From: Micavibrio aeruginosavorus
GTDB taxonomy: Bacteria > Pseudomonadota > Alphaproteobacteria > Micavibrionales > Micavibrionaceae
Direction: 5' to 3'
DNA: 64,000 nt
Assembly (NCBI GenBank): GCA_016432265.1
Contig: CP066681.1
Span: 458,342 to 522,341, forward strand
Made by a program: the position numbers and the translations under genes
Shown here: piece by piece, positions 1 to 64,000 of the stretch
How positions within the stretch are numbered: the first letter of the stretch is position 1
Layout of the letters: the number at the start of each line of letters is the position of its first letter
Notes under the pieces: model-generated
Seen by the model: the letters and a program-made list of their open reading frames with translations, nothing else
What the model was told of the DNA's origin: nothing
Databases searched by the model: none

Positions 1-2357
1 CCCCATCCCGAGATGCCATAAATGATGCCAAAGTTCACAGCCTTGGCTGAGCGTCGCAAATCCGGTGTGACCTGATCCAGTGGCACGCCAAACACCTGTG
101 AGGCTGTAAGGGCGTGAATATCGATATGATCGCGGAAGGCTTGCTTCAACGCCTTTACGTCTGCCAGTTCGGCCGCCAGCCGCAACTCCACCTGTGAATA
201 GTCAACTGAAAGCAGTTTGTGGCCTTTTTCCGCAATAAAAGCTTTACGGATGCGGCGGCCTTCTTCGGTGCGGATCGGGATGTTTTGCAGATTCGGATCT
301 GAAGATGACAGGCGCCCTGTATTGGTACCGGTCATGTGGAAAGATGTGTGCACACGGCCCGTTGCCGGGTTGATTTGCTCCTGCAATGTGTCGGTGTAGG
401 TGGATTTAAGTTTGGAAAGCTGCCGCCACGCCAATATTTTGGCAACGATCTCATGACCTTGTGTCTCCAGATCCTCCAGTACATCGGCGGCCGTAGACCA
501 ATCGCCGCCTTTGGTTTTATTTCCGCCGGGAAGGGCCATCTCTTCAAACAGAACCGCACCCATCTGTTTGGGCGAGGCGATGTTGAACTCATGACCGGCC
601 AGCTTGTATATCTCCTGTTCAAGGGAGGTCAGCTTCCGGCCGAACTCGAGGCTCAGCTCCTTCAGAACCTGCGTGTCGACCTTGATGCCGGCCAGCTCCA
701 TATCGGCAATGACGGGGATGATCGGTCGCTCTATGTCCTCATAAACCCGTGTGCATTGCTCCTGTGCCAGCCGCGGCTTCAGCAGATGGTAAAGCCGCAG
801 CGTGATTTCGGCGTCTTCAGCGGCGTAATCGCGGGCTTGCTCCAACGGCACCAGGTCGAAAGTTATCTGGTTCTTTCCTTTGCCGGTAACGTCCTCATAA
901 GCGATGTTTTTGTGGCCACAAAGCAGTTCAGCCAGCTCGTCCATGCCGTGGCCGTGATTGCTGCCGTCCAGCACATACGACATCAGCATCGTATCGTCGA
1001 CAGGGGTCATGCGGATACCTTGCTGCGCCAGCATTTGCCAGTCATACTTCATGTTGTGCCCGATTTTTGTGACGCGCGGGTCTTCGAGTATCGGTCGAAG
1101 AAGATCGATTGCTTGCTTTGTATCGATTTGCTTCAGCTCCTGTGCTGGCCCGCCCAGCAAATCCTGCGGCGGTGTGCGGTGGGCCAGCGGAATGTAATAG
1201 CCACGCCCCAACTCGCAGCTCAGGCAGATGCCTACCAGTCCGGCTTTGGCGGGAGTCAGACCCGTGGTTTCCGTATCAACTGCCAGCAGGCCGGTTTCGT
1301 AGGCTCGTGCAATCACGGCCTTCAGGGATTCAGCATCCTGAATTAGTTCGTAACGGTTGGCCGACGCCGGTGGAAACTCATTCTGGTTCTGTGCTGGCGC
1401 TATGATAGCGGCGCCCTCATAAGGAGCGATTGTTGCTGGTTTGATCGCCGTGGGCCCCGGTTGCGTCGCCGGGTTTTGCCCTAGACGGCTGAGGATGGAA
1501 CGGAAACCTTGCGTTGCGAGGAAGCTTGTCAGTGCTGGCGTATTCGGGTCATGAGCGTGCAAACCCTCTATGGGGAGGGGCAGCGGCACGTCATCGCGCA
1601 GTGTGACCAGTTGTTTGGAAATGCGGGCGAGGGCTGTATTCTCGACCAGAGCGTCGCGTCGTTTTGGTTGTTTGATATCGTGGGCCTTGGCCAGAAGATT
1701 TTCCAGGCTGCCGTATTCATTGATCAACTGGGCAGCGGTCTTGATCCCGATGCCGGGAACGCCTGGGACATTATCGGAGGAGTCTCCCACCAAAGCCTGC
1801 ACATCGGTCACCTTGTCTGGCGTGACGCCGAATTTATCCTGTACGTCGTCCAGCGTCAGATAACGGCCCTTGATCGGTTCGTACATGCGCACGCCTTCGC
1901 GCACCAACTGCATCAGATCCTTGTCTGAGCCGACGATCGTCACCTTCTTGCCCTGCGCCAAGGCTTCGCGGGCGTATGTCGCGATCAGATCGTCGGCTTC
2001 AAAACCTTCCATCTCCAGAGCCGGGATGCCGAAGGCTTTGGTTGCCTCGCGGATCAGTCCGAATTGAGGAATCAGGTCGGGCGGCGTCTCGTCGCGGTTG
2101 GCTTTGTATTCCGGATAAATATCGTAGCGGAAATTCTTGCGTGCGGCATCAAAGACCACGGCAATATAGGGCGCGTGCAAATCCTTGAGCAGCTTGACCA
2201 TCATGTTGCAGAAGCCTAACACCGCGCCGACCGGCACGCCCTGGGGGTTGGTGAGGTTTTGCGGCACGGCATAATAGGCGCGGAAAATATAGCCTGAACC
2301 GTCGACGAGAAAGATCTCATCGTCTGTAGGCAAGGGGCTGGCTTGGGGCTGATTCAT
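1..2357 (-). CDS. polA: DNA polymerase I (N-terminal 5-prime nuclease and most of the protein; C-terminus beyond window start)
   Basis: Minus-strand translation from ATG at 2357 reads MNQPQAS...DEIFLVDGSGYIFRAYYA...EADDLIAT...KDLMQLV, continuing into 3'-5' exo and polymerase motifs to position 1. Plus-strand ORFs in the track here are shadow frames. Confidence 0.9.
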   Translation of the reverse strand, partial: MNQPQASPLPTDDEIFLVDGSGYIFRAYYAVPQNLTNPQGVPVGAVLGFCNMMVKLLKDLHAPYIAVVFDAARKNFRYDIYPEYKANRDETPPDLIPQFGLIREATKAFGIPALEMEGFEADDLIATYAREALAQGKKVTIVGSDKDLMQLVREGVRMYEPIKGRYLTLDDVQDKFGVTPDKVTDVQALVGDSSDNVPGVPGIGIKTAAQLINEYGSLENLLAKAHDIKQPKRRDALVENTALARISKQLVTLRDDVPLPLPIEGLHAHDPNTPALTSFLATQGFRSILSRLGQNPATQPGPTAIKPATIAPYEGAAIIAPAQNQNEFPPASANRYELIQDAESLKAVIARAYETGLLAVDTETTGLTPAKAGLVGICLSCELGRGYYIPLAHRTPPQDLLGGPAQELKQIDTKQAIDLLRPILEDPRVTKIGHNMKYDWQMLAQQGIRMTPVDDTMLMSYVLDGSNHGHGMDELAELLCGHKNIAYEDVTGKGKNQITFDLVPLEQARDYAAEDAEITLRLYHLLKPRLAQEQCTRVYEDIERPIIPVIADMELAGIKVDTQVLKELSLEFGRKLTSLEQEIYKLAGHEFNIASPKQMGAVLFEEMALPGGNKTKGGDWSTAADVLEDLETQGHEIVAKILAWRQLSKLKSTYTDTLQEQINPATGRVHTSFHMTGTNTGRLSSSDPNLQNIPIRTEEGRRIRKAFIAEKGHKLLSVDYSQVELRLAAELADVKALKQAFRDHIDIHALTASQVFGVPLDQVTPDLRRSAKAVNFGIIYGISGW

Positions 2358-2439
2358 GCTCCCGAGGATGGCGGAATTCATTGTTTATGTCTATGGCTTC
2401 AGTAAATGGAATGTGATTTTGACATAAAATATATGGGCG

Positions 2440-3702
2440 CTATAGGCCTTGTCTGTCGGCTTCGATATAATCAAGGTCGGCATGAAAAGTTTCCTTCAGG
2501 AAGGTCAGAGCCGTAAATCCGATGATAAATGCGCCGATGCCCACATAAAGAGCGCTTTCTATAACACCCTGATTCTTCAGAGAAACAAAGATAGATGTGC
2601 TGACAACAGCTGTGGCGCGCACGAAATTCGGTACGGATGTTGTGACGGTAGCGCGGATATCCGTGCCGAATTGCTCAGCGGCTGTGGTTAACATCAAAAC
2701 CCAGTAGCCGATAAAAACGCCGATCAGCAGGCAATAGGCATAGTAGACCCATGCACTGATATTTTCCGATGTCAGCAAGGAAGCGCATCCGGTAGCTGAC
2801 AGAACCATGAAAAGCGCAATCGCTTTTTTCCGGCTTTGCAGCTTCTGGCTTATCAGCCCGCTGGCAAGGTCGCCGATTGTCAGGCCCAAATAACAAAGGG
2901 GCAGGGCTGTGGCTACCAGCAGGGGCTCGGCGATATTCATCGCTCGGCCTATTTCGGGGGTAAAGGTGATGATTACGCCAACGACATACCATATAGGCAC
3001 GCCGATCAGGATGCAGGCCATATAACGCAGGAAACGCTTGCGGTTGCGGAACAACAATAACAGATTGCCGCGTTTTATATGTTGTTGCGCTCTGGCCGTT
3101 TTAAACATCAGTGATTCAGCCACGCCCACCCGCAGCGTCAGCAACAGCAACCCCATGCAGCCGCCGAATATATAGGCGGTTTGCCAGTCCAGCATGTGGC
3201 CGGTAAAGCCGGCCAGCATACCGCCGGAAACGCCGACGGCGGCGACAAACGTGGTGCCATAGCCACGCAGGTGCCTGGGCATCAGTTCTACAACCAGTGT
3301 TATCCCGGCGCCGATCTCTCCGGCCAGGCCGACCCCGGCCAACAGGCGGCAGATGGCATATTGGTCGACGGTGGTGATAAAGGCGTTAGTAATATTGGCA
3401 AGCGAGTAAAGCAAGATGGAGCCGAAGAGGACTTGCTTGCGTCCGACCCGATCGCCCATGACTCCCCAGAGCAAGCCGCCGATCAAAAAGCCGCCTAGCT
3501 GCATGTTCAAGAGCAAAGCGCCGGTCGACATCATCGCTTCACCCTCAATGCCCAGCCCATTCAGGCTGGCGACGCGCACGACGCTGAACAGCACCAGATC
3601 GTAGATGTCGACGAAATACCCCAGTGCCGCGATCAGGATCGTCAGTATGACCTTACGGTCGGCTTTCAGCGCGTCGCGCAGGCTTTGCGATTGACTTGTC
3701 AT
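2440..3702 (-). CDS. MFS transporter
   Basis: 12-TM hydrophobic profile and an MFS signature (GDRVGRK). The likely start is ATG at 3702, preceded by a GGGGGGAA RBS; the ORF track extends it to 3777. Confidence 0.75.
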   Translation of the reverse strand: MTSQSQSLRDALKADRKVILTILIAALGYFVDIYDLVLFSVVRVASLNGLGIEGEAMMSTGALLLNMQLGGFLIGGLLWGVMGDRVGRKQVLFGSILLYSLANITNAFITTVDQYAICRLLAGVGLAGEIGAGITLVVELMPRHLRGYGTTFVAAVGVSGGMLAGFTGHMLDWQTAYIFGGCMGLLLLTLRVGVAESLMFKTARAQQHIKRGNLLLLFRNRKRFLRYMACILIGVPIWYVVGVIITFTPEIGRAMNIAEPLLVATALPLCYLGLTIGDLASGLISQKLQSRKKAIALFMVLSATGCASLLTSENISAWVYYAYCLLIGVFIGYWVLMLTTAAEQFGTDIRATVTTSVPNFVRATAVVSTSIFVSLKNQGVIESALYVGIGAFIIGFTALTFLKETFHADLDYIEADRQGL

Positions 3703-3730
3703 GTCGTTCCCCCCGGTTCCGGGAAGAATT

Positions 3731-5122
3731 TTATGCGACTGCCGCATACAGCGCAACCGCTGCCGCGTTGGAAACATTCAGGCTGGGGATCGGGCCATCC
3801 ATGCGGATTTTGACCAGAACATCGCAATGTTCCTTGACCAGATGGCGCAGGCCCGGGCCTTCCGATCCCAGCACCAGCGCCAGACGCTCGATGCCTTTCA
3901 GCGAATCGACGGTTTGTTCACCGCGCTCATCAAGTCCGGCGACGGTGTAGCCTTCGGTCTGCAGGGCTTCGATCGTGCGGGAAAGGTTGGTTTCATAGGC
4001 AACCATGACATGTTCGACGGCGCCGCAGGCGGCTTTGGCCACAACGCCGGTCAATTCAGGCGCGTTGCGGCGCTGCATGACGACGCCATCGCCGCCCAGT
4101 GCGCAGACGCTGCGGATGATCGCGCCCACATTATGCGGGTCTGTCACCTGATCCAGAATAACCACCAACGAGCGATTCTTGTTTTTGCCGCGGTTGATGA
4201 TGTCCTGAATGAAAACCTCCTCCGGTTCGGCGGCGGTCGCGGCCACGCCCTGATGCACGGCGTCGCGCGGCAGGTGCTTGTCGAGGTCTTCACGTCCGAC
4301 CAGCGTTGGTTCCGGGCGGTGGATGCCGGCGGTGCGGGCTTCCTCCATGACCGGGGCGAACAGCTTCAGTTCTTCTGGTGTGGTATAGAGCGCGCTGATG
4401 GTGCGCGCAGGGTTCAGCCACGCGGCCTTTACGGCGTGTTGGCCCCAGAGATTGGCCTGAATTCGTACGCGTGGCGTGGATGTGCTGCCGCTTAACGTTT
4501 CTGCGCCGATTCTGGTCTTGCGTTCGCGCGGTGCGGGCGCGGCGGGGGCGTCGTCGGCGAAGCGGCCCTTAAAGGGCTTTCGGGCGGCGTATTTGCCCTG
4601 TGATGCGGGGCGGGCTTTGGCATCGCGTTTCGGTTTACGTGGAGTTTCACTTTCATCACGCATATAACGGCGGGGCGTGCCGGCGCGTTCGCCGCTATCG
4701 CGACGCGGCGGGCGGCTGTCCCGGTCGCGATCGGCGTAAGAACGTTTGGGTTTGTCGCCGCGTTCGCTATAGGAACGACGGGGCTTGTCGTCACGGTCGC
4801 TATAGGCCCGCTTCGGACGATCCTCGCCGTAGCTGCGGCGGGGTTTGTCATCCCGGTCACTGTAGGCGCGCTTGGGGCGCTCCTCACCGTAAGAACGGGC
4901 TGACGCGCGCGGGGGCCTGTCGTCACGTTCGCTGTAAGGGCGCCGGGGGCGCTCCTCACGCTCGCCACGGGTGGGGTGGTTGTCGCGATCCCCATAGGAG
5001 CGTTTGGGCTTGTCATCACGGCTCCGGGCTCCGCCTGTACGACCGAAACCGCCGGATTTCCCGCCTGAACGACCGGCGGGTTTACCGCCTTTACCACCTT
5101 TATTGCCAAATTCGCGCGCCAT
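3731..5122 (-). CDS. rlmB: TrmH/SpoU-family 23S rRNA 2'-O-methyltransferase (RlmB-like) with a ~200-aa N-terminal R/K/D/E-rich repetitive extension
   Basis: The C-terminal half has SpoU methylase motifs (LVVILDQVTDPHNVGAIIRS, LVLGSEGPGL, IPSLNVSNAAAVALY). The N-terminus consists of RSYGEDRPKRAYSDRDDKPR-type 20-aa repeats. Confidence 0.75.
   Translation of the reverse strand: MAREFGNKGGKGGKPAGRSGGKSGGFGRTGGARSRDDKPKRSYGDRDNHPTRGEREERPRRPYSERDDRPPRASARSYGEERPKRAYSDRDDKPRRSYGEDRPKRAYSDRDDKPRRSYSERGDKPKRSYADRDRDSRPPRRDSGERAGTPRRYMRDESETPRKPKRDAKARPASQGKYAARKPFKGRFADDAPAAPAPRERKTRIGAETLSGSTSTPRVRIQANLWGQHAVKAAWLNPARTISALYTTPEELKLFAPVMEEARTAGIHRPEPTLVGREDLDKHLPRDAVHQGVAATAAEPEEVFIQDIINRGKNKNRSLVVILDQVTDPHNVGAIIRSVCALGGDGVVMQRRNAPELTGVVAKAACGAVEHVMVAYETNLSRTIEALQTEGYTVAGLDERGEQTVDSLKGIERLALVLGSEGPGLRHLVKEHCDVLVKIRMDGPIPSLNVSNAAAVALYAAVA
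4740..4930 (-). repeat. Imperfect 60-nt tandem repeats encoding the Arg/Lys-rich N-terminal extension of the rlmB-like gene
   Basis: Repeated ...cgctataggaacgacggggcttgtcgtcacggtcgctataggcccgcttcgg... units; the protein period is 20 aa. Confidence 0.6.
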
Positions 5123-5239
5123 GGGGGCTCCGTTTCGTATTATTTTTCAAGAATTTCAGTGGCCGGACAATACTCGGACTTGACAGATAAAGCAAAAACC
5201 TTTTTCTTGTGCGGGCTTAACGGCGACCTTGGTTCCGAT

Positions 5240-5325
5240 GGAGAGATGGCTGAGCGGTCAAAAGCACCTGACTGTAAATCAGGCGCCTTCGGGCTACGTA
5301 GGTTCAAATCCTGCTCTCTCCACCA
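5240..5325 (+). tRNA. tRNA-Tyr (anticodon GTA), long variable arm
   Basis: GGAGAGA acceptor stem pairs with TCTCTCC, then discriminator A and CCA. The anticodon loop is CTGTAAA with GTA at the anticodon position. The T-stem is GTAGG/CCTGC with loop TTCAAAT. Confidence 0.9.
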
Positions 5326-5361
5326 CCAAGTTTAACTTATTGATATAAAATAATAAAAAAA

Positions 5362-5383
5362 CCCCGCAGAAGCGGGGTTTTTT
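5362..5383 (+). terminator. Rho-independent terminator after tRNA-Tyr
   Basis: CCCCGC-agaa-GCGGGG hairpin followed by a TTTTTT run. Confidence 0.8.
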
Positions 5384-5488
5384 ATGCGTCTGGGTTTTGG
5401 GATCACTCGGGGAAAATTGTCTTAAGAGATTGAAAAATCATCATTTTCTCCACGACCATTAGTGCAAGCTGCCCCCTAGGCAGGCGGG

Positions 5489-5686
5489 TTAAAAACATGT
5501 GAAGTACCGATTTTGCAGATTATAATAGCAGCCATTATAATTTCCAATGTGTCTGGCGTGCGATGATTGGACAATTGCAAGTGTTGCCGCCAAGACAATG
5601 CCGACGATGGATATACCGCTTATTATCCTTATAAAGGAAGCTTGTGCTTTATTCGGCGTCTTAATGTTCATAAAGACTTCCTGCAC
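5489..5686 (-). CDS. Hypothetical small membrane protein (single predicted TM helix)
   Basis: The 65-aa ORF contains the hydrophobic stretch FIRIISGISIVGIVLAATLAIV. It lies in AT-rich DNA with no other support. Confidence 0.25.
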   Translation of the reverse strand: MQEVFMNIKTPNKAQASFIRIISGISIVGIVLAATLAIVQSSHARHIGNYNGCYYNLQNRYFTCF

Positions 5687-5949
5687 TATGTTGTATGTAC
5701 AAGAGTCATGTAGGTTTCACGTTGTGAATCTTTATCGGATTCATCCAGGCAGCCATTGCGAAGAACCAGGCAGTATGTAGTGATAATGATATTGAATGTT
5801 GATTGGATCAGTATCTCGATATCTTCATTCCCTGTCTTTTTTGCTTCGCCCTTAAGGTAAACCAAGGCTTCGATAATGCCGACTATTCTTGTGTAATCGT
5901 ATTCTTTAATTTCATGCGGCCCGTTTAGAATCTTCATATTCTCCTCCAT
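5686..5949 (-). CDS. Hypothetical 87-aa protein immediately downstream of the LuxI-family gene
   Basis: ORF co-oriented with and overlapping the 3-prime end of the luxI-type gene. The arrangement recalls the small GinA-type proteins found downstream of ginI in acetic acid bacteria, but no sequence comparison was possible. Confidence 0.4.
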   Translation of the reverse strand: MEENMKILNGPHEIKEYDYTRIVGIIEALVYLKGEAKKTGNEDIEILIQSTFNIIITTYCLVLRNGCLDESDKDSQRETYMTLVHTT

Positions 5950-6553
5950 TTAGCAAAAGTACAGATTCTTTGATTTGGCTTGTTTGCCGTATGCGGAGTA
6001 GCTGTCGCGGCGTGATTTCCATGACGGCAGCCCTGATCAGCATGTTGTCTACCTCTATTCCACCGCCCAGATATTCGAAAGAGCAACCCGCCTTTCCAAA
6101 AACTGACCGGAGTATGAATGTCGGCATGACGCCAATTATATTTTTGATTCCTAGCCGCATTCCCAGCTCTACATGAGCCGCCACAAGCTCATTGCTAATA
6201 ATCCTGCGAACGTGGGCGGGGAGGCTTCTTTCAACGCAAAAGCGCGTTGACTCCCATACGTCATGATCTGTGAATATAGACTGATCGTTTACAAGCTCTG
6301 GCCATAAATCTTTAATCATGCAGCATTGAGAAACCGGCGTTAGTCTGCTCAACCCCAATGCTTCTCCAGAAACTTCATCGCGGTAGACAAGGTATATTGT
6401 AGCAGGGGTGTCGTATTGGTCGTACTCCATCCCGTTATAAGAACTGACGGCGTATCCCTGCCTTTCTTTGAAGGAGCGATATCGAAGCCGGAATAGTGAG
6501 GGGAATGCCGGCCCGTATTCATGCAAGTTATTATAGGTCAGGTAAGATATCAT
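5912..6553 (-). CDS. Acyl-homoserine-lactone synthase, LuxI family
   Basis: Autoinducer-synthase motifs are present: FRLRYRSFKERQGY near the N-terminus, a conserved acidic/Trp block, and WESTRFCV matching the LuxI ExSRxxV block. The 213-aa length is typical. Confidence 0.85.
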   Translation of the reverse strand: MISYLTYNNLHEYGPAFPSLFRLRYRSFKERQGYAVSSYNGMEYDQYDTPATIYLVYRDEVSGEALGLSRLTPVSQCCMIKDLWPELVNDQSIFTDHDVWESTRFCVERSLPAHVRRIISNELVAAHVELGMRLGIKNIIGVMPTFILRSVFGKAGCSFEYLGGGIEVDNMLIRAAVMEITPRQLLRIRQTSQIKESVLLLNGGEYEDSKRAA

Positions 6554-6607
6554 GGCCCCAGGTTCTTCTCGTAGGGCTTATTAAAGAAGATATTGCGCGC
6601 GAATTAA

Positions 6608-6625
6608 ATCACGAGAATTCGTGAT
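6608..6625. promoter_or_regulatory. lux-box-like palindrome ATCACGA-GAAT-TCGTGAT, about 63 nt upstream of the luxI-type start
   Basis: Dyad with perfect 7-bp arms, lying between the luxR-type stop and the luxI-type start. A second copy sits at 8552-8569. Confidence 0.6.
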
Positions 6626-6627
6626 AT

Positions 6628-7395
6628 TTATAAATGCACCAACCCTAAAGTGATGGCTTTTACAACGGCCAAAACGCGGTTGTTTGCTTCAAGCTTCCTG
6701 AAGACTTTGCGCATATGTGAATCAACCGTGTTTTTGCTCATATTCAAAATGAGGCCTATCTCTGTGTCAGTTTTTCCAAGCGCGGCCCATTTCAGAACTT
6801 CACGCTCTTTATCCGTCAAAACTATATTTTGTTCTTGCTCTTGCTCTTGCGTCTTTCGCCTCAAGATTCTTTTATAGGCAATGTAGAAGTGGTTGCAATA
6901 TGCATTAACCATATCGACATTGCCATCAAACGCATCTTTCCTTTCGGTAGTGGCCAGGGCAATGCCGGCCAGCTGGTTCTGTGGCCCCCGTAGCGGCGTG
7001 CATACGCCGTTGCGCAATCCAGCTTCGTCCCCCATATCCAGGCAGAGCTTCTGTTTCCTTGAGAGAAGTATGCGCTTTGGAATATCATCCCATGAAAAAG
7101 TATCGATCTGCGTAGCGCCATAGAGCATCACAGGATCTATGTATTTCAGGTTATTGCTGCTGTAGTATTTTAACCAGCTCTCAGGATAGTTATGCACGAT
7201 CCCAAAATCTGCTTCCTGCCCGATATCATGGTGATCTGTGGAGAGTGAGAATATGGCCCTATCCAGTCCGTGCTGAGCAACGGTTTTTAAAAAAATAGAG
7301 AATAGTGTATCAACGTCACGAGCCTGGTTAGCTTCCGTAACATAATCTTCGAAAGAGTAATTTCTCAGTCCTGCGGACACAGCTAATCCCCCCAC
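6628..7395 (-). CDS. LuxR-family transcriptional regulator (autoinducer-binding domain plus C-terminal HTH)
   Basis: Its C-terminus reads LTDKEREVLKWAALGKTDTEIGLILNMSKNTVDSHMRKVFRKL, a GerE/LuxR-type HTH. The N-terminal ~170 aa resemble an AHL-binding domain (YxxxW...D, WDD motifs). It lies directly upstream of luxI on the same strand. Confidence 0.85.
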   Translation of the reverse strand: MGGLAVSAGLRNYSFEDYVTEANQARDVDTLFSIFLKTVAQHGLDRAIFSLSTDHHDIGQEADFGIVHNYPESWLKYYSSNNLKYIDPVMLYGATQIDTFSWDDIPKRILLSRKQKLCLDMGDEAGLRNGVCTPLRGPQNQLAGIALATTERKDAFDGNVDMVNAYCNHFYIAYKRILRRKTQEQEQEQNIVLTDKEREVLKWAALGKTDTEIGLILNMSKNTVDSHMRKVFRKLEANNRVLAVVKAITLGLVHL

Positions 7396-7610
7396 ATGGT
7401 CAAGCTTAACCGGTCATATACAACCTCAAGTTATATTTTTCAAGAAAAATTACAATAATTCTTGATCCAGTTGTACATTTAACCTGTTGATTACAGAGGT
7501 GTGCATAGGGCCAGATCGGCCTGTTTTCTAAAAAAACATGGAAAAACAAGTAAATAGCAGCATGATGCCAGGCGCATGTGAATAGGCTGGTCGTCCAGTC
7601 AGATGTCTGC

Positions 7611-8510
7611 TCAGCCCGCCTGCATGAGTTTTCTGTGTTCTTGCAGCAGCGGTTTAACGGCTTCAGGAAGAAATTCTTTAAATCCCCTGTTTTTAATATT
7701 CTCCCCTTGCAAAAGTAAGATGGGGTCATGACCCTCGATGCAACCTAGGTTGGGGGCGTGGACAAAGTAGCCTATCAATCTTTGTAATTTTTCAGGAAGC
7801 GCCCTGGCCGTGTCTTGCGGTATGGCGAGGTAACTGTTCTCTGCCTGCCTAAGCCAGCCTAAACAGTAGCTGACAACCACCCCGGTTCGGCTTCCGGCGC
7901 TGTTGTTAGTTCCCCCTGCATGGAGTAATGAGCCAAGCCATATAAGTACAGATCCTGCTTTCATAACGGCCGGGATGATTTCGTGATTGCAAGCGCTCCT
8001 GTCCCGTGGCCACTTATGACTGCCTGGCACAACAAGCGTGGCGCCGTTTTCGTTTGTAAAGTCGTCTACGGCCCACATGCAATTGACCATAGCTTCAGTA
8101 CCTTCATGGTCAAAAGGAAACATGACGTCATCGCGATGCAGGGGCTGTCTGAATTCACCGGGGCCAATTCTTATGGCTTGCGTTAAATGCAACTGATATT
8201 GCTCGCATGATCGCAGCAAAAAGTGATCCATGATGTTAAGAACGGTATTATGGGCTACCATAGACCATGATTGCCGTGACTTTACAAGCAACGAGCTGAG
8301 CCTCTTGGTTTTATATCCGTAGAAATCGCCATGACAGCTATCTGTTTCATCGAAATGAGGTTTAAGCTCTTGAGACAATCTGAGCACCTGCTGTTCGGAT
8401 AAGATACCTTTTATAATGATACAGCCATCTGTCTCTAATATTCTTTGAATGACCCTTATGTCTTCATATATGCCAACCTGTTGGATTCTGGCCATGATGC
8501 TACCTCCCAT
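7611..8510 (-). CDS. Phytanoyl-CoA dioxygenase (PhyH) family Fe(II)/2-oxoglutarate oxygenase
   Basis: HRDD...(facial-triad His-x-Asp), ATLVVPGSHKW and a distal His are typical of PhyH-family proteins. The probable true start is MARIQQ at 8495. Confidence 0.7.
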   Translation of the reverse strand: MGGSIMARIQQVGIYEDIRVIQRILETDGCIIIKGILSEQQVLRLSQELKPHFDETDSCHGDFYGYKTKRLSSLLVKSRQSWSMVAHNTVLNIMDHFLLRSCEQYQLHLTQAIRIGPGEFRQPLHRDDVMFPFDHEGTEAMVNCMWAVDDFTNENGATLVVPGSHKWPRDRSACNHEIIPAVMKAGSVLIWLGSLLHAGGTNNSAGSRTGVVVSYCLGWLRQAENSYLAIPQDTARALPEKLQRLIGYFVHAPNLGCIEGHDPILLLQGENIKNRGFKEFLPEAVKPLLQEHRKLMQAG

Positions 8511-8551
8511 AATCTGAGCAAATACACTAAGGGTTTCCCTGCTTGAGAAGA

Positions 8552-8569
8552 ATCACGAAATCTCGTGAT
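8552..8569. promoter_or_regulatory. Second lux-box-like palindrome ATCACGA-AATC-TCGTGAT in the divergent intergenic region between the PhyH and desaturase genes
   Basis: Same 7-bp arms as the palindrome at 6608-6625. Its centre is about 65 nt upstream of the PhyH MARIQQ start and about 67 nt upstream of the desaturase ATG. Confidence 0.55.
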
Positions 8570-8626
8570 TCATGGTGAGCCGGCTTTTCTACTATTCTGG
8601 CCGGCAGACAGTAAGGGAGGTTCAAT

Positions 8627-9550
8627 ATGCCCGGTGTTAGCAGAGATTACTTGGCGTCCAGAGTCACTACTGAGCATTTGAAAATGCTGCATAAACGCTC
8701 TGTATTTCCGTGGCTGAAGGACGCGATTATAGACTGGGTCGTGATTGCGGTCGCCATAGCTGCGGCTGGAATATGGAATAATCCCTTGGGCTACGTAGCG
8801 GCGGTTATCGTCGTGGGGAACAGGCAACATGCTCTGGCCTGCCTGGGGCATGATGGGACGCATTTCCTCCTGTCTACTAAAAGAAAACTGAATGATACCT
8901 TGTCCGGGTTTTTAGCCTGGTATCCATTAGGCATTACGAATTCCGGCTACAGGAGCCTTCATAACAGGCACCATATATACTTAAACACGGAAGACGACCC
9001 TGAAATACACCATAAACGTTCCCGGGCGCCGCAATGGGATATACCTATAACGCCCCAGAGAATTATAATGTACGTGCTGCTTGATCTGGTGGGTTACTCA
9101 ATTCCTGATTATTATATAATCGTAACCTATTCTAAAGCCACCAGAAAAACGGAATATGTGCTGTTGGCCGCTTATCATCTGTCGTTTATTGCTGTCTTTC
9201 TGGCGGCGGGCTTATGGTGGGTTCCCTTGATATGGTACGTATCCTTAGTTACCTCATTCATGATGTTTTTTAGGCTGCGCCTTTGGCTTGAGCACCAGGG
9301 AACTGATTTGGTGCATAGGCTGGAGTTGAATGGGTGGCAATCTGCATTGTTTTATCCGCATTTGGCCTGGCATCACTGGGAACACCATCAATGGCCTGCC
9401 GTTCCGTACCATCGCCTGCCTGAGTTAAGAAAAATGGTTGAAGATGTTCCGGTGATTACGCTTCAGCAACTTTGGGAACACTTTAATTCATTGCCAAACA
9501 TATCTTCAGGCACGCCATTGAGTAATGGCATACCTGCAGATTCGGCTTGA
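8627..9550 (+). CDS. Membrane fatty-acid desaturase/hydroxylase family protein (three histidine boxes)
   Basis: Histidine boxes HDGTH, HNRHH and HHWEHH, with several TM segments. Confidence 0.75.
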   Translation: MPGVSRDYLASRVTTEHLKMLHKRSVFPWLKDAIIDWVVIAVAIAAAGIWNNPLGYVAAVIVVGNRQHALACLGHDGTHFLLSTKRKLNDTLSGFLAWYPLGITNSGYRSLHNRHHIYLNTEDDPEIHHKRSRAPQWDIPITPQRIIMYVLLDLVGYSIPDYYIIVTYSKATRKTEYVLLAAYHLSFIAVFLAAGLWWVPLIWYVSLVTSFMMFFRLRLWLEHQGTDLVHRLELNGWQSALFYPHLAWHHWEHHQWPAVPYHRLPELRKMVEDVPVITLQQLWEHFNSLPNISSGTPLSNGIPADSA

Positions 9551-9624
9551 ATGGAATAATTGTTTTAGAATGAATAATATTCATAAATGAATTATGCTCT
9601 GGAATCTGCGGTTTATAGTCGGTG

Positions 9625-10005
9625 TCAGGCGCTTTTGCTGTTGAGGCGAACAAAATTCTCTACCAGACGAACGATATTATTCTTAGTGGACGTATCCTGA
9701 ATCTTCTGCCAGTTGGCGATAAGGGTTCTTGTCTGGGGATCGTATAGGCTGTCTACCTCATCACAATTCGAGACTTTCTCGTATATATCGGTGAATTTCC
9801 GTATGGGAACATTCAGGAAGTTAGCGATCTGCAATAAACAGACGACTGTAATTCTGCTGGAGCCGGATTCGTATTTTTGTACCTGCTGGTATGAGACTCC
9901 TATGGCACGGGCTACTTCTTCAAGACTCCTGCCTTGGGCTTTTCTTTCAGCGCGAATGATTTTTCCCAGTATCACGTCGCGACTGTCTTCATTTGCCTTA
10001 CCCAT
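9625..10005 (-). CDS. XRE-family helix-turn-helix transcriptional regulator
   Basis: The N-terminal region RAERKAQGRSLEEVARAIGVSYQQVQKYESG matches the Cro/C1-type HTH pattern. Confidence 0.65.
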   Translation of the reverse strand: MGKANEDSRDVILGKIIRAERKAQGRSLEEVARAIGVSYQQVQKYESGSSRITVVCLLQIANFLNVPIRKFTDIYEKVSNCDEVDSLYDPQTRTLIANWQKIQDTSTKNNIVRLVENFVRLNSKSA

Positions 10006-10338
10006 ATCACCTCTTGCGTTTTTAACTAATGTTGAATAGCGGGTGCAGTGATTTTACTAGCAAAGTGGTACCATGGAAACTGAGTTGCCAAGCTAACAAT
10101 ATTTGACGATATCCTACTTAATCTACAACCTTTAATAAATTTATGTGAAAACGCGCACTTGAGCAGGCCCTCGCAAGTGAGTTCGGTCTTGTCGGCATAT
10201 TGGGGAGCAAGTCACTTCGGGAGTCGTTAACTGTAGGCTGCTTCCACCGGCTATCAAGTTTAAATACTTTATGCAGAGGTGAAAACGGCAAGATGCCCCG
10301 TAAGCCGGGGAATTTTTATTCTCTGCCGCGGGGGGTTT

Positions 10339-13300
10339 TTAGGCCACAATCAACCCATTATCATACAGGGTCTGGACGTTTAGGCCCGTGACGGCGCTTA
10401 ATGTGGCGACATTTGTCCACGACGTACCCCCTGTGAGGCCATCGGCGTCAATTCTGACTGTTGTATTGCCGCCTAAAACGCTAAAGGAAACGAAGTTGTC
10501 TATGTCATCTACGCCGGGCGTGAAACCGGCGAGAATATTGCTGATATCAAGAATATCAAACTGGGTGGTGCGGTAATCTGTAATTGTATCGACGCTTGAA
10601 ACGTTATCCAGAACAAATCGGTCAGTGCCGTTACCACCTGTAAGCGTGTCAGCGCCCGCGCCACCTTGAAGCCAATCGTTACCGTTATTGCCGACCAGGG
10701 TGTTGTTGCCTGCTGATCCATACAGCGTGTCGGCGCCAGCGCCGCCGTATAAATTTTCGAAGTCAAAGAAAGTATCGCCGTTGGCTTCGCCGCCAGAGGC
10801 TGTCCCGGCTCCCAGATTAACGGACACGCCTGCCGTATCGTTATCATAACGCAGACCGTCCGTGCCGTTGCCGCCGTATAGTGTGTCGGCGCCGCTGCCG
10901 CCGTATATTGAATCGTTGCCGTCAAGCCCATAGATCATATCGTTACCGGCGGCTCCGGACAGAGTATTGTTTCCGTTCGAACCTGTCAGGGTATCGGCAG
11001 CGCTGCCGCCATACAGATTCTCAAAATTTGAGATGATATCGCCTGTGGCATCACCGCCTGCGGCTGTATTGTTTCCGATATCGACAACAACAGATACCGT
11101 GCTGCTATCGTAACGCAGGCTGTCTGTGCCGTTGCCGCCGTCCAAGGTGTCGGCGCCGCTGCCGCCGTATATTGAATCGTTGCCGTCAAGCCCATAGATC
11201 GTATCGTTACCGGCGGCTCCGGACAGAGTATTGTTCCCGTTCGAGCCTGTCAGGGTATCGGCAGCGCTGCCGCCATACAGATTCTCGAAATTTGAGATGA
11301 TATCGCCTGTGGCATCACCGCCTGCGGCGGTGTTGTTGCCTATATCTACGGTGACGCCGGAGGTGTCTGAATCGTAGCGCAAGCTATCCGTTCCTGTGCC
11401 GCCGTCCATTGTATCTGCGCCAGTGCCGCCATAAATAGTATCATTGCCGCCGTCGCCGTAGATCGTGTCGTTGCCGTTCTGTCCGTAGATCGTGTTCGCT
11501 GCTGTCGATCCTGTGATCGTATCGCTTCCCGACCCGCCATATATATTCTCAAACCCTGATACAACATCTCCTTCCGCTTCGCCGCCGCTGCCCAGGCCTG
11601 TCAGAAGGTTGATGGCAACACCGATTGTGTCCGCGTCGTAGCGAAGGGCATCTGTACCGGCCCCGCCCGTCAGTGTGTCCGCGCCCAGACCTCCGTATAC
11701 CGTGTCGTTGCCGTCGCCGGCGTCTATGCCGTCGTCGCCGTCAAGACCGTATATAACATTGGCAAGGGCCGACCCGGTAATTGTATCGGAAAAAGCGCTG
11801 GCATAAACATTCTCAAAATTGGAAACCACATCGCCTTCTGCGTCTCCGCCGCTTCCCAGCCCGGTCAGTAGGTCTACCGTGACGCCGCTTACCGAAGCGT
11901 CATAACGCAAATTGTCCGTTCCGGCACCGCCGTCCAGCACATCGGCTCCGGCGCCGCCGTAGACCGTGTCGTTGCCGCCGTCTCCGTATATGGCATCATC
12001 GCCATCCAGGCCATAAATAATGTTGGCAGCAATGGTTCCATATAAGGTGTCGTTATAAGAAGACCCGGTCAGATTCTCAAAAGAGGAGATTGTATCCGTC
12101 CCCGCGCCGCCGGTATTTTGCGCCGTTGTCACTGAAAGATTAACAGTCACGCCTCCGGATGATGATTGGTAGGTCAGTGTATCGGTGCCGCCGCCGCCTG
12201 AAAGGGTGTCGTTGCCATCCCCGCCGTCAATTGTGTCGTTGCCGTTGCCGCCGTTAATCACGTTATTGCCCGAATTGCCTGATAGAGTATCGCTGTAGGA
12301 AGATCCGGTCAGATTCTCAAAAGAGGAGATTGTATCCGTCCCCGCGCCGCCGGTATTCTGGGCGGTCGCCAGGGCAAGGTCAACAGTCACGGCAGAAGAT
12401 GATGTCGCATAGGTTACCGTGTCGGTGCCGGCCCCCCCTGTGAGCGTATCGTTGCCAGCGCCGCCGTTGATGGTATCATTGCCGTTGCCGCCATCGATAA
12501 TGTTGTCGTCCGTGCTGCCTGTGAGCGTATCATTGAAGGAAGAGCCTGTCAGATTTTCGAAGCCGGATATTGTATCCGTGCCGCCGCCGCCCGTGTTCTG
12601 AGCTGTTGCAACCGCCAGATTGACAGTGACAGCCGAAGCGATCGTTGCATATGTCAGCGTGTCCACGCCGGTGCCGCCTATAAGGGTATCATTACCGGTG
12701 CCGCCGTTGACGATGTCGTTGCCGGCGCCGCCGTCTATGGTGTTGGCTCCTGTGTTTCCGGTTAGAATGTCATCGAAATCGGAGCCGGTCAGGTTTTCAA
12801 AGGAAGCAATAGTGTCGGTTCCTGCGCCGCCGGTATTCTGGGCGGTCGCCAGGGCAAGGCTGATAGCTATGCCTCCTAGCGAGCCTGTATAGCTCAGAGT
12901 ATCTGTTCCCCCGCCGCCATTCATGACGTCATCGCCGCCACCACCTTCTATGACGTTGTTCCCTGCCGTTCCAGTAATGTTATCGTTGAATGCCGAGCCG
13001 ATGACGTTTTCAAACCCGGATATTGTGTCGTTCCCCGATCCGCCGGTGCTCTGGGTCGTGGTTATGGCCAGATTGATCGTAACGTCGGAAACAGCATCGG
13101 CGTATGACAGGGTATCTATGCCGGCATCGCCGTCCAGCGTATCATCCCCAGATCCGCCATCGATGGTATCGTTACCGTTTCCGCCTGCGATCACATTGTT
13201 TCCGGAATCTCCTGTGATGGCGTCGTCAAAAGCCGAGCCTGTGATATTCTCGATAGATAGCAGACTATCTCCGTTACCGTATCCATCATTGCTGGCGCTG

Positions 13301-15303
13301 CCAGCCGCCAGGTTGGCGCTTATTCCGGCTGCTGCTGCGGCATAGCTGGCTGTATCCATGCCATTTCCGCCGTTGAGCGTGTCTGCTCCGTCCTCTCCGC
13401 TCAGGATATCGTTACCGTCATTACCGATCAGGATATTGCCGCTGCTGTTCCCTGTCAGAACATCATCAAAAGCCGAGCCTGTGATATTTTCAAAATTATA
13501 GAGCGTATCGGTGCCTGCGCCTATAGTGTCTTGCGCTACGGTCAGGCTTATATTGACATTAACGCCCAAGGTAGCTGAGGCGTAATTGACCGTATCAATA
13601 CCCGCGCCGCCATCGAGTATGTTATTGCTCGCCGTCCCTGTAAGGATATCGTCGTGGGCAGAACCAGTTAAATTCTCAAAGTTCGATAAGGTATCGCTGC
13701 CGGATCCGCCTGTATTTTGTGCAGTTGTAGCAGATAGGTCAACCGTTACCCCGGCGGCTGCGCTGGCGTAAGTCAACGTATCGCTATCTGCGCCGCCATC
13801 GAGTATATCGTCGCCGTCGCCGCCGTCTATGACATCAAGGCCTTCATCGCCATTGATGGTATCTGCGCCGCCGCCGCCGTTGATCGTATCATTTCCTGCC
13901 AAGCCGTAAATCTGGTTGCTGCTTGATGAACCATTAAGAAGATCGTCGCCAGCAGTGCCGTAAATCACACTGCCGTCGACTTGAATGGCGATCGTTTCCG
14001 TATAAAATGCGCCTGCGGCATCTGTAACCCTGACATCTATATTGATAATATCGCCGTAGGTATGGCTTGCCAGTCCTCCTGCCTTTAAGAGAACGCTGTT
14101 ACCCGATATTTCAAAAGCATATGTAGCGCCGCCGACTATACTGAATGTCAGTATGTCCCCGGCATCGGGATCTGTGGCCGAAAGCGTCGATACCAGCGTT
14201 CCCGCCGGCGCATCAAGAAGGACGATATCGCCGACATAGCTAATGTCTGTCGGCGCGTCATTAAGAAGATCGGCAAGTGTGCCCGGTGTGATCGTACGGT
14301 CAGAGAACTGAAATGTTTCAATGCCCTTAATCGTGTCTGTTCCCTCAAATCCGCGCCGATCCACGATTGTGAAGAACGTGGTAGAGGTGTCGTAGGTAAT
14401 ATTATAATCGCCCCATTGGCCGCCAAGAACCAGGATATCCGTTCCGGAGCGGCCGTCGATATAATTATTCCCGCTGTCTCCGCTCAGGGTGTCATTGTAA
14501 GACGATCCCCAGAGATTTTCAAAATTCGATACCGTATCAATCCCGCCGGAACCGGTATTCTGTGCTGAGGTTACTGCCAGGTTGACGGTGACTCCTGAAA
14601 GCATTCCCACGTAGGATAGGGTGTCTATGCCGTTGCCGCCATCCAGCGTATCGTCCCCGGCGTCGCCGCGGATATTGTCATCGCCATCCCCGCCCAGAAT
14701 AATGTCGTTGCCAGCGGCGCCTTCCATAAAGTTTGAAGCGCTGTCGCCCGTCAGGGAGTCGGCGTAAGCTGTCCCTACAAGGTTCTCTATGTTGATGATT
14801 GTGTCTGTGCCGGCCCCCAGAGTATCCTGAGCGACATAAATTCCAAGGTTCACGGTTATACCGGCAGAGGCTTGGGAATAATTAAGAATGTCGATACCCG
14901 CTCCACCGTCGATTGTGTCGTTGCCCGTCATTTCGATGATTGTGTCGTTGCCTGAGCCGGCGTCAAGAATATCGTTGCCGCCGCCGCCATTCAGCAAATC
15001 GTTGCCGTCGCCACCGTACAGGGCGTCGTGTCCATGCATGCCAGTAATGGTATCGCTGCCCTCATATCCATAAACGGTATCTGATGCCAATGTTCCGGAA
15101 ATGATATTGTTTGCGCTATCGCCATAGACGGGGAGGGCGCTGCCCCATCCTTCGCCGCTCAGGGTGAAGGAGAGGCTTGTCAGGTCGAATGTGATGTCGT
15201 TGAAAACGATATATTCGACATCGTTGTAGACGCGGTCGGCGCCGTATCCTGTGGAAGGATTGTTGGTATCCGCCGCGCAATGTGTCCGCGCCGTCATCGC
15301 CAT
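10339..15303 (-). CDS. Giant RTX/hemolysin-type calcium-binding repeat protein, C-terminal ~1650 aa, with a type I secretion C-terminal target domain
   Basis: Dozens of GGxGxDxL nonapeptide-containing ~90-aa modules ([29 protein letters not shown]...). The C-terminus reads [39 protein letters not shown], as in T1SS C-terminal target domains. There is no N-terminal signal peptide. Confidence 0.8.
10861..11330. repeat. Near-identical ~270-bp tandem modules within the RTX gene (one of several module families)
   Basis: 10861-11060 and 11131-11330 are about 95 % identical. They encode RYDSx[79 protein letters not shown]. Confidence 0.75.
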
Positions 15304-16120
15304 AGAGAGCGTCGTTCTGCGTGCCTCCGCTCAGGGTATCTGCGCCGTTGCCGCCATAAAGGAGATCAGCGCCCGCCGAACCGTTGACAGTATCGTTGCC
15401 GTCGCCGCCGGACAGCGTATCGGCGGACTGTGTTCCGTTCATCGTATCGTTGGCGGATGTGCCAAAGACAGGGAGGGCGCTGCCCCATCCTTCGCCGCTC
15501 AGGGTGAAGGAGAGGCTTGTCAGGTCGAATGTGATGTCGTTGAAAACGATATATTCGACATCGTTGTAGACGCGGTCGGCGCCGTATCCTGTGGAAGGAT
15601 TGTTGGTATCCCCGCCTTGCAGCGTATCGGAACCCGATCCGCCGTACAGGGCGTCGTTGCCGGCGTCGCCGCGCAATGTGTCCGCGCCGCTGCCGCCGTA
15701 TAAACTGTCTGCTCCGCCATTGCCGCTTAACGTATCGCTCCCTCCCAGCCCGAGCATAACGTCATCGTTGCCGGTGCCTGACAGGCTGTCTGCTCCTTGC
15801 GTTCCTGTGATCGCCCCCGCTGGCTCCCCGATATTCAGTACAACAACCGCCGTGTCTGTTCCGCCGTTGCCGTCGGTCAGGGTATAGGAAAACGATGCCG
15901 TGCCAATGATATCTTCCCACAGAATGCTGTTGTAAAATCCGTAGGCGTTCAGTTGTATGGTAATCCCGGTAGAAGAGACGACAGATGATTGTGCAATCGA
16001 AAGGGTGTCTCCATCAGCGTCAAAATCAGCGCCTGCCCCATTGTCGGCAAACAGGTTGCCATTTGAAATGGCGCCGTAAACACCTGAAATATTATCGTCT
16101 TGGGCGACAGGATTACTCAT
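15116..16120 (-). CDS. N-terminal ~330 aa of the same RTX repeat protein; reading frame broken at ~15271 (probable single disrupted gene 10339..16120)
   Basis: ATG at 16120. The translation shares the block [50 protein letters not shown] with the downstream ORF. Its last ~50 codons are out-of-frame read-through of the downstream ORF. Confidence 0.6.
15131..15611. repeat. Two perfect 141-bp direct repeats (15131-15271 and 15471-15611) inside the RTX gene; the first copy is followed by a 56-nt deletion relative to the second
   Basis: Identical gggagggcgctgccccatcc...ggaaggattgttggtatcc blocks. After the block, copy B continues cccgccttgcagcg...ggcgtcg, which copy A lacks. 56 is not a multiple of 3, so the frame shifts. 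Confidence 0.85.
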
Positions 16121-16292
16121 AAAGCAGGTTATCTTTCTTGCACGATCACGATTAGGGCGCCAAGCGGTATCACCATACTTAATTAAATCAATTTTTTACT
16201 AAATTACTCTTAATGAATGGTATTTTTGTACCTTTCTTGCTGACTTCTCCTTAGAGTTTGAGGTGACTGTTTTTCGATGTTTTTATCTTTTG

Positions 16293-17351
16293 TTAAGGAT
16301 TGCTCAGCCATCCCGGGTTTTCGAGACTCCATTGAACCGTTTTCTTCAGTGACTCCTCGAAATTTTTTGGTGGTTGCCAGCCCAGAGCTTTCATTTTCCT
16401 TCCATCCAGGGCATAGCGTAAATCATGGCCGGGGCGGCTGGAATGAAAATCGACCATCTCATAACATAATCCGGCAACTTTAAGGCCGCTCGCCGGGGCG
16501 AGGTCGCGCACAAACCTTTCGATCATCAGTGCCAGTTGCAGGTTATCAACCTCGCGTTCGCCCACGATGTGATACGACTCGACATGGCCGCAGGCGTTGC
16601 CGATCCAGGGTCTTTTCTCCAGCAGGAACATGTGCGCATCTGCCACGTTGCGGGCATGGATATAGTGACGCATCCCGGCTTGGGTTTTATCAGGGGTGGC
16701 ATGGATCGGCACGACAGCACCGCTCAGGACGCTGCGGATGACCTTGGGTATGAATTTTTCAGGGTGTTGCCGTTCGCCGAAAATATTCATTTGCCGCGTG
16801 ATGATGCAGGGGATGCCGTAAGTATTGGCAAACGCTGTGACCATCTGCTCGCCGCTGCTTTTGGTCGCGGCGTAGGGGTTTTTGGGGCTGTGTACAGCCG
16901 TTTCCTGGTGCCCGGGATAGGCGGGGTCAAGCGGCACCGGGCCAAAAACTTCGTCGGTTGAGAAATAGATAAAAAGTTCCATCTGCGGCAATCCGCGCGC
17001 CAGTTCCAGCATGTTGGTGGTGCCGACGACGTTGGCCATGACAAAACTCATGGGATCGGCAATCGAGCGGTCGACGTGGGACTCTGCTCCCATATGCAGG
17101 ACGTGAGTGACGCTTGCCAGCTCCCGGATCAGGTTCGGCCCCGCCGGCTGACGGAAATCGTAACCCATATGGGTGAAACGCGGGTGATGAAAGGGGTCGA
17201 TCTGGATATCGCGCAGCCGATCGAGCGACCCTGAGTAGCTTAAAGAGTCGATACCGATGATATTGAAGTCGGTGTTCTTCAATATATGCTCGACCATATG
17301 ATGGCCGACGAAGCCGGCTGCGCCGGTTATCAGGATTGTGCGTTTAGTCAT
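16293..17351 (-). CDS. NAD-dependent epimerase/dehydratase (dTDP-glucose 4,6-dehydratase-like, RfbB family)
   Basis: N-terminal [13 protein letters not shown] Rossmann motif, a YxxxK catalytic dyad region, and the C-terminal ...GHDLRYALD...KALGWQP typical of 4,6-dehydratases. Confidence 0.8.
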
Positions 17352-18897
17352 GATGCTTCGTAAAGTGCAAGCGCCCGACGCGCCGCCCGTCCATGGCTTC
17401 TATCCTGACGTCCCATCCCGCGAACTGGAATACATCGCCTTTTTGCGGCATGCGCCGCAAGACGTGCAGAGCTACTCCGGCAACGGTGTTATAGTCGCCT
17501 TCCGGCAAGTTGGTTTCTTCCAGAATTTCTGCCAGTTCCTGCAGTGTTATACTGCCATCGACCGAAACGCTGCCATCGGCGTTCTTCTCGAAACGGAATT
17601 CCTGCCCCTCGTGATCCTCGGGCAGATCGCCAGCTATGGCTTCGACCACATCGGTCAGTGTTACCAGCCCTTCAAGGGTGCCGTATTCATCAACGATAAA
17701 CGCCATGTGAATCCGCTTGTTGCGGAAGGCATCGAGCGCCTGGAGTACTGTGACGGTTTCGGGAAGGATAATAGGCTGTATGATCAATTTACCGATTTCT
17801 GTCAGATTGCCCTGACTGAGCAAATGGTCGGCCAGATCTTTTTTCTGGATGATTCCTGCGGGTTCTTCAATTTCTCCATTGCCGGCGACGACAAGATAGG
17901 AGTACGGGCACTCAAGGATATCCTTGCGCAATGTCTCAATATCATCCGCAAGGTCTATCCACATCAGGTCTTTGCGCGGCGTCATGACGGCTTGCACGGT
18001 CTGTTCCGAGAGGCGCATCACCCGTTGCATCATCAGACGTTCCTGCTCGTCAAAAATAAGGCCATCGTCCTGATTGGTCTTAAGGTGGGCGATCTCTGTT
18101 TGTATGTTCGGGTTTTCCGAAGTGCCGCCGAGCAGACTCAAGACGGCTTGAGACATGCGCGCGCGCGGATCCATGCGGGCATAGGTTTTGCGGCGGTTGC
18201 GCAAGGCCAGTTGGTTGAAGCTTTCGATGATGATCGAGAAGGCGATTGCAGCATAAAGGTAGCCTTTGGGGATATGGAACCCTAAGCCCTCGACGATCAG
18301 GCTGAAACCGATCATCAGCAGGAACCCGAGGCACAGGATTACCACGGTCGGGTGGGCGCTGACGAAGTTCATCAGTTTGTTGCTGGCAATGATCATCAAT
18401 ACCATGGCGATGCATACCGCCAGCATCATGACGGGCAAATGGTGCGTCATGCCGATCGCGGTGATGACGGCGTCGAGGGAGAATACGGCGTCCAGGATGA
18501 CGATCTGGACGATGACCTGCCAGAATTTGGCGTAGTTGATGGGGCCGTCACGGCCTGAGTGAGCGCCTTCCAGCTTTTCATGCAGTTCCATCGTGCCTTT
18601 AAACAGAAGGAAGGTGCCGCCCAGTATCATGATCAGGTCGCGGGCCGAAAAAGCATGCGCCATCAGTGTGAACAGCGGTGTGGTGAGTTGCGCCAGATGC
18701 GAAATCCCGGTCAGCAGGCATAGGCGCATGAGTAAGGCCAGTGAAAGTCCGAGAATGCGCGCTTTTTGACGCTGCTGAGGCGGAAGCTTGTCGGAGAGGA
18801 TGGCGATGAAGATCAGATTATCGATGCCAAGAACGATCTCGAGGACAACCAGTGTCGTCAGTCCGGCCCATGCCGCCGGGTCATAAATCCATTCCAT
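17344..18897 (-). CDS. TerC-family integral membrane protein fused to a CBS-pair and a CorC/HlyC transporter-associated domain (YoaE/YegH-like)
   Basis: The N-terminus [16 protein letters not shown] is a TerC motif with about 7 TM helices. A CBS pair and a C-terminal CorC_HlyC-like domain follow. Confidence 0.8.
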
Positions 18898-19047
18898 CAG
18901 TGGTCAGTGCTCTTTCTTTGGGAGGGGGGAAAGGTTTTAATTTTACAGAATCCAAAACAGTCTCCTCCATTCGAGAACTCTACTAAAGATATCTTTCGAT
19001 GTGTAGGGGGTGTTTCTATAATCAAAGTATCGGGTTAGTATATAACT

Positions 19048-19485
19048 ATGACAAGCAATTCCGGCATTCTCATCAGGCGTTTACCTCCGGATGAACATCA
19101 TCGGGCCAAGTTGTTTTACCGCAGTGTAGGCTATATGGATCCGGTCAGCGCGGACTCTTTGATTGTGGCCGCGTTTGCGGATGATCATATGATAGGCGCT
19201 GTGCGCCTGTGCACTGAATACAGCGATTTGTTGCTGCGCGGCATGATGATCGCTCCCGGTTGGCAACGGCAGGGGATTGGCAGCCGTATGTTGCAGGAAC
19301 TTGAGAGATTCATCGGCAACCGGCCCTGCCATTGTCTGCCACATGACTGGCTGACGGATTTTTATGGTCAGATCGGCTTTGTCACCATACCGGACGATCA
19401 TGCGCCCGGGCATTTGCGAGAACGGCTTCATCGTTATCGCAACGGCCCCTATCCGCATGTTCTGGTGATGAGGCGGCCAGCTTAA
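19048..19485 (+). CDS. GNAT-family N-acetyltransferase
   Basis: 145 aa with an acetyl-CoA binding motif (Q/R)xxGxG/A: WQRQGIGSRMLQ. Confidence 0.65.
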   Translation: MTSNSGILIRRLPPDEHHRAKLFYRSVGYMDPVSADSLIVAAFADDHMIGAVRLCTEYSDLLLRGMMIAPGWQRQGIGSRMLQELERFIGNRPCHCLPHDWLTDFYGQIGFVTIPDDHAPGHLRERLHRYRNGPYPHVLVMRRPA

Positions 19486-19528
19486 AATCCCTCTCGTTTT
19501 CAAGGCCAAGCCGTGCGATGATCCGCGC

Positions 19529-20449
19529 ATGAGCGTCCAGGAAGAGAGCTTTTCATCATATATGCCGCACAAGGCCTTGGTGGCGGGTATGGCTTCCATC
19601 GCCACGGTTTTGCTTCTGATTTTGATGAAGGCGGCGATTTTTGTTATCACCGACGCGGCGAGCATTCTGGCTTCCTTGATGGATTCCCTTTCCGATGCCA
19701 CGGTTTCGGTGATGACATATTTTGCCATTCGTTTTTCTTTGAAGCCCGCGGATGACGACCACCGTTCCGGGCATGGTAAAATCGAGGGCTTGGCGGCTTT
19801 GTTTCAGGCCGCGTTGATTATGCTGGCGGGTGCGGCTTTACTATGGGAATCAATACGGCGGCTGGCCGTTCCACAACCGATTGAGAATCATGAACTGGCA
19901 ATTGTGGTCATGCTGGTGTCGATTGCCTTGTCGATCGTACTGATAAGGATCCAGGAAAAAGTCCTGAAAGAAGCGCCCTCTCTGGCGGTGGAGGCCGATC
20001 AGGCGCATTACGCCACGGATATTATCGTCAATGCTGGCGTTATTGTGGTGATGCTTTTGCTTCTGGCTGGTGCGCCGCTGTGGGTTGATACGCTGTTTGC
20101 GATGGCGATGGTGGGATACCTGGGCTGGACGGCCAGGGGTATCGGCATGCTGGGCCTGGATATGCTGCTGGATCGTGAACTGCCGGAAACCATCAGACAA
20201 TCCATCATCAATAAGGTGCGCGCCCATGATCGGGTGATCGATATGCATGACTTGCGCACTTCAAAATCGGGCATGAGGGTTTTTATTTCTTTCGATATTG
20301 AAGTTGATGGCGACATGAAGCTGACTGACGCTCATGAAGTCGCCCGTCATGTCGAATACGATTTGCTGCGGGATTTTCCCCATGCGGAGATCATGATCCA
20401 CATTGATCCCTATGGTGATGCTGACGATACCAGACACAATGCGAGGTAG
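19529..20449 (+). CDS. Cation diffusion facilitator (CDF) family divalent-metal efflux protein (FieF-like)
   Basis: Six TM helices. ADDDHRSGHGKIEGLAALFQA aligns with the E. coli FieF ADDNHSFGHGKAESLAAL block. A C-terminal cytoplasmic domain is present. Confidence 0.85.
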   Translation: MSVQEESFSSYMPHKALVAGMASIATVLLLILMKAAIFVITDAASILASLMDSLSDATVSVMTYFAIRFSLKPADDDHRSGHGKIEGLAALFQAALIMLAGAALLWESIRRLAVPQPIENHELAIVVMLVSIALSIVLIRIQEKVLKEAPSLAVEADQAHYATDIIVNAGVIVVMLLLLAGAPLWVDTLFAMAMVGYLGWTARGIGMLGLDMLLDRELPETIRQSIINKVRAHDRVIDMHDLRTSKSGMRVFISFDIEVDGDMKLTDAHEVARHVEYDLLRDFPHAEIMIHIDPYGDADDTRHNAR

Positions 20450-20452
20450 GTA

Positions 20453-21409
20453 ATGACAGTCATTATGGTTGATATTGGCGGCACGCATGGCCGCTTTGCC
20501 TGCGAAGAGGCTGATGAGTTGAAGAATTGCTTCAAGGTGGCGGCGTCTTCTCACCCGACTTTTGCGGAAGGGTTGGAAAGTTATACGCGCCAATTCGGTT
20601 ACGATAACAGGGGCGATCTCTATCTGGCGCTGGCGGCGCATGATGACGGCGCGGGAACATGGCGCTTTTCCAACAGCAATAAATGGGTTATTCGCCCGGC
20701 GGAGCTTGCGCGACTGGGATGGAACGTACGAACCATCGTGATGGATTTTTATGCCTCGACAAGGGGAGCGCTGGTTCTGGGCTCCGATCGGCTTGAACTT
20801 ATCAAGCAAGGACAAACCAGTCAGCGCAACCGGGTAGTGCTGGGGCCGGGGACGGGTCTGGGGTTGGCGTACGCAATAACCCTGCCGGACGGTAAGATCC
20901 ATGTGCAGGAAACCTACGGCGGGCGGATGCTGATGGCGGCCGTTACCGATGAACAGGTTGAGATATTGCGGCTGGTGCAGCGCTTTAAAGGGCCGGGCGC
21001 GGTGGTAGAATGCGAGGATGTGGTCAGCGGGCGCGGCCTGCCGCTTTTGTATCGGGCGGTTTGCGAGCGTCATGGCCGTCATGCGCTATACAACGATGCC
21101 GGGGATATCCTGAATGCCAGCGATGAGCCGGATGCGCAGGATTGTTTACGATTGTTCCACGAATTCCTGGGTATTTTTACCCACCATGCTGTCTTGACCG
21201 GTCATGCTTTCGGCGGCGTTTATATGGATGGCGGCATGATTCACCGCTTACGCGAAGCCAAACTGTTCAGACCTGACCAGATAGTGCGTTTTATGGACTT
21301 GCCCGGCCCTTCAGTGATAGAGCGCGATCTTGGGCAGACGCCGGTTTGGGTCGTCAACGATCCGTATGTGGCGTTGCGCGGCTTGCAGGAGTTAAAGAGA
21401 GATGTCTGA
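20453..21409 (+). CDS. glk: Glucokinase
   Basis: The N-terminus MVDIGGTHGRFA matches the Glk family GDVGGTNARFAL. Length is 318 aa. Confidence 0.75.
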   Translation: MTVIMVDIGGTHGRFACEEADELKNCFKVAASSHPTFAEGLESYTRQFGYDNRGDLYLALAAHDDGAGTWRFSNSNKWVIRPAELARLGWNVRTIVMDFYASTRGALVLGSDRLELIKQGQTSQRNRVVLGPGTGLGLAYAITLPDGKIHVQETYGGRMLMAAVTDEQVEILRLVQRFKGPGAVVECEDVVSGRGLPLLYRAVCERHGRHALYNDAGDILNASDEPDAQDCLRLFHEFLGIFTHHAVLTGHAFGGVYMDGGMIHRLREAKLFRPDQIVRFMDLPGPSVIERDLGQTPVWVVNDPYVALRGLQELKRDV

Positions 21410-22187
21410 GATCCTTTTGACTATAGATGACAGCCCGTCGCCTGATACGGACGAGCTGACGGCCTTCTTGCAGGCGCAGGGCGTTAACGCGATTTTATTT
21501 TGTCGCGGCGATCGGTTGCGCGACAATCCCGATCCGGTGGTGCGGGCGGTTGAGCGCGGCTTTGTCGCGGCCAACCATGCCTTCCATCATCGCAGGGCCA
21601 GTCAGATATCGTTTGACGAGGTTAAAACAGAAATCCTTGAGACGGAAGCGCTGCTCGATCAGGTTTATCAACGAGCGGGTTGCGCGCGTCCGGCGCTTTA
21701 TTTCCGGTTTCCCCATATGGATCGGGGGGCTGGCGGCTGGATCGTTGATTATAATGCGGCGCCCGCGCATGAACAGACATTGCGGCGCCTGTTTGTCGAC
21801 GGCCTCAATACCAAACTCGCCCCGCCTACGGCTGAGCAAGTGGATAAGAAATCGCGTCTGCAGGAATTTCTCAGGGTTTCCGGCTTTACGGCGCTGCCGG
21901 CGCAAGGCGTGACCCATGAGTGGTATCGCCAGACCGAGGTCGCGCAAGCAGTTGATGCAATGTTCACGTTCTCTACATCCGACTGGATGCTGACGCAGCG
22001 CCACCTTGGCAAATGGCCTTGTAAATCGATCGGCGATTTGAAACAAAAAATTGACAATGATCCGTGGCTCGCTGTATCAGGCAGCGATAACATTGTACTA
22101 GCCCATGACCAGCCCGAGATTTTGCCGGTCGTCAAGGCGCTGGTTGGCCATATGCTGCACAAAGGCTTTTCTTTCAAGCCTGTGTAA
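21402..22187 (+). CDS. Polysaccharide deacetylase (NodB-homology domain) family protein
   Basis: TIDDSP (NodB motif 1), a His-rich ANHAFHHR motif 2, and a downstream RFPHMDRG block. Confidence 0.6.
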   Translation: MSEILLTIDDSPSPDTDELTAFLQAQGVNAILFCRGDRLRDNPDPVVRAVERGFVAANHAFHHRRASQISFDEVKTEILETEALLDQVYQRAGCARPALYFRFPHMDRGAGGWIVDYNAAPAHEQTLRRLFVDGLNTKLAPPTAEQVDKKSRLQEFLRVSGFTALPAQGVTHEWYRQTEVAQAVDAMFTFSTSDWMLTQRHLGKWPCKSIGDLKQKIDNDPWLAVSGSDNIVLAHDQPEILPVVKALVGHMLHKGFSFKPV

Positions 22188-22207
22188 CCCCTGTCAGAGG
22201 ATAGAGT

Positions 22208-23119
22208 GTGATGACGAAAACAACAGCCAAATCAAAAACAGTGAAAAAAGCAGCGGCGCGGGGGGCGGATCTGCCGGCGCGCGATCATGATCGCAAATAT
22301 GTGCGGGTGATAGCCGATTACGGCCCGCTCGGGGATCTCGCGTTCGCCGAGGTGACGGATCGCCTGCATGCCGTGATGCGCGATGCCGGGGTTGCTGACT
22401 ATAAAATCGACCTCACCGGCGTCCCTGCTTTTGATACCTATGCGACCGGTTTCGCGCTGGCGCAGCTGGCGATCAACAGCCCCTTGGGCAAGGATCATAT
22501 TTTTTACGTGAACACGGCGCCGCGCAAAGATAAAAAATCAGCTCGAATCAACAACGAAGGTGAGGGTTTGGTTTATGTCAGGTTGAAGAACGGCATTCAG
22601 ATCGTGGCCGTCAATAGTGGTTATTCCCTGACCTTCGTCAAACCCTATGCGACTGTTATTCGTGAGCTGAGAGTGGACAAGGCGGGTTCGCAGTTTCGTT
22701 CGCGTGATATTTTCCCGCAGGCTGTGGCTGCTGTTTTGGCCGGGGATAGTAAAATTCTGGGTAAGGATGTCAGTGCCAGCGTACCGGTGGCGGTTCCTGA
22801 AAATCGCGTTCTTTATACCGATGGGTATGGCAATCTGAAAACCTCGGTCAGACCGGTCGATCTGAAAAAACTGAAGGGCAAGCATGCCTATCTGAAGGTG
22901 GGGGATGCCGACCAGAAATCAGTGATGGTGGGAACGGGCATTTTCGATGTGGCCGACGGCGATTATTGTTTTGCGCGCGGCAGCTCGGGATGGGCTAAGC
23001 CGAATGGCCGGGATCGCGTCGAGTTTTCAGAGGTTGTTTGCCGGGGCGGCAACGCCGCCGAGGGCTTTGACCGTCCCGCTGGCGGAAAAGTTTTGATGTG
23101 GAAGCCGATTTTGCGTTAA
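22208..23119 (+). CDS. SAM hydroxide adenosyltransferase (DUF62, fluorinase/chlorinase-like) family protein
   Basis: VIADYGP...D (N-terminal Asp motif), FRSRDIFPQAVAAVLAG and YTDGYGNLKT blocks correspond to the conserved FHGRDIFAP and DxFGN motifs of DUF62. Confidence 0.6.
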   Translation: MMTKTTAKSKTVKKAAARGADLPARDHDRKYVRVIADYGPLGDLAFAEVTDRLHAVMRDAGVADYKIDLTGVPAFDTYATGFALAQLAINSPLGKDHIFYVNTAPRKDKKSARINNEGEGLVYVRLKNGIQIVAVNSGYSLTFVKPYATVIRELRVDKAGSQFRSRDIFPQAVAAVLAGDSKILGKDVSASVPVAVPENRVLYTDGYGNLKTSVRPVDLKKLKGKHAYLKVGDADQKSVMVGTGIFDVADGDYCFARGSSGWAKPNGRDRVEFSEVVCRGGNAAEGFDRPAGGKVLMWKPILR

Positions 23120-23185
23120 AAACGCACGGCAGCCATTGATTTTCACATCGGTTTCTGGTTTTTATGACTGGTACTTCTCGCGGGC

Positions 23186-23259
23186 GCGGGTGTAGCTTAA
23201 TGGTAAAGCTCCAGCCTTCCAAGCTGGCTACGTGGGTTCGATTCCCATCACCCGCTCCA
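23186..23259 (+). tRNA. tRNA-Gly (anticodon TCC)
   Basis: GCGGGTG acceptor pairs with CACCCGC, then T and CCA. The anticodon loop CTTCCAA carries TCC. T-stem GTGGG/CCCAT with loop TTCGATT. The integrase gene lies immediately 3-prime. Confidence 0.9.
23240..23253. repeat. attL core: GATTCCCATCACCC within the 3-prime part of tRNA-Gly
   Basis: An exact 14-bp copy recurs at 28318-28331. Confidence 0.7.
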
Positions 23260-23382
23260 ACCGCCTCTTCACCGACATTCACCGCTGTTCACTGACGTTC
23301 GCAAAGTCATTGTAAAACAAAGGACTTCCAGGCGTTTTCTGTTCATGCTAGTATTTTTCCGTTCACCCGCGACCGCCAATTT

Positions 23383-23445
23383 TGGGGGCATCGATGGGGG
23401 CAGATCGAAAAACGTGGGGGCATCGAAGCCCCAAAATTGGGGGCA
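23383..23445. promoter_or_regulatory. Four TGGGGGCA iterons (candidate integrase arm-type sites) upstream of or overlapping the int start
   Basis: TGGGGGCA at 23383, 23395, 23415 and 23438. The last copy is embedded in the palindrome GCCCCAAAATTGGGGGC. Confidence 0.55.
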
Positions 23446-23447
23446 TC

Positions 23448-24677
23448 GTGAAGTTATCGGACAAAACATGCAAAGCGGCAAAATCCAAGGAAAAGCCTTA
23501 TAAACTTGCCGATGGCGGGGGTTTGTATCTCGAAGTCATGCCCAACGGCTCCAAATGCTGGCGGATGAAGTACCGTTACCTGGGCAAGGAAAAGCGTCTG
23601 GCGTTCGGCGTGTACCCCGTTATCAGCCTTGCCGATGCCCGCACGGCCCGCGAGAGGGCCAAGAAACTATTGGCGCAGGGGATCGATCCTTCCGGCGCGA
23701 AGAAGGAAGAGAAGCGGGAGGCGATCCGCAACGCTGAGAATACCTTCAAGGCCGTTGCGCTGGAATGGCACGAAAACCAGTTGTCCCGCTGGACACCCAC
23801 CCATGCCCAAAATGTCACCCGCCGTTTTGAGGTCGATATTTTCCCCTTTATTGGGAACCGGCCCATTGCGGAAATTGACCCGCCCGAATTGCTTGAGGAA
23901 GTCCTGCGGCGGATTGAAAAGCGCGGGGCATTGGATGTAACGGCGCGGGTGAAGCAGATTTGCGGACAGGTTTTCCGCTACGGCATTGCGACGGGCCGTT
24001 GCCAGCGCGATCCCACCGCCGACCTGAAAGGGGCATTGAAGGCCAATCAGACCCAGCATTTCGCGTGTCTCGATATTAAGGAAATGCCAGAGTTTTTGGA
24101 CAAGCTGGAAAAGAACGATGCGCGGCTTTACCATCGCACCCGCCGCGCCATCCGGCTGTTGATGCTCACCTTTGTCCGCACCAACGAATTGATTAACGCA
24201 ACATGGGACGAATTCGACCTTGATAACGCCCTTTGGGAAATCCCCGGCTGGCGGATGAAGATGCGGAACCCCCATATCGTACCGTTATCGCGGCAAGCCG
24301 TAGCCTTGCTGCGGGAGCAGAAGGAAGAAACGGGCCATCTCAATACGCCGTGGGTGTTTCCCAGCCAGGTACGCCCGAAAGACCCGATGAGCAATAACAC
24401 CATCCTGTTTGCCATCGGGCGCATGGGCTATAAAAAGCGCATGACCGGCCACGGCTTCCGCGCCCTTGCCATGTCGAATATCAAGGAAAAGCTCGGTTAC
24501 CGGCACGAGGTTGTTGACCGCCAGCTTGCTCACGCGCACAAAAACAAAATCGACCGCGCTTATGACCGGGCGCAGTTTCTTGATGAGCGCACCACGATGA
24601 TGCAAGAATGGGCGGATTATATGGATGCAGTGGCGAAGGGCGGCGGAAAAATCGTAAAATTCAAGAAAGCGGCATAA
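23448..24677 (+). CDS. int: Tyrosine recombinase / phage-type integrase (P4-like, with an N-terminal arm-DNA-binding domain)
   Basis: VKLSDKTCKAAKS...YKLADGGGLYLEV...GSKCWRMKYRYLGKEKRLAFGVYP matches the P4-type N-terminal domain. The C-terminal catalytic region has R...HGFR...H..R..Y-type residues (HGFRALAMSN...RQLAH..KNKIDRAYDR). The likely start is GTG at 23448; the track shows a TTG-extended ORF from 23382. Confidence 0.9.
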   Translation: MKLSDKTCKAAKSKEKPYKLADGGGLYLEVMPNGSKCWRMKYRYLGKEKRLAFGVYPVISLADARTARERAKKLLAQGIDPSGAKKEEKREAIRNAENTFKAVALEWHENQLSRWTPTHAQNVTRRFEVDIFPFIGNRPIAEIDPPELLEEVLRRIEKRGALDVTARVKQICGQVFRYGIATGRCQRDPTADLKGALKANQTQHFACLDIKEMPEFLDKLEKNDARLYHRTRRAIRLLMLTFVRTNELINATWDEFDLDNALWEIPGWRMKMRNPHIVPLSRQAVALLREQKEETGHLNTPWVFPSQVRPKDPMSNNTILFAIGRMGYKKRMTGHGFRALAMSNIKEKLGYRHEVVDRQLAHAHKNKIDRAYDRAQFLDERTTMMQEWADYMDAVAKGGGKIVKFKKAA

Positions 24678-25219
24678 TGGGTGCAAAGAAAAAACCCGCA
24701 GACAAGAATTTAAACATCGATCTGAAAGCCGGGTTTGGCTTTGATCCTGACTGGACGTTGGAACAGGCGATGGCAGCCGGTTCCGATGGGCCGTTAAGTC
24801 CATTCTGGCGATGGCAGCGTTGGCAACAGCTTGAAGAAGAATACAGGAAGAGATTTGAGGCCGGTGATAAAGAAGTTGTATTCACTGCCCTTCATGCTTG
24901 TGCTTGCTCCAATCTTTCCATGCCTGACTGGTTGGCCGATGCTTATGCCGCTGGTTTCCACAAGTGGGTGAATTATCGTGCGGGAAGTTTGGATGAGGCT
25001 TTCGATGTCGCAATTCCAAAAGGCAAACACCTTAATGCTCTACGGAAAAATCGTATGCTCCGTTTTGCCGTGCCGCTTGCGGTAGATAAGGCTCGGAATG
25101 AAGGCAATGCCATTCAACAGGGTCTTTTTGAGAAGGTCGGCAAGGAATTTGGAATCAGCGGTAGTTCTGCTAAAAACCTGTATTACAGGTACCGGAATAC
25201 ATTTCTAAAAAAATCTTAG
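24677..25219 (+). CDS. Hypothetical protein, translationally coupled (TAATG) to the integrase gene
   Basis: ATG at 24677 overlaps the int stop codon. It is about 180 aa with no recognisable motif. Confidence 0.45.
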   Translation: MGAKKKPADKNLNIDLKAGFGFDPDWTLEQAMAAGSDGPLSPFWRWQRWQQLEEEYRKRFEAGDKEVVFTALHACACSNLSMPDWLADAYAAGFHKWVNYRAGSLDEAFDVAIPKGKHLNALRKNRMLRFAVPLAVDKARNEGNAIQQGLFEKVGKEFGISGSSAKNLYYRYRNTFLKKS

Positions 25220-25288
25220 ATTTTTTAGAAATACAGGCTCCTGATTTCAGGGCAGTATATCTGAGAATGAAAATTTAGGAGCATCACG

Positions 25289-25612
25289 ATGATCCGCATT
25301 GTCGAATACATTGCCAAGAACGGCAAAAACCACTTTGCCGATTGGCTTGCCAAAATCCCTGCCAAACATGCAAACCGCGTGTCTGAGGCGCTCTACCGCA
25401 TGGAGATGGGCAATTTCGGCGATCATAAATCTGTCGGCGGCGGCGTCATGGAACGGCGCATATTTGGCAATCCAGCTTTGCGTGTTTATTACGCCTTGGA
25501 CGGTAAAGAACTTGTGATCCTGCTGGCGGGCGGCGGCAAGCACCGGCAGGACAAGGATATTGCCAAGGCCAAAGAGCTTTGGAAGGCTTATCAGGCTGAA
25601 AAGGCTAAATAA
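25289..25612 (+). CDS. Type II toxin, RelE/ParE superfamily (HigB-like 'addiction module killer' type)
   Basis: MIRIVEYIAKNGKNHFADWL...YRMEMGNFGDHKSVGGGVMERRIF...LRVYYALDGKELVILLAGGGKHRQDKDIAKAKELW is the characteristic pattern of this toxin family. A strong AGGAG RBS precedes it. It is upstream of the antitoxin, which is the HigBA gene order. Confidence 0.7.
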   Translation: MIRIVEYIAKNGKNHFADWLAKIPAKHANRVSEALYRMEMGNFGDHKSVGGGVMERRIFGNPALRVYYALDGKELVILLAGGGKHRQDKDIAKAKELWKAYQAEKAK

Positions 25613-25709
25613 TTCTATATTAACCCTTTTTTCTGGATTAATTGATAACATATATGTTAGTATCAGGATCAATGCCAGTGAACCTGTATGAAGGAAAAAG
25701 AGGCTTGTT

Positions 25710-26048
25710 ATGGCTCTGACACGTGATTTTAAAGAAACGATCATTGAACGCGCCAGAAAGGATAAAAAATTCCGGCGCGGCATGTTGACGCGGGGAATCG
25801 TGCTGCTGATTGCCGGTAGCGAAGAAGATGTGCAGGTAGGTAAATCTTTTATCCGCGATTACATCAATTCGACCATCGGCTTTCCGGCGTTGGCGAAGCG
25901 CACAGGCATTCCGAAAGAAAGCCTTATGCGTATGCTGGGGCCGAAAGGTAATCCCAGCCTGAGCAATCTCAATCAGGTCACGCATACCCTGCTGGAAAAC
26001 GAAGGGCTGAAAGGCGCAGACAATCTTTCCGTTTCAGTGCAGGGGTAA
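25710..26048 (+). CDS. HTH antitoxin (HigA-like 'addiction module antidote' type)
   Basis: MALTRDFKETIIERA... in the N-terminus, then an HTH-like region (SFIRDYINSTIGFPALAKRTGIPKESLMRML). It sits directly downstream of the toxin. Confidence 0.65.
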   Translation: MALTRDFKETIIERARKDKKFRRGMLTRGIVLLIAGSEEDVQVGKSFIRDYINSTIGFPALAKRTGIPKESLMRMLGPKGNPSLSNLNQVTHTLLENEGLKGADNLSVSVQG

Positions 26049-26545
26049 TGTCCAATTCCGATGACATGAGCGATGAAGAAAAAGCGGCGCAAGTCCGACT
26101 GGATAAATTGTGCAAAGAGCATAGCGTTGAAAAATTCAGTATTCGAGATGATGTCGGGCTAGTTTGCTGGCGCAATCTCATACAAGCCATGTGCGGCATG
26201 GATATAAACCGTCGCGAAAAGCCGGGCCGTAAGGGCAATTCAGATGATCTGGTAGATGAAGTCAGACGATTGTATGCCCTCTACACAGATTTTTCGAGAC
26301 TCGAAATTGACGAGAGCAAGGATAAAACAGATAAAAAAAGATATAAGAACCTGCCAGACTTCTATAAGTACCAAGTGTATGGCTTTATTTCCGATGATTT
26401 ATCAAAAAAATACGGCAAAGAAATCACCTCTAACCAGGTTAGAGGAATATTGAAGAACGATCACAACAGCGAACAGCTTAAACGACTAAACCTGTCGAAT
26501 ACGGCGCAAAATTCTTTTTCCTTCATACTTTTGCTCACATGCTGA
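26048..26545 (+). CDS. Hypothetical charged protein, start overlapping the antitoxin stop (TAATG)
   Basis: 165-aa ORF that is AT-rich and K/D/E-rich with no recognisable domain. Confidence 0.35.
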   Translation: MSNSDDMSDEEKAAQVRLDKLCKEHSVEKFSIRDDVGLVCWRNLIQAMCGMDINRREKPGRKGNSDDLVDEVRRLYALYTDFSRLEIDESKDKTDKKRYKNLPDFYKYQVYGFISDDLSKKYGKEITSNQVRGILKNDHNSEQLKRLNLSNTAQNSFSFILLLTC

Positions 26546-26964
26546 TAAAGCAGCTTTGCTTTGATTGCGGTTATGGAAGTGCGGCTCTGAGAGAACGTAT
26601 TTACTGCGAAAACAAATCTCAGGAAAACAAAATGCAGGGAATTCTTATCTATACTGCCGCAGGTGACTCAGAAGGAACTATGGGGGGTCTTGTAAGACAG
26701 GGAGAAGCTGGCAGGATTGAAAAAATAATACAACGCGCTTTACAGGATGCCATGTGGTGTGGTGCTGATCCGATATGCATAGAAAGCCCCGGCCAGGGAA
26801 CCGGCAACTCCAACCTTGCCGCATGCCATAATTGCTGCCTTCTGCCTGAAACCTCGTGCGAACAGGGGAATCGGTTTCTTGATAGAGCCTTGCTTGTGGG
26901 ATTGCCTGAAGATCGAACAAAAGGCTTTTTCTATCGTTTGCTCGCACAAAAGAAAGCCCCATAA
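26539..26964 (+). CDS. Cys-cluster protein resembling the C-terminal zinc-binding MZB/DUF1998 module of helicase-associated defence proteins; possibly a gene fragment
   Basis: CFDCGYGS ... AACHNCCLLPETSCEQGNRFLDRALLVGL gives a CxxC...CxxC...SCxxGNxxLDR arrangement as in DUF1998 C-termini. There is no helicase part upstream, and it overlaps the previous ORF in another frame. Confidence 0.4.
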   Translation: MLIKQLCFDCGYGSAALRERIYCENKSQENKMQGILIYTAAGDSEGTMGGLVRQGEAGRIEKIIQRALQDAMWCGADPICIESPGQGTGNSNLAACHNCCLLPETSCEQGNRFLDRALLVGLPEDRTKGFFYRLLAQKKAP

Positions 26965-27075
26965 GCCGCTTTTGGTTGATACGATAGTGAATCGCACATT
27001 TTTCTGCGGCTGTTATATAATCGACAATAGAAAGAAGACGAAAATTGCCGCTCAATAGATGCTGGAGTAACCAAG

Positions 27076-27627
27076 ATGCTTCCTATCAAGGACTGGAGCG
27101 AAATAGACAACAAAGAGTTTGATGTAAAACGCACTTTTGAAAAGAGCGAACTCGCCAAGGATCAACTCAGAACAGCAATATGGCTGTTTTTAAACCGTAT
27201 TGATTTTGCCTCCGCGATAACACTGGCGGGTGCTGCGGGGAACATTCTTCATGCACTTGTCGAGCACCAGAACAAGCAGCCCACACTTGAATATGGCCGT
27301 CTCTTGTGCAGCAAGCTAATCGGACATGTGCCGGGAAGAAGCAAATATCTTAAGAATTTTGGTGATTTAACCGGCATAAACCGATTGAAACACATGAGCG
27401 CAGAGTGTCCAGATACAATTGAGATTGATCTTGAGAAATGTGCTGAAACAGCTATCACAAGAGCGGTGTTGGATTTTATAAAGCTTTATGGAGATGCTGA
27501 GGCTCGCAGTAATCCGGCTGTAAATTCTTTTATGCAGTGGTTATGGGTTCTCCACGGTGAGAGAATGATGAAAGAATATGGGCCGTTACTTGAGGGGCTA
27601 AAAGAAGATGGGTTTAAAACAGCATAA
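27076..27627 (+). CDS. Hypothetical protein, paralog A of a tandem pair
   Basis: Shares DQLR.AIWLF...S.ITLAGAA...L...VE...INRLKHM... with the next ORF. Lies in AT-rich DNA. Confidence 0.5.
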   Translation: MLPIKDWSEIDNKEFDVKRTFEKSELAKDQLRTAIWLFLNRIDFASAITLAGAAGNILHALVEHQNKQPTLEYGRLLCSKLIGHVPGRSKYLKNFGDLTGINRLKHMSAECPDTIEIDLEKCAETAITRAVLDFIKLYGDAEARSNPAVNSFMQWLWVLHGERMMKEYGPLLEGLKEDGFKTA

Positions 27628-28081
27628 ACTTATAGACTTGGCAGAGGATCAGTTACGGTCTTCAATCTGCTTATTCTTCAAGGGCGATCTTGTTTCTTCC
27701 ATTACTCTGGCAGGGGCGGCGGATGTTTTGCTTTGCCGGATTGTCGAAAATCACGGCGAAGAAAGTTTTACAGCGCATGTACTGAAGTCAGAGAACGATC
27801 CAAGCAAGACAATCCCTCAAATGGGGCGTGAGATTAACGATATGTTTCATATTAATGCATTGAAACACATGGACTCTAAAGAAGACAGCACTGTCACTAT
27901 GAATTTGCGGGAAGCCGCTATAGGCGCAATTCTCAAGGCTCTTCCCAATTATAATATGCTACGCGGCAAGGATAACGATTTTATCAAATCATTTTTGATG
28001 TGGATTAGGGTAAATCTTGATCCAGAGGTCTATAACGTGAACTGTGACCCTAATTGGCAATCTAAAGAAAAGTCAGCTTAG
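27608..28081 (+). CDS. Hypothetical protein, paralog B of a tandem pair
   Basis: Clear collinear similarity to 27076-27627 (EDQLRSSICLFF...SSITLAGAADVLL...HINALKHMD). Confidence 0.5.
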   Translation: MGLKQHKLIDLAEDQLRSSICLFFKGDLVSSITLAGAADVLLCRIVENHGEESFTAHVLKSENDPSKTIPQMGREINDMFHINALKHMDSKEDSTVTMNLREAAIGAILKALPNYNMLRGKDNDFIKSFLMWIRVNLDPEVYNVNCDPNWQSKEKSA

Positions 28082-28239
28082 TTTGTTGATTTTGAAATTT
28101 TGTCGGGCGGCTAGGCACGTGTTTGCGCTGTAAGAATAGGGGTACCCCGGAGGGGTGGGGATCGCAGTTGAATCATCTCGGCGGATGTGGTTTATACATG
28201 GACGTTCGCCCTCGTTCATTACGGCCTCAAAATCGAATG

Positions 28240-28259
28240 TGGGGGCAGATTTGGGGGCA
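28240..28259. promoter_or_regulatory. Two TGGGGGCA iterons on the attR-proximal arm of the island
   Basis: tgtGGGGGCAgatTTGGGGGCAg, about 60 nt before the attR core. Confidence 0.5.
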
Positions 28260-28317
28260 GACGGGAAATCCACATCGGGCTAAACTGATTCCGATCAAAG
28301 CCTTAGAAATTAAATGT

Positions 28318-28331
28318 GATTCCCATCACCC
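28318..28331. repeat. attR core: GATTCCCATCACCC, a direct repeat of the tRNA-Gly 3-prime segment
   Basis: Exact 14/14 match to 23240-23253. The flanking sequence does not continue the tRNA. Confidence 0.7.
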
Positions 28332-28409
28332 AGATTTTGAAAAATAAAGATATCTAGCAGTTATTCTGCTCGTGCTAAACTCTTATTGTTCACGGGCAAT
28401 CGAGAGTTT

Positions 28410-28471
28410 CGGGGGCAGAATTGGGGGTATCCCTGAAACCGTGGGGGCAAGATACTCCCGAAAATGGGGGT
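28410..28471. promoter_or_regulatory. Second iteron cluster (CGGGGGCA, TGGGGGTA, TGGGGGCA, TGGGGGTA), homologous to the int upstream region
   Basis: Same spacing pattern as 23383-23445. The following ~50 nt are about 80 % identical to the int 5-prime end. Confidence 0.5.
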
Positions 28472-28474
28472 AAG

Positions 28475-28702
28475 ATGAAGCTATCCGACAAGACATGCAA
28501 AGCCGTAAAATCTGCGGATCGCCTCGACAACCCGGACATCGATACAATCATATACACGGGCACGGACGACGGCGATCAGGACGTCGTCGAGTTCGGGCTG
28601 CATTCCTACATCAGGCCGCATCACAACTTCATCCGCGCAGCGGATGCCCGCATAGTATGCGCAAACGATAACGACGAAATGGAGTATTCATATGCGGTTT
28701 AA
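28475..28702 (+). pseudogene. Integrase 5-prime remnant: first ~15 codons (MKLSDKTCKAVKS) homologous to the int N-terminus, then unrelated sequence
   Basis: MKLSDKTCKAVKS aligns with VKLSDKTCKAAKS of the intact integrase, after which similarity ends. Confidence 0.5.
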
Positions 28703-29117
28703 TTTTAAGGCCTGTCTGGTATTGCTTTGTGCCGCCCTTGCGTTGGGCGGGTGTTACCCGTCCAAAGTGACCGATCCGAACGATCCGAGGTTCGATGTAA
28801 CTAAATTCTCCTTTGAAGATTACAAAACTGAAGATGAACTTTTAAAAACTTTGAACGCCCTGTTTCCCGAGGGTACAACAAAACAAAAAGTTGATGACGT
28901 GTTATTAAAGTCAGCTAGACTAGATATGTTCCAAAATGTAGGGCCAGATGGTGGAATTTATATAGTTTATAAAAAATCCAAACACGATCCAAGCTCTAAT
29001 CATCCACTAAAGACAGCTAGATTCTTATACAACGAATCTCATGAGGTGATGGATATAGAAACAAGCTTTATGGACGGAATATCTATAAAGTATTTTATAG
29101 GAGAAAGGATCCAGTAA
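28692..29117 (+). CDS. Putative lipoprotein (signal peptide plus LGGC lipobox)
   Basis: MRFNFKACLVLLCAALALGGCYPS is a lipoprotein signal. The DNA is AT-rich. Confidence 0.5.
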   Translation: MRFNFKACLVLLCAALALGGCYPSKVTDPNDPRFDVTKFSFEDYKTEDELLKTLNALFPEGTTKQKVDDVLLKSARLDMFQNVGPDGGIYIVYKKSKHDPSSNHPLKTARFLYNESHEVMDIETSFMDGISIKYFIGERIQ

Positions 29118-29767
29118 TGACAACTGAAATTTATGTGCAAACAACTCCTAACATAACTTTTCATCCATTACAGTTTCTCCCTCCTGTCTCCTTGCCTTTT
29201 GGAAGGCATATGGCTATTTGGATTGTACGAGACGGGGAGACAATTATTTTAAATGCCTACGCAAGTGAGCATAAGAACATTGAGGTTCCTAATCCGCTTA
29301 GTGAAGAGTGGGGGAACTTGGTTGTTGAAAAATTTGTAGTTGAAGACATTCCTACAAACCAAACAATTGAAGATATGAATCTTAACAAGCTAAACTTGAC
29401 GGATGTGGAAGCGGCAACTGCTGCGAGTGCAATCCTGAGTTATTATAATAATCTTGGGCAGCTTTTAGATATAGAAGGGCGACACATAATTGATACTGGA
29501 TTAGGGTATGCGCCTGTTGACGGGCCTAATAGCAATTCAATAGCCAATTCTTTTCTCACCCTGATGAATGTGGACTATAACACGCTTGATCTATACGAAG
29601 ACGGGGACAGTTCTGAATGGCATTATGCGGTATGGGATCATACGGCCCACGACCATGCTGTGGATGCCGCTGGTAATCATACCTTGCAGGGTTTCAATGG
29701 CGGTGAAATCAGGCGATTATATACCCCTTATACGGATTTTTCTTATTACGGTTTTTTCACGGTTTGA
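29117..29767 (+). CDS. Hypothetical protein
   Basis: 216-aa ORF in AT-rich DNA, with its ATG overlapping the previous stop (TAATG). Confidence 0.4.
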   Translation: MTTEIYVQTTPNITFHPLQFLPPVSLPFGRHMAIWIVRDGETIILNAYASEHKNIEVPNPLSEEWGNLVVEKFVVEDIPTNQTIEDMNLNKLNLTDVEAATAASAILSYYNNLGQLLDIEGRHIIDTGLGYAPVDGPNSNSIANSFLTLMNVDYNTLDLYEDGDSSEWHYAVWDHTAHDHAVDAAGNHTLQGFNGGEIRRLYTPYTDFSYYGFFTV

Positions 29768-29785
29768 AATTTTAAACGATATTTC

Positions 29786-30358
29786 TTGATGAAAATATGG
29801 CAATCGACAGGATTTACGTGCGGCCCGGCGGCGTTGATGATGGCGCTGCGGGCGGTTTGCCCCGATTATGGGGCGTGCCCTGTTGATGAATTCATGATCT
29901 GGCGTGAGGCAAATACCGTTTTCATGGGCGAAGGACATCCGGGCTGCGGGCCGTATGGCTTGGCCTTGGCGGCTGTCCGGCGGGGCGCAAGAGCCGCCAT
30001 ATGGCTGAGTCAGCGTCATAATATGTTTGCTGCGACGTTGGAAGATTCTTGTCAATCGCAGATCATGCATATGGTAGAGCAGCGGGATTTGGCTGATGCG
30101 GAAAACGCTGGCGTTGTTATCATAGAACGATCATTTCTATTGCGGGACGTTCTGGGTGAAGCCGCCGGTGCTGTCTTGCTGCTGGTCAAAGATTCAAGCG
30201 GAGTTGACGATCACTGGATCGTGCTGGTGCCGGAGGGGCAGGACGGGTGGGTAGTTTTCGATCCTGATCAGACTGCAGGGCATACAGAGGTTAATGTTAC
30301 CGCTCTGGAGCGGCGGCTGCCCGACCATCGAGCGGCTATTTTCTTGCGACGGCCATGA
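29786..30358 (+). CDS. Papain-like cysteine peptidase domain protein (C39-like)
   Basis: The N-terminus MMKIWQSTGFTCGPAALMMAL fits the C39 catalytic Cys motif (Q....CG.AAL). A downstream DHWIVLV supplies a candidate catalytic His. Confidence 0.5.
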   Translation: MMKIWQSTGFTCGPAALMMALRAVCPDYGACPVDEFMIWREANTVFMGEGHPGCGPYGLALAAVRRGARAAIWLSQRHNMFAATLEDSCQSQIMHMVEQRDLADAENAGVVIIERSFLLRDVLGEAAGAVLLLVKDSSGVDDHWIVLVPEGQDGWVVFDPDQTAGHTEVNVTALERRLPDHRAAIFLRRP

Positions 30359-30495
30359 AATCACTTGCCAAAGCCGGGAGAGCCTTCTATATCCATAAGC
30401 GGAAGGCTGACGCGGGCGCGCGTATCGCCAATCCGGTCAGGGCCGAGAGGCAGCAGCCGTAACGAATTTCGCCGGGTCGTGTTCAGCCTTCCACC

Positions 30496-30810
30496 TTATT
30501 TTTTCTTGCCCTTCCCGACATTCAGACTTTTGTGCAAATCTTGCATCTGCTCGATATAGTCTTTGAGCATATCCTTAAGCGCGTTGCGCAGGTAAGGTTC
30601 GAAATCGGCATCGCCGTGGCTGGACAGGGAGATGATGCGATCATAAAGGGCGCGGGTTTCCTGGCTGACCCCGAGCGTGATCACATGATCGCTTAATCTG
30701 TCATCTATGATGTCGCGCACGAATCCGCTAATATTCACATTCATTTCCTGCAGCCGGTCGTGCTGCTCCCTACGTAGCATCAAACAAACGCTTTTCAAAT
30801 CGGTACTCAT
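30496..30810 (-). CDS. Putative ribbon-helix-helix (CopG-like) transcriptional regulator, divergent from the flotillin-like gene
   Basis: The small protein has an N-terminal KSVCLMLRREQHDRLQEMNVNISGFVRDII stretch consistent with an RHH fold. The true start may be the internal Met (MLRREQ). Confidence 0.4.
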   Translation of the reverse strand: MSTDLKSVCLMLRREQHDRLQEMNVNISGFVRDIIDDRLSDHVITLGVSQETRALYDRIISLSSHGDADFEPYLRNALKDMLKDYIEQMQDLHKSLNVGKGKKK

Positions 30811-30877
30811 GGCCCATCTCCCGACCCCTCAGAGGCGACAATCTCGTTCAATAATGATTATACAATATAACCATTAA

Positions 30878-30938
30878 TTATATATAACTATATATATTTA
30901 TTGTAAATTAACTAAATCATATATATAGTTATATATAA
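30878..30938. promoter_or_regulatory. 19-bp perfect inverted repeat TTATATATAACTATATATA / TATATATAGTTATATATAA separated by 23 bp, in the divergent promoter region
   Basis: Read directly at 30878-30896 and 30920-30938, in an ~85 % AT spacer between the RHH gene and the flotillin-like gene. Confidence 0.8.
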
Positions 30939-30973
30939 CTTCCTTCATCAGAGCCACAGGAGGGCGCATCGAG

Positions 30974-33028
30974 ATGGATATGAACAACGTACTGGAGATT
31001 GTCATGCAGTGGGGTGGCGGTATTGTTGCCGTTTTTATCCTGTTGCTAATCCTGAGCAAAATTCTGGTCAATGTGGGCGCTGATGAACTGGCGGTAACCG
31101 AGCGCCGCTTTTTCGGGGTGGCGCTGGAACGGGGGCGTGTCTTTGCCATGCCGGGGCAGATCGGTTTGCAAGCTCGCTACCTGCCGCCGGGGTTGCATGT
31201 GATTCCGTGGCCGCTGGTCAGGGTCGTGTATAAACCCACCTTTCTGAGCATCAATGCGGATGAATTGGGGATTGTCGAGGCCACGGATGGTGTGCCGCTC
31301 TCGGCGGGCCGTATTTTCGCCGATGACGTTGCCGGGGTAACACATAACAACTTTCAGGATCCTGTAGGGTTCCTGGCCAAGGGGGGCATTCGCGGAAAGC
31401 AGTTGCGTTTTCTGACCAACGGCACCTTTAAGATACATCCTTATATGTTCAAAGTTACCAAGATCAAGAAGACTTATATTCCGGAAGGGTCGATCGGTGT
31501 GATCACCGCGCTTGACGGGGCGCCGCTTGAACCCGGTCAGTTGCTTGGGCGCAGCACTGAGAATCATGAAAATTTCCAGCGTGCCGAGGACTTCCTCAAG
31601 AATGGCGGGCAAAAAGGGCCGCAGATCGACTTCCTGCGCCCGGGTACCTACAACATCAACACCGAGATTTTCAAGGTCGAGATTCATCCGGCGATCCAGA
31701 TTCCGGAACGTCAGATCGGCGTGATTGAGGCGCTGGACGGCTTGCCCATGGACAAGAACGAGGTCGTGGCTTCGACGCCCGATGGCCATAATAACTTCCA
31801 GGACGGTCAGAAATTCCTGAACAATGGCGGCAAGCGAGGCCCGCAGGAAAAGATTCTGACCCCCGGCACTTACTACATCAATCCTTACCTGTTTACTGTA
31901 TCGTGGCAGCCGCAGACCTTGATTGAGCAAGGCGAGGCGGGGGTTCTGATTTCGAACATCGGTCTTGATCCTTCGGGGCTTGAGCATGATGGCACGGAAA
32001 TCGAGAGCGATGACAAATATCACGCCCGCTATGTGGTGCCGGCCGGTTATCGCGGCATCCAAAAAGATGTTCTCGGGCCGGGTGCCTACAACATCAACCC
32101 GATGGCTTATCGCGTTGTTATCATCCAGACACGGACGCGGTCGCTTGATTGGAGCGCCGAGCGCATGCAGAATCGTGCGCCGGAGGCCAATATCTTCGGG
32201 CCCTTCCAGGTCGTCTCGCATGACGGTTTCCCGATGCAGATCGAGGTGCGTTGTCAGTATCGCATCCAGCCGCAGAACGCGCCTTATATCGTGCAAAAGC
32301 TGGGGTCGGTTCGTGAACTGGAAAGCAATGTTATCCATCCGCAGATCGACGGTATCTTCCGGGCGCAGGTTTCCCGCTCTCCCGCGATTGCCTATCAGCA
32401 AAACCGGGCGGAGGAGCAAAAAGCCGCTGAGGAGGCCGTACGGCACGATCTGGTCAATTACCGCGTCGATGTGGTTTCAGTGATGATCACCAATATCGTC
32501 TTGCCGGAAGAATTGATGCATACCACGCAGCAGAAAAATCTGGCCGAACAGGAAAAATCGATGTTCGACGCGAAGCAGCAGGCCGAGCAACGCCGCATCG
32601 AATTCGAGAAAACCAAAACCGAGGCCGATGCTCAGGTCAGTATTATTACCGCGGAAGCCGGGATCAAGGTGGCGCAGCACGAAGCCCGTCAGGTCGAGGA
32701 GCGCGCGCGCGGCGACGCCAACCGTATCCGTATGCTGGCTGAAGCCGATGCGATGAAAACCCAGCAGGTGGGGGATGCCGAGGCCGGGGTCATCCGCACC
32801 AAAGGTGAGGCGCAGGCCAAAGCCTATCGCGATCAGGTTGACGCTCTGACTGCGCAGGGCGTGACCACGGTCGAAGTGATGAAAGCAATTTCCGCCGCCG
32901 GTCTTAAAATCACGCCGGATATTCACGTCAGTGGTACGCCTGGCGGTGGAGGCGACAGCGGCGGGCTGGTGCAGGTGTTGCTGGCGCAGATGGTTCAGAA
33001 CAAAGCGAGCGGCACCAACGCCCAGTAG
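30974..33028 (+). CDS. Flotillin-like SPFH/band-7 family membrane protein (YqiK-like) with four internal ~60-aa repeats
   Basis: N-terminal TM helix, an SPFH-like core, and a C-terminal Glu/Ala/Gln-rich coiled-coil flotillin region (AEQEKSMFDAKQQAEQRRIEFEKTKTEADAQ...). Repeats ...ALDG.P.......NFQ....FL.NGG..G.Q...L.PGTY.INP..F.V occur four times. Confidence 0.8.
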   Translation: MDMNNVLEIVMQWGGGIVAVFILLLILSKILVNVGADELAVTERRFFGVALERGRVFAMPGQIGLQARYLPPGLHVIPWPLVRVVYKPTFLSINADELGIVEATDGVPLSAGRIFADDVAGVTHNNFQDPVGFLAKGGIRGKQLRFLTNGTFKIHPYMFKVTKIKKTYIPEGSIGVITALDGAPLEPGQLLGRSTENHENFQRAEDFLKNGGQKGPQIDFLRPGTYNINTEIFKVEIHPAIQIPERQIGVIEALDGLPMDKNEVVASTPDGHNNFQDGQKFLNNGGKRGPQEKILTPGTYYINPYLFTVSWQPQTLIEQGEAGVLISNIGLDPSGLEHDGTEIESDDKYHARYVVPAGYRGIQKDVLGPGAYNINPMAYRVVIIQTRTRSLDWSAERMQNRAPEANIFGPFQVVSHDGFPMQIEVRCQYRIQPQNAPYIVQKLGSVRELESNVIHPQIDGIFRAQVSRSPAIAYQQNRAEEQKAAEEAVRHDLVNYRVDVVSVMITNIVLPEELMHTTQQKNLAEQEKSMFDAKQQAEQRRIEFEKTKTEADAQVSIITAEAGIKVAQHEARQVEERARGDANRIRMLAEADAMKTQQVGDAEAGVIRTKGEAQAKAYRDQVDALTAQGVTTVEVMKAISAAGLKITPDIHVSGTPGGGGDSGGLVQVLLAQMVQNKASGTNAQ

Positions 33029-33051
33029 CTATACCCTTCACATAATGCCGA

Positions 33052-33083
33052 GGCCGGACATTCTGAATGATGTCCGGCCTTTT
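33052..33083 (+). terminator. Rho-independent terminator after the flotillin-like gene
   Basis: GGCCGGACAT-tctgaatg-ATGTCCGGCC followed by TTTT. Confidence 0.85.
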
Positions 33084-33200
33084 GATTATCGCAAATAATA
33101 GGGCGATAACCTTCTCCCGGGCCGGATAAGATGTGGCCAAGCCCGCAGGGGCGGATTTCTGCCCTTTGCAAGTCCGTCTGAATCCGACTACATAGGGATC

Positions 33201-34880
33201 ATGACTGACAATACATCCCATCAGGCCTACCGCGTTCTGGCGCGGAAATATCGCCCCCGTCATTTCGACGAATTGATCGGGCAGGATGCGCTGGTGCGCA
33301 CATTGCGCAACGCGATCGAGTCCGGGCGGATCGCCCATGCCTTTATGTTGACCGGCGTTCGTGGCGTTGGCAAGACGACGACAGCGCGCATTATCGCCAA
33401 GGCGCTCAACTATACCGGCCCTAACGGCGCTGCGGGCCCTACCACCGGGCCGACGGATGATTGCGAAATATGCAGGGCGATCGCGGAAGACCGCCATCCC
33501 GATGTGATGGAGATGGACGCTGCTTCGCGCACGGGGGTCGATGATATCCGCGAAATTCTCGATGGCGTGCGTTATGCGCCTGTATCTGCCCGTTACAAGA
33601 TATATATCATCGATGAAGTGCATATGCTTTCCAAGAACGCCTTCAACGCGCTCCTGAAAACGCTCGAAGAGCCGCCGCCGCACGTGAAATTCATTTTCGC
33701 CACCACCGAAATCCGTAAAGTTCCGGTGACGGTGCTCTCCCGCTGCCAGCGCTTCGACCTGAAACGCGTCGATATCGCAACATTGGCTGATCATTACCGC
33801 AACATATGCGTTTTGGAAAAAGTGCAGGCCGATGATGACGCTCTGACCATGATTGCCCGCGCGGCGGATGGATCGGTGCGTGACGGCCTCAGTTTGCTGG
33901 ATCAGGCGATTGCGCTCTCTTCTGAAAAGGTGAGAGTGCAGCAGGTGCGCGATATGCTGGGTCTCTCGGATCGCAGCCGTGTTCTGGATATGCTGGAAGC
34001 GGCCTTGAAGGGCGAATGCGCCACGGCGCTTGCGATCATGGACGATATGGCCCGCAGCGGGGCGGACTCATTGGTGGTGGTGCAGGATCTTCTCGAGCTG
34101 ACTCACCTGCTGACCCGCTATCGCGCTGTTCCGGGCCTGCTCGACAAGGACAACGCTGCGGCCCCCGACATGAAAACGCGCCTGCAGGGTTTGTCGGTCA
34201 ATCTTTCCATGCCCAGCTTGGGGCGGGCGTGGCAGTTATTGCTGAAAGGGGTCTCAGAAATTCAAAGCGCCCCGCAGCCGCGGGCGGCGCTTGAAATGCT
34301 CCTGATCCGTCTGGCTTATACATCTGACTTGCCGGATCCGGGCGACCTGATGCGCAAGATTCGCAGTGGCGAGAGCATACAGGCGACGGGCGCAGGTCAC
34401 CGTGCCAGTGAAAGCCGGATCCCAGAGCCTGTGGCCCTGCGCGCGGTAGCCGGGGGCGGTGCAGTCGCTCTGGCAGCGCCGCCGCCCGCCATCGCAGAAG
34501 AGGCCGTGCCGCTGCAGGCCGGTACGATTGTCTCTCTGCAAACGCTGGAACTGTCACTGCGTCAGCGTGGTTACAGCCGTTTAGCGGCCGACGTTTATCA
34601 TTATGTGCGTATGGGCCGCATTGAAGAAGGGCGGCTTGAGATTTCTTATGACCAGTCCATGGCGCCGACGATGCTGAGTGATTTGTCGAAGGCTCTCAAG
34701 GAGATGACCGGGCTGAGATGGCTGGTGACGGAAACCCGCTCTCCTGTTGTTCCTACATTGCACGAACAACAGCAATTGGCGGATCGGGCGTTGCTTGCCG
34801 AAGCGCAAGCGCACCCGGTAGTCGCCAGCGTGGTAAAGCTGTTCCCCGGTGCCACGATCAGAATAAAAACCGAACAATAA
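33201..34880 (+). CDS. dnaX: DNA polymerase III subunits gamma/tau
   Basis: YRPRHFDELIGQD...AHAFMLTGVRGVGKTTTARI...IIDEVHMLS...SRCQRF are the clamp-loader AAA+ boxes. Confidence 0.9.
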   Translation: MTDNTSHQAYRVLARKYRPRHFDELIGQDALVRTLRNAIESGRIAHAFMLTGVRGVGKTTTARIIAKALNYTGPNGAAGPTTGPTDDCEICRAIAEDRHPDVMEMDAASRTGVDDIREILDGVRYAPVSARYKIYIIDEVHMLSKNAFNALLKTLEEPPPHVKFIFATTEIRKVPVTVLSRCQRFDLKRVDIATLADHYRNICVLEKVQADDDALTMIARAADGSVRDGLSLLDQAIALSSEKVRVQQVRDMLGLSDRSRVLDMLEAALKGECATALAIMDDMARSGADSLVVVQDLLELTHLLTRYRAVPGLLDKDNAAAPDMKTRLQGLSVNLSMPSLGRAWQLLLKGVSEIQSAPQPRAALEMLLIRLAYTSDLPDPGDLMRKIRSGESIQATGAGHRASESRIPEPVALRAVAGGGAVALAAPPPAIAEEAVPLQAGTIVSLQTLELSLRQRGYSRLAADVYHYVRMGRIEEGRLEISYDQSMAPTMLSDLSKALKEMTGLRWLVTETRSPVVPTLHEQQQLADRALLAEAQAHPVVASVVKLFPGATIRIKTEQ

Positions 34881-34890
34881 GGAGTTAAGA

Positions 34891-35214
34891 ATGAATATTG
34901 CCGATATGATGAAGCAGGCGCGCGTGATGCAGGAAAAAATGGAAACCTTGCAAGGTCAGCTTGCCGTAACCGAGGTAGAGGGGGTATCCGGCGCGGGTCT
35001 GGTGCGCGTTGTTATGACCTGCAAGGGCGATGTGCGCATGCTGAAGATATCGCCGGAGATCATCAATCCCTCCGATGCGGAAACGCTTGAGGATCTGGTG
35101 ATGGCGGCTGTCAATATGGCGCGGCAAAACGCAGATCAGACGATGGCTAGCGAAACCGCGCGTATGATGGAAGAGATGGGTCTGCCATCGAATTTTGAGT
35201 TGCCCAAATTTTAG
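34891..35214 (+). CDS. ybaB: Nucleoid-associated protein YbaB/EbfC
   Basis: 107 aa: MNIADMMKQARVMQEKMETLQGQLAVTEVEGVSGAGLVRVVMTCKGDV... It sits immediately after dnaX. Confidence 0.9.
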   Translation: MNIADMMKQARVMQEKMETLQGQLAVTEVEGVSGAGLVRVVMTCKGDVRMLKISPEIINPSDAETLEDLVMAAVNMARQNADQTMASETARMMEEMGLPSNFELPKF

Positions 35215-35332
35215 CTGGCGCGTGCTTGACGCGCATGACGGCGTTTCCCGCATGACAGGATAAGAATGCAGGGCTGAAGCGCACGTTCTTTCGGGCTTGA
35301 CAATATATTCATATTTCTGTATATATGAATAT

Positions 35333-35644
35333 ATGAACATAAAAGAAATGATGAAGAATGCCGATAAGGCATGCGATCTTTTGAAATCCCTGGCCCATCC
35401 CCACAGGCTGGGCATCGTCTGTCGTCTTATAGATGGCAAGGCTTCTGTAGGCGAGCTTGCTGAATTTGTGGGTCTGCGCGACTCTACGGTCTCGCAGCAC
35501 CTTTCCTTGTTGCGTAAGGACGGGATTGTAACGACGAGGCGTGAAGGTCAGATCATCTGGTATTCCATAAAGGATGATTCGGCCCGCCGGCTGGTTGAAT
35601 TGCTTCACAGTATCTATTGCAAAAATAGGAAGGAAGGGAAGTGA
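35333..35644 (+). CDS. ArsR/SmtB-family metalloregulator
   Basis: LKSLAHPHRLGIVCRLIDGKASVGELAEFVGLRDSTVSQHLSLLRKDGIV is a winged-HTH ArsR signature. The start is taken as MNIKEMMK. Confidence 0.75.
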   Translation: MNIKEMMKNADKACDLLKSLAHPHRLGIVCRLIDGKASVGELAEFVGLRDSTVSQHLSLLRKDGIVTTRREGQIIWYSIKDDSARRLVELLHSIYCKNRKEGK

Positions 35645-36621
35645 GCCCGGTTGCGCGCATTTTATTGACTGTGTCAATGCTGGCGTTGGTCGCAGTTCCT
35701 GCTGGGGCACAGGAGGATATTTGGGTTGCCAGATCGGTTCCGGTCAATGACATGAAGGCCGTTTTTGCAACCGTTGAAAGCACAAGCGTTATTGCGGCGC
35801 GGGCCCGCATAAACGGAACCCTGGCAGATCTTGCAGTGGATGAAGGGGATTTTGTGAAAGCCGGGCAGGTGGTGGCGAATATAGGAGATGAAAAGCTTTC
35901 CCTGCAGGTCAGTTCGCTTGATTCGCGTATCGGTTCAGCTCAGGCACAGTTGGATAAAGCAACGATAGATCTTAAGCGCACGAAAGAGCTGTTTGATAAA
36001 GGCGCGGTATCAAAGGCAAGGCTTGATGATGCGCAAACCCAGTACAGCATAGCACAAAGCGGCCTTAAAGCAGCCACATCAGACCGTGACGTGATCAGAA
36101 GGCAGATGAGTGAAGGTGGCGTTATTGCACCTGTGACAGGAAGGGTTCTTAAGGTTCCCGTTACCAAGGGCGCGGTCGTTATGCCGGGTGAAGTGATAGC
36201 GATGATTGCGGATCAGGATTACATCCTGCGTCTGAGCGTACCTGAGCGGCACGCGCGTTACATGAAGAAAGACGATTCCATACATCTTGCTAATGGCCAA
36301 CTGGGCAGGATTGAAACGGTATACCCCCAGATTGAAAACGGCCGTGTTATAGCGGATGCTGTCGCAGAAGGTCTGGGGGATTATTTCGTAGGCGAGCGCG
36401 TCCTTGTTTGGGTCGCCGGGGAAGAAAGGAAAACTATCGTTGTGCCGGCGCACTATATACTGTCTCAATATGGAATAGATTTTGTGAAAATTATAGCGGC
36501 TGATGGACGCGCAAGGAAAATCGCTGTGCAAAGAGGGATACCAATGCCTTTGCCGGACATGTCGAGGGGCGTTGAAATCCTTTCGGGGGTGCGCGAGGGG
36601 GATAAACTGGTAAAGCCATGA
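35641..36621 (+). CDS. Efflux RND periplasmic adaptor (membrane fusion protein, HlyD family)
   Basis: Signal/TM region, then coiled-coil and lipoyl-like segments and beta-barrel motifs typical of MFPs. It is translationally coupled to the RND permease. Confidence 0.8.
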   Translation: MSPVARILLTVSMLALVAVPAGAQEDIWVARSVPVNDMKAVFATVESTSVIAARARINGTLADLAVDEGDFVKAGQVVANIGDEKLSLQVSSLDSRIGSAQAQLDKATIDLKRTKELFDKGAVSKARLDDAQTQYSIAQSGLKAATSDRDVIRRQMSEGGVIAPVTGRVLKVPVTKGAVVMPGEVIAMIADQDYILRLSVPERHARYMKKDDSIHLANGQLGRIETVYPQIENGRVIADAVAEGLGDYFVGERVLVWVAGEERKTIVVPAHYILSQYGIDFVKIIAADGRARKIAVQRGIPMPLPDMSRGVEILSGVREGDKLVKP

Positions 36622-39600
36622 AGAATTTGGGGCTTTCAGGCCGTTTAACCGAGCTTTCGATACAATCCCCGCTTACGCCCTTATTCTTGCTGGCGGCTTT
36701 GGTGCTCGGGCTTATCGCGTTGCTGACGATTCCCCGGGAAGAAGAGCCGCAAATCAGCGTGCCTATGGTGGATATTCAGGTGCGTGCTGATGGATTGCGC
36801 GCGCATGATGCGGCAGAACTCATTACAAAACCTTTGGAAGAAATTGTTAAAAGCATCGACGATGTTGAGCATGTATACAGTCAGACGGCGGACGATCAGG
36901 TTTTGGTTACTGCCCGGTTCCTGGTCGGCACTGATGCGGATAGCGCGATTTTGCGCGTGCATGAGAAAGTAAGGGCAAATTATGGCCGCATCCCCCATGG
37001 CATTCCGGAGCCTCTGATCAGCGGGCGTGGGATCAACGATGTCGCTATCGTCGTTCTTACCCTATCCGCCGATAAGCAGGCTGCGGATATGTGGAACGAG
37101 GCTAGCCTATACAGAATCGCCGCTGAACTGCAATCAGAGTTGGCGAAGGTCGATAATGTTGGGTTCTCCTACCTCTCAGGAGGTAGCCCTGAATCGATCA
37201 GGATTGAACCCGATCCGGAGAAGATGGCGCTTTATGGCGTAACTCTGCAACAGCTTATAGATAAAGTTAACGGGGCCAACAAATCTTTTTCCTCGGGGAA
37301 GGTAAAGGGCAACAACAAGACATACGCAGTTGTTGCGGGGCAGACTCTGGCAGGAGAGGCGGACATAGGCCTATTACTGCTTACTGCAAGAAACGGGAGG
37401 CCTGTATATGTCAAGGATGTTGCCCGCATTATGATAGGGGCGACCCCTGTTGAAAACCGCGTCATGACCCTGCGTCGCGATGGGGAAGGCAGTTGGGAAG
37501 CGCGACCCGCAATAAGCTTGGCTTTGGCGAAGCGCGCCGGGGCGAATGCCGTGGTTGTATCGCGCGATATTCTTGATCGCGTCGAGACGTTGAAAGGAAC
37601 GTTAATACCGGAGGGAATCCATGTTGAGGTAACGCGCAATTATGGACGCACCGCTGATGAGAAAGCTAATGAACTGCTTTTCCATCTCTTTCTGGCGACA
37701 ATCACGATTGTCGCGCTAATTGGCTTTTCCATCGGCTGGCGCGAGGCGTTTGTCACCTTGATTGTTATACCTGCCACCATTCTGCTGACATTGCTGGCCG
37801 CGTATTTGATGGGGTACACAATTAATCGCGTGAGTCTGTTTGCGCTGATTTTTTCCATTGGCATTCTCGTTGATGACGCCATTGTCGTCGTTGAGAATAT
37901 TTCACGCCATTGGCGCATGAACGACGGGCGCTCTCAATTGCAAGGAGCGATTGAGGCGGTCGCGGAGGTTGGCAATCCCACAATCATTGCTACGCTGACA
38001 GTCGTTGCCGCTTTGCTGCCCATGACATTTGTTTCCGGCCTTATGGGGCCTTATATGGCTCCTATCCCTGTAAACGCTTCTGCTGCGATGTTGTTTTCCT
38101 TCTTTATGGCTATTGCCGTCGCTCCATGGTTGATGATGAAGGTTTCCGCTTTAGGAAAGAAAGAGCGCGGGCAGAAAGATGAAGGCGCTATAGGTCGTTT
38201 ATATAGGAAGGTTGCGCAGCCTGTAATAAGAACGCGTAAGAATTCCTTACTGTTTCTGCTTTCTGTCGGCATCGTGACGCTTATAAGCTTCCTGCCTTTT
38301 GCAACAAGGTCGGTGACGGTTAAGCTCCTTCCTTTTGATAACAAATCGGAGCTTCAGATCGTTCTTGACCTGCAAGAGGGCAGCACAATGGAGGAAACAG
38401 AAAGGGTATTGCATCAAATCGCAGAAGAACTTCTGCCTATACCCGAAATTCGTTCGGTGCAAAGTTATGCCGGGATAGCGGCGCCTTTTAACTTTAACGG
38501 GCTTGTCAGACATTACTACCTTCGCCAGTCTCCCGAACTTGGGGAATTGCAGGTCAATTTATCGAGTAAGCATGAGCGTAAAGAAAACAGCCACGAAATA
38601 GCGCTTCATATTCGAAATCGTCTGGAAAAAATGAATCTGCCCTCAGGAACTGTCCTGAAAGTCGTAGAGGTTCCACCCGGGCCTCCTGTTTTGGCAACTT
38701 TACTTGCAGAAATATACGGCCCCGATCAGGAATCGCGCCAGGTTGTCGTTCGACACCTGAAATCTATCTTGAAGAGTGTGCCGTACATTGTTGATGTTGA
38801 CGATTCTATCGGCGCATCGCGCCCCCGCCTTCATGTTTCGATAGACCAGGATCGTTTGGAGTTCTTTGGTGTAGAGCAGGAAGATGTTTACGGCACGATT
38901 CAGTCTTTGATTGGCGGCGTGCCGGCAGGCTATTCCTATAGAGGGGAAGGACGCGATCCTTTAGAGATCGTGATCCAGATGCCAAAAACTGATTTAAACT
39001 GGACAGAGCGTCTTGCGTCGACGCCCGTGCCCGCAAACGCCATGCCAGGCGACCGCAGCGTTGTTGAGCTTGGGGATGTGGTTAGCGTTAAATACGAAGA
39101 AGGCTCTCCTGTGTTGTTTCGCCACAATGGCCATTTTACCGATATGATTATGGCGGAATTGGCTGGAAGCTACGAAGCGCCTGTATATGGCATGCAGGAC
39201 GTTGGCAAGCTTGTGAAAAGGTACGATTGGGGCACGTTGACGCCGCCCAAGATTAAATTTCATGGGCAACCTGAAGATCCTATGGAAACCGTATTGCTAT
39301 GGGACGGCGAGTGGGAGATCACCTACGTCACTTTTCGAGACATGGGGATCGCTTTTGTGGCGGCATTGCTGGGCATTTATATTCTTGTTGCCGCTCAGTT
39401 CCATAGTTTCAAGCTTCCATTTGTCATTCTGACGCCAATACCGCTTACCTTTATCGGAATCATTACGGGGCATTGGCTTTTTAACGCGCCTTTTACGGCT
39501 ACATCCATGATAGGGTTTATCGCGTTGGCTGGCATCATCGTCCGCAATTCTATCCTGCTGGCCGATTTTATACGTCACCGGCAATCTAAAGACGCGCCCT

Positions 39601-39830
39601 TGCGGGATGTCCTTCTTGATGCGGGGGCTGTGCGTTTCAAACCCATCCTTTTAACGGCCCTGGCAGCCATGATTGGCGCCGCCTCCATTTTGGGTGATCC
39701 GATTTTTCAGGGCCTCGCCATCTCTCTTTTATTCGGGTTGGCTTCTTCCACATTACTGACGGTTCTTGTCATCCCTGCGATATATATCCTCTTGCGGGGC
39801 GACGCTTATTCAAACAAAAAATTTACCTGA
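36618..39830 (+). CDS. Efflux RND transporter permease subunit (AcrB/CzcA superfamily)
   Basis: 1070 aa with 12 TM helices and two large periplasmic loops; N-terminal and internal blocks are typical of RND pumps. Confidence 0.9.
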   Translation: MKNLGLSGRLTELSIQSPLTPLFLLAALVLGLIALLTIPREEEPQISVPMVDIQVRADGLRAHDAAELITKPLEEIVKSIDDVEHVYSQTADDQVLVTARFLVGTDADSAILRVHEKVRANYGRIPHGIPEPLISGRGINDVAIVVLTLSADKQAADMWNEASLYRIAAELQSELAKVDNVGFSYLSGGSPESIRIEPDPEKMALYGVTLQQLIDKVNGANKSFSSGKVKGNNKTYAVVAGQTLAGEADIGLLLLTARNGRPVYVKDVARIMIGATPVENRVMTLRRDGEGSWEARPAISLALAKRAGANAVVVSRDILDRVETLKGTLIPEGIHVEVTRNYGRTADEKANELLFHLFLATITIVALIGFSIGWREAFVTLIVIPATILLTLLAAYLMGYTINRVSLFALIFSIGILVDDAIVVVENISRHWRMNDGRSQLQGAIEAVAEVGNPTIIATLTVVAALLPMTFVSGLMGPYMAPIPVNASAAMLFSFFMAIAVAPWLMMKVSALGKKERGQKDEGAIGRLYRKVAQPVIRTRKNSLLFLLSVGIVTLISFLPFATRSVTVKLLPFDNKSELQIVLDLQEGSTMEETERVLHQIAEELLPIPEIRSVQSYAGIAAPFNFNGLVRHYYLRQSPELGELQVNLSSKHERKENSHEIALHIRNRLEKMNLPSGTVLKVVEVPPGPPVLATLLAEIYGPDQESRQVVVRHLKSILKSVPYIVDVDDSIGASRPRLHVSIDQDRLEFFGVEQEDVYGTIQSLIGGVPAGYSYRGEGRDPLEIVIQMPKTDLNWTERLASTPVPANAMPGDRSVVELGDVVSVKYEEGSPVLFRHNGHFTDMIMAELAGSYEAPVYGMQDVGKLVKRYDWGTLTPPKIKFHGQPEDPMETVLLWDGEWEITYVTFRDMGIAFVAALLGIYILVAAQFHSFKLPFVILTPIPLTFIGIITGHWLFNAPFTATSMIGFIALAGIIVRNSILLADFIRHRQSKDAPLRDVLLDAGAVRFKPILLTALAAMIGAASILGDPIFQGLAISLLFGLASSTLLTVLVIPAIYILLRGDAYSNKKFT

Positions 39831-39843
39831 AGAGAGGTTCGTT

Positions 39844-40056
39844 ATGTGCTCATCCAATATTGACAAGGTTATCATGCGTTTTGCGGGTTCGACTGTGCTG
39901 CTTAGTCTTGTGCTGGCGCATTTTTCATCGCCTTTGTGGCTGTTTCTAACGGCTTTTGTAGGCTTTAACCTTTTACAAGCGTCATTCACCGGCTTTTGTC
40001 CGTTGGCTGCCCTTCTCAAGAAGAGTGGCATTAAGGCAGGGCCTGCTTTTGAGTAG
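39844..40056 (+). CDS. DUF2892 (YgaP-like) small inner-membrane protein
   Basis: IDKVIRFAGSTVLLSLVLA...FVGFNLLQASFTGFCPLAALL is the DUF2892 pattern. Confidence 0.55.
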   Translation: MCSSNIDKVIMRFAGSTVLLSLVLAHFSSPLWLFLTAFVGFNLLQASFTGFCPLAALLKKSGIKAGPAFE

Positions 40057-40124
40057 AATGTCCCGCGCGCTATAAGTATGCGCACGAAGGAAGGCGCTAG
40101 CTCATATTTCTCGGGAAGGATATT

Positions 40125-43100
40125 TCACGGCCCCGGATCGGCGGCAAGGAACGGCGTGCTGTCGATCGTGCTGGCGCCATCGAGGAGCCTTTCACTGACC
40201 TGAAGACCGAGAGGTTCGCCCCACCAGTTGTTTTCGGCCTTGAGCTGGAGGTTGTCGAGATCGACGCGGATGTCCTCTATCATGCTGCCGAATATGCGGT
40301 TTCCGCCCGTGCTGCCAAGCGCCCCGCCGCCCAAATCGGCGGTGAAGGCGCCCGTCGTGTCGTCGTTGACATAGACGCCGTACTGGTAGTTGCCGCTGGC
40401 GGTAACGCCTTGCGCCATCGCCGAAAAGACGCTGGTTCCCGAAGCGTTCAGATAAATCCCATAGTCAAAATTATCAGCAGCGATGCTGTCGGTCAGAAGC
40501 ACGGAATTGAGCTGGCTTGCCCCCGTCGCGTCGACATATATTCCACTCGCCCTGTTGCCGGTGGCTGTCAACTCGTCTAATGTAGCCGCCGCAATCTGGC
40601 CGCCGCTCTGACCGCCAATATAAATCCCCTGGATCGCGTTCTCAACGGAAGAGCTATCGGTCAGTGACAAGTTCGTTATCACGCTGCCCGCCGCGTTGGC
40701 TGCGATATAAATCCCCGTCCCGTCGCTGTCAGTGACATTTATGTTCGAGAGTGTTGCCGTCGTAATATCTCCTCCGCCTGCCGCATAAAGATACAGGCCA
40801 TTGGCGACATCGTTTGTAGATGAAGCATTGCTCAGCGACAGGGTTCCGATCAGGCCGGTCGCTGTGTTTGCAGAAATGGAATATCCCACATCGCCGTTAT
40901 TGGCGGACACAAGGTCGGAGAGCGTCGCGGTCGTGATCTCCCCGTTGTTGGCGTAAACATAAAAACCGTTATTCGCATTGTCTGTAGCCGTACTGTCTGT
41001 CAGGGAAATGTTTCCGATAACGCTCGTCGCGCTGTTATAGGCATAGACAAGATAACCGTGACTGCCGTTACCTTCGGAAGTCAGGCCGGAAAGGGTCGCC
41101 GTTGTAATATCGGCGCCGCCGGTCGCATAAACGTAAACTCCGGTGTCGCCGTTGCCATCGGCTATGCTGTCGCTAAGAGACACGCTGTTGATGAGTCCGG
41201 TTGCACCCGCCGCCCTCAGGTCGTATCCCTGATCGCCGTTATTGGTGGACACAAGGTCGGAGAGCGTTGCCGTCGTGATCTGCCCGGCGTTGGCGTAAAC
41301 GTAAAAACCGTTATTTGCGTTGTCGGTGGCCGTGCTGTCAGACACCGTTACTGTGGTTATCAAACTGCCAGCGTTGTCTGTGTATAGATAGTAGCCATGA
41401 CTACCACTGTCCGTGATGTCGACATTGTATATATCAATCGAATTGAAATCGCCGCCGGCGGTGGCATAGGCATGAAGACCGTAATTTGCGCTGCGCTCTA
41501 TCTCGGAATCTGCGAAAGTGACATCGCCAATCAGGCTTCCCGCTCCGTTTGCCGTCATATAAAGGCCGTGTTCTTCGTTGTCTCGAATTGTAAGTCCCGA
41601 CAGCGCCGTGGCCGTAATATCGGCGGCGGTCGTGGTTTCGAGCATCAAGCCATAGCCTGCATTGTTCTCAATCAGACTGTCTTCAACGGATAAGGATGTG
41701 ATTAATCCGGTTGCGCCGGTTGCACTGACGTAAAGTCCATAAGCATTGTTGTCCTGAAGATCCAGATCAGATAGGGTTACCGTCCCCAGCGTGCCGGAGG
41801 CCGTATAGATATAAGCGCCATGGTCGGAGTTGCCAGTAGCGGAGTCGCCCGTCATCGTCAGCGTTCCGATCTGGCCTGTGGCAGCGTTCGACCCAATATT
41901 GTATCCATTGGCGCGGTTGTCCTGGGTTGTCACGTTCGTGATCGTCGCCGTCGTCACTTGCCCGGCGTTGGCATAAAGATAAACGCCGTGGTCGTCATTG
42001 TCTGAGATCGTGCTATCGGTCAGAGAATAGGATGAAATGACGCTGGTCGCGTTGTCGGTCACGACATAGTGGCCGCTGGCACCACCGCCTTGTATTGTCG
42101 TGCCGCCGACGGTAAGGCTTCCTATATCGCTTCCCCCCGTTGCATAACCGTAAAAACCATAGCCTGAATTATTATCGAGAAAGGAATCGCTCAGGCTCGC
42201 GCTTGTAATCATGCTGCCCGCGCCCGATGAGTGGACATAAAATCCGTGCTCCCCGTTATCGCGAATTATCATGTCCGACAGCGCCGCTGCGCTGATCAGG
42301 CCGCCTGTAGCAGCATTGATGTAAATTCCCGTGTCGGCGTTGTCTTCCGCCGACACGCCGTTCATGGATACGCTCGTAATTTCGCTGCCTGCTGCCGTAG
42401 CCTGGAAGATCAGGCCGATCTCGCCGTTACCGTTCGCCGCGGTATCTGTGATCGTGACGGCGCCGAGATCTCCTGCCGTCTGCGCCAAACCGTAGAAACC
42501 GTAACGACCGTTATCGTCGAATAATGAATCCGCGACATTCACACCGCCGATCAGACTCCCCGCCCCGGAAGAGTTCAGCGAGATGCCATCGAACAGGTTA
42601 TGCGATGCGGTGACGTTCGCCAGTATCGGATTGGCGATAATGCCGCCTCCTGTCGTCACTAGAGCCATGCCGTTATTCAGATTGTTTGACAAAGTGACAT
42701 CCCTGATTTCGGCATTCTGCCAATTCTGGCCCGCCCCGGCGGCAATGCGAATGCCATCGCGCGTCGCGCTATCGACTGTGACGCCTGCCACGAATACATC
42801 GTTCGCGGCGATCGTGATACCATCGCTGGCGGCGACTGTGTTCGTGATGACCGGCGCGCTCGTGGCTGCAGCGATCACATAAGAATCAACCGGGGTGCTC
42901 ATGCCCGCCACTTCCAGATCAAGCATTCCGAACGTCAGGTTGGTTCCCGATCCGACCAGACGCTGCCCGTTATCGTTGAGGAGAACTCCTGAGTCCATGC
43001 CCGTTGCCGTTCCGTCACCGGCGCGGACATAGATGATGTCATTCGCGCCGGCAACGGCCAACGCACCCGCAATCGTGTTAAACGGCGTCTCGGTCGATCC

Positions 43101-44411
43101 GTCGCCGCCGCCGGCCGCCGTGTTGTCCACGAAATAGATTTCCTGCGCCGCTCCCGAAGAAGCGTTGTTCACCGTCGCCGTGCTGACATTCTCGGTCGTC
43201 GAGCCACCGGTAACGATATCAATATCGCGGACAGGCTGTTCGTCCAGACGCTCGAAAAGCTTGCGTACGGGCGATGCAGACGGCGCGCCGCCGAAACTGT
43301 AACGGAGGCGGATCTCCGCAAGGGTTTCGTAATCGCGGATATTGTCGTCGCGGTATTCGGCACCGATCTGGAGCCAATCCGTTATGTCGCTGTGCAACCG
43401 CATGCGGCCGCCGTGGATGGGGCCGACGCCGTCGCCGTTGAAATAATAAGCCCCGCCATAGACTCTCGTTTCCGGCAGCCATGGCGCAAACGGAATCTTA
43501 TACCCAAGCTCAAGATCGAGGCCGCTGAGAGGCACTTCCGTCAGCGTTGATGTTCCTCCGCGCGCGACAAGGCCGGTTCCCGAAAAGGAAACAGTGGTCG
43601 GCAGCGTGGTCGTCGTCGATTTTTCGTCGTTCAGCGCGATATAAGCGTTGGCCCGCGCATCCCATTCCTCGGCAAGCCATTCCGTTCCGATGGTTGCCTG
43701 CGAAAATCTGTTGTCGTAAGCTGTCCGGCGGATATCGTAATACCCGTAAAGTCCCCAGATACCATCCCGTCCATCGATGACACGGCGCAGGCCGCCGCCG
43801 AAATTACCCTCGATTTCATCGCGCGTGTCGCGTGAAAGTCTCATGTCCATGAAAACCAGATTCCGCCCGTCCCAGCGCAGCGGAATCCATACATCCGTCC
43901 CGGTGATGGCGCGGCGGTTCCCGGCCCTGACATGCATGTCAACGTGAGCAGCGGGATAGAACGCAGGGGCGGTTGTTTGCGGTGCAGCAGGAGTACCCGC
44001 AGAAGGCGGTTGATGCGAAACGGCGGTCGCTGGAGCGCCTGCCGCTGGTGCGATATTCACTAAGGAATGCTCTTCGCCGTTGAATGCGGTGCCCTCTTCT
44101 TTCAGAAGATTTCCGGCAATTTTCGCCGTTTCCTTTTGAATCTGCGGGATGGAATCTCCTCTAAATCTTCTTTCCTCCGTCATATGGGGAAACGCGGCAA
44201 GAGAGTGTTTTAGCTCTTCATTCTCTTCTTTAAGAAGTTTTTCGCGCGCAAGCGCCGCCGCAAGCTGGGCCTGCAGACATTCGGTTTCCGTATACTTCTT
44301 TTGCGACACGAAGGGGCAGGCTTCCTGTCCGAAGGCATTGACCGTATTCAGGGTCAAAACGGAGGAAAGCCCGATAACGGCGAATCGTGTCAGGCGGGAG
44401 ACCTGAGACAT
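40125..44411 (-). CDS. Putative inverse autotransporter (type Ve-like): signal peptide, N-terminal beta-barrel, then a ~1000-aa right-handed beta-helix repeat passenger
   Basis: The start at ATG 44411 gives the Sec signal MSQVSRLTRFAVIGLSSVLTLNTVNAFGQ. A coiled-coil and Pro-rich linker follow. An aromatic-alternating region (GLYGYYDIRRTAYDNRF...LELGYKIPF...YGGAYYFNGDG...IRLRYSF) ends in a barrel-terminal-like strand. Then come more than 25 ~22-aa repeats of the form GxYxYATGGxDIxSLTVxDSxxxxNxxxG. Confidence 0.6.
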   Translation of the reverse strand: MSQVSRLTRFAVIGLSSVLTLNTVNAFGQEACPFVSQKKYTETECLQAQLAAALAREKLLKEENEELKHSLAAFPHMTEERRFRGDSIPQIQKETAKIAGNLLKEEGTAFNGEEHSLVNIAPAAGAPATAVSHQPPSAGTPAAPQTTAPAFYPAAHVDMHVRAGNRRAITGTDVWIPLRWDGRNLVFMDMRLSRDTRDEIEGNFGGGLRRVIDGRDGIWGLYGYYDIRRTAYDNRFSQATIGTEWLAEEWDARANAYIALNDEKSTTTTLPTTVSFSGTGLVARGGTSTLTEVPLSGLDLELGYKIPFAPWLPETRVYGGAYYFNGDGVGPIHGGRMRLHSDITDWLQIGAEYRDDNIRDYETLAEIRLRYSFGGAPSASPVRKLFERLDEQPVRDIDIVTGGSTTENVSTATVNNASSGAAQEIYFVDNTAAGGGDGSTETPFNTIAGALAVAGANDIIYVRAGDGTATGMDSGVLLNDNGQRLVGSGTNLTFGMLDLEVAGMSTPVDSYVIAAATSAPVITNTVAASDGITIAANDVFVAGVTVDSATRDGIRIAAGAGQNWQNAEIRDVTLSNNLNNGMALVTTGGGIIANPILANVTASHNLFDGISLNSSGAGSLIGGVNVADSLFDDNGRYGFYGLAQTAGDLGAVTITDTAANGNGEIGLIFQATAAGSEITSVSMNGVSAEDNADTGIYINAATGGLISAAALSDMIIRDNGEHGFYVHSSGAGSMITSASLSDSFLDNNSGYGFYGYATGGSDIGSLTVGGTTIQGGGASGHYVVTDNATSVISSYSLTDSTISDNDDHGVYLYANAGQVTTATITNVTTQDNRANGYNIGSNAATGQIGTLTMTGDSATGNSDHGAYIYTASGTLGTVTLSDLDLQDNNAYGLYVSATGATGLITSLSVEDSLIENNAGYGLMLETTTAADITATALSGLTIRDNEEHGLYMTANGAGSLIGDVTFADSEIERSANYGLHAYATAGGDFNSIDIYNVDITDSGSHGYYLYTDNAGSLITTVTVSDSTATDNANNGFYVYANAGQITTATLSDLVSTNNGDQGYDLRAAGATGLINSVSLSDSIADGNGDTGVYVYATGGADITTATLSGLTSEGNGSHGYLVYAYNSATSVIGNISLTDSTATDNANNGFYVYANNGEITTATLSDLVSANNGDVGYSISANTATGLIGTLSLSNASSTNDVANGLYLYAAGGGDITTATLSNINVTDSDGTGIYIAANAAGSVITNLSLTDSSSVENAIQGIYIGGQSGGQIAAATLDELTATGNRASGIYVDATGASQLNSVLLTDSIAADNFDYGIYLNASGTSVFSAMAQGVTASGNYQYGVYVNDDTTGAFTADLGGGALGSTGGNRIFGSMIEDIRVDLDNLQLKAENNWWGEPLGLQVSERLLDGASTIDSTPFLAADPGP

Positions 44412-44685
44412 GCTCTCGATTATACAGGGGGAGGTTTTGTATCTCAAGACGCCATGGGTTTTTCTCCGGAAATCGAACCGTTTTGAATGAGAGGAAAACC
44501 ACCCCCATTTTGCCCGGAAAGGGCAAACCAGCATTGTTTTTATCCCGCAGGGCGGTAATATGCAGCTTCATAACAATATGCTGGGTACTCCAAGCTCTGC
44601 CCAGCCGCTTCGTGCAGCCAGGCCTGTCGTTATGACGTTTTGGGGAAACCTTAAGTGATTGTTATAAATTGAAAATCTGGTCATC

Positions 44686-45492
44686 ATGCGCATTCTGACA
44701 TGGAACATCAATTCGGTAAGACTGAGGTTGCCGCTTTTAAAGAAAATTGCCCGCGAATGCGGGCCGGATGTTATCTGCTTGCAGGAAACCAAGGTGACTG
44801 ACGATCTTTTTCCGGCAGATGATATTGCCAGAATGGGGTATAGCCACATTCATATCAATGGGATGAAGAGCTATAACGGCGTGGCCATACTTTCCAAAAC
44901 CCCTTTCGTGCGCAAAGCTGTGCATAGCCGGGTGGGGCGCGATGATTGCCGTCATATTGCCGTTCAATTGAAATCAAGAAAATTCAAAACGCCATTTGAA
45001 GTTCATAATCTGTATATTCCCGCCGGGGGTGATATACCCGATCGCCAGCAAAACGATAAATTCGGGCATAAGCTTGATTTTGTTGATGAGGTCGGCAATT
45101 GGTTTTTCGCTAATTATCAAGCGGATCAACCTTTGATTGCCTTGGGTGATTTCAATATTGCCCCGCTTGAGCATGACGTATGGTCGCATAAACAACTCAC
45201 AGATGTGGTGTCACATACGCAGGTCGAGATTGAAAAGTTACTTTCCATGCAGGATAAACTAAAATGGCAGGATGCGATCCGTCATTTTATCCCGGCAGAG
45301 GAAAAATGTTATACATGGTGGTCTTATCGCAACCGCGACTGGAAGAAATCGAATAGAGGCCGCCGCCTCGATCACATCTGGATGACCAAGCCACTTATCC
45401 CCTATTTGCAATCACATACAATATTGGCTAAATACCGCGACGCAGAGCAGCCCAGCGATCATGTCCCGGTTGCCGTTGATGTGAATCTTTAA
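44686..45492 (+). CDS. xth: Exodeoxyribonuclease III
   Basis: MRILTWNINSVRLRLP...DVICLQETK...LGDFNIAP...SDHVPV are AP-endonuclease family motifs. Confidence 0.9.
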   Translation: MRILTWNINSVRLRLPLLKKIARECGPDVICLQETKVTDDLFPADDIARMGYSHIHINGMKSYNGVAILSKTPFVRKAVHSRVGRDDCRHIAVQLKSRKFKTPFEVHNLYIPAGGDIPDRQQNDKFGHKLDFVDEVGNWFFANYQADQPLIALGDFNIAPLEHDVWSHKQLTDVVSHTQVEIEKLLSMQDKLKWQDAIRHFIPAEEKCYTWWSYRNRDWKKSNRGRRLDHIWMTKPLIPYLQSHTILAKYRDAEQPSDHVPVAVDVNL

Positions 45493-45579
45493 CCCATCCT
45501 GTGGCACCGATCCCTTGCTACTGCCGAAGGCAACGGGTAGATTCTATCTGTCGTAATCGCTTTCGAGTCAGGATTCACC

Positions 45580-47040
45580 GTGGCGGCTATCCCCATTTTG
45601 TATTTTATCATTTTTCTTGAAGGTTATGTCGTCTTGTCAACGGAATTGCTGGCGATACGCCTGATGATACCGTTTGCGGGCAGTGGCGCCGATACAATAT
45701 CCATCATAATTGCTGCCATCCTTCTGCCTCTGGCTTGCGGTTATTATAACGGCGGCAAGCCCAAGCGTATCCGTAAACAGAATAACCGCTTTGTGCCTGT
45801 CCGCGAGCGCCTGATTTTCAATTTGTTCGTATCCACAATCATTTTGACGGCAGGGCTTTCCTATACATTTCTCGATTGGTTCTTTGATATTGCCCAGACA
45901 TTTGCCGGCCTGGGCAATCGCATCTGGTTGGCGATCCTCTATGCCGGCTGCTTTATGGTTGTGCCGGTCTATCTTCTCGGGCAAACGGTTCCTCTGGTCA
46001 GCAATTATTTCCCTAAGGGAAAACTGCCTTACCTGGCAGGTCATATCCTTTTCTATTCCACTTTGGGGTCGTTTGTCGGGGCGCTCTTCACGACGCTGGT
46101 TTTAATGCCGTTTTTGGGCGTCCATATTGCTGTGACGGTAACATTGGGGTTGCTTGCCGTTCTTTTGCTTCTCTTGCAAAAGAAAACGCTTTCTTTTGTA
46201 TCATGCGGGGTGGCGGCGGTTTTCATTCTGGCTGTTTTTGTCAACAGCGATCAAGCGATGAGAAGGTTGGGGATCGTCAGTAATAACCAATATAATACGG
46301 TTCAGATTGTAGAGCATGATCTCCAGAAAAGGCGAACGTTGGAAGTTAACCGGTCTTACGCCTCGATTGTGAACCAGGGTAACCGGGACACTGTGGCTCC
46401 TTACATTTCTTTCATAGAAAAGAACATCATTGATACAGCAGCATCGGAGAATAGAAAACTTTCAATACTCGTTTTGGGGGCCGGAGGGTTCACAGTCGGC
46501 CGTCGCGATACGGTAAACGACTATACTTTCGTTGATCTGGATATACAGTTAAAATACGTTTCTGAACATTTTTTTCTTAAGGAAAAACTCTCCGAGAATA
46601 AAAAATTTGTCGCTATGGATGCTCGTTCATATTTGCTGCAAAACAAGGATTTGTATGATGTCATATTTATAGATCTATTCAAGGAATCGATCGCGACACC
46701 AGATGAAATCATGGTTCGCGAATTTTTTCAGGAGGTTAAGAACGATTTGCGTGAAGGGGGGGTGATGGTTGCGAATTTTGTTTTGTCCCCTAACCTGTCC
46801 GATGAATATTCGCAAAACGTCGATTCGACTATAAGGTCTGTTTTCCCATACATAAACCGTCACATAGCGGGTTCATATAGCCCATGGCTCGGTGACGCAG
46901 ATTGGATCAACATCTTGTATATCTATGCTCATTACCCGCTGCTAGGATCGGAAATATACAGCGATAACAAAAATTCAGCTCTTTACGATAAACCTTCATT
47001 TCTTATTAAGCGAAGAAGGGCTATGCCGGAGAGGTATTGA
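45580..47040 (+). CDS. Fused membrane domain and spermidine-synthase-like (polyamine aminopropyltransferase) protein
   Basis: About 7 N-terminal TM helices. The C-terminal domain contains the LVLGAGGFTVGR and IFIDLF motifs of the SpeE family. Confidence 0.6.
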   Translation: MAAIPILYFIIFLEGYVVLSTELLAIRLMIPFAGSGADTISIIIAAILLPLACGYYNGGKPKRIRKQNNRFVPVRERLIFNLFVSTIILTAGLSYTFLDWFFDIAQTFAGLGNRIWLAILYAGCFMVVPVYLLGQTVPLVSNYFPKGKLPYLAGHILFYSTLGSFVGALFTTLVLMPFLGVHIAVTVTLGLLAVLLLLLQKKTLSFVSCGVAAVFILAVFVNSDQAMRRLGIVSNNQYNTVQIVEHDLQKRRTLEVNRSYASIVNQGNRDTVAPYISFIEKNIIDTAASENRKLSILVLGAGGFTVGRRDTVNDYTFVDLDIQLKYVSEHFFLKEKLSENKKFVAMDARSYLLQNKDLYDVIFIDLFKESIATPDEIMVREFFQEVKNDLREGGVMVANFVLSPNLSDEYSQNVDSTIRSVFPYINRHIAGSYSPWLGDADWINILYIYAHYPLLGSEIYSDNKNSALYDKPSFLIKRRRAMPERY

Positions 47041-47094
47041 CCCCTGATGCAAGCGGGCCCCTCCTCGACGAGGGGCCCGGAAGTTGACTTACAT

Positions 47095-48321
47095 TTACGC
47101 TTCCTTGCGCCGGGCATTCATGACAAAAAGTGTCAGGCTGAGCCCGCCGCCTGCGAGGATAAATAGGCCCAGAACAAGCAAGGCTTGCTGTATACCCCAA
47201 ATATCCGTTATCAGGCCCATGACAGGGCCGATCGGAATAAATGCCAAATTGATCATCAGGCTGGCGGTGGATAGTATGGTTGCCCGGCGCTCCGATGAAA
47301 CCCGCATATTGATGGCGGACTGCACCCGCGGCCAGCCGAATCCCCACATGACAGAGCCGATCAGCAACATTGGCGTGACGGCAATGTTTTTGATCGTTCC
47401 GGCAATCAGGCATGCGCAGACCACAAGAATCAGCATAAACAGGAACATGGTGCGGTTGCGCACATGCCCGTCGAGCATGTGGCCGAGATGTCCGCCCAGA
47501 CCACCCAGGAAAAATCCTGCGGCGGTAAAGAGGCCGTACCATGCTTCGGGCAACTCCAACAGCTGATAGTAGGGCTGCTGAACCCAGAGCATGATCTTGG
47601 TCGACGTAAAAATTACCATCGCGAAGAAAATAACCCCGGCGATTTCCTTATGGCCGTGCAGGGCGTATTTCATAGTATCGAACATGTCGGCTATGGGGTG
47701 CCTTTCCGCTTCCTTATACTCCCGTATCGGCTCAACCATGATCAAAGCGCAGAACATACCCATGGTTTGCGCCAACGCGGTGAGCATAACCGGCAGACTG
47801 TGATTGATCTGGTAAAGGAATCCTCCGGTCAGGCTGGCAAATGCCAGTGAGTAAAGGCTGCAGCCATGGCGCAGTCCTTCCAGCCGGCGATAATATTCCT
47901 GCCGACCGTCTTGCAGCAGCGAGTCGTAAAGCATCGCGCTGTTGGTTCCCGAGATCAAACTAACGCCGATGCCGGTCAGGATTTCTCCAAAGGTGGCGTC
48001 TGCAAAACTATCGGCAAGAAAGAGCCATGAAAAGCCGGAGGCAGTAAAGAATAATCCCGCTGCAAGCGTATGTTTTCGACTCCAGAGGTCGGAGAGCCAT
48101 CCGGAAGGAACTTCCATGGCGATGACTGTGGCGCAGAAAATCGCTTCGATGATCATGAAATCCTTGAAGGTCAAGCCGATTTCATCCTGATAGTAAAGAA
48201 TCAGTACAGGCAGGAAGAATATCGCGCTTTGGCAACACTGCATCATCAGGATCAGGCGCGTATTGCGTTCGCTGACGCTCATATCGTTTATGTGTAAGAA
48301 TTTTTCCATGTCTTTCACCAT
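47095..48321 (-). CDS. MFS transporter
   Basis: 12 TM helices with an MFS-like loop 2-3 motif (SGWLSDLWSRKHTL). Confidence 0.75.
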   Translation of the reverse strand: MVKDMEKFLHINDMSVSERNTRLILMMQCCQSAIFFLPVLILYYQDEIGLTFKDFMIIEAIFCATVIAMEVPSGWLSDLWSRKHTLAAGLFFTASGFSWLFLADSFADATFGEILTGIGVSLISGTNSAMLYDSLLQDGRQEYYRRLEGLRHGCSLYSLAFASLTGGFLYQINHSLPVMLTALAQTMGMFCALIMVEPIREYKEAERHPIADMFDTMKYALHGHKEIAGVIFFAMVIFTSTKIMLWVQQPYYQLLELPEAWYGLFTAAGFFLGGLGGHLGHMLDGHVRNRTMFLFMLILVVCACLIAGTIKNIAVTPMLLIGSVMWGFGWPRVQSAINMRVSSERRATILSTASLMINLAFIPIGPVMGLITDIWGIQQALLVLGLFILAGGGLSLTLFVMNARRKEA

Positions 48322-48926
48322 CGTATAGCTAAATCGGGTAACCCGTTTGCGTCAAAGCGGGCGTAACGGTACTGATCCACAACAGTACTGTCAGGCAGGG
48401 TCGTGCCGAAACGTTCAACTGATTCCAGCGTATAGCCCAGCCTGTGGATGACAGCAGCGCTCGCTTCGTTTCCGGCTGCGTGCGTTATTATAACTTTACG
48501 CGCTGCCAGCGCCTGAAAAGCGAATCGAGTTAGCGCGTTCGCGGCTTCCGTAGCGTAACCTTGGCCACGGGCCGATGTCGGTACCCAGTACCCGATTTCA
48601 AAGATGCGGGCATGCCAGTTATTTCGATGCAGGCCGGTAAATACAACCGGCTTGCCGGTTGTGCGGTCAAAAGCCAGCATCATCAGGTCGGTTCTCAGGA
48701 TAAAGCGGGCTTGCGCTTCACGCATGACAGCTTCATCGGCGGACGGATCGGGTTCCCCGGTGGCCCAGTCCATCCAGCGTGTCAGATCTGCCCAGGTTTC
48801 TCTCTTGGCTTCCGTGACCCGTATGCCATCTCCCGGCTGAGGGGGACGTATGGTCAGGCGATCGGTCTCAACCGGCATGGGGATGTCGATCAGTACCGGG
48901 TTTATTCTTGTGATAGGCGTCGTCAT
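48315..48926 (-). CDS. GNAT-family N-acetyltransferase (RimJ/RimL-like)
   Basis: IGYWVPTSARGQGYATEAANALTRFAF is a RimJ/L-type acetyl-CoA motif. Confidence 0.75.
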   Translation of the reverse strand: MTTPITRINPVLIDIPMPVETDRLTIRPPQPGDGIRVTEAKRETWADLTRWMDWATGEPDPSADEAVMREAQARFILRTDLMMLAFDRTTGKPVVFTGLHRNNWHARIFEIGYWVPTSARGQGYATEAANALTRFAFQALAARKVIITHAAGNEASAAVIHRLGYTLESVERFGTTLPDSTVVDQYRYARFDANGLPDLAIRW

Positions 48927-49336
48927 AAGTTTGTCTCCTTTGCGCTGTTTTAACGAAAGGCCGACAATCGAGAGTCTATCAGGCGGGGGTCTTCAAGAGT
49001 TCACTGTCAGCTTTTCGGGGGGTGCTGACAGTAAAAATCCTGTCAGCTAGTTCGACCGCTGGTTTCATAAACCACGGCAGAAAATCCTTTATTTGCAACG
49101 GGTTGTCCGGTGCAAAGGGGCCAGTTCTGCGGGCTGTGAATCGTGCGGGCTGACATATTTGTCTTTCCTCTTCAGTGTTCAGTCAAACACGCCGTACGGG
49201 GGTCTGTCACGATTTTTCTGCGGGAGCGAAGAAAAATGCCTCCCCATCAAATATTTTCTTGTGAAAGGCAGCCCATCTGTTATTTTATATGTAAAATATA
49301 AGGCGGCGCGTCACAGGCAGGATCGCAATCGTTATC

Positions 49337-50407
49337 ATGAGCAACCCATACTTCAGCCAGACTTATCGCGAAGCGCGCGACAAATTTCTGCAGGCATCCT
49401 CATCATTTTTGCAGTCGTCTTACCGGCTTACCGGCTTGCAGGGGCCTGACGGGGGTTCGCTATATACCGATGTGGCTTATTGCGGGAACCCCGGGGCTGA
49501 TAAGATGCTGGTCGTTTCTTCGGGTTTGCATGGGATAGAAGGTTTTGCCGGGTCAGCCGTTCAGGGCAGTGTTCTTGCGCGCATGAAGCAAACATCTCTG
49601 CCCGATGATGTGGCGCTGCTCTTTGTACATGCTCTGAACCCCTATGGTTTCGCCCATGATATGAGAACCAATGCCGATAACATAGACCTCAACCGTAACT
49701 TTCACGACTGGGCTAAAGGCAGACCGGCAGATCACAGGCTGGCCGGTGAGGTTCAGGATATCCTGTTTGATCCTTCGCTGTGGCGGCGCTGTGTGCGTGT
49801 CGGGATGTTTCTGGCGTGCCATGGTCTGGCCACGGCACAAGCTGCCCTGACACAAGGCCAGTATACTAATCCGCAAGGCCTGTTTTACGGGGGGCAAGGG
49901 CCAAGCGCCGAGGCAAGGTTATGGCGGGGCCTTATGCATTTGCACGGTCATAATAAGACGCATATTGCCCACATCGACTTGCATACAGGACTGGGGCCGC
50001 GGGGGTATGGTGAAATCATCGTCGCGGACGGGCCCGGCTCCCTTATGTTTAATAGATCGGCGCAATGGTGGGGGGCGGTGACCTCGTTGCAGGACGGCAG
50101 TTCCGTATCGGCGCAAGTCAGCGGCGACATTGCCGGAAGCTTCAACCGCGCGGCATGTGGCAAGACGCATACGCTGGCAGCGCTTGAATTTGGCACAGTC
50201 CCTGGTTTTCAGGTCGTCAAAGCCTTGTTGGCCGAGAATCAGGCGCGACTGCATGGCCGTGGCAATTTGAAAGACGCTCGTCAGAAAATGAGAGAGGCCT
50301 TCTATCCCCGGGATCCCTTATGGCAGGAAAGTGTCCTTGCCAGAGGGGGGCAGGTCGTTCAGTTGGCTGTGGCCGGTTTACGGACGCTTAATCCTGAGTC
50401 GTTCTAA
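49337..50407 (+). CDS. M14-like zinc carboxypeptidase / succinylglutamate-desuccinylase-aspartoacylase superfamily protein (DUF2817-like)
   Basis: SSGLHGIEGFAG (HxxE zinc site), NPYGF and a DLHTG distal His. Confidence 0.55.
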   Translation: MSNPYFSQTYREARDKFLQASSSFLQSSYRLTGLQGPDGGSLYTDVAYCGNPGADKMLVVSSGLHGIEGFAGSAVQGSVLARMKQTSLPDDVALLFVHALNPYGFAHDMRTNADNIDLNRNFHDWAKGRPADHRLAGEVQDILFDPSLWRRCVRVGMFLACHGLATAQAALTQGQYTNPQGLFYGGQGPSAEARLWRGLMHLHGHNKTHIAHIDLHTGLGPRGYGEIIVADGPGSLMFNRSAQWWGAVTSLQDGSSVSAQVSGDIAGSFNRAACGKTHTLAALEFGTVPGFQVVKALLAENQARLHGRGNLKDARQKMREAFYPRDPLWQESVLARGGQVVQLAVAGLRTLNPESF

Positions 50408-50586
50408 AAATCCACGCATTTGCCGTTCAGTTCCCAATCGCCGTAGCGCGTGGGTTCCAGCCCCTTGCGGCCTCCTTTTTCGATTTCCTTGCCAATGGTT
50501 TCGACAGATCTGGAAATCTTTGTATTTTCCTCAATTTTCTTTGCGGCAGGGTGGGGTGAAGACTGGTTTTGCTTTTGTGTGCTCAT
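50404..50586 (-). CDS. DUF1674 small protein
   Basis: The C-terminal PTRYGDWELNGKCVDF is the DUF1674 signature common in alphaproteobacteria. Confidence 0.55.
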   Translation of the reverse strand: MSTQKQNQSSPHPAAKKIEENTKISRSVETIGKEIEKGGRKGLEPTRYGDWELNGKCVDF

Positions 50587-50632
50587 GGTCTTAATATGGC
50601 CATGGCAACAAAAGAAGCAATAGAGTATTTTT

Positions 50633-50944
50633 ATGGAAGTTATGAAACCTTACCGCCGTCGGATTGATACGCTTGACGACAAGATTATCGATTTGCTGGT
50701 TGAACGCATCGGCATTATCCGCGAAGTCGGGCACTTCAAATACGACAATGATATCCCGGCGGTCTTGCCGGATCGTGTGATCGAGGTGCGCGAGCGCGCT
50801 GCCGAACGGGCGGCGCTTAAGGGGCTCGATCCTGAACTGGTGCGCCAGCTTTACAGCATTATTATCAATTATAGCTGTAACCTGGAAGAAGAGATCAAGG
50901 CGGATCTGGCCCGTTCCGGACGGCAGAAAATCGCGTCTTTTTGA
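50633..50944 (+). CDS. Chorismate mutase (AroQ class)
   Basis: RRRIDTLDDKIIDLLVERIGIIREVGHFK fits the AroQ motif R..ID.ID..L..LL..R..L...V...K. Confidence 0.75.
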   Translation: MEVMKPYRRRIDTLDDKIIDLLVERIGIIREVGHFKYDNDIPAVLPDRVIEVRERAAERAALKGLDPELVRQLYSIIINYSCNLEEEIKADLARSGRQKIASF

Positions 50945-52278
50945 TGGTGCCGCGCTCTTCTATCGATTCCCCGCCCAACTCGCGAAACGAGGCGCTTTCG
51001 GCCCGTCTGGTTGCCTTGCAACTGCTTTGCGACGTTCTGGATAAGAAAACGCCGCTCGATCAGGCGCTGGATTCGATGGCGGCTTTCCGCATGCTTTCTG
51101 CGCGTGATCGGGCGTTTGCACGGATGCTGGTGGCGACCACCTTGCGTCGTCTGGGCCAGATTGACAATTTGATCACCCGGATGAGCGAGCGCGCCACGCC
51201 ACCCTCTTTATTGATTATCCACCACATTTTGCGTCTGGGCGCCACGCAGATATTTTTCATGGATGTTCCGGTTTACGCTGCTGTTGATACGGCTGTGCGC
51301 ATGGCGGAAGAGAAGGGACTGGCGCGCCTTAAAGGATTTGTGAATGCCATTTTGCGTCGCATGGATCGCGAGGGCCGTGAGATCGTGAATGCACAAGACG
51401 AAGTAAGCCTGAACATCCCTGACTGGCTTTACCGGATATGGGTTGCCGACTATGGGGCGGAGGAGGCTTCCCTGATCGCGCAGGCTCTGCTGGCAGAGGC
51501 TCCGCTTGACATCACGGTCAAGGATCAGGCGATGCTGCCCTATTGGGCTGCGCAGCTTGAAGGGACTATTATGCCGGGCGGCTCTATCCGGCGCGTCGCT
51601 GGGGGAATGGTTACGGATTTGCCCGGTTATAATGAGGGTATATGGTGGATTCAGGATCTATCGGCGTCGCTGCCTGCAAAATTGTTAGGGGATGTCAAGG
51701 GTAGAACTGTGATAGATCTGTGCGCGGCGCCCGGCGGAAAGACCGCGCAGTTGGCCGTCGCCGGCGCGCGCGTCACCGCCTTAGACCGCTCCCGCAATCG
51801 TTTGCGCCGTCTGGAAGAAAATATGAAGCGGCTGCATTTGGATGTCATGGCGGAGGCGGCCGACGCTACGGTCTGGCAGCCTGAGTCACAAGCCGATTTT
51901 GTGTTGCTGGATGCTCCTTGTTCGGCGACAGGGACGATCCGGCGTCACCCGGATGTATTGCACCTGAAACGTCCGCAGGACATCGATGCGCTGGCCGATC
52001 TGCAGGCCCGCCTGCTGGAACGGGCCTCGTCCATGTTAACCGCCGACGGGGTGTTGATTTATTGCACATGCTCTTTGCAAAAATCAGAAGGTGAGGCCCG
52101 TATAGAGGCGTTCTTGCGTGCGCATCCGGACATGATTCGTCATCCCATACGTGATCATGAGATTATCGGTCTTGAGATGTGCCTGACGGCTGTGGGCGAC
52201 ATGCGCATTCTCCCTCATCACCATCAGGATTCGGGCGGGATGGATGGATTTTACATTTGCCGCTTACAGAAGCGTTGA
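50941..52278 (+). CDS. rsmB: 16S rRNA (cytosine-C5) methyltransferase RsmB/Sun
   Basis: N-terminal NusB-like domain and a C-terminal SAM MTase with DLCAAPGGKT and the PCS..G active-site Cys motif. Confidence 0.8.
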   Translation: MMVPRSSIDSPPNSRNEALSARLVALQLLCDVLDKKTPLDQALDSMAAFRMLSARDRAFARMLVATTLRRLGQIDNLITRMSERATPPSLLIIHHILRLGATQIFFMDVPVYAAVDTAVRMAEEKGLARLKGFVNAILRRMDREGREIVNAQDEVSLNIPDWLYRIWVADYGAEEASLIAQALLAEAPLDITVKDQAMLPYWAAQLEGTIMPGGSIRRVAGGMVTDLPGYNEGIWWIQDLSASLPAKLLGDVKGRTVIDLCAAPGGKTAQLAVAGARVTALDRSRNRLRRLEENMKRLHLDVMAEAADATVWQPESQADFVLLDAPCSATGTIRRHPDVLHLKRPQDIDALADLQARLLERASSMLTADGVLIYCTCSLQKSEGEARIEAFLRAHPDMIRHPIRDHEIIGLEMCLTAVGDMRILPHHHQDSGGMDGFYICRLQKR

Positions 52279-52443
52279 CAAGCTGTTTTACTCTCCATAA
52301 GTCATTTACCTATCTATAAAAGCTTATTTCTTTTCTTGTTTTCGCAGGAAAAGGCTCTTGCCGCATGGCGACTGATCCCGCAAGATTGACGCACAAATAA
52401 AATCCGGCACGACCGGATTGATAAAATATACAGGGAGTATCAC

Positions 52444-54060
52444 ATGTCGCGTCATCAGGGAGAGGCTTCTGGCCGCTCAATCCCTTCTATTGCCAAAAAG
52501 CCAACCTGCAGACCATCATTAACCGCTCTTTTTATAGCTGCTGCGATGCTGACGTCGGCGGCACCGGCGATTGCGGATACGGCGGTGGGGCAACCTCTCA
52601 AATTCAAGCCGGGTAACGACAATCAAGTCAGCGCGGCGACGACTCTTGTCGTGCAGCCTTCGGAGACCGCGCTATCGAGGCGTGTTGCTGAGCTACAGCA
52701 ACGTTTTGGCAATCTGGTGCGCGATGTCAAGTTGGTCGTCATTGATAAGGACTGGTTTCAGAAGAATGCCGTTTTGAACGGCGTTCCGCCTTACCAATAT
52801 GCGCTGCCTCCGGCGCAGGCGCAAACTGTGCGGCAACTGACGGAGGAGTTTGTGCGCAGCCGCAGCGGTTTGCCTTTTCCGGCGGAGTCGTTTACCGGCC
52901 TTGAGAAAGACATGCTGAGCGCCGAGGCCCAGTCATACAGGAGGCCTTATGGTGAAACAGAGCGGGATATTGAAGGGGGGCAACAGAATATATGCCTGCT
53001 ATTTCCGCATTACGCCGATTGGGATCGCGATTTCTATTACAGGACTTTGCTGGGTCTCAATCCGGCAATTCATGGTGACATCGCTCGGGCACCATTGCGG
53101 GATCCGCAAAGCCTTGAGTTTTTGAAACGTTTTGTTGATTATCACGAAATAGGTCATTGCTACGACCGTTGGAACGTCCCTCAGATGGCGCGGGCGCAAA
53201 ATGGCGGCCAGTTCCTGACAAACCGTCATAGGGCTGAAGTTTTCGCCGAAGTGTTTGCCAATTTGATGCTGGCGCGTGACGGTTATGCCGGGTTTTCGCA
53301 GAAACAGGCCGACTTCCGGTTGGCTATTGCCGGGCTTTCGGGGCCTGTCAAGGCGACTCTGTCGAGCCCGCGCGAGGTCGATTTTTACATGACGTCCGTT
53401 TACCTGTTGCACGAAGGTTCGCGGAACGCGGGGATGGAGATCGAAAGATTGGGAAACGCCCGGTTGCAAGCTATGAACATGGAAGAGATTTTGAACATGA
53501 CGAACGAAATCACGAATCGCTCCGTTCTGGATCTTCAGGACGTGTCGGCAGCAGTCGGTTACATGATGTATAATGCTTATGATTTCACCAGTTGGGAAGA
53601 GGCGCGCCTGACCAACCCGGTCATTGAGCGGCGATATCAGATTGCGCAGCGCCTCAAGGCCGATATGGAGAGCGCGGTGCAACGTACCCTTGATCTGGGT
53701 GCTCGTAGCCAACCTGTTTTGCAACCTTCCAGTTTTAATTTTGAACGCGTGCCAACATCATCGTTGGACGCGTCCGCGCTGCAGACGCGTGTCCGCGAAC
53801 TGGCGAACGATTTGCAAGCGCGCATGGGCTTCAACCGTTCGCGTGAAAACCTGATCCGGGTGTATGCCGAACGCAAGGATGAATTACGCCGCACCCTTGA
53901 AGGGGCGGACGCCGCCGCCCGGGAACGAGCCGTGGTCGACCTCAGGCTCATGATGATGGCCTTGCGTCAGGTTTACGATTCTCTCCCGCTGACAGCAACT
54001 CCGACCCGGATCAGCTATCAAATGCATGGTTTGCAGACGACCATGAAGCTGGCGGCCTGA
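52444..54060 (+). CDS. Secreted hypothetical protein with an HExxH motif (putative zinc metallopeptidase-like)
   Basis: Signal peptide ...LTALFIAAAMLTSAAPAIA; FVDYHEIGHCYDRW contains HEIGH. No family could be assigned by eye. Confidence 0.5.
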   Translation: MSRHQGEASGRSIPSIAKKPTCRPSLTALFIAAAMLTSAAPAIADTAVGQPLKFKPGNDNQVSAATTLVVQPSETALSRRVAELQQRFGNLVRDVKLVVIDKDWFQKNAVLNGVPPYQYALPPAQAQTVRQLTEEFVRSRSGLPFPAESFTGLEKDMLSAEAQSYRRPYGETERDIEGGQQNICLLFPHYADWDRDFYYRTLLGLNPAIHGDIARAPLRDPQSLEFLKRFVDYHEIGHCYDRWNVPQMARAQNGGQFLTNRHRAEVFAEVFANLMLARDGYAGFSQKQADFRLAIAGLSGPVKATLSSPREVDFYMTSVYLLHEGSRNAGMEIERLGNARLQAMNMEEILNMTNEITNRSVLDLQDVSAAVGYMMYNAYDFTSWEEARLTNPVIERRYQIAQRLKADMESAVQRTLDLGARSQPVLQPSSFNFERVPTSSLDASALQTRVRELANDLQARMGFNRSRENLIRVYAERKDELRRTLEGADAAARERAVVDLRLMMMALRQVYDSLPLTATPTRISYQMHGLQTTMKLAA

Positions 54061-54192
54061 TTTTTTTCGCTTTTTCTGTGAATGGAAGGTGAAAACTCCT
54101 TCCCGATTTGTTATATTTGCACATAAGGGCGTTGCCGCCTTTATGCCTTCCCCTTACCATTTCACAGAATTTTATCATAAAATTGCATAACT

Positions 54193-54858
54193 ATGACAAC
54201 TGCGTCTGAAATCCGCATCGCGCCTTCGATTCTGTCCGCTGACTTTGCCCGGCTGGGTGAAGAGGTGGCGGCGATTGATGCGGCGGGAGCCGACTATATC
54301 CATGTTGATGTAATGGATGGCCATTATGTGCCGAACCTGACGATTGGCCCGGGCGTCGTCAAGGCGTTGCGCCCGCATTCCCGAAAAGTTTTTGACGTTC
54401 ACCTGATGATTTCGCCTGTTGATCCTTTTATCGAGGCGTTTGCGAATGCCGGGGCTGACATCATTACGATCCACCCCGAAGCCGCGCCTCATTTTCATCG
54501 TACCTTGCAAGCGATCAGGGCGCTGGGGAAAAAAGCCGGGGTGGCGCTTAACCCCGGTACGCCGACGGATGTGCTGGATCACGTCATGCCGCTGGTGGAT
54601 CTGGTGCTGGTGATGACGGTCAACCCCGGCTTTGGAGGTCAGGCTTATATCTCGCTGCCGGAGAAGATCATTGACGTTCGGCGCCGTATCGCAACCATGG
54701 GGAGAGCCATCGACCTTGAGGTCGATGGCGGGATCACGCCTGAAACCGCTAAAGAAGCGATCAAGGCCGGAGCCAACGTGCTGGTCGCGGGGACGGCTGT
54801 CTTCAAGGATGGGCCGGCGCGTTATGCCGATCGTATCCGTGCGATCCGAGGGGGCTGA
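54193..54858 (+). CDS. rpe: Ribulose-phosphate 3-epimerase
   Basis: IAPSILSADFARLGEEV...DYIHVDVMDGHYVPNLT...VMTVNPGFGGQ are classic Rpe motifs. Confidence 0.9.
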   Translation: MTTASEIRIAPSILSADFARLGEEVAAIDAAGADYIHVDVMDGHYVPNLTIGPGVVKALRPHSRKVFDVHLMISPVDPFIEAFANAGADIITIHPEAAPHFHRTLQAIRALGKKAGVALNPGTPTDVLDHVMPLVDLVLVMTVNPGFGGQAYISLPEKIIDVRRRIATMGRAIDLEVDGGITPETAKEAIKAGANVLVAGTAVFKDGPARYADRIRAIRGG

Positions 54859-54864
54859 GGCGTC

Positions 54865-56505
54865 ATGGTGGCTCGCGTTCCCGCTCTTCGTCATTTGCGT
54901 CAGAAAGCCTCTCATGCGGCTTTCAACACAGCGTTTTATAACTGGACACTGGGTAATGACTCTTCTCATGACTTGATTGTGCGGCCTGTCGATCCGTGGC
55001 CGGGCAACCCGGCATTGGGCCGCGGTCTGTGCGGCGGAGCCTTCGTGCTTGAAGGTCAGGAAAAACAAGTGGGTCGCCGCTTGTGGGAACCGTCGCAATT
55101 ATCTCTGGCCTGGCTCAATCACCTGCATGGCTTTGAATGGCTGCGCGATTTGCGTTCTCTCGGCGGCGACCAGGGCCGCGCACAGGCACGCGACCTGATT
55201 TCGGACTGGATGAATCGTTTCAGCGGTTGGGATGCCAGCGCCTGGCAGCCGGATATCACCGGGTTGCGTGTCGCCAACTGGATCATGCTGTATGAATTCT
55301 TTGGCGCCAGCGCTGATGAGGAATTTCAGGATCGTTTTTTCCTGGCTCTCTTGCGGCAATCCCGCCACCTTGCCCGCGCTCTGCCGGGTACATTGCACGG
55401 CTTGCCGTTGTTGCAAGGGATTCGTGGGTTGATTCTGGCGGGGTTGGCCGTGTCCGGGCATGAAAGCTGGCTTATCCAGGGACTTGATCTGCTTGAATCG
55501 GAAACTGATAAACAGATCCTTAGCGATGGCGGGCATATCAGCCGTTCCCCCGCTGTATTGCTCGAGGTTTTGCGGGTTTATGTCGACGTCAGAATTGCGC
55601 TGCGCGCTGGCGGTTATCCTGTGCCCGAGCAAATCGAGCATACGATAGACCGCATGGCGCAGGCGATGCGCTTCTTCCGTCATGCCGACAAGAAACTTAC
55701 GACTTTTCATGGAACGCAGGAGCTCGACAGCGTCTATGCCGACACGATTCTTGCCCACGCCAACGCGCGCGGCAGGATTTTGCGCAATTTGCCGCATAGC
55801 GATTATGAACGCGTGACGCTGGGTCGCAGTGTGATGACGATGGACGTGGGATCTCCGCCGCCATGGCCGTATGACAATGTGGCTCATGCCAGCCCGCTCG
55901 CGTTCGAATTTATCTACGGCAAGGAACGCATCTTCGTTTCCTGTGGCACGCACCCGATGGATGATGACTGGCGCAACGTTCTGCGCGGCACGGCGGCGCA
56001 TAACACGATCATGCTGGATGATCGCAATTCATGCGAGATCAAATCCGACGGTCATATGGGTCGCCGCCCGCGCACGGTTTCTTCAACGCGCGAGGAAGGT
56101 TTGTATGCGACATTGATCGACGCTGTGCATGACGGTTACGTGCCAGTGAACGGCATCACGCATCGTCGCCGGCTTTATCTGGGCGATCAGGGCCATGATC
56201 TGCGCGGGGAAGAGAATTTGACCTGCACGGTAGGGTTGACCAGATTGGCCGTTGTCACTGCCCGCTTCCATTTGCATCCCAAGGTGCAGGTATCCTTGAT
56301 CCGCGAAGGGGAAGAGGCTCTTCTGCGTTTGCCCGGCGGTTCGGGTTGGCGTTTTTATTTTACCGGCGGGACGTTGTCTTTGGAAAATAGTGTCTACTTC
56401 GGGGAAGGTTGCGAGATGCGCAAGACCAAACAACTGGTTATCAGCGCCGCCATGGAAACCGATACGTTGCAGCTGAAATGGGCGCTGCAAAGGGAAGGCG
56501 TATAG
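54865..56505 (+). CDS. Heparinase II/III-family protein
   Basis: 546 aa. An alpha/alpha toroid-like N-terminal region and C-terminal beta region with heparinase II/III-like blocks (WLNHLHGFEWLRDL, ...HAHADxL-like). It is a conserved neighbour of rpe in many alphaproteobacteria. Confidence 0.7.
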   Translation: MVARVPALRHLRQKASHAAFNTAFYNWTLGNDSSHDLIVRPVDPWPGNPALGRGLCGGAFVLEGQEKQVGRRLWEPSQLSLAWLNHLHGFEWLRDLRSLGGDQGRAQARDLISDWMNRFSGWDASAWQPDITGLRVANWIMLYEFFGASADEEFQDRFFLALLRQSRHLARALPGTLHGLPLLQGIRGLILAGLAVSGHESWLIQGLDLLESETDKQILSDGGHISRSPAVLLEVLRVYVDVRIALRAGGYPVPEQIEHTIDRMAQAMRFFRHADKKLTTFHGTQELDSVYADTILAHANARGRILRNLPHSDYERVTLGRSVMTMDVGSPPPWPYDNVAHASPLAFEFIYGKERIFVSCGTHPMDDDWRNVLRGTAAHNTIMLDDRNSCEIKSDGHMGRRPRTVSSTREEGLYATLIDAVHDGYVPVNGITHRRRLYLGDQGHDLRGEENLTCTVGLTRLAVVTARFHLHPKVQVSLIREGEEALLRLPGGSGWRFYFTGGTLSLENSVYFGEGCEMRKTKQLVISAAMETDTLQLKWALQREGV

Positions 56506-56821
56506 AATTCAGGGCTTAAGAAAAGCCCCATGAAAAACAAGAGGAGTTTTCCTCCAAAATCAAATCTCAAGATCCTTCAGCCTGATTCTACCCGCCATCA
56601 TTCGCTTTTTTTCCTGTTCGGTTACATTTAATTGAGCAGCAACCTCTTCCTTGAACTGTTGCGGCTCAAAATTTGTCGCCAACAAGCTGCATTTTACTGT
56701 GGAACCTCCTTAAATTATTAATTATGACAATTTTCATTACCGCCAACTCGGCATGCTCAACAAAAGTTGATATTGTTCACTTTTTGTTCTAGTTTATATC
56801 TGAGGTTAGGGGCGAATCATC

Positions 56822-58222
56822 ATGGCTAAATCCACGAAAAATTATGTCTGTCAGTCCTGTGGCGCGGTGTCGTCCAAATGGTCGGGCAAGTGCGATTCCT
56901 GCAATGAATGGAACACACTTTCGGAAGAAACGGCGCAGGCTGCCATGCCCAAAGGCATGGGGACGAAAAGGGGACGAGCGCTCGAACTGGTGGATTTAAG
57001 CGGCCAGAGCCATGAACGTCTGCCGCGCTTGGTGACCGGAATCGCCGAGTTCGATCGCGTGACCGGCGGCGGGGTGGTGCCGGGGTCGGCGCTTTTGATC
57101 GGTGGCGATCCGGGCATTGGCAAATCGACATTATTGCTACAGGTTGTCTGTGCCCTCAGCAAAAAGAAGGCACGTTGTGTGTATGTGTCCGGCGAGGAGG
57201 CGGTTGATCAGGTGCGCCTGCGTGCTGACCGTCTGGGTCTGGCGCAGTCGCCGGTGGAACTGGCGTCGGCAACAAATGTGCGCGATATCGTCGCGACGAT
57301 GGAAGAACCGGGCAAGCCGATTGATCTGCTGGTCGTCGATTCGATCCAGACTGTCTATGTTGATAACGTCGACAGTGCGCCAGGTACGGTGACGCAGGTG
57401 CGTACCAGCGCGCAGGAAATCATCCGCGTGGCCAAGAAACGTAACATCATCGTGCTGTTCGTGGGACATGTGACCAAGGACGGCCAGATCGCGGGACCCC
57501 GCGTGCTGGAACATCTGGTCGACACAGTCCTTTATTTCGAGGGAGACCGTTCGCACCAGTTCCGTATCCTGCGCGCGGTGAAAAATCGTTTCGGCCCGAC
57601 CGATGAAATCGGTGTTTTCGAAATGGCGCAGGAAGGATTGGTCGAAGTCGCCAACCCTTCGGCCTTGTTTCTTTCGCAGCGCCAACCCGATGTGACGGGG
57701 AGCGTCGTTCTGGCGGCGCTTGAGGGGACGCGCCCTGTGCTGGTCGAGGTGCAGGCGCTGGTTTCGGTTTCGCCGCTCGGTACGCCGCGCAGGGCTGTGA
57801 TCGGCTATGATTCGGGTCGGCTTGCCATGGTGCTTGCCGTGCTGGAAGCGCGTTGCGGCCTGCAATTTTCCGGTTGCGATGTTTACCTGAATATCGCGGG
57901 AGGCATTCGGATCAATGAACCGGCGGCGGATTTGGCGGTGGCGGCGGCACTTGTATCGTCCCTCAATAATGTTGCAGCGCCCGCCGATGCCGTTTTCTTC
58001 GGGGAAATAGGCCTTGCCGGGGAAGTGCGGCAGGTTCCGCAACCCGATGTTCGCCTCAAGGAAGCTTCAAAGCTCGGGTTCGGCAAGGCGATCATCCCCC
58101 ATCGCAAAGCGGTTAAGGAAAACCGCAAACCTGACCCGCTGCGGGTCGACGAGTTGGCGCATTTGCAGGATCTGGCTGATTTGTTGCGCGATCAGGGTGG
58201 TTCCCGCCGGGCGATTGCTTGA
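56822..58222 (+). CDS. radA: DNA repair protein RadA
   Basis: N-terminal C4 zinc finger (CQSCGAVSSKWSGKCDSCNEWNT), Walker A GDPGIGKST, KNRFG motif and a C-terminal Lon-like domain. Confidence 0.9.
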   Translation: MAKSTKNYVCQSCGAVSSKWSGKCDSCNEWNTLSEETAQAAMPKGMGTKRGRALELVDLSGQSHERLPRLVTGIAEFDRVTGGGVVPGSALLIGGDPGIGKSTLLLQVVCALSKKKARCVYVSGEEAVDQVRLRADRLGLAQSPVELASATNVRDIVATMEEPGKPIDLLVVDSIQTVYVDNVDSAPGTVTQVRTSAQEIIRVAKKRNIIVLFVGHVTKDGQIAGPRVLEHLVDTVLYFEGDRSHQFRILRAVKNRFGPTDEIGVFEMAQEGLVEVANPSALFLSQRQPDVTGSVVLAALEGTRPVLVEVQALVSVSPLGTPRRAVIGYDSGRLAMVLAVLEARCGLQFSGCDVYLNIAGGIRINEPAADLAVAAALVSSLNNVAAPADAVFFGEIGLAGEVRQVPQPDVRLKEASKLGFGKAIIPHRKAVKENRKPDPLRVDELAHLQDLADLLRDQGGSRRAIA

Positions 58223-58341
58223 ACTAATTGATGTATAAGCAAATTTTGCTGTTACGCGACCGTGCGCGGGGGCTATCCGCGGGGGTGGCAATCTGTTACA
58301 TTGCCCTCATTGTTCCAATAACCGGATAGTTGCTGGTCATA

Positions 58342-59136
58342 ATGATTGTCGATGCCGTTGTTCTGGGCGTTTTGCTCGTTTCTGCTGTTTTTGCTTTTCT
58401 GCGCGGGTTCATCCGCGAGGTTCTGACGATTCTGGGGGTTGTCGGGGGGTTGGCTGCTTCGGTGGCGTTTGGCGCGCAGTTGCGTCCGTTGATGAATCAA
58501 TGGCTGGGTGTCGACAAGAATGCCGCTGACCCGCAGATGTTGGCAGGCGTGGTTCCGTACACTGTGGTTGCTGAGGTGCTGGCTTATGGGGCGATCTTTC
58601 TGATCGTTGTGATTGTTCTGTCTCTGGTCAGCCATCTGTTGGCCGGGTGGGCCCGCACGTTGGGGCTGGGGGCGATTGACCGCACGCTGGGCGTGGTTTT
58701 CGGCATAGCGCGCGGCATTCTCGTTCTGGCGGTCATCTATCTTCTGCCCTACCTGTTGTTTAAGGATGATGCCCGGCAGCAATGGCCGTGGCTGAAAGAA
58801 AGCCGCACGATCGTTTACATTGAGGCCACGTCGAAATGGCTTGCTGATTTCCTGCCGGAATCGATGCGCAATACCGATCCTGCCAGTCTTGCTGAATCCG
58901 CAACGTCCGTGACCAAGGCTACGCGCGATAAGCTTAAGGATCTTGAGTTGCTGAAAGACGAAAACGTCGGTGACAAAGACGTTTCCACCCCGGAGGAAGA
59001 GGGTTATGATCCTGCCCTGCGTCAGGACATGCAGGAGCTGATGCTTGAGCAATCCGGCGATATACCGCCGCCGATGCCTGAATCCTCACCGCAAACCGAT
59101 GGAACCGCGCAGCCGGCGATCAAAACGAATGAATAA
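58342..59136 (+). CDS. cvpA: CvpA-family membrane protein (colicin V production protein)
   Basis: MIVDAVVLGVLLVSAVFAFLRGFIREVLTILG is a CvpA N-terminal pattern. It is immediately upstream of purF, as in many bacteria. The track ORF starts at TTG 58330. Confidence 0.7.
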   Translation: MIVDAVVLGVLLVSAVFAFLRGFIREVLTILGVVGGLAASVAFGAQLRPLMNQWLGVDKNAADPQMLAGVVPYTVVAEVLAYGAIFLIVVIVLSLVSHLLAGWARTLGLGAIDRTLGVVFGIARGILVLAVIYLLPYLLFKDDARQQWPWLKESRTIVYIEATSKWLADFLPESMRNTDPASLAESATSVTKATRDKLKDLELLKDENVGDKDVSTPEEEGYDPALRQDMQELMLEQSGDIPPPMPESSPQTDGTAQPAIKTNE

Positions 59137-60607
59137 GGACGATCAGGATCACGTCTTTGACGATGACAAGCTGAAAGAGGAATGCGGCGTTTTTGCCGTA
59201 TTTGGCCACGGCGACGCCGCCACCTTGACGGCGCTGGGGCTTCACGCCCTGCAGCACCGCGGTCAGGAAGCGACCGGGATCGTCAGTCATGACGGCACCG
59301 ACTTTTTTGCTCACCGGGCGCTCGGGCTGGTGGACAAGGCGTTTGGCGACGCCGAGACGATCATCCGTTTGCGCGGCCATGCGGCGATCGGCCATAACCG
59401 CTATGCCACCACGGGTGAAGGCAGCGTTCGCAATATTCAGCCGCTTTTCGCCGATCTATCGTTCGGCGGGTTTGCGATCGCTCATAACGGCAATCTCACC
59501 AATGCGCACACGCTGCGCATGGAATTGGTGAATAAGGGGGCCTTGTTTCAGTCAACCACCGATACGGAAGTTATTTTGCACCTGATGGCGGTTTCGCAGA
59601 AAAAAGCTGTGCAAGAGCGGTTGATCGACGCTCTGGCGCGGATTGAGGGGGCGTACTCTTTGGTGGCCTGTTGCCATGACCAGGTCATCGGCGTGCGCGA
59701 TCCCCTGGGATTCCGGCCTCTGGTCTTGGGAAGATTGGGGCCCGCCTATATTCTGGCTTCTGAAACTTGCGCTCTGGATATTATAGGCGCGGATTTTGTG
59801 CGCGATATCGAACCCGGCGAGATGGTGGTGATTGATGAGAAAGGCATGCGCAGCACTCACCCCTTTGCCGGGCGACCTTCTCGTTTTTGCGTTTTTGAAT
59901 ATATTTATTTTGCCCGGCCTGACAGCGCGCTTGACGGGCGTTCGGTTTATGAATCCCGTAAAAAGATCGGCGCGGAGCTGGCGCGTGAAGCGCCTTGCCC
60001 GGATGCGGATGTTGTCGTGCCTGTCCCCGATAGCGGTGTCCCGGCGGCGATCGGTTATGCTGAAGCCAGCGGGTTGCCTTTTGAACTGGGTATCATTCGC
60101 AATCACTATGTGGGGCGCACTTTTATCGAGCCGACAGACCAGATTCGCCACCTGGGCGTCAAGTTGAAGCATAACGCCAACCGCGCTTACATCGAGGGCA
60201 AGAAGATCGTGTTGGTCGATGATTCTATCGTACGTGGCACGACCTCGAAGAAAATCGTCGAAATGCTGCGCGCGGCAGGAGCTAAGGAGGTGCATATGCG
60301 TATCTCCAGTCCGCCGACGGCGCATAGTTGCTTTTACGGGATCGATACGCCGTCTACCACGGAATTGCTGGCTAATCGTATGAATGTGAGCGATATTCGT
60401 GAATATATCGGGGTCGACTCCCTGTCTTATATTTCCATTGACGGCTTGTATAAGGCCATGGGAGAGGCAGGGCGCGACAGCGATAACCCGGCTTTTTGCG
60501 ACGCGTGTTTTACTGGCGATTATCCGGTGGCCCTCACGGATCATACATCGAATTGCAGCGGTTCGCGGGTGACGGATTTGCGTGAACGGGTTACCCGTCG
60601 CACTTGA
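59129..60607 (+). CDS. purF: Amidophosphoribosyltransferase
   Basis: ...ECGVFAVFGH (N-terminal Cys nucleophile after Met processing), class-II glutaminase and PRTase motifs (VLVDDSIVRGTT), and C-terminal Cys ligands for the Fe-S cluster. Confidence 0.9.
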   Translation: MNKDDQDHVFDDDKLKEECGVFAVFGHGDAATLTALGLHALQHRGQEATGIVSHDGTDFFAHRALGLVDKAFGDAETIIRLRGHAAIGHNRYATTGEGSVRNIQPLFADLSFGGFAIAHNGNLTNAHTLRMELVNKGALFQSTTDTEVILHLMAVSQKKAVQERLIDALARIEGAYSLVACCHDQVIGVRDPLGFRPLVLGRLGPAYILASETCALDIIGADFVRDIEPGEMVVIDEKGMRSTHPFAGRPSRFCVFEYIYFARPDSALDGRSVYESRKKIGAELAREAPCPDADVVVPVPDSGVPAAIGYAEASGLPFELGIIRNHYVGRTFIEPTDQIRHLGVKLKHNANRAYIEGKKIVLVDDSIVRGTTSKKIVEMLRAAGAKEVHMRISSPPTAHSCFYGIDTPSTTELLANRMNVSDIREYIGVDSLSYISIDGLYKAMGEAGRDSDNPAFCDACFTGDYPVALTDHTSNCSGSRVTDLRERVTRRT

Positions 60608-60628
60608 AAAGTATAAAAAGGATGAGAC

Positions 60629-61369
60629 ATGAACGAATCTTCTCCGAAAGTTGATCTCTCGGGTCGTGTGGCTCTTGTAACCGGGGCTTCACGAGGTATA
60701 GGCGCGGTGGTGGCCAAGGCTTATGCCGCGGCGGGGGCGCACGTCATTCTAACGGCACGCACCACCGGTGCTTTGGAAGAAGCGGATGATGTTATCCGAG
60801 CGGCGGGTGGGTCGGCGACGATCATGCCGCTTAACTTGCTTGACTTTGACAAGATCGATGCGATGGGGCCTGCGATCGCCGGGAGATTCGGTCGCCTTGA
60901 TATATTCGTCGGCAACGCGGCAATGCTGGGAACGCTTACGCCTTTGGGGCACACCGATGCCAAGGAATGGCAGCGCGTTATGGATCTGAATGTCACCGCC
61001 AATTTTCGCTTGTTGCGTACGCTGGATCCGCTGTTGCGCGCTTCAGATGCCGGTCGGGTTATCATGGTTTCAAGCAGCGCGGCTCAAAGCCCCCGCGCTT
61101 ACTGGGGGGCTTATGCCACGTCGAAAGCAGCGCTTGAGGCCATGACGAAGGTGTATGCGGCGGAAGTGGAGACTACGCCGCTCAAGGTCAACATCATTGA
61201 CCCTGGCGCAACGCGCACGGCGATGCGGGCCAGAGCTTTCCCGGGTGAAGACCCATCCAAGCCCAAGGATCCGTCTGAAACCGTGCCGTTGTTTCTTGAG
61301 CTGGCGGGTTCGTCTTGCGTTTTTCACGGTGAAGTGCGCAAAGCGGAATTGAAGGTTAAAGCGGCTTGA
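60629..61369 (+). CDS. SDR-family oxidoreductase
   Basis: VALVTGASRGIG Rossmann motif, the NAA (NNAG-like) block and a YxxxK catalytic motif (YATSKAAL). Confidence 0.8.
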   Translation: MNESSPKVDLSGRVALVTGASRGIGAVVAKAYAAAGAHVILTARTTGALEEADDVIRAAGGSATIMPLNLLDFDKIDAMGPAIAGRFGRLDIFVGNAAMLGTLTPLGHTDAKEWQRVMDLNVTANFRLLRTLDPLLRASDAGRVIMVSSSAAQSPRAYWGAYATSKAALEAMTKVYAAEVETTPLKVNIIDPGATRTAMRARAFPGEDPSKPKDPSETVPLFLELAGSSCVFHGEVRKAELKVKAA

Positions 61370-62142
61370 TAATGACGCCTTTGCTGATCGTCACAAGTTT
61401 TCTGGCTTCTTTGCTGACTTTGTTCTCAGGGTTTGGCCTTGGAACGATCCTGATGCCGGTGGCGGCGTTGTTCTTTCCCGTCTCCACGGCGGTGGCGTTG
61501 ACGGCCTTTGTCCATTTGCTCAACAACTTCTTCAAGCTTTCATTGCTATGGCGGCATGTGCACTGGCCCGTGGTGTTGCGTTTTGGCCTGCCGGCGATGG
61601 CGCTGGCTGTGCCCGGGGCATGGCTGCTGGCTCGCTTCTCCTTGATGCCTGATTTATACAGTTACGACCTCGCCGGACTGGCGGCGGAAGTGACGCCGGT
61701 AAAGCTTCTGGCCGGCTTTCTATTGATTGTCTTTGCGACCATGGAATGGTTGCCGTTTTTAAACCGCTTTAAGGTTTCTCTGCGCTGGCTGCCGCTTGGC
61801 GGAGCTTTAAGCGGTTTTTTCGGGGGCCTGACTGGTCATCAGGGCGCCTTCCGCAGTTTGTTCCTTGTTCGCGCCGGATTGAATCAAAACCAGTTTGTTG
61901 CCAGCAATGCGGCGATTGCGTCCTTGGTGGATATGGCGCGGCTGATTGTTTACGGCCTTAATATCCATCTTTTGTTTGCCGATGTCGACGCGACTCTGCT
62001 GGGTATGGCAGCGGCGGCCTCTTTTGCCGGGGTTTGGCTCGGGACGACTTTTTTAAAGAAAATGACGATCACGCTGATCCAGAAAATCGTAGCGGTGATG
62101 CTTTATCTTCTTGGCTTCCTGCTGATGGCAGGCTTGATCTAA
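61366..62142 (+). CDS. TauE/SafE-family sulfite/anion exporter
   Basis: 8 TM helices with an internal duplication and a GxGGG-like motif (GFGLGTIL). Confidence 0.7.
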   Translation: MIMTPLLIVTSFLASLLTLFSGFGLGTILMPVAALFFPVSTAVALTAFVHLLNNFFKLSLLWRHVHWPVVLRFGLPAMALAVPGAWLLARFSLMPDLYSYDLAGLAAEVTPVKLLAGFLLIVFATMEWLPFLNRFKVSLRWLPLGGALSGFFGGLTGHQGAFRSLFLVRAGLNQNQFVASNAAIASLVDMARLIVYGLNIHLLFADVDATLLGMAAAASFAGVWLGTTFLKKMTITLIQKIVAVMLYLLGFLLMAGLI

Positions 62143-63566
62143 ACGTAAGGGTTTTTGCTGGTGCGCATCAGCAGGCGAATCGGTATGCCGGGCATGCCGA
62201 AATCACGGCGCAGACCGTTCATCAGGTAGCGCTTATAACTGTCCGATAAATCGTTCGGATAGGAAACCCAGATGGCGAACGTTGGCGGGCGGGCCTTGAT
62301 CTGCGTGATATAGCGCAGGCGGTTTGTGCGCCCCCCCACCAACGGGGGCGGGTTTTGGCTTTCCATCCCGGCCAGCCAGCGATTCATCGTGGCCGTTTTG
62401 ACCCTCTTGTTCCAGATATCATAAGTCTCAAGCACGACATCCAGCACGCGCGTGGTATTAGCGCCGCGGATGGCTGAAAGCGTTACAAACGGAACATCGG
62501 GAACTTGCCCCAGTTGATGGAGAATATCTTCGCGGAATTCTTTCAGGTAGGCTTCCTTGTCTTCTATCAAATCCCATTTGTTCAACGCGATGACGAGCGC
62601 CCGGCCTTCGCGCAGAACCAGATCGGCGATTGCCTGATCTTGTTTTTCCATCCCGAGACCGGCATCGAGCACCAGCACTACGACCTGGGCCAGGCGAATG
62701 GCGCGGAGCGAGTCGTCGACGGCCATTTTTTCGATGTTGTTGACGATGCTTGATTTTTTGCGCATCCCGGCGGTATCGACCAGTCGCAGCGTTTTACCCT
62801 TGTGTTCCCAGTGAACGGCGATGGCGTCGCGGGTGATCCCGGCTTCGGGCCCGGTCATCGAACGTTGTTCTCCGACCAGCGCGTTGAGCAGGGTTGATTT
62901 CCCCACATTAGGACGCCCGACAATCGCGATTTTTATAGATTTGACTTCTTCTGTGGCTTCGGGGGGCAAGATTGCGGCAAAATCGAAATCCTCCATGCCT
63001 TCCAACTCATCAAACGCGGCATCGGTCAGGTCGATTTCATGCTCCGCTTCCTCCTCCGTCGTTTCTTCTTCTTCGGGGAAATGCGCCTGCAGTGCGTAAT
63101 AGAGGTTGTCAAGGCCTTCATTATGTTCGGCTGACATCGGGATGGGATCGCCGAATCCCAGCGCATAGGCTTCCCCCAGTCCGCTGGCGACAGCGCGCTC
63201 GTTCTCGCATTTGTTGACGCCCAGAATGACCGGTTTCTTCTGGCGCCGCAGCCATTGCGCAAAATGCATGTCTATCGGCAGTACGCCTTCGCGGCCGTCA
63301 ATCAGGAACAGGATGGCATCGGCTTGTTTCAGTGCTGCTTCTGTTTGTTGCCGCATGCGGGCGGGAATGCTGTCGTCGAAACTTTCTTCAAGACCGGCGG
63401 TGTCGATAATGCGGAACGCGCGGTCGAACAGACGCGCTTCAGCATCCCGCCAGTCACGGGTGACGCCAGGCGTATCGTCGACAATCGCCAGTTTTTTTCC
63501 GGCCAGACGATTGAACAACGTCGATTTGCCGACGTTCGGGCGGCCAACAATCGCGAGTGTGAACAT
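62139..63566 (-). CDS. der: Ribosome biogenesis GTPase Der (EngA), double GTPase
   Basis: Two G-domains (GRPNVGKSTLFN and GRPNVGKSTLLN Walker A; DTAG motifs) plus a C-terminal KH-like domain. Confidence 0.9.
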   Translation of the reverse strand: MFTLAIVGRPNVGKSTLFNRLAGKKLAIVDDTPGVTRDWRDAEARLFDRAFRIIDTAGLEESFDDSIPARMRQQTEAALKQADAILFLIDGREGVLPIDMHFAQWLRRQKKPVILGVNKCENERAVASGLGEAYALGFGDPIPMSAEHNEGLDNLYYALQAHFPEEEETTEEEAEHEIDLTDAAFDELEGMEDFDFAAILPPEATEEVKSIKIAIVGRPNVGKSTLLNALVGEQRSMTGPEAGITRDAIAVHWEHKGKTLRLVDTAGMRKKSSIVNNIEKMAVDDSLRAIRLAQVVVLVLDAGLGMEKQDQAIADLVLREGRALVIALNKWDLIEDKEAYLKEFREDILHQLGQVPDVPFVTLSAIRGANTTRVLDVVLETYDIWNKRVKTATMNRWLAGMESQNPPPLVGGRTNRLRYITQIKARPPTFAIWVSYPNDLSDSYKRYLMNGLRRDFGMPGIPIRLLMRTSKNPYV

Positions 63567-63571
63567 GTTAT

Positions 63572-64000
63572 TTACCTATAAGCGGCCAAAGTACCGTTAT
63601 CACCCAGCAGATAAAGGGTGCCGCCCGCGACAACCGGGGCGATGCTGACCGATAAACCCGAACCCCAAGCGCGGATAATATCGCCTGTCTCGGGGTTAGC
63701 TTCTACAACGCCGCCATCGGAACCGGCAACGATCAGGCGATTGCCTGCCAGCACAGGCCCGCTCCAGTAAATCGGCTGCGTGCGGGATTCCGGATTTTTG
63801 AATTTTGGCAAGGGACGCACCCAGCGGATCAAACCGTTGTCACGCCCCATCCCGACCAGTTCATTATCATTGGTAACGACAAAAATCGAATTGCCAGCCA
63901 CCCATGGCATCTCGGATCCGCCGATGTCGCGCTGCCAGATGCGGTTGCCTGTACGCTCGTCCAGCGCCACCATGCGGTTGCCGAAACTGATGGCGATGAC
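63572..64000 (-). CDS. bamB: PQQ-repeat beta-propeller protein, probably outer-membrane assembly lipoprotein BamB (C-terminal part; N-terminus beyond window end)
   Basis: PQQ-like repeats (...GTLYLLGDNGTLAAY, GNRLIVAGSDGGV). It sits immediately upstream of der, as for bamB/yfgL. Confidence 0.65.
   Translation of the reverse strand, partial: VIAISFGNRMVALDERTGNRIWQRDIGGSEMPWVAGNSIFVVTNDNELVGMGRDNGLIRWVRPLPKFKNPESRTQPIYWSGPVLAGNRLIVAGSDGGVVEANPETGDIIRAWGSGLSVSIAPVVAGGTLYLLGDNGTLAAYR

Follow-up and report, generated by a model that had tools for sequence, protein, structure and literature searches.

Gene content and composition of the islet

Within the 64-kb stretch of the Micavibrio genome analysed here, hereafter the window, an islet of low-GC DNA of about 5 kb (about 5390-10300) adjoins tRNA-Tyr. 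It carries luxI, luxR, the genes of a PhyH-family dioxygenase, of a membrane di-iron enzyme (Des) and of an XRE regulator, together with a conserved ORF of 87 aa, named small87 (Table 1). The GC content of the islet is 0.454 versus 0.538 for the remaining window, and its GC3 is about 0.50 versus about 0.67 for the flanking genes. An earlier note, made from the sequence alone, had described low-GC DNA beside tRNA-Tyr with luxR, luxI, PhyH, a three-His-box enzyme and XRE; the composition agrees with this description and every named element is present. The 87-aa ORF (5686-5949, minus strand) and a common palindromic box had been overlooked.

On the left side, the GC-rich hairpin is a bidirectional terminator-like site separating tRNA-Tyr from the luxI operon, which ends here on the minus strand. 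On the right side, the XRE upstream region, with a promoter-like site on the minus strand (10079-10051), forms the edge of the islet, and the composition profile is back at genome level where the RTX gene has its 3' end (10339). Neither an integrase nor convincing direct repeats bound the islet, and no conjugation, replication or integrase genes were found within it. The horizontal acquisition proposed by the note is supported by the islet composition and by the mobile-element context of homologous cassettes, described below.

Table 1. Features of the islet and its borders (positions in the window)
Feature	Position	Strand	Evidence
tRNA-Tyr (GTA), left landmark of the islet	5240..5325	+	ARAGORN; Rfam tRNA 64.6 bits
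GC-rich hairpin between A and T runs	5356..5383		terminator scan; sequence
65-aa ORF, doubtful gene	5489..5686	-	ORF list; one hydrophobic helix by hydropathy
small87, conserved small protein, 83-87 aa	5686..5949	-	HMM matches in related loci
luxI-type acyl-homoserine-lactone synthase	5912..6553	-	PF00765, E=1.9e-23, 83 bits (cut-off 24)
lux-box-like palindrome 1, ATCACGAGAATTCGTGAT	6608..6625		exact pattern match
luxR-type AHL receptor/transcription factor	6628..7395	-	Autoind_bind 1.7e-24 + GerE 1.3e-15
degenerate box copy, ATTACAATAATTCTTGAT, 3 mismatches	7449..7466		suggestive by position only
PhyH-family Fe(II)/2-oxoglutarate dioxygenase	7611..8495	-	PF05721, E=3.6e-38, 132 bits
lux-box-like palindrome 2, ATCACGAAATCTCGTGAT, in PhyH/Des divergent promoter	8552..8569		exact pattern match
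Des, FA_desaturase/AlkB-superfamily membrane di-iron oxygenase	8627..9550	+	PF00487, E=2.9e-29, 103 bits
XRE/HTH_3 regulator, 126 aa	9625..10005	-	PF01381, E=2.6e-14
XRE upstream region, right edge of low-GC islet	10006..10300		composition profile

Predicted functions of the encoded proteins

For all five proteins named by the note, Pfam, NCBIfam and PDB matches are concordant, and the luxI and luxR calls are upheld by PF00765 and by Autoind_bind plus GerE, respectively. LuxI matches TofI (2e-16), BjaI (6e-11) and RpaI (2e-6) in the PDB; the best of them, TofI, is of the ACP type and not of the acyl-CoA type represented by BjaI and RpaI, so that the substrate may be of either class. Residues R24, E43, D45, D48, R70, E101 and R104 are invariant in the LuxI clade, which differs from canonical LuxI by a Tyr in place of Trp34. 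LuxR is matched by LasR at 6e-22 and keeps equivalents of the head-group-binding residues Y56, W60, Y64, D73, P74 and W88 (LasR numbering), as do 62 of 62 related LuxRs. Some pocket substitutions are common to the PhyH-linked receptors, for instance LasR F101 to Cys, though these class differences are confounded by phylogeny.

The PhyH ORF reaches 8510 (299 aa), but its probable start is the second ATG at 8495, giving a 294-aa form that agrees with the NCBI protein P0241. Its metal-binding triad is H125-x-D127...H197 (numbering of the 299-aa ORF). The best PDB relatives are DhiD, SwnH2, PrhA, AusE, AndA and FtmOx1 (E 1e-29 to 1e-18), and by sequence the protein thus resembles small-molecule natural-product tailoring dioxygenases. 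It does not resemble phytanoyl-CoA hydroxylase, the human enzyme scoring no better than E=7e-4.

Des carries two hydrophobic hairpins in addition to three His boxes (H75xxxH79, H112xxHH116 and H250xxHH254). Its AlphaFold2 model (pLDDT 85) has AlkB (8sbb) as one of its best Foldseek matches, with probability 1.0. The sole NCBIfam match is GntB, the guanitoxin L-arginine gamma-hydroxylase, which, like AlkB-type oxygenases, has FA_desaturase-type His boxes and a membrane di-iron fold in common with Des; since this match reaches 52.8 bits versus a cut-off of 380, Des is not a GntB orthologue. No curated lipid-desaturase equivalog of NCBIfam matched Des, and no electron-transfer partner for it is encoded in the cassette. 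The label "lipid-tailoring type", given to both enzymes by the note, is therefore not borne out by the sequences, as PhyH is nearest to natural-product dioxygenases and Des has no match to a curated lipid-desaturase model.

The small87 ORF overlaps the luxI 3' end, stop codon included, by 38 nt, with a better Shine-Dalgarno sequence at its second ATG (5937). HMM matches were obtained in at least 14 related loci (E 1e-21 to 1e-38), whereas Pfam and PDB gave none and similarity to any solved structure was not detected. AlphaFold2 predicts a helical hairpin (helices 16-39 and 42-67). The overlap with luxI recurs in the relatives L001, L002 and L049, and in most metagenome relatives the small gene adjoins the XRE gene. 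XRE consists of an N-terminal HTH followed by about 55 aa of C-terminal sequence; homologues occur in most related cassettes, though tblastn found none within 10 kb in six close relatives. The 65-aa ORF is not conserved (zero tblastn matches across related loci).

A palindromic box common to luxI and the oxygenase genes

The exact palindrome ATCACGA-N4-TCGTGAT occurs just twice in 64 kb, both times within promoters of the module, versus a chance expectation of 0.26 even with 2 mismatches permitted. Measured from its centre to the start codon, palindrome 1 precedes luxI by 63.5 bp; palindrome 2 is placed almost symmetrically, with 65.5 bp between its centre and the PhyH ATG (8495) and 66.5 bp on the Des side. 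Ahead of luxR, the centre of a degenerate copy is 62.5 bp from the GTG start. By its position this copy may be a weak autoregulatory site, but the number of 3-mismatch matches is at chance level.

In relatives, a palindrome of 16-22 bp, perfect in most loci, is found at the same position. Its sequence varies by lineage with co-varying arms (e.g. ACCCTACGAAGGTTCGTAGGGT, ACCCCACGCGATCGCGTGGGGT and TATTACTTGATCAAGTAATA), while the position and the two-copy pattern are kept. The lineage's own box was found again upstream of luxI in 14 related loci, the equivalent box lying 51-65 bp from the gene. Furthermore, 17 of the 26 regions examined upstream of Des contain a perfect palindrome whose arms span 8 nt or more (expected 0.05 per region). 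From this pattern we infer that LuxR binds the palindrome; PhyH and Des appear to be under LuxR control through the same operator as luxI, in line with the quorum-sensing regulation that the note had offered as one possibility for both enzymes.

Co-inheritance and modularity in related loci

Synteny was compared with other luxIR loci, as the note had advised. The luxR-luxI pair adjoins Des in 27/27 genome loci where Des is at least 43% identical, but in 0/12 loci where it is at most 39% identical. The 27 loci belong to Acidobacteriota and to Alphaproteobacteria, among the latter Asticcacaulis and two further Micavibrio-like MAGs. Similarly, PhyH and Des are both present in all 10 metagenome loci with a LuxI at least 46% identical and sufficient flank. 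Both enzymes are members of the module, rather than chance neighbours. Among the four proteins, the pairwise distance matrices also correlate (r=0.79-0.92), which is weak evidence because linked genes of mobile elements co-vary in sequence whatever their function.

Each enzyme alone can also be linked with the same LuxI clade. For instance, Asticcacaulis has Des without PhyH, whereas L046/47 have PhyH without Des and a lux-box-like palindrome of its own at each gene. In L082 and L113, PhyH lies inside operons of the form luxR-luxI-PhyH or luxR-luxI-small-PhyH. In the sister cassette L048, luxI is adjoined by 2-oxoacid dehydrogenase E1/E2 genes, encoding acyl-CoA-supplying enzymes. This modular pattern is typical of tailoring genes. 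On the other hand, LuxI relatives of about 45% identity in L044 and L049 have neither enzyme alongside, so the enzymes are not required for LuxI activity as such. Homologous cassettes show a mobile context (ParB/RepB in L001, relaxase in L002, TraG in L049), and split genes are seen in several relatives.

Comparison with known quorum-sensing systems

The cassette has the LuxI catalytic residues, the six AHL head-group residues and the GerE HTH in common with LasI/R, TraI/R and TofI/R. As in canonical LuxI/LuxR systems, a dyad operator of 18-20 bp is located ~60 bp ahead of luxI, a position that implies positive autoinduction. What sets the cassette apart is two oxygenase genes that are wired to this same operator and inherited together with luxI and luxR. 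BjaI (isovaleryl-HSL) and RpaI (p-coumaroyl-HSL) are detectable relatives with non-standard signals, but their novelty resides in substrate choice alone, whereas that of the cassette would stem from the added oxygenases. The 2-oxoacid dehydrogenase of the sister cassette could supply acyl-CoA, on which BjaI and RpaI depend.

In CinR/CinI/CinS-PraR of Rhizobium leguminosarum and MmaR/MmaI/MmaP-PraR of Methylobacterium fujisawaense, a small gene directly downstream of the synthase gene is co-transcribed with it, and its product, CinS or MmaP, binds the XRE-type PraR and relays the quorum signal (PMC10790750). The cassette can be likened to them by arrangement, its 87-aa ORF overlapping the luxI stop and its XRE gene being part of it; however, praR is chromosomal and unlinked, whereas the XRE gene travels along, and the Cin/Mma systems contain no oxygenases where the cassette has two. 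By analogy, small87 may be a candidate CinS/MmaP-like partner of XRE, in a relay of the CinS/PraR kind.

Homologous cassettes are also carried by plasmid-like or conjugative DNA (ParB/RepB, relaxase, TraG), as are TraR/TraI/TraM of Ti plasmids and TraR/QseM/QseC of ICEMlSym, from which the window's islet differs by having no transfer genes. With TraM, QseM and QseC the likeness would extend to the presence of a small, predicted helical protein beside an XRE-type regulator. In the case of Streptomyces autoregulators, e.g. avenolide (Aco acyl-CoA oxidase and a P450), clustered dedicated oxidases finish the hormone, but the cassette is unrelated to these pathways in its synthase, receptor and enzymes as well as in signal chemistry, and the parallel is an analogy only.

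Possible roles of the oxygenases

The best explanation, to which we give about an even chance, is that the LuxIR cassette is mobile and that its oxygenases, induced together with luxI, oxidatively tailor the acyl-HSL. LuxI would produce an acyl-HSL, and the ligand-loaded LuxR would bind the ATCACGA-N4-TCGTGAT dyad. At the first copy it would switch on luxI and the 87-aa gene, and at the second, symmetric between the divergent genes, PhyH and Des. Both oxygenases would then act on the acyl-HSL, or on its acyl-thioester precursor, by hydroxylation, desaturation or both, and the mature signal would be an oxidised AHL that only cassette carriers share. The 87-aa protein, made by co-translation with LuxI, would probably bind XRE and pass the quorum signal on to further genes, in the way that CinS and MmaP work through PraR. 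We infer the action of the enzymes on the signal, the signal chemistry and the contact between the 87-aa protein and XRE.

A possible though rather unlikely alternative is that the oxygenases are a quorum-controlled output, or cargo, induced by LuxR at high density and acting on a target other than the signal, such as a membrane lipid, a hopanoid, a carotenoid or a compound from prey or the environment; as the minimal regulon of luxIR they would travel with it. The common lux box fits this reading just as well as tailoring, as it speaks to co-regulation and says nothing of substrate. The fold and His boxes of Des are also those of membrane lipid, alkane or carotenoid oxygenases, and the ~45%-identical LuxI relatives function without the enzymes. 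However, each enzyme joins the LuxI clade independently and in varied arrangements, the luxI operon included, and the cassette spans Alphaproteobacteria and Acidobacteriota, whose envelopes are very different. Across these phyla PhyH keeps 55-68% identity while LuxI falls to 35%; moreover, other conserved output genes are absent and Des relatives outside the clade are never found with luxIR.

It is improbable that the oxygenases instead inactivate the AHL, as a built-in signal turnover, for which AHL oxidation by CYP102A1 and quorum-sensing-induced lactonases are the comparisons. Either enzyme is plausible as an acyl-chain oxidiser, and its induction by the quorum signal would yield homeostatic negative feedback, but a quencher co-transcribed in the synthase operon, as in L082 and L113, would be futile, two distinct oxygenases exceed the need, and XRE with small87 is a more plausible source of negative control. 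The F101 to Cys substitution in PhyH-linked receptors weakly hints at a receptor adapted to the product. Still less probable is that a plasmid or ICE cassette landed by tRNA-Tyr and that the islet is its inert remainder, without current role in this Micavibrio genome. The islet has no integrase, conjugation or replication genes, unlike the cassettes with ParB/RepB (L001), relaxase (L002) or TraG (L049), several relatives contain split genes, and the predator attacks its prey one to one. Moreover, RNA-seq of strain ARL-13, where the arrangement differs from the present cassette, found luxI unexpressed during laboratory predation (PMC3189940). Against this, all six ORFs are intact and full-length compared with their homologues, neither box deviates from an exact palindrome, and Shine-Dalgarno sequences can be recognised.

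Collectively, the strict, cross-phylum and modular co-inheritance of the enzymes with the LuxI clade favours action on the signal, the other of the two readings offered by the note; the shared box supports regulation by quorum sensing, so that both readings gain. To our knowledge, acyl-chain features in known AHL systems come from fatty-acid synthesis intermediates or from acyl-CoA choice, never from dedicated tailoring enzymes; our literature search found neither a counter-example nor a published description of the cassette. If tailoring is true, the enzymes would alter the signal itself, which is undescribed for AHL-class signals.

Organization of the luxIR islet

The islet contains, besides luxR, luxI and the genes for a PhyH-family Fe/2OG dioxygenase, a three-His-box FA_desaturase-type membrane protein (Des) and an XRE (HTH_3) regulator, a conserved 87-aa ORF (small87) and two palindromic, lux-box-like sites. 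The earlier note listed the five main genes correctly, and every Pfam call in the islet far exceeds its threshold, but the small ORF and the regulatory sites were overlooked.

Features of the luxIR islet in the window
Feature	Position	Strand	Remark
tRNA-Tyr	5240-5325		left neighbour of the islet
hairpin terminator	5356-5383		after tRNA-Tyr
87-aa ORF (small87)	5686-5949	-	
luxI	5912-6553	-	
palindrome 1, ATCACGAGAATTCGTGAT	6608-6625		upstream of luxI
luxR	6628-7395	-	
PhyH-family dioxygenase	7611-8495 (ORF to 8510)	-	
palindrome 2, ATCACGAAATCTCGTGAT	8552-8569		between divergent PhyH and Des
Des, FA_desaturase-family membrane protein	8627-9550	+	
XRE regulator	9625-10005	-	

The GC content is 0.40-0.50 over about 5390-10300 and 0.55-0.67 in the flanks. 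The module as a whole has a GC of 0.454 versus 0.538 for the remaining window, and its GC3 is about 0.50 versus about 0.67 in flanking genes. These values, together with the placement of tRNA-Tyr, bear out the low-GC islet read previously from the sequence. A 65-aa ORF with one hydrophobic helix (5489-5686, minus strand) abuts the small87 stop; it has a homologue in no related locus and is probably a non-gene. Beyond tRNA-Tyr, a SpoU-type RNA methyltransferase (3731-5122, minus strand) is extended at its N terminus by about 220 aa of K/R/D/P-rich repeats (e.g. ...DRDDKPRRSY...); several spurious long ORFs overlap it on both strands. An Rfam search of the window returned only the tRNA above threshold.

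A canonical LuxI/LuxR pair

LuxI scores 83.4 bits against PF00765 (cut-off 24), and its PDB matches are TofI (2e-16), BjaI, LasI, RpaI and EsaI. The catalytic and SAM-binding positions conserved in LuxI proteins are R25, F29, W35, E44, D46, D49, R70, E101 and R104. Aligning 32 members of the clade showed no variation at R24, E43, D45, D48, R70, E101 and R104 and conservation of at least 90% at F28; the sole exception among the classical residues is the usual Trp34 position, which is Tyr34 in the window protein and in the clade consensus. By profile and residues, this protein is a predicted LuxI-type AHL synthase. LuxR contains PF03472 (86.5 bits) and a C-terminal GerE domain (PF00196, 57.2 bits), aligns over its full length to LasR (6e-22) and keeps the LasR residues Y56, W60, Y64, D73, P74 and W88, whose equivalents are invariant across 62 related receptors. 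Since these head-group residues are invariant, the ligand should keep a homoserine-lactone/amide head group. The luxI/luxR identities proposed initially are thus upheld, and the signalling pair is canonical as judged from profiles, PDB matches and conserved residues.

Between enzyme-linked and enzyme-free cassettes, the LuxR pocket residues differ by class: the position of LasR F101 is Cys in all PhyH-linked receptors, and that of A70 is Asp/Glu. Because shared ancestry confounds the comparison and the alignment is of low identity, these differences are only a hint.

Putative operators shared by luxI and the two enzyme genes

The dyad ATCACGA-N4-TCGTGAT has exactly two matches in the 64 kb, even with two mismatches allowed, for a chance expectation of 0.26. 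From the dyad centre to the ATG, the distance is 63.5 bp for luxI, 65.5 bp for PhyH and 66.5 bp for Des. As the last two are nearly equal, palindrome 2 is symmetrically placed for two divergent promoters; TANNNT hexamers resembling -10 elements occur about 30 bp on either side of it. A copy with three mismatches (7449-7466), located 62.5 bp upstream of luxR, is only a possible box, since such matches occur at chance number. Candidate dyad-symmetric lux-box operators upstream of the predicted targets, as looked for in LuxR-type control, were found, and we infer that luxI, PhyH and Des would form one LuxR regulon.

In the related cassettes, a palindrome of 16-22 bp occupies the same PhyH/Des intergenic position in nearly every case and is perfect in most loci; in Asticcacaulis, the corresponding region lies between luxR and Des. 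Its sequence varies with lineage, both arms changing together, from ACCCTACGAAGGTTCGTAGGGT in several Acidobacteriota to ACCCCACGCGATCGCGTGGGGT, CACCTACGCTCTTACGTAGGTG, TATTACTTGATCAAGTAATA and ATCACGCGCGCGCGTGAT, and the lineage's own box is repeated 51-65 bp upstream of luxI in 14 related loci. Of 26 stretches upstream of Des, 17 contained a perfect palindrome whose arms span 8 nt or more; as a control, the frequency of such palindromes in these loci is 0.32 per kb, that is, 0.05 expected per 160 bp. Such conservation of place with joint change of both arms is what a dimeric transcription-factor site would show if it co-evolved with its LuxR.

PhyH and Des as probable small-molecule oxygenases

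PhyH scores 132 bits against PF05721 (cut-off 22) and carries a facial triad, H125-R-D127 ... H197. Its closest solved relatives are the natural-product tailoring dioxygenases DhiD, SwnH1/2, PrhA, AusE, AndA, SptF, FtmOx1 and AsqJ (E 1e-29 to 1e-17), which align to it over about 240 residues; a literature search on DhiD found nothing. A phytanoyl-CoA 2-hydroxylase proper was rejected, as human PhyH (2a1x) matches with E=7e-4 over 50 residues only.

Des scores 103 bits against PF00487 (cut-off 29.7) and has two hydrophobic hairpins and three His boxes (75-79, 112-116 and 250-254) invariant in 26 sequences. A sequence search of the PDB gave no match for it, nor did tblastn against the PLSDB plasmids. 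Its AlphaFold2 model (pLDDT 85, pTM 0.85) retrieved AlkB and desaturase-like chains as the best Foldseek matches (AlkB 8sbb, probability 1.0, TMq 0.45). Sequence and model together place Des as a putative member of the membrane di-iron desaturase/hydroxylase superfamily. More specific assignments were rejected. For instance, no NCBIfam desaturase model for a lipid acyl-chain desaturase matched at E<0.01, and the neighbours of Des are luxIR instead of lipid genes; the sole NCBIfam match, the arginine hydroxylase GntB (NF041365), reaches 52.8 bits against a cut-off of 380. A general role of Des as an amino-acid hydroxylase was not adopted either, since only the context in Pseudomonas fontis points there, Nitrospirota and other distant contexts being uninformative on substrate. 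In the P. fontis ID656 locus (L036:6430-16010), two Des-like paralogues, 35% and 26% identical, have as neighbours genes for a PALP enzyme, a fusion of HMGL-like and haem-oxygenase-like parts, a PLP decarboxylase and a ketosynthase; the locus looks like an uncharacterised amino-acid-derived biosynthetic cluster.

Of the earlier description as lipid-tailoring-type enzymes, the PhyH and desaturase/hydroxylase families stand, but phytanoyl-CoA hydroxylase and lipid desaturase do not. Because PhyH is closest to natural-product dioxygenases and Des has no curated lipid-desaturase match, lipid tailoring is not established, and 'small-molecule oxygenases' appears to be the safer label.

Co-inheritance of the oxygenases with luxIR

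A Des profile was used to fetch 41 genome loci, in which the module genes were placed by tblastn. In all 27 loci with a Des at least 43% identical and a usable flank, luxR-luxI lies directly beside Des in the same divergent layout; left out of this count were L012, a contig of 3.4 kb that lacks the upstream flank, and L033, a lone C-terminal Des fragment. In contrast, luxIR was present in none of the 12 loci with Des at most 39% identical. This synteny supports the proposal that the enzymes are part of the module. The 27 loci belong to Alphaproteobacteria, with four Asticcacaulis species and two more Micavibrio-like MAGs among them, and to Acidobacteriota (Bryobacterales, Terriglobia and Acidiferrales). 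In the latter phylum, complete luxIR cassettes with lux boxes are found on long contigs of up to 1.9 Mb (L006, L008-L011, L024, L027, L029, L031 and L037; Bryobacterales, Terriglobia). We are aware of no experiment that has shown Acidobacteriota to signal by AHLs, and a limited literature search gave no match. In the long-read MAG loci L002/L031, L024, L029, L030, L034 and L037, luxR, PhyH and Des align as at least two pieces, reflecting either homopolymer assembly errors or genuine cassette decay.

In the reverse test, a LuxI-clade profile was run against metagenome contigs. Where LuxI is at least 46% identical and the contig reaches far enough upstream, both enzymes occur in 10/10 loci. When LuxI is 33-45% identical, Des is found in none and PhyH alone in about eight, either divergent from luxI, each with its own lux-box-like palindrome (TACTACGTACCCCCGTAGTA and ACCTACGTGGGTACGTAGGT in L046), or within luxR-luxI-PhyH or luxR-luxI-small-PhyH operons (L082, L113). 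Asticcacaulis has Des without PhyH; cultured carriers of this Des-luxR-luxI variant include A. tiandongensis 3.1105 and A. machinosus LKC15W. A sister cassette, L048 (LuxI 38% identical), carries 2-oxoacid dehydrogenase genes after luxI instead; its order (L048:5188-10695) is luxR-luxI, a 105-aa ORF, a fused E1 and the E2 of the complex and an XRE gene, which suggests acyl-CoA precursor supply encoded beside the synthase.

The distance matrices of LuxI, LuxR, Des and PhyH correlate with r=0.79-0.92, which shows only movement as a unit, as expected for linked genes. Across the same loci, PhyH and Des are 48-61% identical versus 35-52% for LuxI. The cassette is abundant: at an identity of at least 49%, Des relatives form more than 120 clusters (90% identity), and more than 1,500 relatives were retrieved for PhyH.

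The small ORF and the XRE regulator

The 38-nt overlap of small87 with the luxI stop recurs as an overlap of 11-26 nt in the cassettes L001, L002 and that of the Asticcacaulis excentricus plasmid pASEM-1. An HMM of the small87 family matched in at least 14 loci, and an A-L-x-Y-L-x-x-E-A motif is found in more divergent small ORFs following luxI elsewhere. For small87, searches of Pfam, NCBIfam and PDB sequences returned nothing; its single-sequence AlphaFold2 model is a helical hairpin, for which every Foldseek match was non-significant. A link to TraM or another anti-activator was demonstrable by neither sequence nor structure search.

In most metagenome loci, the XRE gene lies directly downstream of small87 in convergent orientation. 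A small ORF at or over the luxI end and an XRE/HTH_3 regulator are the layout of the CinS/MmaP-PraR type, in which an XRE-type regulator is bound by a small protein whose gene shares a transcript with that of the synthase, as in Rhizobium leguminosarum (CinS/PraR) and Methylobacterium fujisawaense (MmaP/PraR) (PMC10790750). The likeness is one of gene order, and by analogy we propose, at less than even odds, that small87 and XRE form a relay working in the same way.

Mobility and neighbouring islands

Several related cassettes are associated with mobility genes. The contig of the closest one (L001, proteins 63-79% identical), 11 kb long, also encodes ParB/RepB, L002 adjoins relaxase and transposase genes, and TraG is adjacent to the cassette of pASEM-1. 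In the Micavibrio MAG locus L007, the cassette lies 7 kb from a P4-type integrase 65% identical to the window integrase at 23382-24677. The latter, beside tRNA-Gly, is the integrase nearest to the islet. In the islet itself, the tRNA adjacency and deviant composition of a tRNA-associated island are both observed, next to the 3' end of tRNA-Tyr. The claim of a horizontally acquired island thus holds for these two features but not for the others: no integrase gene was found in 5.3-10.3 kb of the window, and no att-like direct repeats at the islet borders are convincing, the best matching at 14/18 nt (5327-5344 / 10255-10272). No tRNA adjoining the cassette was found in the other loci. The islet, which has neither a mobility gene nor att repeats, is best seen as cargo left by such a mobile element.

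The segment at 23186-24677 (to about 30000), with tRNA-Gly, the P4-type integrase (Arm-DNA-bind_3, Phage_int_M, Phage_integrase) and several ORFs without Pfam match, constitutes a second island by these features. On the right of the islet (10339-16120, minus strand) are two ORFs with RTX repeats, in different frames and sharing 188 nt; a frameshift may have divided what was a single adhesin of about 1.9 kaa. The first has 1654 aa and 21 HemolysinCabind stretches, the second 334 aa with Big_9, Cadherin_5 and RTX. No lux box was found upstream of them. In L020, L004, L044 and L046/47, too, the cassette has large adhesin-like genes beside it. Farther away, the segment 35641-44534 encodes envelope functions that are nothing unusual in an epibiotic predator, namely an RND efflux pair (HlyD-like plus AcrB-family, the latter of 1070 aa) and an inverse-autotransporter/beta-helix protein of 1469 aa.

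Discussion

We favour a model in which the islet is a LuxIR cassette whose two oxygenases would be auto-induced with luxI and would oxidatively tailor the acyl-HSL or its acyl precursor; its chances of being right are about even. The most serious alternative is that the oxygenases are simply quorum-controlled cargo. The lux-box data fit cargo as well as tailoring, but cargo leaves unexplained that, in different phyla, each enzyme accompanies this LuxI clade independently of the other and in some loci is part of the luxI operon, and we consider it rather unlikely. A role of the oxygenases in signal turnover is hard to square with their co-transcription with the synthase and appears improbable, while the intact ORFs and exact boxes make an inert remnant more improbable still.

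AHL diversity is attributed to the choice of acyl-ACP or acyl-CoA by the synthase. The cassette could be the first LuxI/LuxR system with dedicated post- or pre-synthase oxidative tailoring, giving a new class of oxidised AHLs and a private channel, a prospect that we put at slightly below even. Literature searches on luxIR coupled to PhyH or desaturase-type genes, on Asticcacaulis AHL and on AHL-synthase neighbourhoods found no description of the cassette. It would move on plasmids/ICEs among Alphaproteobacteria, including the predatory Micavibrio, and Acidobacteriota, and is common in soil and freshwater metagenomes.

If true, AHL quorum sensing would gain a natural-product-like biosynthetic layer, and a class of signals not yet described would be predicted, one that could escape standard biosensors and MS libraries. 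Furthermore, a mechanism of signal privacy would be available on mobile elements. Since cultured Asticcacaulis carry the Des-only variant, the idea is directly testable. The quorum-sensing genes of M. aeruginosavorus noted in 2011 were one luxI and two luxR, not adjacent (PMC3189940). The islet places a complete, apparently functional quorum-sensing circuit in an obligate epibiotic predator.

Follow-up and report, generated by a model that had tools for sequence, protein, structure and literature searches.

The lux box of Aliivibrio fischeri and the las/rhl boxes of Pseudomonas aeruginosa mediate positive autoinduction from a class II position near -42.5. The tra boxes of the Agrobacterium tumefaciens Ti plasmids are 18-bp inverted repeats, and those of class II lie about 45 nt upstream of the transcription start and over the -35 region (PMC3907764). 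In this system one box stands upstream of the AHL synthase gene, a single box activates the divergent traCDG and traAFB operons, the central 6 nt of the box are not contacted by TraR, and all of this resides on a mobile element (PMC3907764). TraR contacts DNA primarily through R206 and R210 (PMC7856919). In the Sphingomonadaceae, novR, novI and phyH are syntenic, and it has been supposed that phyH is under quorum-sensing control (Gan et al. 2013, 2015, 2016; Hao et al. 2010; PMC3704786, PMC5012321, PMC4288048). Genes of the phyH family adjoin luxI/luxR in many bacteria; the results of the current study offer cis-regulatory evidence for this long-suspected link, and make a speculative connection testable as a concrete predicted circuit with defined operators and promoters.

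The window that we analysed, a stretch of 64,000 nucleotides of Micavibrio aeruginosavorus DNA, carries luxI and luxR homologues together with genes for a PhyH-family dioxygenase, a desaturase-like protein and a small conserved protein (Table 1), all on a low-GC island of about 5200-10200. Rfam recognised only the tRNA in this island, and no att-like direct repeat of the tRNA-Tyr 3' end was found at its far border. The LuxR protein has an N-terminal autoinducer-binding domain and a C-terminal GerE-type HTH, and its sequence matches P0001 from a Micavibrio aeruginosavorus MAG with 100% identity; an exact look-up of the 255-aa form with the GTG start gave no match, as the database entry is the 250-aa form with the ATG start. 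The nine hallmark residues of the family, taken from TraR (W57, Y61, D70, P71, W85, G113, E178, L182, G188), are all present (W69, Y73, D82, P83, W97, G125, E192, L196, G202) and invariant across the clade alignment. The solved structures nearest to LuxI are TofI and BjaI, and its score of 57 bits against a cut-off of 250 shows that it is not a TraI equivalog. The iron triad of the dioxygenase (HxD...H) is found in its translation as HRD and the distal His of LLHAGG. Its nearest solved relatives are small-molecule tailoring dioxygenases, e.g. DhiD, SwnH, PrhA and AsqJ, which match at 1e-29 versus an E-value of only 7e-4 for human PhyH, and orthology to phytanoyl-CoA hydroxylase was rejected. 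The desaturase-like protein has the His boxes HDGTH, HNRHH and HWEHH and weakly matches the L-arginine hydroxylase GntB; a search by sequence found no solved relative. The small ORF, which overlaps luxI at the latter's 3' end, is probably part of the same transcript. It belongs to a family of at least 310 uncharacterised members, and its predicted structure is a generic two-helix hairpin. Pfam and the PDB returned no sequence match for it and Foldseek no hit with an E-value below 2, and the idea of a TraM-like anti-activator gained support from neither sequence nor fold in these searches.

Table 1 Coordinates of the genes, candidate operators and predicted promoter elements in the 64,000-nt window
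Feature	Position	Strand	Evidence or remark
tRNA-Tyr	5240..5325	+	left edge of the low-GC island carrying the cassette
Small conserved ORF, 83 aa (HYS17_02210 in the source MAG)	5686..5937	-	conserved in the cassette
luxI, AHL synthase homologue, 213 aa	5912..6553	-	PF00765, 83.4 bits vs cut-off 24
Predicted luxI -10 hexamer TTTAAT	6580..6585	-	starts 21 nt past the edge of the 22-bp dyad
Putative operator O(I), 18-bp dyad ATCACGAGAATTCGTGAT	6608..6625	.	matching dyad at the same place in all related cassette loci
luxR, AHL-receptor-type regulator, 250 aa from ATG 7380 (alternative GTG 7395)	6628..7380	-	PF03472, 86.5 bits; PF00196 (GerE), 57.2 bits
PhyH-family Fe(II)/2-oxoglutarate dioxygenase, 294 aa from ATG 8495	7611..8495	-	PF05721, 132 bits
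Predicted PhyH -10 hexamer TAGTGT, offset 21	8524..8529	-	TAnnnT at 21/22 in 14/23 loci
Putative operator O(PD), 22-bp dyad GAATCACGAAATCTCGTGATTC (18-bp core 8552-8569)	8550..8571	.	conserved in all related cassette loci
Predicted desaturase -10 hexamer TACTAT, offset 19	8590..8595	+	TAnnnT at offsets 20-22 in 19/23 loci
Alternative desaturase -10 hexamer TATTCT, offset 22	8593-8598	+	same offset survey
Membrane fatty-acid-desaturase/hydroxylase-like protein, 307 aa	8627..9550	+	PF00487, 103 bits vs cut-off 29.7
XRE/HTH_3 regulator	9625..10005	-	cassette-linked in some loci only

The preliminary description of this DNA had reported an identical pair of ATCACGA-N4-TCGTGAT dyads, given their distances from three start codons, favoured an internal start (MARIQQ) for the dioxygenase, and named a high chance frequency of the motif as a refuting result. 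On the first three points our analysis agrees with it. The 64 kb contain exactly two copies, O(I) and the core of O(PD), the latter reading ATCACGAAATCTCGTGAT and extendable to arms of 9 bp (GAATCACGA/TCGTGATTC); no further copy with up to two mismatches exists elsewhere in the window. From the dyad centre to the ATG there are 63.5 nt for luxI (6553), 65.5 nt for PhyH (8495) and 66.5 nt for the desaturase (8627), O(PD) being placed between the two divergent genes. A GGGAGG Shine-Dalgarno sequence at 8503-8508 lies 7 nt upstream of the internal start at 8495, from which the orthologues align; the alternative ATG at 8510 overlaps it. The motif is not frequent: a third copy occurs neither in the window nor within +-10 kb in any related locus. 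Some 40 matches are scattered outside the cassettes in the whole metagenome collection, where a scan found no second recurrent genomic context, and eight further metagenome copies of the dyad have AAAA/TTTT flanks. The canonical lux-box consensus CTG-N10-CAG is unmatched, as the 20-bp core AATCACGAGA|TTTCGTGATT has TCA/TGA at those positions. The box sequence is absent from the literature searched, and judged by its letters the dyad represents a distinct and new sequence class within a known type of operator. Since there are only two copies, and the motif was singled out post hoc, one might regard the repeat as a coincidence or as the functionless remnant of a duplication. We give this virtually no credence: the dyad is the sole recurring one among 17 perfect 7-4-7 dyads in the window, a repeated dyad occurred in 0/400 Markov-simulated windows (analytic expectation ~5e-4), and the similarity between the two places stops at the dyad edges.

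The comparative data effectively refute such a functionless origin. The core of desaturase, PhyH, luxR, luxI and small ORF recurs at 22 further genomic loci (LuxR 47-79% identical), frequently next to plasmid or conjugation genes, and dyads occur at both positions in 22/22 of them (23/23 with the window), in intergenic flanks that have diverged. Where a symmetry search located the luxI-side dyad, 61-75 nt separate its centre from the downstream luxI ATG; in the remaining loci the site is present on direct reading. The symmetry spans 18-22 bp, with arms of 7 and 9 bp in the window and a perfect palindrome in L001, L002, L010 and L019. The two dyads of one locus always match each other, while between loci there are about nine sequence classes: ATCACGAG, ATCACGTG, CCCACGCG, GTCACGCG, CCTACGA, CCTACCA, TTACTTGA, CTACTTAG and yTACGAGA. 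In distant systems, PhyH is again accompanied by its own copy of the locus-specific box. In the LuxR-solo loci of other Micavibrio genomes, which contain neither luxI nor the XRE gene, ATCACG-N6-CGTGAT is kept directly after luxR and the small ORF stands directly downstream of the dyad. Megabase contigs assigned to Acidobacteriota carry the same cassette, which suggests that AHL signalling has spread across phyla; in PLSDB, the plasmids held no close relative of this LuxR, the best match being 32% identical. The cassette is horizontally mobile and self-contained, and here it sits in the low-GC island beside tRNA-Tyr. This Micavibrio predator has a complete, acquired AHL circuit on a tRNA-linked island, and its sequenced relatives keep just LuxR solos with the same operator and the small protein.

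The spread of the dyads also bears on two other explanations for their presence. The palindromes could function chiefly at the RNA level, as hairpins, with the intrinsic terminator of luxR on the luxI side and the other copy incidental; O(I) has its first base 2 nt past the luxR stop codon, a T-run follows the luxI-side dyad in L001, L002 and L010, and the dyads fold at -7.5 to -22 kcal/mol. We hold this to be very improbable: no transcript terminates at the second copy, which is flanked by divergent start codons; the window and the GC-rich classes (L011, L019-L028) lack a U-tract after the dyad; a terminator scan reported nothing at either dyad; and a terminator needs neither a match to the other site nor covariation with the LuxR helix. 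The T-run in the AT-rich loci suggests that the dyad could additionally help to terminate luxR there. Only marginally less remote is the proposal that the dyads are operators of the XRE/HTH_3 regulator, not of LuxR. Proteins of this family bind short palindromes, and the gene adjoins the cassette in the window and in L001, L002 and L007, but Pfam-annotated gene calls include none within +-10 kb in L010, tblastn found none in L015-L018, L022, L030, L051 and L078, the gene is relocated in L011, L019-L021 and L024-L028, and it is absent from the LuxR-solo loci that retain the dyad. The regions upstream of the XRE gene, examined for a distinct XRE operator, align poorly.

Changes in the operator follow residues of the LuxR recognition helix, which argues further against the XRE protein and against chance. 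D220 and S221, which together with R224 align with R206, V207 and R210 of TraR, change together with the operator bases. D220 pairs with half-sites of the type ..ACG, and N, R, G or K at this position with ..ACC or ..ACT; likewise S, T, A or L at position 221 goes with C at half-site position 3, and F, W, Y or M with T. In terms of TraR, at the Arg206 position Asp versus Asn/Arg tracks G versus C/T in the half-site, and at the next residue small versus bulky tracks C versus T. The pattern reaches loci with only 32-40% LuxR identity. The covariation is uncorrected for phylogeny and the operator classes are partly clade-specific, which weighs against our reading. These approximately nine natural operator/regulator pairs form a data set for the DNA-recognition code of the LuxR family, and are usable for the design of orthogonal quorum-sensing parts.

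The geometry of the predicted promoters is similarly constant. In each of the three directions, hexamers resembling a -10 element keep a fixed distance of about 20-22 nt from the dyad edge. On the luxI side TTnAAT, TyTGAT or CATAAT occurs at offset 21-22 in 13/23 loci and almost nowhere else, and on the PhyH side nAnnnT is present in 21/23 loci. These hexamers are weak (3-5/6 matches), the -35 region is near random (2.4-2.9 of 6), and a consensus sigma-70 scan found no promoter at the luxI, PhyH or desaturase positions. Offsets of 20-22 would put the dyad centre at about -42.5 to -44.5, a class II-like position measured from the predicted -10 hexamers only. Starts 7 nt past these hexamers are predicted at about 6573, 8517 and 8602-8605. 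With the dyad at this distance and over a poor -35 region, LuxR would be a class II activator recruiting RNA polymerase. The same dyads could instead be LuxR operators at which LuxR represses, either in an EsaR-like manner or as apo-LuxR on the -35 region, with AHL relieving the repression; the dyad overlaps the place of a would-be -35, where occupancy can block RNA polymerase. We regard repression as unlikely, though it is the least improbable of the alternatives. The distance from operator to -10 is fixed within +-1-2 bp at three promoters across 23 loci, which is typical of face-of-helix-dependent class II activation and unneeded for repression; a near-random -35 with a weak -10 is found at activator-dependent promoters; and a box upstream of luxI normally indicates positive autoinduction.

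We propose that both dyads are very probably the cognate operators of the LuxR encoded between them, a reading built on sequence comparison. We infer from it that LuxR binds both sites, that binding depends on AHL, and that it activates rather than represses from the predicted starts. Each 18-22 bp dyad, centred about 43-45 bp upstream of the presumed start and over the poor -35 region, would be bound by a dimer of LuxR, presumably in complex with AHL from the neighbouring synthase LuxI, and one recognition helix would read each half-site. O(I), just past the luxR stop, would drive luxI and the translationally coupled small ORF in an autoinduction loop, and O(PD) would drive two divergent promoters, one for PhyH, with possible read-through into luxR, and one for the desaturase-like gene. 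The earlier suggestion of a shared LuxR-type operator gains support from conservation, matching within each locus, helix covariation, exclusion of the XRE protein and promoter geometry. Its corollary, that PhyH and possibly the desaturase belong to the quorum-sensing regulon, is strengthened as well, since the operator lies between both genes with -10 hexamers locked toward each, and the hexamers locked toward the desaturase favour its membership in particular. Weighing against our proposal, the dyad is off the canonical lux-box consensus, and the promoter positions depend on weak predicted -10 hexamers.

A function for the module can be suggested tentatively, as a possibility that we consider rather doubtful. 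The mobile module may directly target only its own synthase and two tailoring enzymes, the Fe/2OG dioxygenase and the membrane desaturase/hydroxylase, which at quorum would modify the AHL or its acyl precursor (e.g. by desaturation or hydroxylation), so that the signal is switched or diversified, or else they would synthesise a lipid metabolite in a quorum-dependent manner. The module would also contain its own feedback modulator of LuxR, namely the small helical protein. If true, such a module would account for the unexplained phyH-luxI linkage in many Alphaproteobacteria.

The locus resembles the TraR system in its 18-bp dyads, their class II placing, the box before the synthase gene and its location on a mobile element, and one box here serves two divergent promoters as does tra box I (traC/traA). 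The central AGATCT of the consensus box of L001, L002 and L010 is that of the tra box ATGTGCAGATCTGCACAT. The outer half-site differs, being ATCACG here and ATGTGC in the tra box, and the LuxR is only 24% identical to TraR, reaching 59 bits where the TraR equivalog NF010444 requires 250. The position of Arg206 is occupied by Asp220, whereas Arg210 is kept as Arg224. No traM homologue was recognised here, and conjugation or replication genes are not among the predicted targets, which comprise a dioxygenase, a desaturase-like enzyme and a small helical protein. As with the lux box of A. fischeri and the las/rhl boxes of P. aeruginosa, a dyad stands upstream of the synthase gene, although the CTG-N10-CAG of the lux box is not matched. 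The closest solved relative of this LuxR is LasR (81 bits), in which the recognition helix reads A-N-V-N-F-H compared with T-V-D-S-H here. Distant relatives with F at the second helix position use boxes of the CCTAC/CCTGT type, and the ATCACG class thus looks like a derived specificity. The combination of luxI, PhyH, desaturase and luxR is not mentioned in the literature searched; a parallel is novR-novI-phyH, where a PhyH-family dioxygenase is likewise linked to a luxR/luxI pair, a likeness of synteny. In sphingomonads, phyH follows luxI, and reports mention no operator. Here it precedes luxR, has a promoter of its own with a putative operator, and is accompanied by a divergent desaturase-like gene and a small helical protein.

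The window carries two exact copies of one inverted repeat, as the preliminary description had reported, one just after the luxR stop codon and the other between the divergent PhyH and desaturase-like genes, where the arms lengthen to 9 bp at 8550-8571. It is the only recurrent one of the 17 perfect 7-4-7 dyads in the window; none of 400 first-order Markov-simulated windows repeated such a dyad, the analytic expectation is about 5e-4 per window, and no third copy was found in the 64-kb window with up to two mismatches allowed. The dyad centres lie 63.5 nt from the start codon of luxI, 65.5 nt from that of PhyH (ATG 8495) and 66.5 nt from that of the desaturase, in agreement with the spacing first noted. 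Two features back the internal PhyH start proposed at the same time: a GGGAGG Shine-Dalgarno sequence (8503-8508), which precedes it by 7 nt and is overlapped by the alternative ATG 8510, and the orthologues, whose alignment begins at the internal start. The paired dyads are thus real, and the proposal that they form a shared LuxR-type operator is supported at the level of sequence, as dyads are kept at both places across loci and the LuxR recognition helix covaries with them.

Features of the window, LuxR-solo dyads, dyad classes and distant loci (L-numbers denote genomic loci with LuxR homologues)
Feature	Position	Strand	Sequence or remark
tRNA-Tyr	5240-5325		left edge of low-GC island
Small ORF	5686-5937	-	
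luxI	5912-6553	-	
Dyad, luxI side	6608-6625		ATCACGAGAATTCGTGAT
luxR	6628-7380	-	
PhyH	7611-8495	-	ATG 8495
Dyad, PhyH/desaturase side	8552-8569		ATCACGAAATCTCGTGAT
Fatty-acid-desaturase-like gene	8627-9550	+	
XRE/HTH_3 gene	9625-10005	-	next after desaturase-like gene
LuxR-solo dyad, L003	10761-10778		
LuxR-solo dyad, L004	10771-10788		
LuxR-solo dyad, L008	8483-8500		
Dyad class			ATCACGAGnTCTCGTGAT
Dyad class, L007			ATCACGTGATyACGTGAT
Dyad class, L011, L019			CCCACGCGATCGCGTGGG
Dyad class, L020			GTCACGCGATyGCGTGAC
Dyad class, L021, L025-L028			ACCCTACGAnnnTTCGTAGGGT
Dyad class, L024			CCTACCA variant
Dyad class, L022			ATTACTTGATCAAGTAAT; rearranged gene order
Dyad class, L015			CTACTTAGCTAAGTAG
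Dyad class, L014			yTACGAGA
Distant locus L085			helix T-V-D-Y; half-site CCTACG
Distant locus L060			helix K-T; half-site GTCACC
Distant loci L038, L045, L041			helix R/G-F; half-site CCTAyC

LuxR homologue look-ups, together with a single profile scan of GTDB genomes, yielded 92 loci. By tblastn mapping, the core desaturase(-)/PhyH/LuxR/LuxI arrangement, mostly accompanied by the small ORF, is present in the window and at 22 further loci, whose LuxR proteins share 47-79% identity. When both intergenic regions were searched without bias for their best inverted repeat, most loci showed a dyad at each of the two places, and the rest were settled by reading the sequence directly. Perfect ATCACGAGATCTCGTGAT dyads occur in L001 and L002, and about nine sequence classes were distinguished overall. 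Both dyads of a locus belong to the same class in every case, and the flanking intergenic DNA is otherwise diverged between loci, which speaks against a chance repeat or the remnant of a duplication. No convincing third copy was found within +-10 kb of any locus, and chance recurrence is further addressed by a metagenome-collection scan for ATCACGAGRTYTCGTGAT: 8 of the 48 matching stretches are desaturase|PhyH sites of additional cassettes, and the other ~40 have unrelated flanks and are about as numerous as chance predicts. At distant luxR/luxI loci with PhyH and without the desaturase (L035, L036, L077, L083), a copy of the locus-specific box again belongs to PhyH itself. The tblastn matches to PhyH, desaturase, LuxR or LuxI fall into two or three frames at L016-L018, L024, L025, L028, L030 and L078; in the MFD-series MAG contigs such splits may reflect assembly indels and not true pseudogenes, and the dyads are unaffected.

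The dyads define a compact, mobile quorum-sensing cassette. Its DNA has a GC content of 0.45-0.47 (~5200-10200) against ~0.55 around it, and its neighbours elsewhere are often plasmid or conjugation genes, i.e. ParB/RepB (L001), a relaxase and coupling protein (L011) and RPA (L010). Cassette contigs are labelled Micavibrio or Alphaproteobacteria, others Acidobacteriota (Bryobacterales, Terriglobia), and some of the latter exceed 1 Mb. Those assigned to Acidobacteriota are L016 (1.48-Mb, Bryobacterales), L021 (1.92-Mb, Terriglobia), L019, L020 and L024-L028. If these bins are correctly assigned, the long contigs suggest that a complete AHL circuit has been transferred across phyla. The low-GC island of the window begins directly past the tRNA gene, 3' of which lies a terminator-like hairpin (ACCCCGCAGAAGCGGGGT, 5361-5378); no flanking or att-like direct repeat was found at its far border. 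A 1654-aa RTX/hemolysin-type repeat protein (10339-15303, minus strand) directly adjoins the island, with no dyad found near its gene, and in strain ARL-13 the LuxR solos have a similar giant repeat protein immediately upstream of them (L004 2446-8076). Overlapping perfect palindromes of the TATATATA type, clustered in AT-rich intergenic DNA at 30879-30937, are unrelated to the quorum-sensing dyads.

The neighbouring XRE regulator was considered as the dyad binder and rejected, because its gene is absent or relocated at many loci that keep the dyads and the operator tracks the LuxR helix. All loci have a LuxR gene; an XRE gene is lacking within 10 kb in L010 (Pfam-annotated gene calls) and by tblastn in L015-L018, L022, L030, L051 and L078, and is relocated in L011, L019-L021 and L024-L028 (tblastn). 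At the LuxR-solo loci (M. aeruginosavorus ARL-13, HCB189 and relatives), with neither luxI nor XRE nearby, ATCACG-N6-CGTGAT lies directly after luxR, ~72 nt upstream of a small-ORF homologue. ARL-13 and HCB189 each carry two tandem LuxR solos, and at the solo loci it looks as though luxI was lost by deletion from an ancestral luxR-box-luxI-small order. LuxR residue 220 is Asp at all loci with a half-site ..ACG; in L015, L022 and L024, with a half-site ..ACT or ..ACC, it is Asn. At residue 221, S, T, A or L occurs with C at half-site position 3 (ATCACG, CCCACG, GTCACG), and F, W, Y or M with T (CCTACG, yTACG, TTACTT). Loci whose LuxR identity is just 32-40% follow the pattern too, and the association, uncorrected for phylogeny, is perfect over ~14 operator classes. 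When the window LuxR was aligned with TraR, the LuxR-family regulator of the Agrobacterium Ti plasmid (sequence confirmed against PDB chain 1h0m_A), D220, S221 and R224 matched TraR R206, V207 and R210; R206 and R210 are among the primary DNA contacts of TraR (PMC7856919). The window LuxR, which is 100% identical to a protein of a Micavibrio aeruginosavorus MAG with a 2.46-Mb contig, retains each of the nine residues that are the hallmark of AHL-type LuxR proteins.

Promoter geometry was profiled by anchoring 23 loci on the dyad centre and recording -10-like hexamers by offset from the 22-bp dyad edge. In the PhyH direction TAnnnT starts at offset 21 or 22 in 14/23 loci (nAnnnT in 21/23), and in the desaturase direction at offsets 20-22 in 19/23; towards luxI, hexamers with at least 4/6 matches to TATAAT and a final T (TTnAAT, TyTGAT, CATAAT) lie at 21 or 22 in 13/23. 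Almost none occur at other offsets. With the predicted hexamer at -12 to -7, the dyad centre falls between about -42.5 and -44.5; at 16-18 bp spacing the best -35 match averages just 2.4-2.9 of 6, and a consensus promoter scan found nothing at the three promoter places. As the spacing is fixed at all three promoters, activation by LuxR is favoured over simple repression as the probable mode of control. In the GC-rich operator class of L011 (8967-8996, 10734-10763), L019 and L020, a shared GTTAC(G/T) follows both operators at the expected -35 position, so that the two promoters are alike slightly past the dyad there. A terminator function of the dyad was rejected, since it leaves the copy between the divergent genes unexplained and in most classes no U-tract follows the dyad. 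From PhyH to luxR, a gap of only ~60-70 nt in L011 and L019, the scan of the minus strand revealed neither a terminator nor a consensus promoter, and transcription from the PhyH promoter could therefore possibly continue into luxR.

Among the candidate targets, the PhyH protein is closest in sequence to Fe/2OG dioxygenases that tailor small molecules, among them DhiD, SwnH1/2, PrhA, AusE, EasH and AsqJ (E 1e-29 to 1e-16), and distant from human phytanoyl-CoA hydroxylase (E 7e-4). The desaturase-like protein has three His boxes and a weak, sub-threshold match to the arginine hydroxylase GntB; no solved-structure relative was found. LuxI is a generic AHL synthase by sequence. The small ORF has a family of its own, with at least 310 members of ~75-80 aa, all unannotated and uncharacterised, and is predicted to form a two-helix hairpin (pLDDT 82-97 across residues 11-60), for which a structure search gave no significant match. 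It always lies downstream of a dyad-bearing promoter, i.e. after luxI (most loci), after the desaturase (L014, L015) or directly after the dyad (solo loci). The best-scoring family matches, proteins P0071-P0076, are ~140-152 aa, about double the usual length, and may be tandem duplications or fusions.

The ARL-13 genome paper described two LuxR genes with LuxI sited elsewhere, and operators were not analysed (PMC3189940). For Sphingomonadaceae, in which luxR-luxI-phyH synteny has been described, quorum-sensing control of phyH is put forward as speculation and no reaction is assigned to PhyH (PMC3704786, PMC4288048, PMC5012321); no paper with the box sequence or the four-gene combination was found in the searchable literature. 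The dyads offer the first cis-regulatory argument that the direct targets of LuxR include the PhyH-type dioxygenase, the desaturase-like enzyme and the small helical protein. As predicted LuxR sites they add a new sequence class to an operator type that is already well known, and hence are not categorically new. A single tra box, the operator of TraR, drives both traCDG and traAFB, two divergent operons, and its central six bases are without protein contact (PMC3907764).

What the first reader, a model, noticed from the sequence alone, without database searches (positions are those of the whole stretch)
23240..28331. Integrase-mediated genomic island at tRNA-Gly(TCC), bounded by a 14-bp direct repeat
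GATTCCCATCACCC occurs inside the 3-prime part of tRNA-Gly (23240-23253) and again at 28318-28331. The P4-type integrase sits right after the tRNA, and the ~5 kb between the repeats is low-GC cargo. This is the classic signature of a site-specific island whose att core is the T-arm/acceptor segment.
Basis: seen in the sequence. Interest (0 to 1): 0.6.

Follow-up and report, generated by a model that had tools for sequence, protein, structure and literature searches.

The report
Small genomic island at tRNA-Gly gene
A 5-kb piece of foreign DNA carrying its own integrase sits in the end of a glycine tRNA gene, next to the stump of an older, related insertion; this is a well-supported but ordinary example of how bacteria pick up DNA.

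Summary
tRNA-Gly(TCC) lies at 23186-23259, and GATTCCCATCACCC (tRNA positions 57-70) occurs only at 23240-23253 and 28318-28331. An intact P4/CP4-57-type tyrosine integrase (23448-24677) follows the tRNA.

The island reading is supported by three new lines of evidence:
- A sister-strain contig (98-99.7% identical) joins the tRNA end directly to the sequence right of the second repeat, so the about 5 kb is absent there.
- A MAG element whose integrase is 91% identical shares the integrase arm and a 240-bp right arm that ends at the same tRNA-derived repeat. Its cargo is different.
- 69 of 81 integrase relatives sit just downstream of a tRNA gene.

- The second repeat is not the end of the foreign DNA. 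It is followed by a second integrase-proximal arm and 15 codons of a related integrase, the stump of an older island that probably ends near 29770.
- The repeat stops at tRNA position 70, the point where the Islander authors report small deletions in displaced tRNA fragments.
- 41 bp expected at the right site are missing, so precise excision would break the tRNA.

The cargo is a toxin-antitoxin pair, a DrmB fragment and unknown ORFs. This is a new member of a known kind, of low interest.

The parts
23186..23259 (+). tRNA-Gly(TCC) gene, the integration target. It is intact and forms the attL side.
   Evidence: ARAGORN; Rfam RF00005, 74 bits
23240..23253 (+). Left copy of the 14-bp direct repeat (tRNA positions 57-70)
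23268..23302 (+). Four pentamers spaced exactly 10 bp apart just after the tRNA end: TTCAC at 23268, 23278 and 23288, and TTCGC at 23298. They are probably protein-binding sites of the attachment region. Bases 23254-23287 resemble the sister strain L006, and from 23288 on the sequence resembles the L010 island.
   Evidence: Sequence; alignment with L010, L011, L018 and L006; other family members have phased CTTCC or ATCC repeats at the same place
23383..23445 (+). Four TGGGGGCA repeats that end 2 nt before the integrase start codon. They are inferred arm-type integrase binding sites in the integrase-proximal arm.
   Evidence: the same G-rich motif occurs in both arms in 12 of 19 family members
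23448..24677 (+). Tyrosine integrase of 409 aa with a GTG start (ATG at the same place in L010, L011 and L006). Catalytic residues R244, H335, R338, H362 and Y372 are present.
   Evidence: Pfam PF13356 2.6e-28, PF22022 3.2e-36, PF00589 6.4e-20; NCBIfam PRK09692 1.1e-78, below its cut-off; PDB N-terminal and core-binding domains of CP4-like and CPS-53 integrases; motif positions
24677..25219 (+). 180-aa ORF of unknown function, 93% identical in the L010 island
   Evidence: no Pfam, NCBIfam, PADLOC or PHROG hit
25289..26048 (+). Toxin-antitoxin pair: a RelE/ParE-family (Gp49/HI1419-type) toxin at 25289-25612 and an HI1420-type antidote at 25710-26048
   Evidence: TIGR02683 1.8e-25; TIGR02684 1.7e-05, below its cut-off; Pfam Gp49; 95% and 99% identical in L010
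26048..26545 (+). 165-aa ORF of unknown function; a backbone gene with weak homologues in the L010 and L011 islands
26539..26964 (+). C-terminal fragment (about 120 of about 600 aa) of a DrmB (DISARM) protein, which is a gene remnant
   Evidence: NCBIfam NF038324 8.5e-52, profile positions 485-603 of 604; PADLOC DrmB 1e-36; Pfam MZB
27076..28081 (+). Two paralogous ORFs of unknown function (183 aa and 157 aa, 32% identical to each other)
   Evidence: no family hits
28089..28317 (+). Right arm of the island, with two TGGGGGCAGA repeats at 28240-28261. It is conserved with the right arm of the L011 island.
   Evidence: 85% identity to L011 20473-20712; motif positions
28318..28331 (+). Right copy of the 14-bp repeat, the displaced tRNA fragment (positions 57-70). 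It is the middle att site of the array. The next 41 nt expected from the sister strain are missing.
28332..28519 (+). Stump of an older related island: a homologous integrase-proximal arm (TGGGGGCA/TGGGGGTA repeats at 28411-28474) plus the first 15 codons of a related integrase (28475-28519)
   Evidence: Alignment with 23260-23492 and with L010 and L011
28520..29767 (+). Probable leftover cargo of the older island, at 43% GC: a 141-aa lipoprotein-like ORF and a 216-aa ORF, both of unknown function. The right end is not marked by any repeat.
   Evidence: GC values; no tRNA fragment or right-arm homologue downstream; present in both strains
30400..30496 (+). SRP RNA gene (ffs), the first certain core gene to the right. 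It sets the outer limit for the foreign DNA.
   Evidence: Rfam RF00169, 48 bits against a gathering score of 40

Best explanation
Window 23260-28331 is a small integrative genomic island. It was placed in the 3' end of the tRNA-Gly(UCC) gene by its own P4/CP4-57-type tyrosine integrase, in a chromosome that already carried the decayed stump of a related island at the same tRNA. How it works is inferred from the anatomy and from what is known of lambda/P4-type integrases. The circular element carries an attP made of three parts: a right arm with two G-rich arm-type sites; a core that copies the tRNA from the T-loop to the 3' end; and a left arm with four phased TTCAC repeats and four TGGGGGCA sites abutting the integrase start. 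The N-terminal arm-binding domain of the integrase would hold the arm sites, and the core-binding and catalytic domains would exchange strands within tRNA positions about 57-69. Integration then leaves an intact tRNA at attL and a displaced tRNA fragment at the far end. The present copy is degraded. It keeps the integrase, both arms and a toxin-antitoxin pair. It lacks the primase or ATPase modules of its relatives, carries a DrmB gene fragment, and has a right att site that stops at tRNA position 70. Recombination inside the 14-mer would leave a tRNA with a broken acceptor stem, so the island is probably fixed in this lineage.
For: Shown directly:
- The tRNA, the exact two-copy repeat and the integrase domains are present, and the catalytic residues are in place.
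- There is a presence/absence polymorphism. L006 joins the tRNA end to window 28332 onwards without the island. L006 begins at tRNA position 50, which is tRNA sequence that the island's right arm does not contain.
- The ends are conserved modules with exchangeable cargo. L010 is 91% identical in DNA over 23184-26113. L011 shares the integrase (91% aa) and the right arm (85%), ending at GATTCCCGTCACC.
- 69 of 81 relatives lie less than 600 bp downstream of a tRNA, and all relatives at 66% identity or more that have an adjacent tRNA sit at tRNA-Gly(TCC).
- In 12 of 19 elements a G-rich motif is repeated in the integrase-proximal arm and recurs left of attR, whatever the target tRNA.
- The second arm and the integrase stump follow the second repeat.
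- Cargo GC is 45% against 54-56% in the flanks.

Known from the literature: the combination of an intact tDNA and a displaced fragment, tandem arrays, and a small deletion 3 bp upstream of the discriminator are all described for tRNA islands (PMC4383910; PMC7192596).
Against: - The indel relative to L006 (5037 bp) does not coincide with the repeat spacing (5078 bp). The right site lacks 41 nt (GCTCCA plus 35 nt) that a clean crossover in the 14-mer would have left, and the first about 30 nt after the tRNA are L006-like rather than L010-like. At least one extra event, a deletion or a conversion, has to be assumed.
- Only one contig from one sample shows the island-free state, and it is a short-read assembly that starts inside the tRNA.
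- No circular junction (attP) was found.
- No excisionase gene was recognised.
- The binding-site roles of the repeats and the crossover position are inferred, not tested.
Confidence: 0.85

Rival explanations
1. The island entered by recombination at a secondary site about 35 nt downstream of the tRNA, at the end of the TTCAC repeats of the resident stump, and not inside the tRNA. On this view the 14-mer at 28318 is only the core copy carried on the island's right arm.
For: The simplest comparison with L006 places the insertion between ...GTTCACT(A/G)A and GATTTTG. It needs no extra deletion and explains why 23254-23287 is L006-like while 23288 onwards is L010-like.
Against: The junctions share only TCAC or a single A, with no 6-8 bp of identity as tyrosine recombinases need. 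The incoming attP would have lacked GCTCCA and two TTCAC repeats, unlike L010 and L011. In relatives the repeat continues through the tRNA 3' end, as expected for a crossover in the tRNA.
Confidence: 0.12
2. The repeat is a chance match. The integrase and neighbouring genes are old, vertically inherited residents, so this is not a discrete mobile unit.
For: The repeat is only 14 bp. No circular form or excisionase was seen. The cargo is partly decayed.
Against: The chance expectation is 0.0004-0.015. The repeat lies exactly where the homologous right arm of L011 ends. L006 lacks the segment. The family-wide pattern of a tRNA plus its displaced fragment also argues against chance.
Confidence: 0.02
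3. The element is a phage satellite or a mobilizable or conjugative element that is still active, rather than a fixed remnant.
For: The integrase is intact, both arms are complete and the toxin-antitoxin module is conserved. Relatives carry a primase-polymerase-like gene (L010) or an AAA_25 ATPase (L011), typical of replicating or mobilizable islands.
Against: The window's copy has no replication, relaxase, transfer or capsid-related gene. It carries a truncated DrmB gene. Its right att site lacks tRNA positions 71-76, so precise excision would damage the tRNA.
Confidence: 0.1

Closest known systems
tRNA/tmRNA-integrated genomic islands as defined by Islander/TIGER (Hudson et al. 2015, PMC4383910; Mageeney et al. 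2020, PMC7192596)
   Same: An intact tDNA at one end, a same-orientation displaced 3' tDNA fragment at the other end, and a tyrosine integrase gene next to the intact tDNA. The size is within 2-200 kb. An uninterrupted reference exists in a related strain. The fragment stops at the 'damage' point 3 bp upstream of the discriminator. A tandem neighbour is present.
   Different: The host is an uncultured alphaproteobacterium, with a Micavibrio-like neighbourhood. The island is very small and gene-poor. The tandem partner has lost its integrase and its distal fragment, so it would not be called by those programs. The missing stretch at the displaced fragment is 41 nt rather than 1-3 nt.
P4 / CP4-57 / CPS-53-type integrases of enterobacterial islands and satellites
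   Same: Three-domain architecture: an N-terminal arm-binding domain (DUF4102), a core-binding domain and a catalytic domain. The gene lies directly next to the target tRNA. Arm-type repeats occur on both sides of the core.
   Different: The similarity is at domain level only. The NCBIfam PRK09692 score is 265 bits against a cut-off of 434. No P4-like replication or helper-exploitation genes are present in this copy.
Tandem accretion and decay of site-specific islands (ICESt1-related elements, Pavlovic et al. 2004; Dehalococcoides ssrA islands, PMC3146451)
   Same: Successive integrations at the same RNA-gene end, internal att sites, older members losing their integration module, and hybrid arms between neighbours.
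   Different: Only two members here, and the older one is reduced to about 1.4 kb. No evidence of joint mobilisation.

Membership tests
tDNA-integrated genomic island (Islander criteria) | Full-length tRNA/tmRNA gene at one end | tested here: met
   tRNA-Gly(TCC) at 23186-23259
tDNA-integrated genomic island (Islander criteria) | Displaced fragment of the same tDNA, in the same orientation, on the 3' side for a 3' fragment | tested here: met
   14 nt covering tRNA positions 57-70 at 28318-28331 on the + strand. It ends at the damage site allowed by Islander (PMC4383910).
tDNA-integrated genomic island (Islander criteria) | Tyrosine integrase gene inside the interval, and a size of 2-200 kb | tested here: met
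   Integrase at 23448-24677; 5078 bp between the repeats
Integrative element by comparative criterion (TIGER) | A related genome with an uninterrupted site whose junction matches the element ends | tested here: inconclusive
   L006 lacks the element, but the breakpoints are offset by 41 bp from the repeat. Only one short-read contig is available.
Integrative element (functional definition) | Excision to a circle with attP and a restored attB | not testable with these tools
   No attP-type contig was seen among exact-protein look-ups.
P4/CP4-57-type tyrosine integrase | Arm-DNA-bind_3 (DUF4102), core-binding and catalytic domains, with the R..HxxR..H..Y catalytic residues | tested here: met
   Pfam; PDB domain hits 3ju0, 3jtz and 2kj8; R244, H335, R338, H362 and Y372
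P4/CP4-57-type tyrosine integrase | Score above the curated NCBIfam cut-off for PRK09692 | tested here: not met
   264.6 bits against a cut-off of 434. It is a relative at domain level, not a member of that curated model.
Tandem island array (Islander definition) | Each member has its own integrase gene and its own tDNA fragment | tested here: not met
   The second member keeps only the arm and 15 integrase codons. There is no distal fragment. It is a decayed former array.
ICE / IME / phage satellite | Relaxase, conjugation, replication or capsid-interference genes | tested here: not met
   No such hits in Pfam, NCBIfam, PADLOC or PHROGs for any island ORF. The relatives L010 and L011 do carry primase-like or AAA_25 genes.
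DISARM defence system | Complete drmA, drmB and drmC plus a methylase or drmD/E | tested here: not met
   Only the last about 120 aa of DrmB are present.

The most novel reading that the evidence does not exclude
In this integrase family the displaced tRNA fragment is regularly damaged. In 16 of 22 informative loci 1-3 nt are missing at tRNA positions 70-72, and in this window 41 nt are missing from position 71. The damage may be made by the integrase at its own cleavage site. If so, it would act as a lock: excision would leave a broken, possibly essential tRNA gene, so cells that lose the island are selected against.
Probability: 0.12. Interest if true: 0.45.

Novelty: new member of a known kind. 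Interest (0 to 1): 0.2.

Why it matters
It adds one small, well-delimited island to a family of tRNA-targeting elements that appears to be widespread in Micavibrio-like and other uncultured Alphaproteobacteria. It also provides a two-strain example of gain next to an older stump. Three side products may be useful. The first is a picture of the attachment region conserved across the family: phased pentamers beside the tRNA, and G-rich arm sites on both arms that overlap the integrase start. The second is a fresh set of examples of the known 'damage' at tRNA position 70. The third is a DrmB fragment showing that the island once carried, or recombined with, defence genes. None of this changes current understanding.

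Tried and rejected
- I looked for a third copy of the tRNA fragment or a second right arm that would mark the end of the older island. None was found.
- I looked for orthologous loci with an entirely empty tRNA-Gly site, using a metagenome scan with the upstream SAM_HAT-like protein. Relatives reach only 57% identity or less. Most lack a tRNA-Gly at this place, so the native junction could not be read. In one relative (L091) dnaX lies about 5.5 kb after the same upstream genes.
- Exact-protein look-ups for the integrase, the last island gene and the integrase stump found only the window-like allele (samples SRR12113419, SRR12113421 and SRR12113422) and the single L006 allele (SRR36123268). No attP junction turned up.
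- I considered taking the contig breaks at the tRNA end in L001, L003 and L004 as evidence of population heterogeneity. I rejected this because a shared 30-mer with other tRNA-Gly genes in a metagenome explains the breaks equally well.
- I tried to explain the missing 41 nt by microhomology-mediated deletion or by a single crossover. No clean scheme fits.
- PADLOC, PHROGs, NCBIfam and Pfam gave nothing for five island ORFs.
- Williams 2002 and Williams 2003 could not be read in the held library.
Full report
**1. Observation**

ARAGORN finds tRNA-Gly(TCC) at 23186-23259 on the + strand, and Rfam agrees. The 14-mer GATTCCCATCACCC occurs at 23240-23253 and 28318-28331 and nowhere else in the window, even with two mismatches. 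The longer tRNA 3' end has no further copy with three mismatches. From base composition, 0.0004 chance copies of this 14-mer are expected, and 0.015 chance recurrences of any 14-mer of the tRNA. Counted from the 3' end, the repeat covers tRNA positions 57-70: the last four T-loop bases, the 3' T-stem strand and five acceptor-stem bases.

The ORF after the tRNA is a complete tyrosine integrase.
- Pfam finds Arm-DNA-bind_3, Phage_int_M and Phage_integrase.
- NCBIfam PRK09692 matches at 1.1e-78, below its curated cut-off.
- The N-terminal and core-binding domains match solved domains of CP4-like and CPS-53 integrases.
- The catalytic residues R244, H335, R338, H362 and Y372 are present.
- The start codon is GTG at 23448. 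L010, L011 and L006 have ATG at the same place.

GC content is 55.8% in the integrase gene, 45.2% in the cargo (24678-28081) and 54-56% in the flanks. Only the cargo, not the whole 5 kb, is low in GC.

**2. Evidence that this is a discrete inserted element**

(a) Sister strain. Exact-protein look-ups returned Logan contigs. Those from samples SRR12113419, SRR12113421 and SRR12113422 are 100% identical to the window. One contig from another sample, L006 (SRR36123268), is 98.4-99.7% identical downstream. L006 begins inside the tRNA at position 50, which is sequence the island's right arm does not have. It runs through the tRNA 3' end and 35 further nt, and then continues directly with AGATTTTGAAAAATAAAG, which is window 28332 onwards. 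The integrase and cargo are absent from it.

(b) Relatives. A scan of one genome per species with the integrase gave 80 loci, mostly Alphaproteobacteria MAGs, many labelled Micavibrio.
- L010 (97% aa) is 91% identical in DNA over window 23184-26113, which covers the tRNA, the integrase, the 180-aa ORF and the toxin-antitoxin pair. After that it differs.
- L011 (91% aa) shares the integrase region and, about 11 kb further on, a right arm 85% identical to window 28089-28330. That arm ends at AAATGTGATTCCCGTCACC, the tRNA-derived repeat of that genome.
- The two ends are therefore conserved modules around exchangeable cargo.

(c) Family habit. 69 of 81 integrases have a tRNA gene less than 600 bp upstream on the same strand, and many tRNA types are used. 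All relatives at 66% identity or more that have an adjacent tRNA sit at tRNA-Gly(TCC).

**3. What else is there**

The second repeat is not the border with native DNA. Bases 28332-28519 align with the integrase-proximal arm of the island. They include the TGGGGGCA/TGGGGGTA repeats and the first 15 codons of an integrase (MKLSDKTCKAVKSAD), after which homology stops. This is the stump of an older, related island at the same tRNA, and L006 shows it adjacent to the tRNA. Its leftover cargo is a 141-aa lipoprotein-like ORF and a 216-aa ORF, at 43% GC. GC rises to 56% from about 29768. The SRP RNA gene at 30400-30496 is the first certain core gene. No repeat marks the stump's right end.

**4. Anatomy of the attachment region**

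Immediately after the tRNA come four pentamers spaced exactly 10 bp apart: TTCAC three times, then TTCGC, at 23268-23302. About 80 nt further on are four TGGGGGCA repeats (23383-23445) that end 2 nt before the start codon. The right arm has two TGGGGGCAGA repeats 60-75 nt before the displaced fragment.

In 12 of 19 family members with a mapped right end, a G-rich motif of the type (T/A)GGGG(G)(C/T)A is repeated in the left arm and recurs in the 200 nt left of attR, whatever tRNA is targeted. This fits arm-type sites read by the conserved N-terminal domain. That is an inference, not a test. Sites overlapping the integrase start suggest autoregulation, also inferred.

**5. The right site is damaged**

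In the family, the displaced fragment starts at tRNA position about 57 (about 62 in some) and runs to the tRNA 3' end plus 1-4 nt. Of the 22 loci where a displaced fragment could be read, counted by hand (tally):
- 10 lack one base at position 70;
- 3 lack two bases and 3 lack about three bases at positions 70-72;
- 2 are intact;
- 4, including the window, stop at about position 69-70.

This is a known feature. [quoted passage not shown] I could not read Williams 2003.

In the window the repeat ends at position 70, and the next 41 nt present in L006 (GCTCCA plus 35 nt) are missing. As a result the repeat spacing is 5078 bp but the indel relative to L006 is 5037 bp. In addition, the first about 30 nt after the tRNA in the window resemble L006 (38 of 41), whereas from 23288 onwards the arm is 95% like L010, whose own first 30 nt differ.

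The best reading is in two steps:
- integration in the tRNA of an L006-like ancestor;
- then loss of 41 bp from the middle site starting at the family's damage point, plus conversion between the neighbouring homologous arms.

Hybrid formation within arrays is described in PMC7192596. The rival is insertion at a secondary site at the end of the stump's TTCAC repeats. It needs no deletion, but it has no junction identity and requires an atypical attP. This point is unresolved.

A consequence follows directly from the sequence. Recombination within the 14-mer would give ...CACCC|AGATTTT, destroying acceptor pairs 1-72 and 2-71. Precise excision would therefore damage the tRNA.

**6. Cargo**

- A RelE/ParE (HI1419-type) toxin with its HI1420-type antidote.
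- The last about 120 residues of a DrmB (DISARM) protein, with no other DISARM gene.
- A 165-aa backbone ORF shared weakly with L010 and L011.
- Two paralogous unknown ORFs.
- A 180-aa unknown ORF.

Relatives carry a primase-polymerase-like gene (L010) or an AAA_25 ATPase and an SMC-like protein (L011). The window's island has neither, and no excisionase was recognised. It is a reduced derivative.

**7. Comparison and verdict**

All Islander criteria are met: an intact tDNA, a displaced same-orientation 3' fragment, an internal tyrosine integrase and a suitable size. The comparative (TIGER-type) criterion is met in substance, with a 41-bp offset. The element is not an ICE, IME, satellite or defence system by gene content. 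The older neighbour no longer qualifies as an array member.

The thing itself is a new member of a well-known kind, in a poorly studied host. The upstream synteny of glucokinase, deacetylase, SAM_HAT-like gene and tRNA-Gly is shared at about 50-58% aa identity with Micavibrio-like MAGs. Interest is low.

The most novel reading still open is that the recurrent damage at positions 70-72 is made by the integrase and locks the island in. I give it a low probability, and the underlying observation is already in the literature.

Noticed in passing
window 30400-30496 (+): Bacterial small SRP RNA gene (ffs), Rfam RF00169 at 48 bits. It lies between the DUF3335 gene and a 104-aa ORF on the minus strand, upstream of dnaX (33201) and ybaB (34891).
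   Followed up: partly
window about 29060-29400 versus L006 about 790-1090: Two otherwise 98-100% identical strains differ in a mosaic patch of about 65% identity with a 30-nt indel. The patch spans the end of the 141-aa lipoprotein-like ORF and the start of the 216-aa ORF. It is either a recombination patch or a fast-evolving region.
   Followed up: no
L011, L014, L040, L047, L048, L050, L082, L015, L079, L080, L088, L089, L074, L069, L051, L066 (attR sites listed): The displaced tRNA fragments of this integrase family lack 1-3 nt at tRNA positions 70-72 in 16 of 22 informative loci, across Gly, Met, Val, Phe, Ala and Tyr tRNAs. This matches the 'damage' mentioned in the Islander paper.
   Followed up: partly
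L026 9697-11719: A tRNA-Gly(TCC), an integrase and a 13-nt tRNA-derived repeat only about 500 bp after the integrase stop, with the G-rich motif in both arms. This looks like an integrase-only element of about 1.9 kb.
   Followed up: no
L035 14846-14990, L051 16990-17100, L047 14897-14960: Further arrays or array remnants in the family. The first 40-65 nt after the tRNA end are 93-95% identical between attL and the internal site even where the rest of the arms diverge, as in the window compared with L006.
   Followed up: no
window 26539-26964: An isolated C-terminal fragment of a DrmB (DISARM) gene inside the island, with no other DISARM component in the window region examined.
   Followed up: partly
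window 30878-30897 / 30919-30938: A perfect 20-nt AT-only inverted repeat (TTATATATAACTATATATAT) in the divergent intergenic region between the 104-aa ORF and the SPFH/Band-7 gene. It may be an operator.
   Followed up: no
window 31410-32098: The 684-aa SPFH/Band-7 protein gene contains internal direct repeats with a period of about 222 nt upstream of the Band_7 domain, suggesting a repeated N-terminal domain.
   Followed up: no
L001 7600, L003 2852, L004 1: Short-read contigs of the source samples break exactly at the 3' end of the tRNA-Gly gene. This is compatible with heterogeneity at the site, but equally with a k-mer shared with other tRNA-Gly genes.
   Followed up: partly
window 28200-28225: The right arm also carries TTCGC/TTCAT pentamers 10 bp apart (GACGTTCGCCCTCGTTCAT). 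The stretch GACGTTCGC is identical to part of the left-arm repeats at 23294-23302.
   Followed up: no
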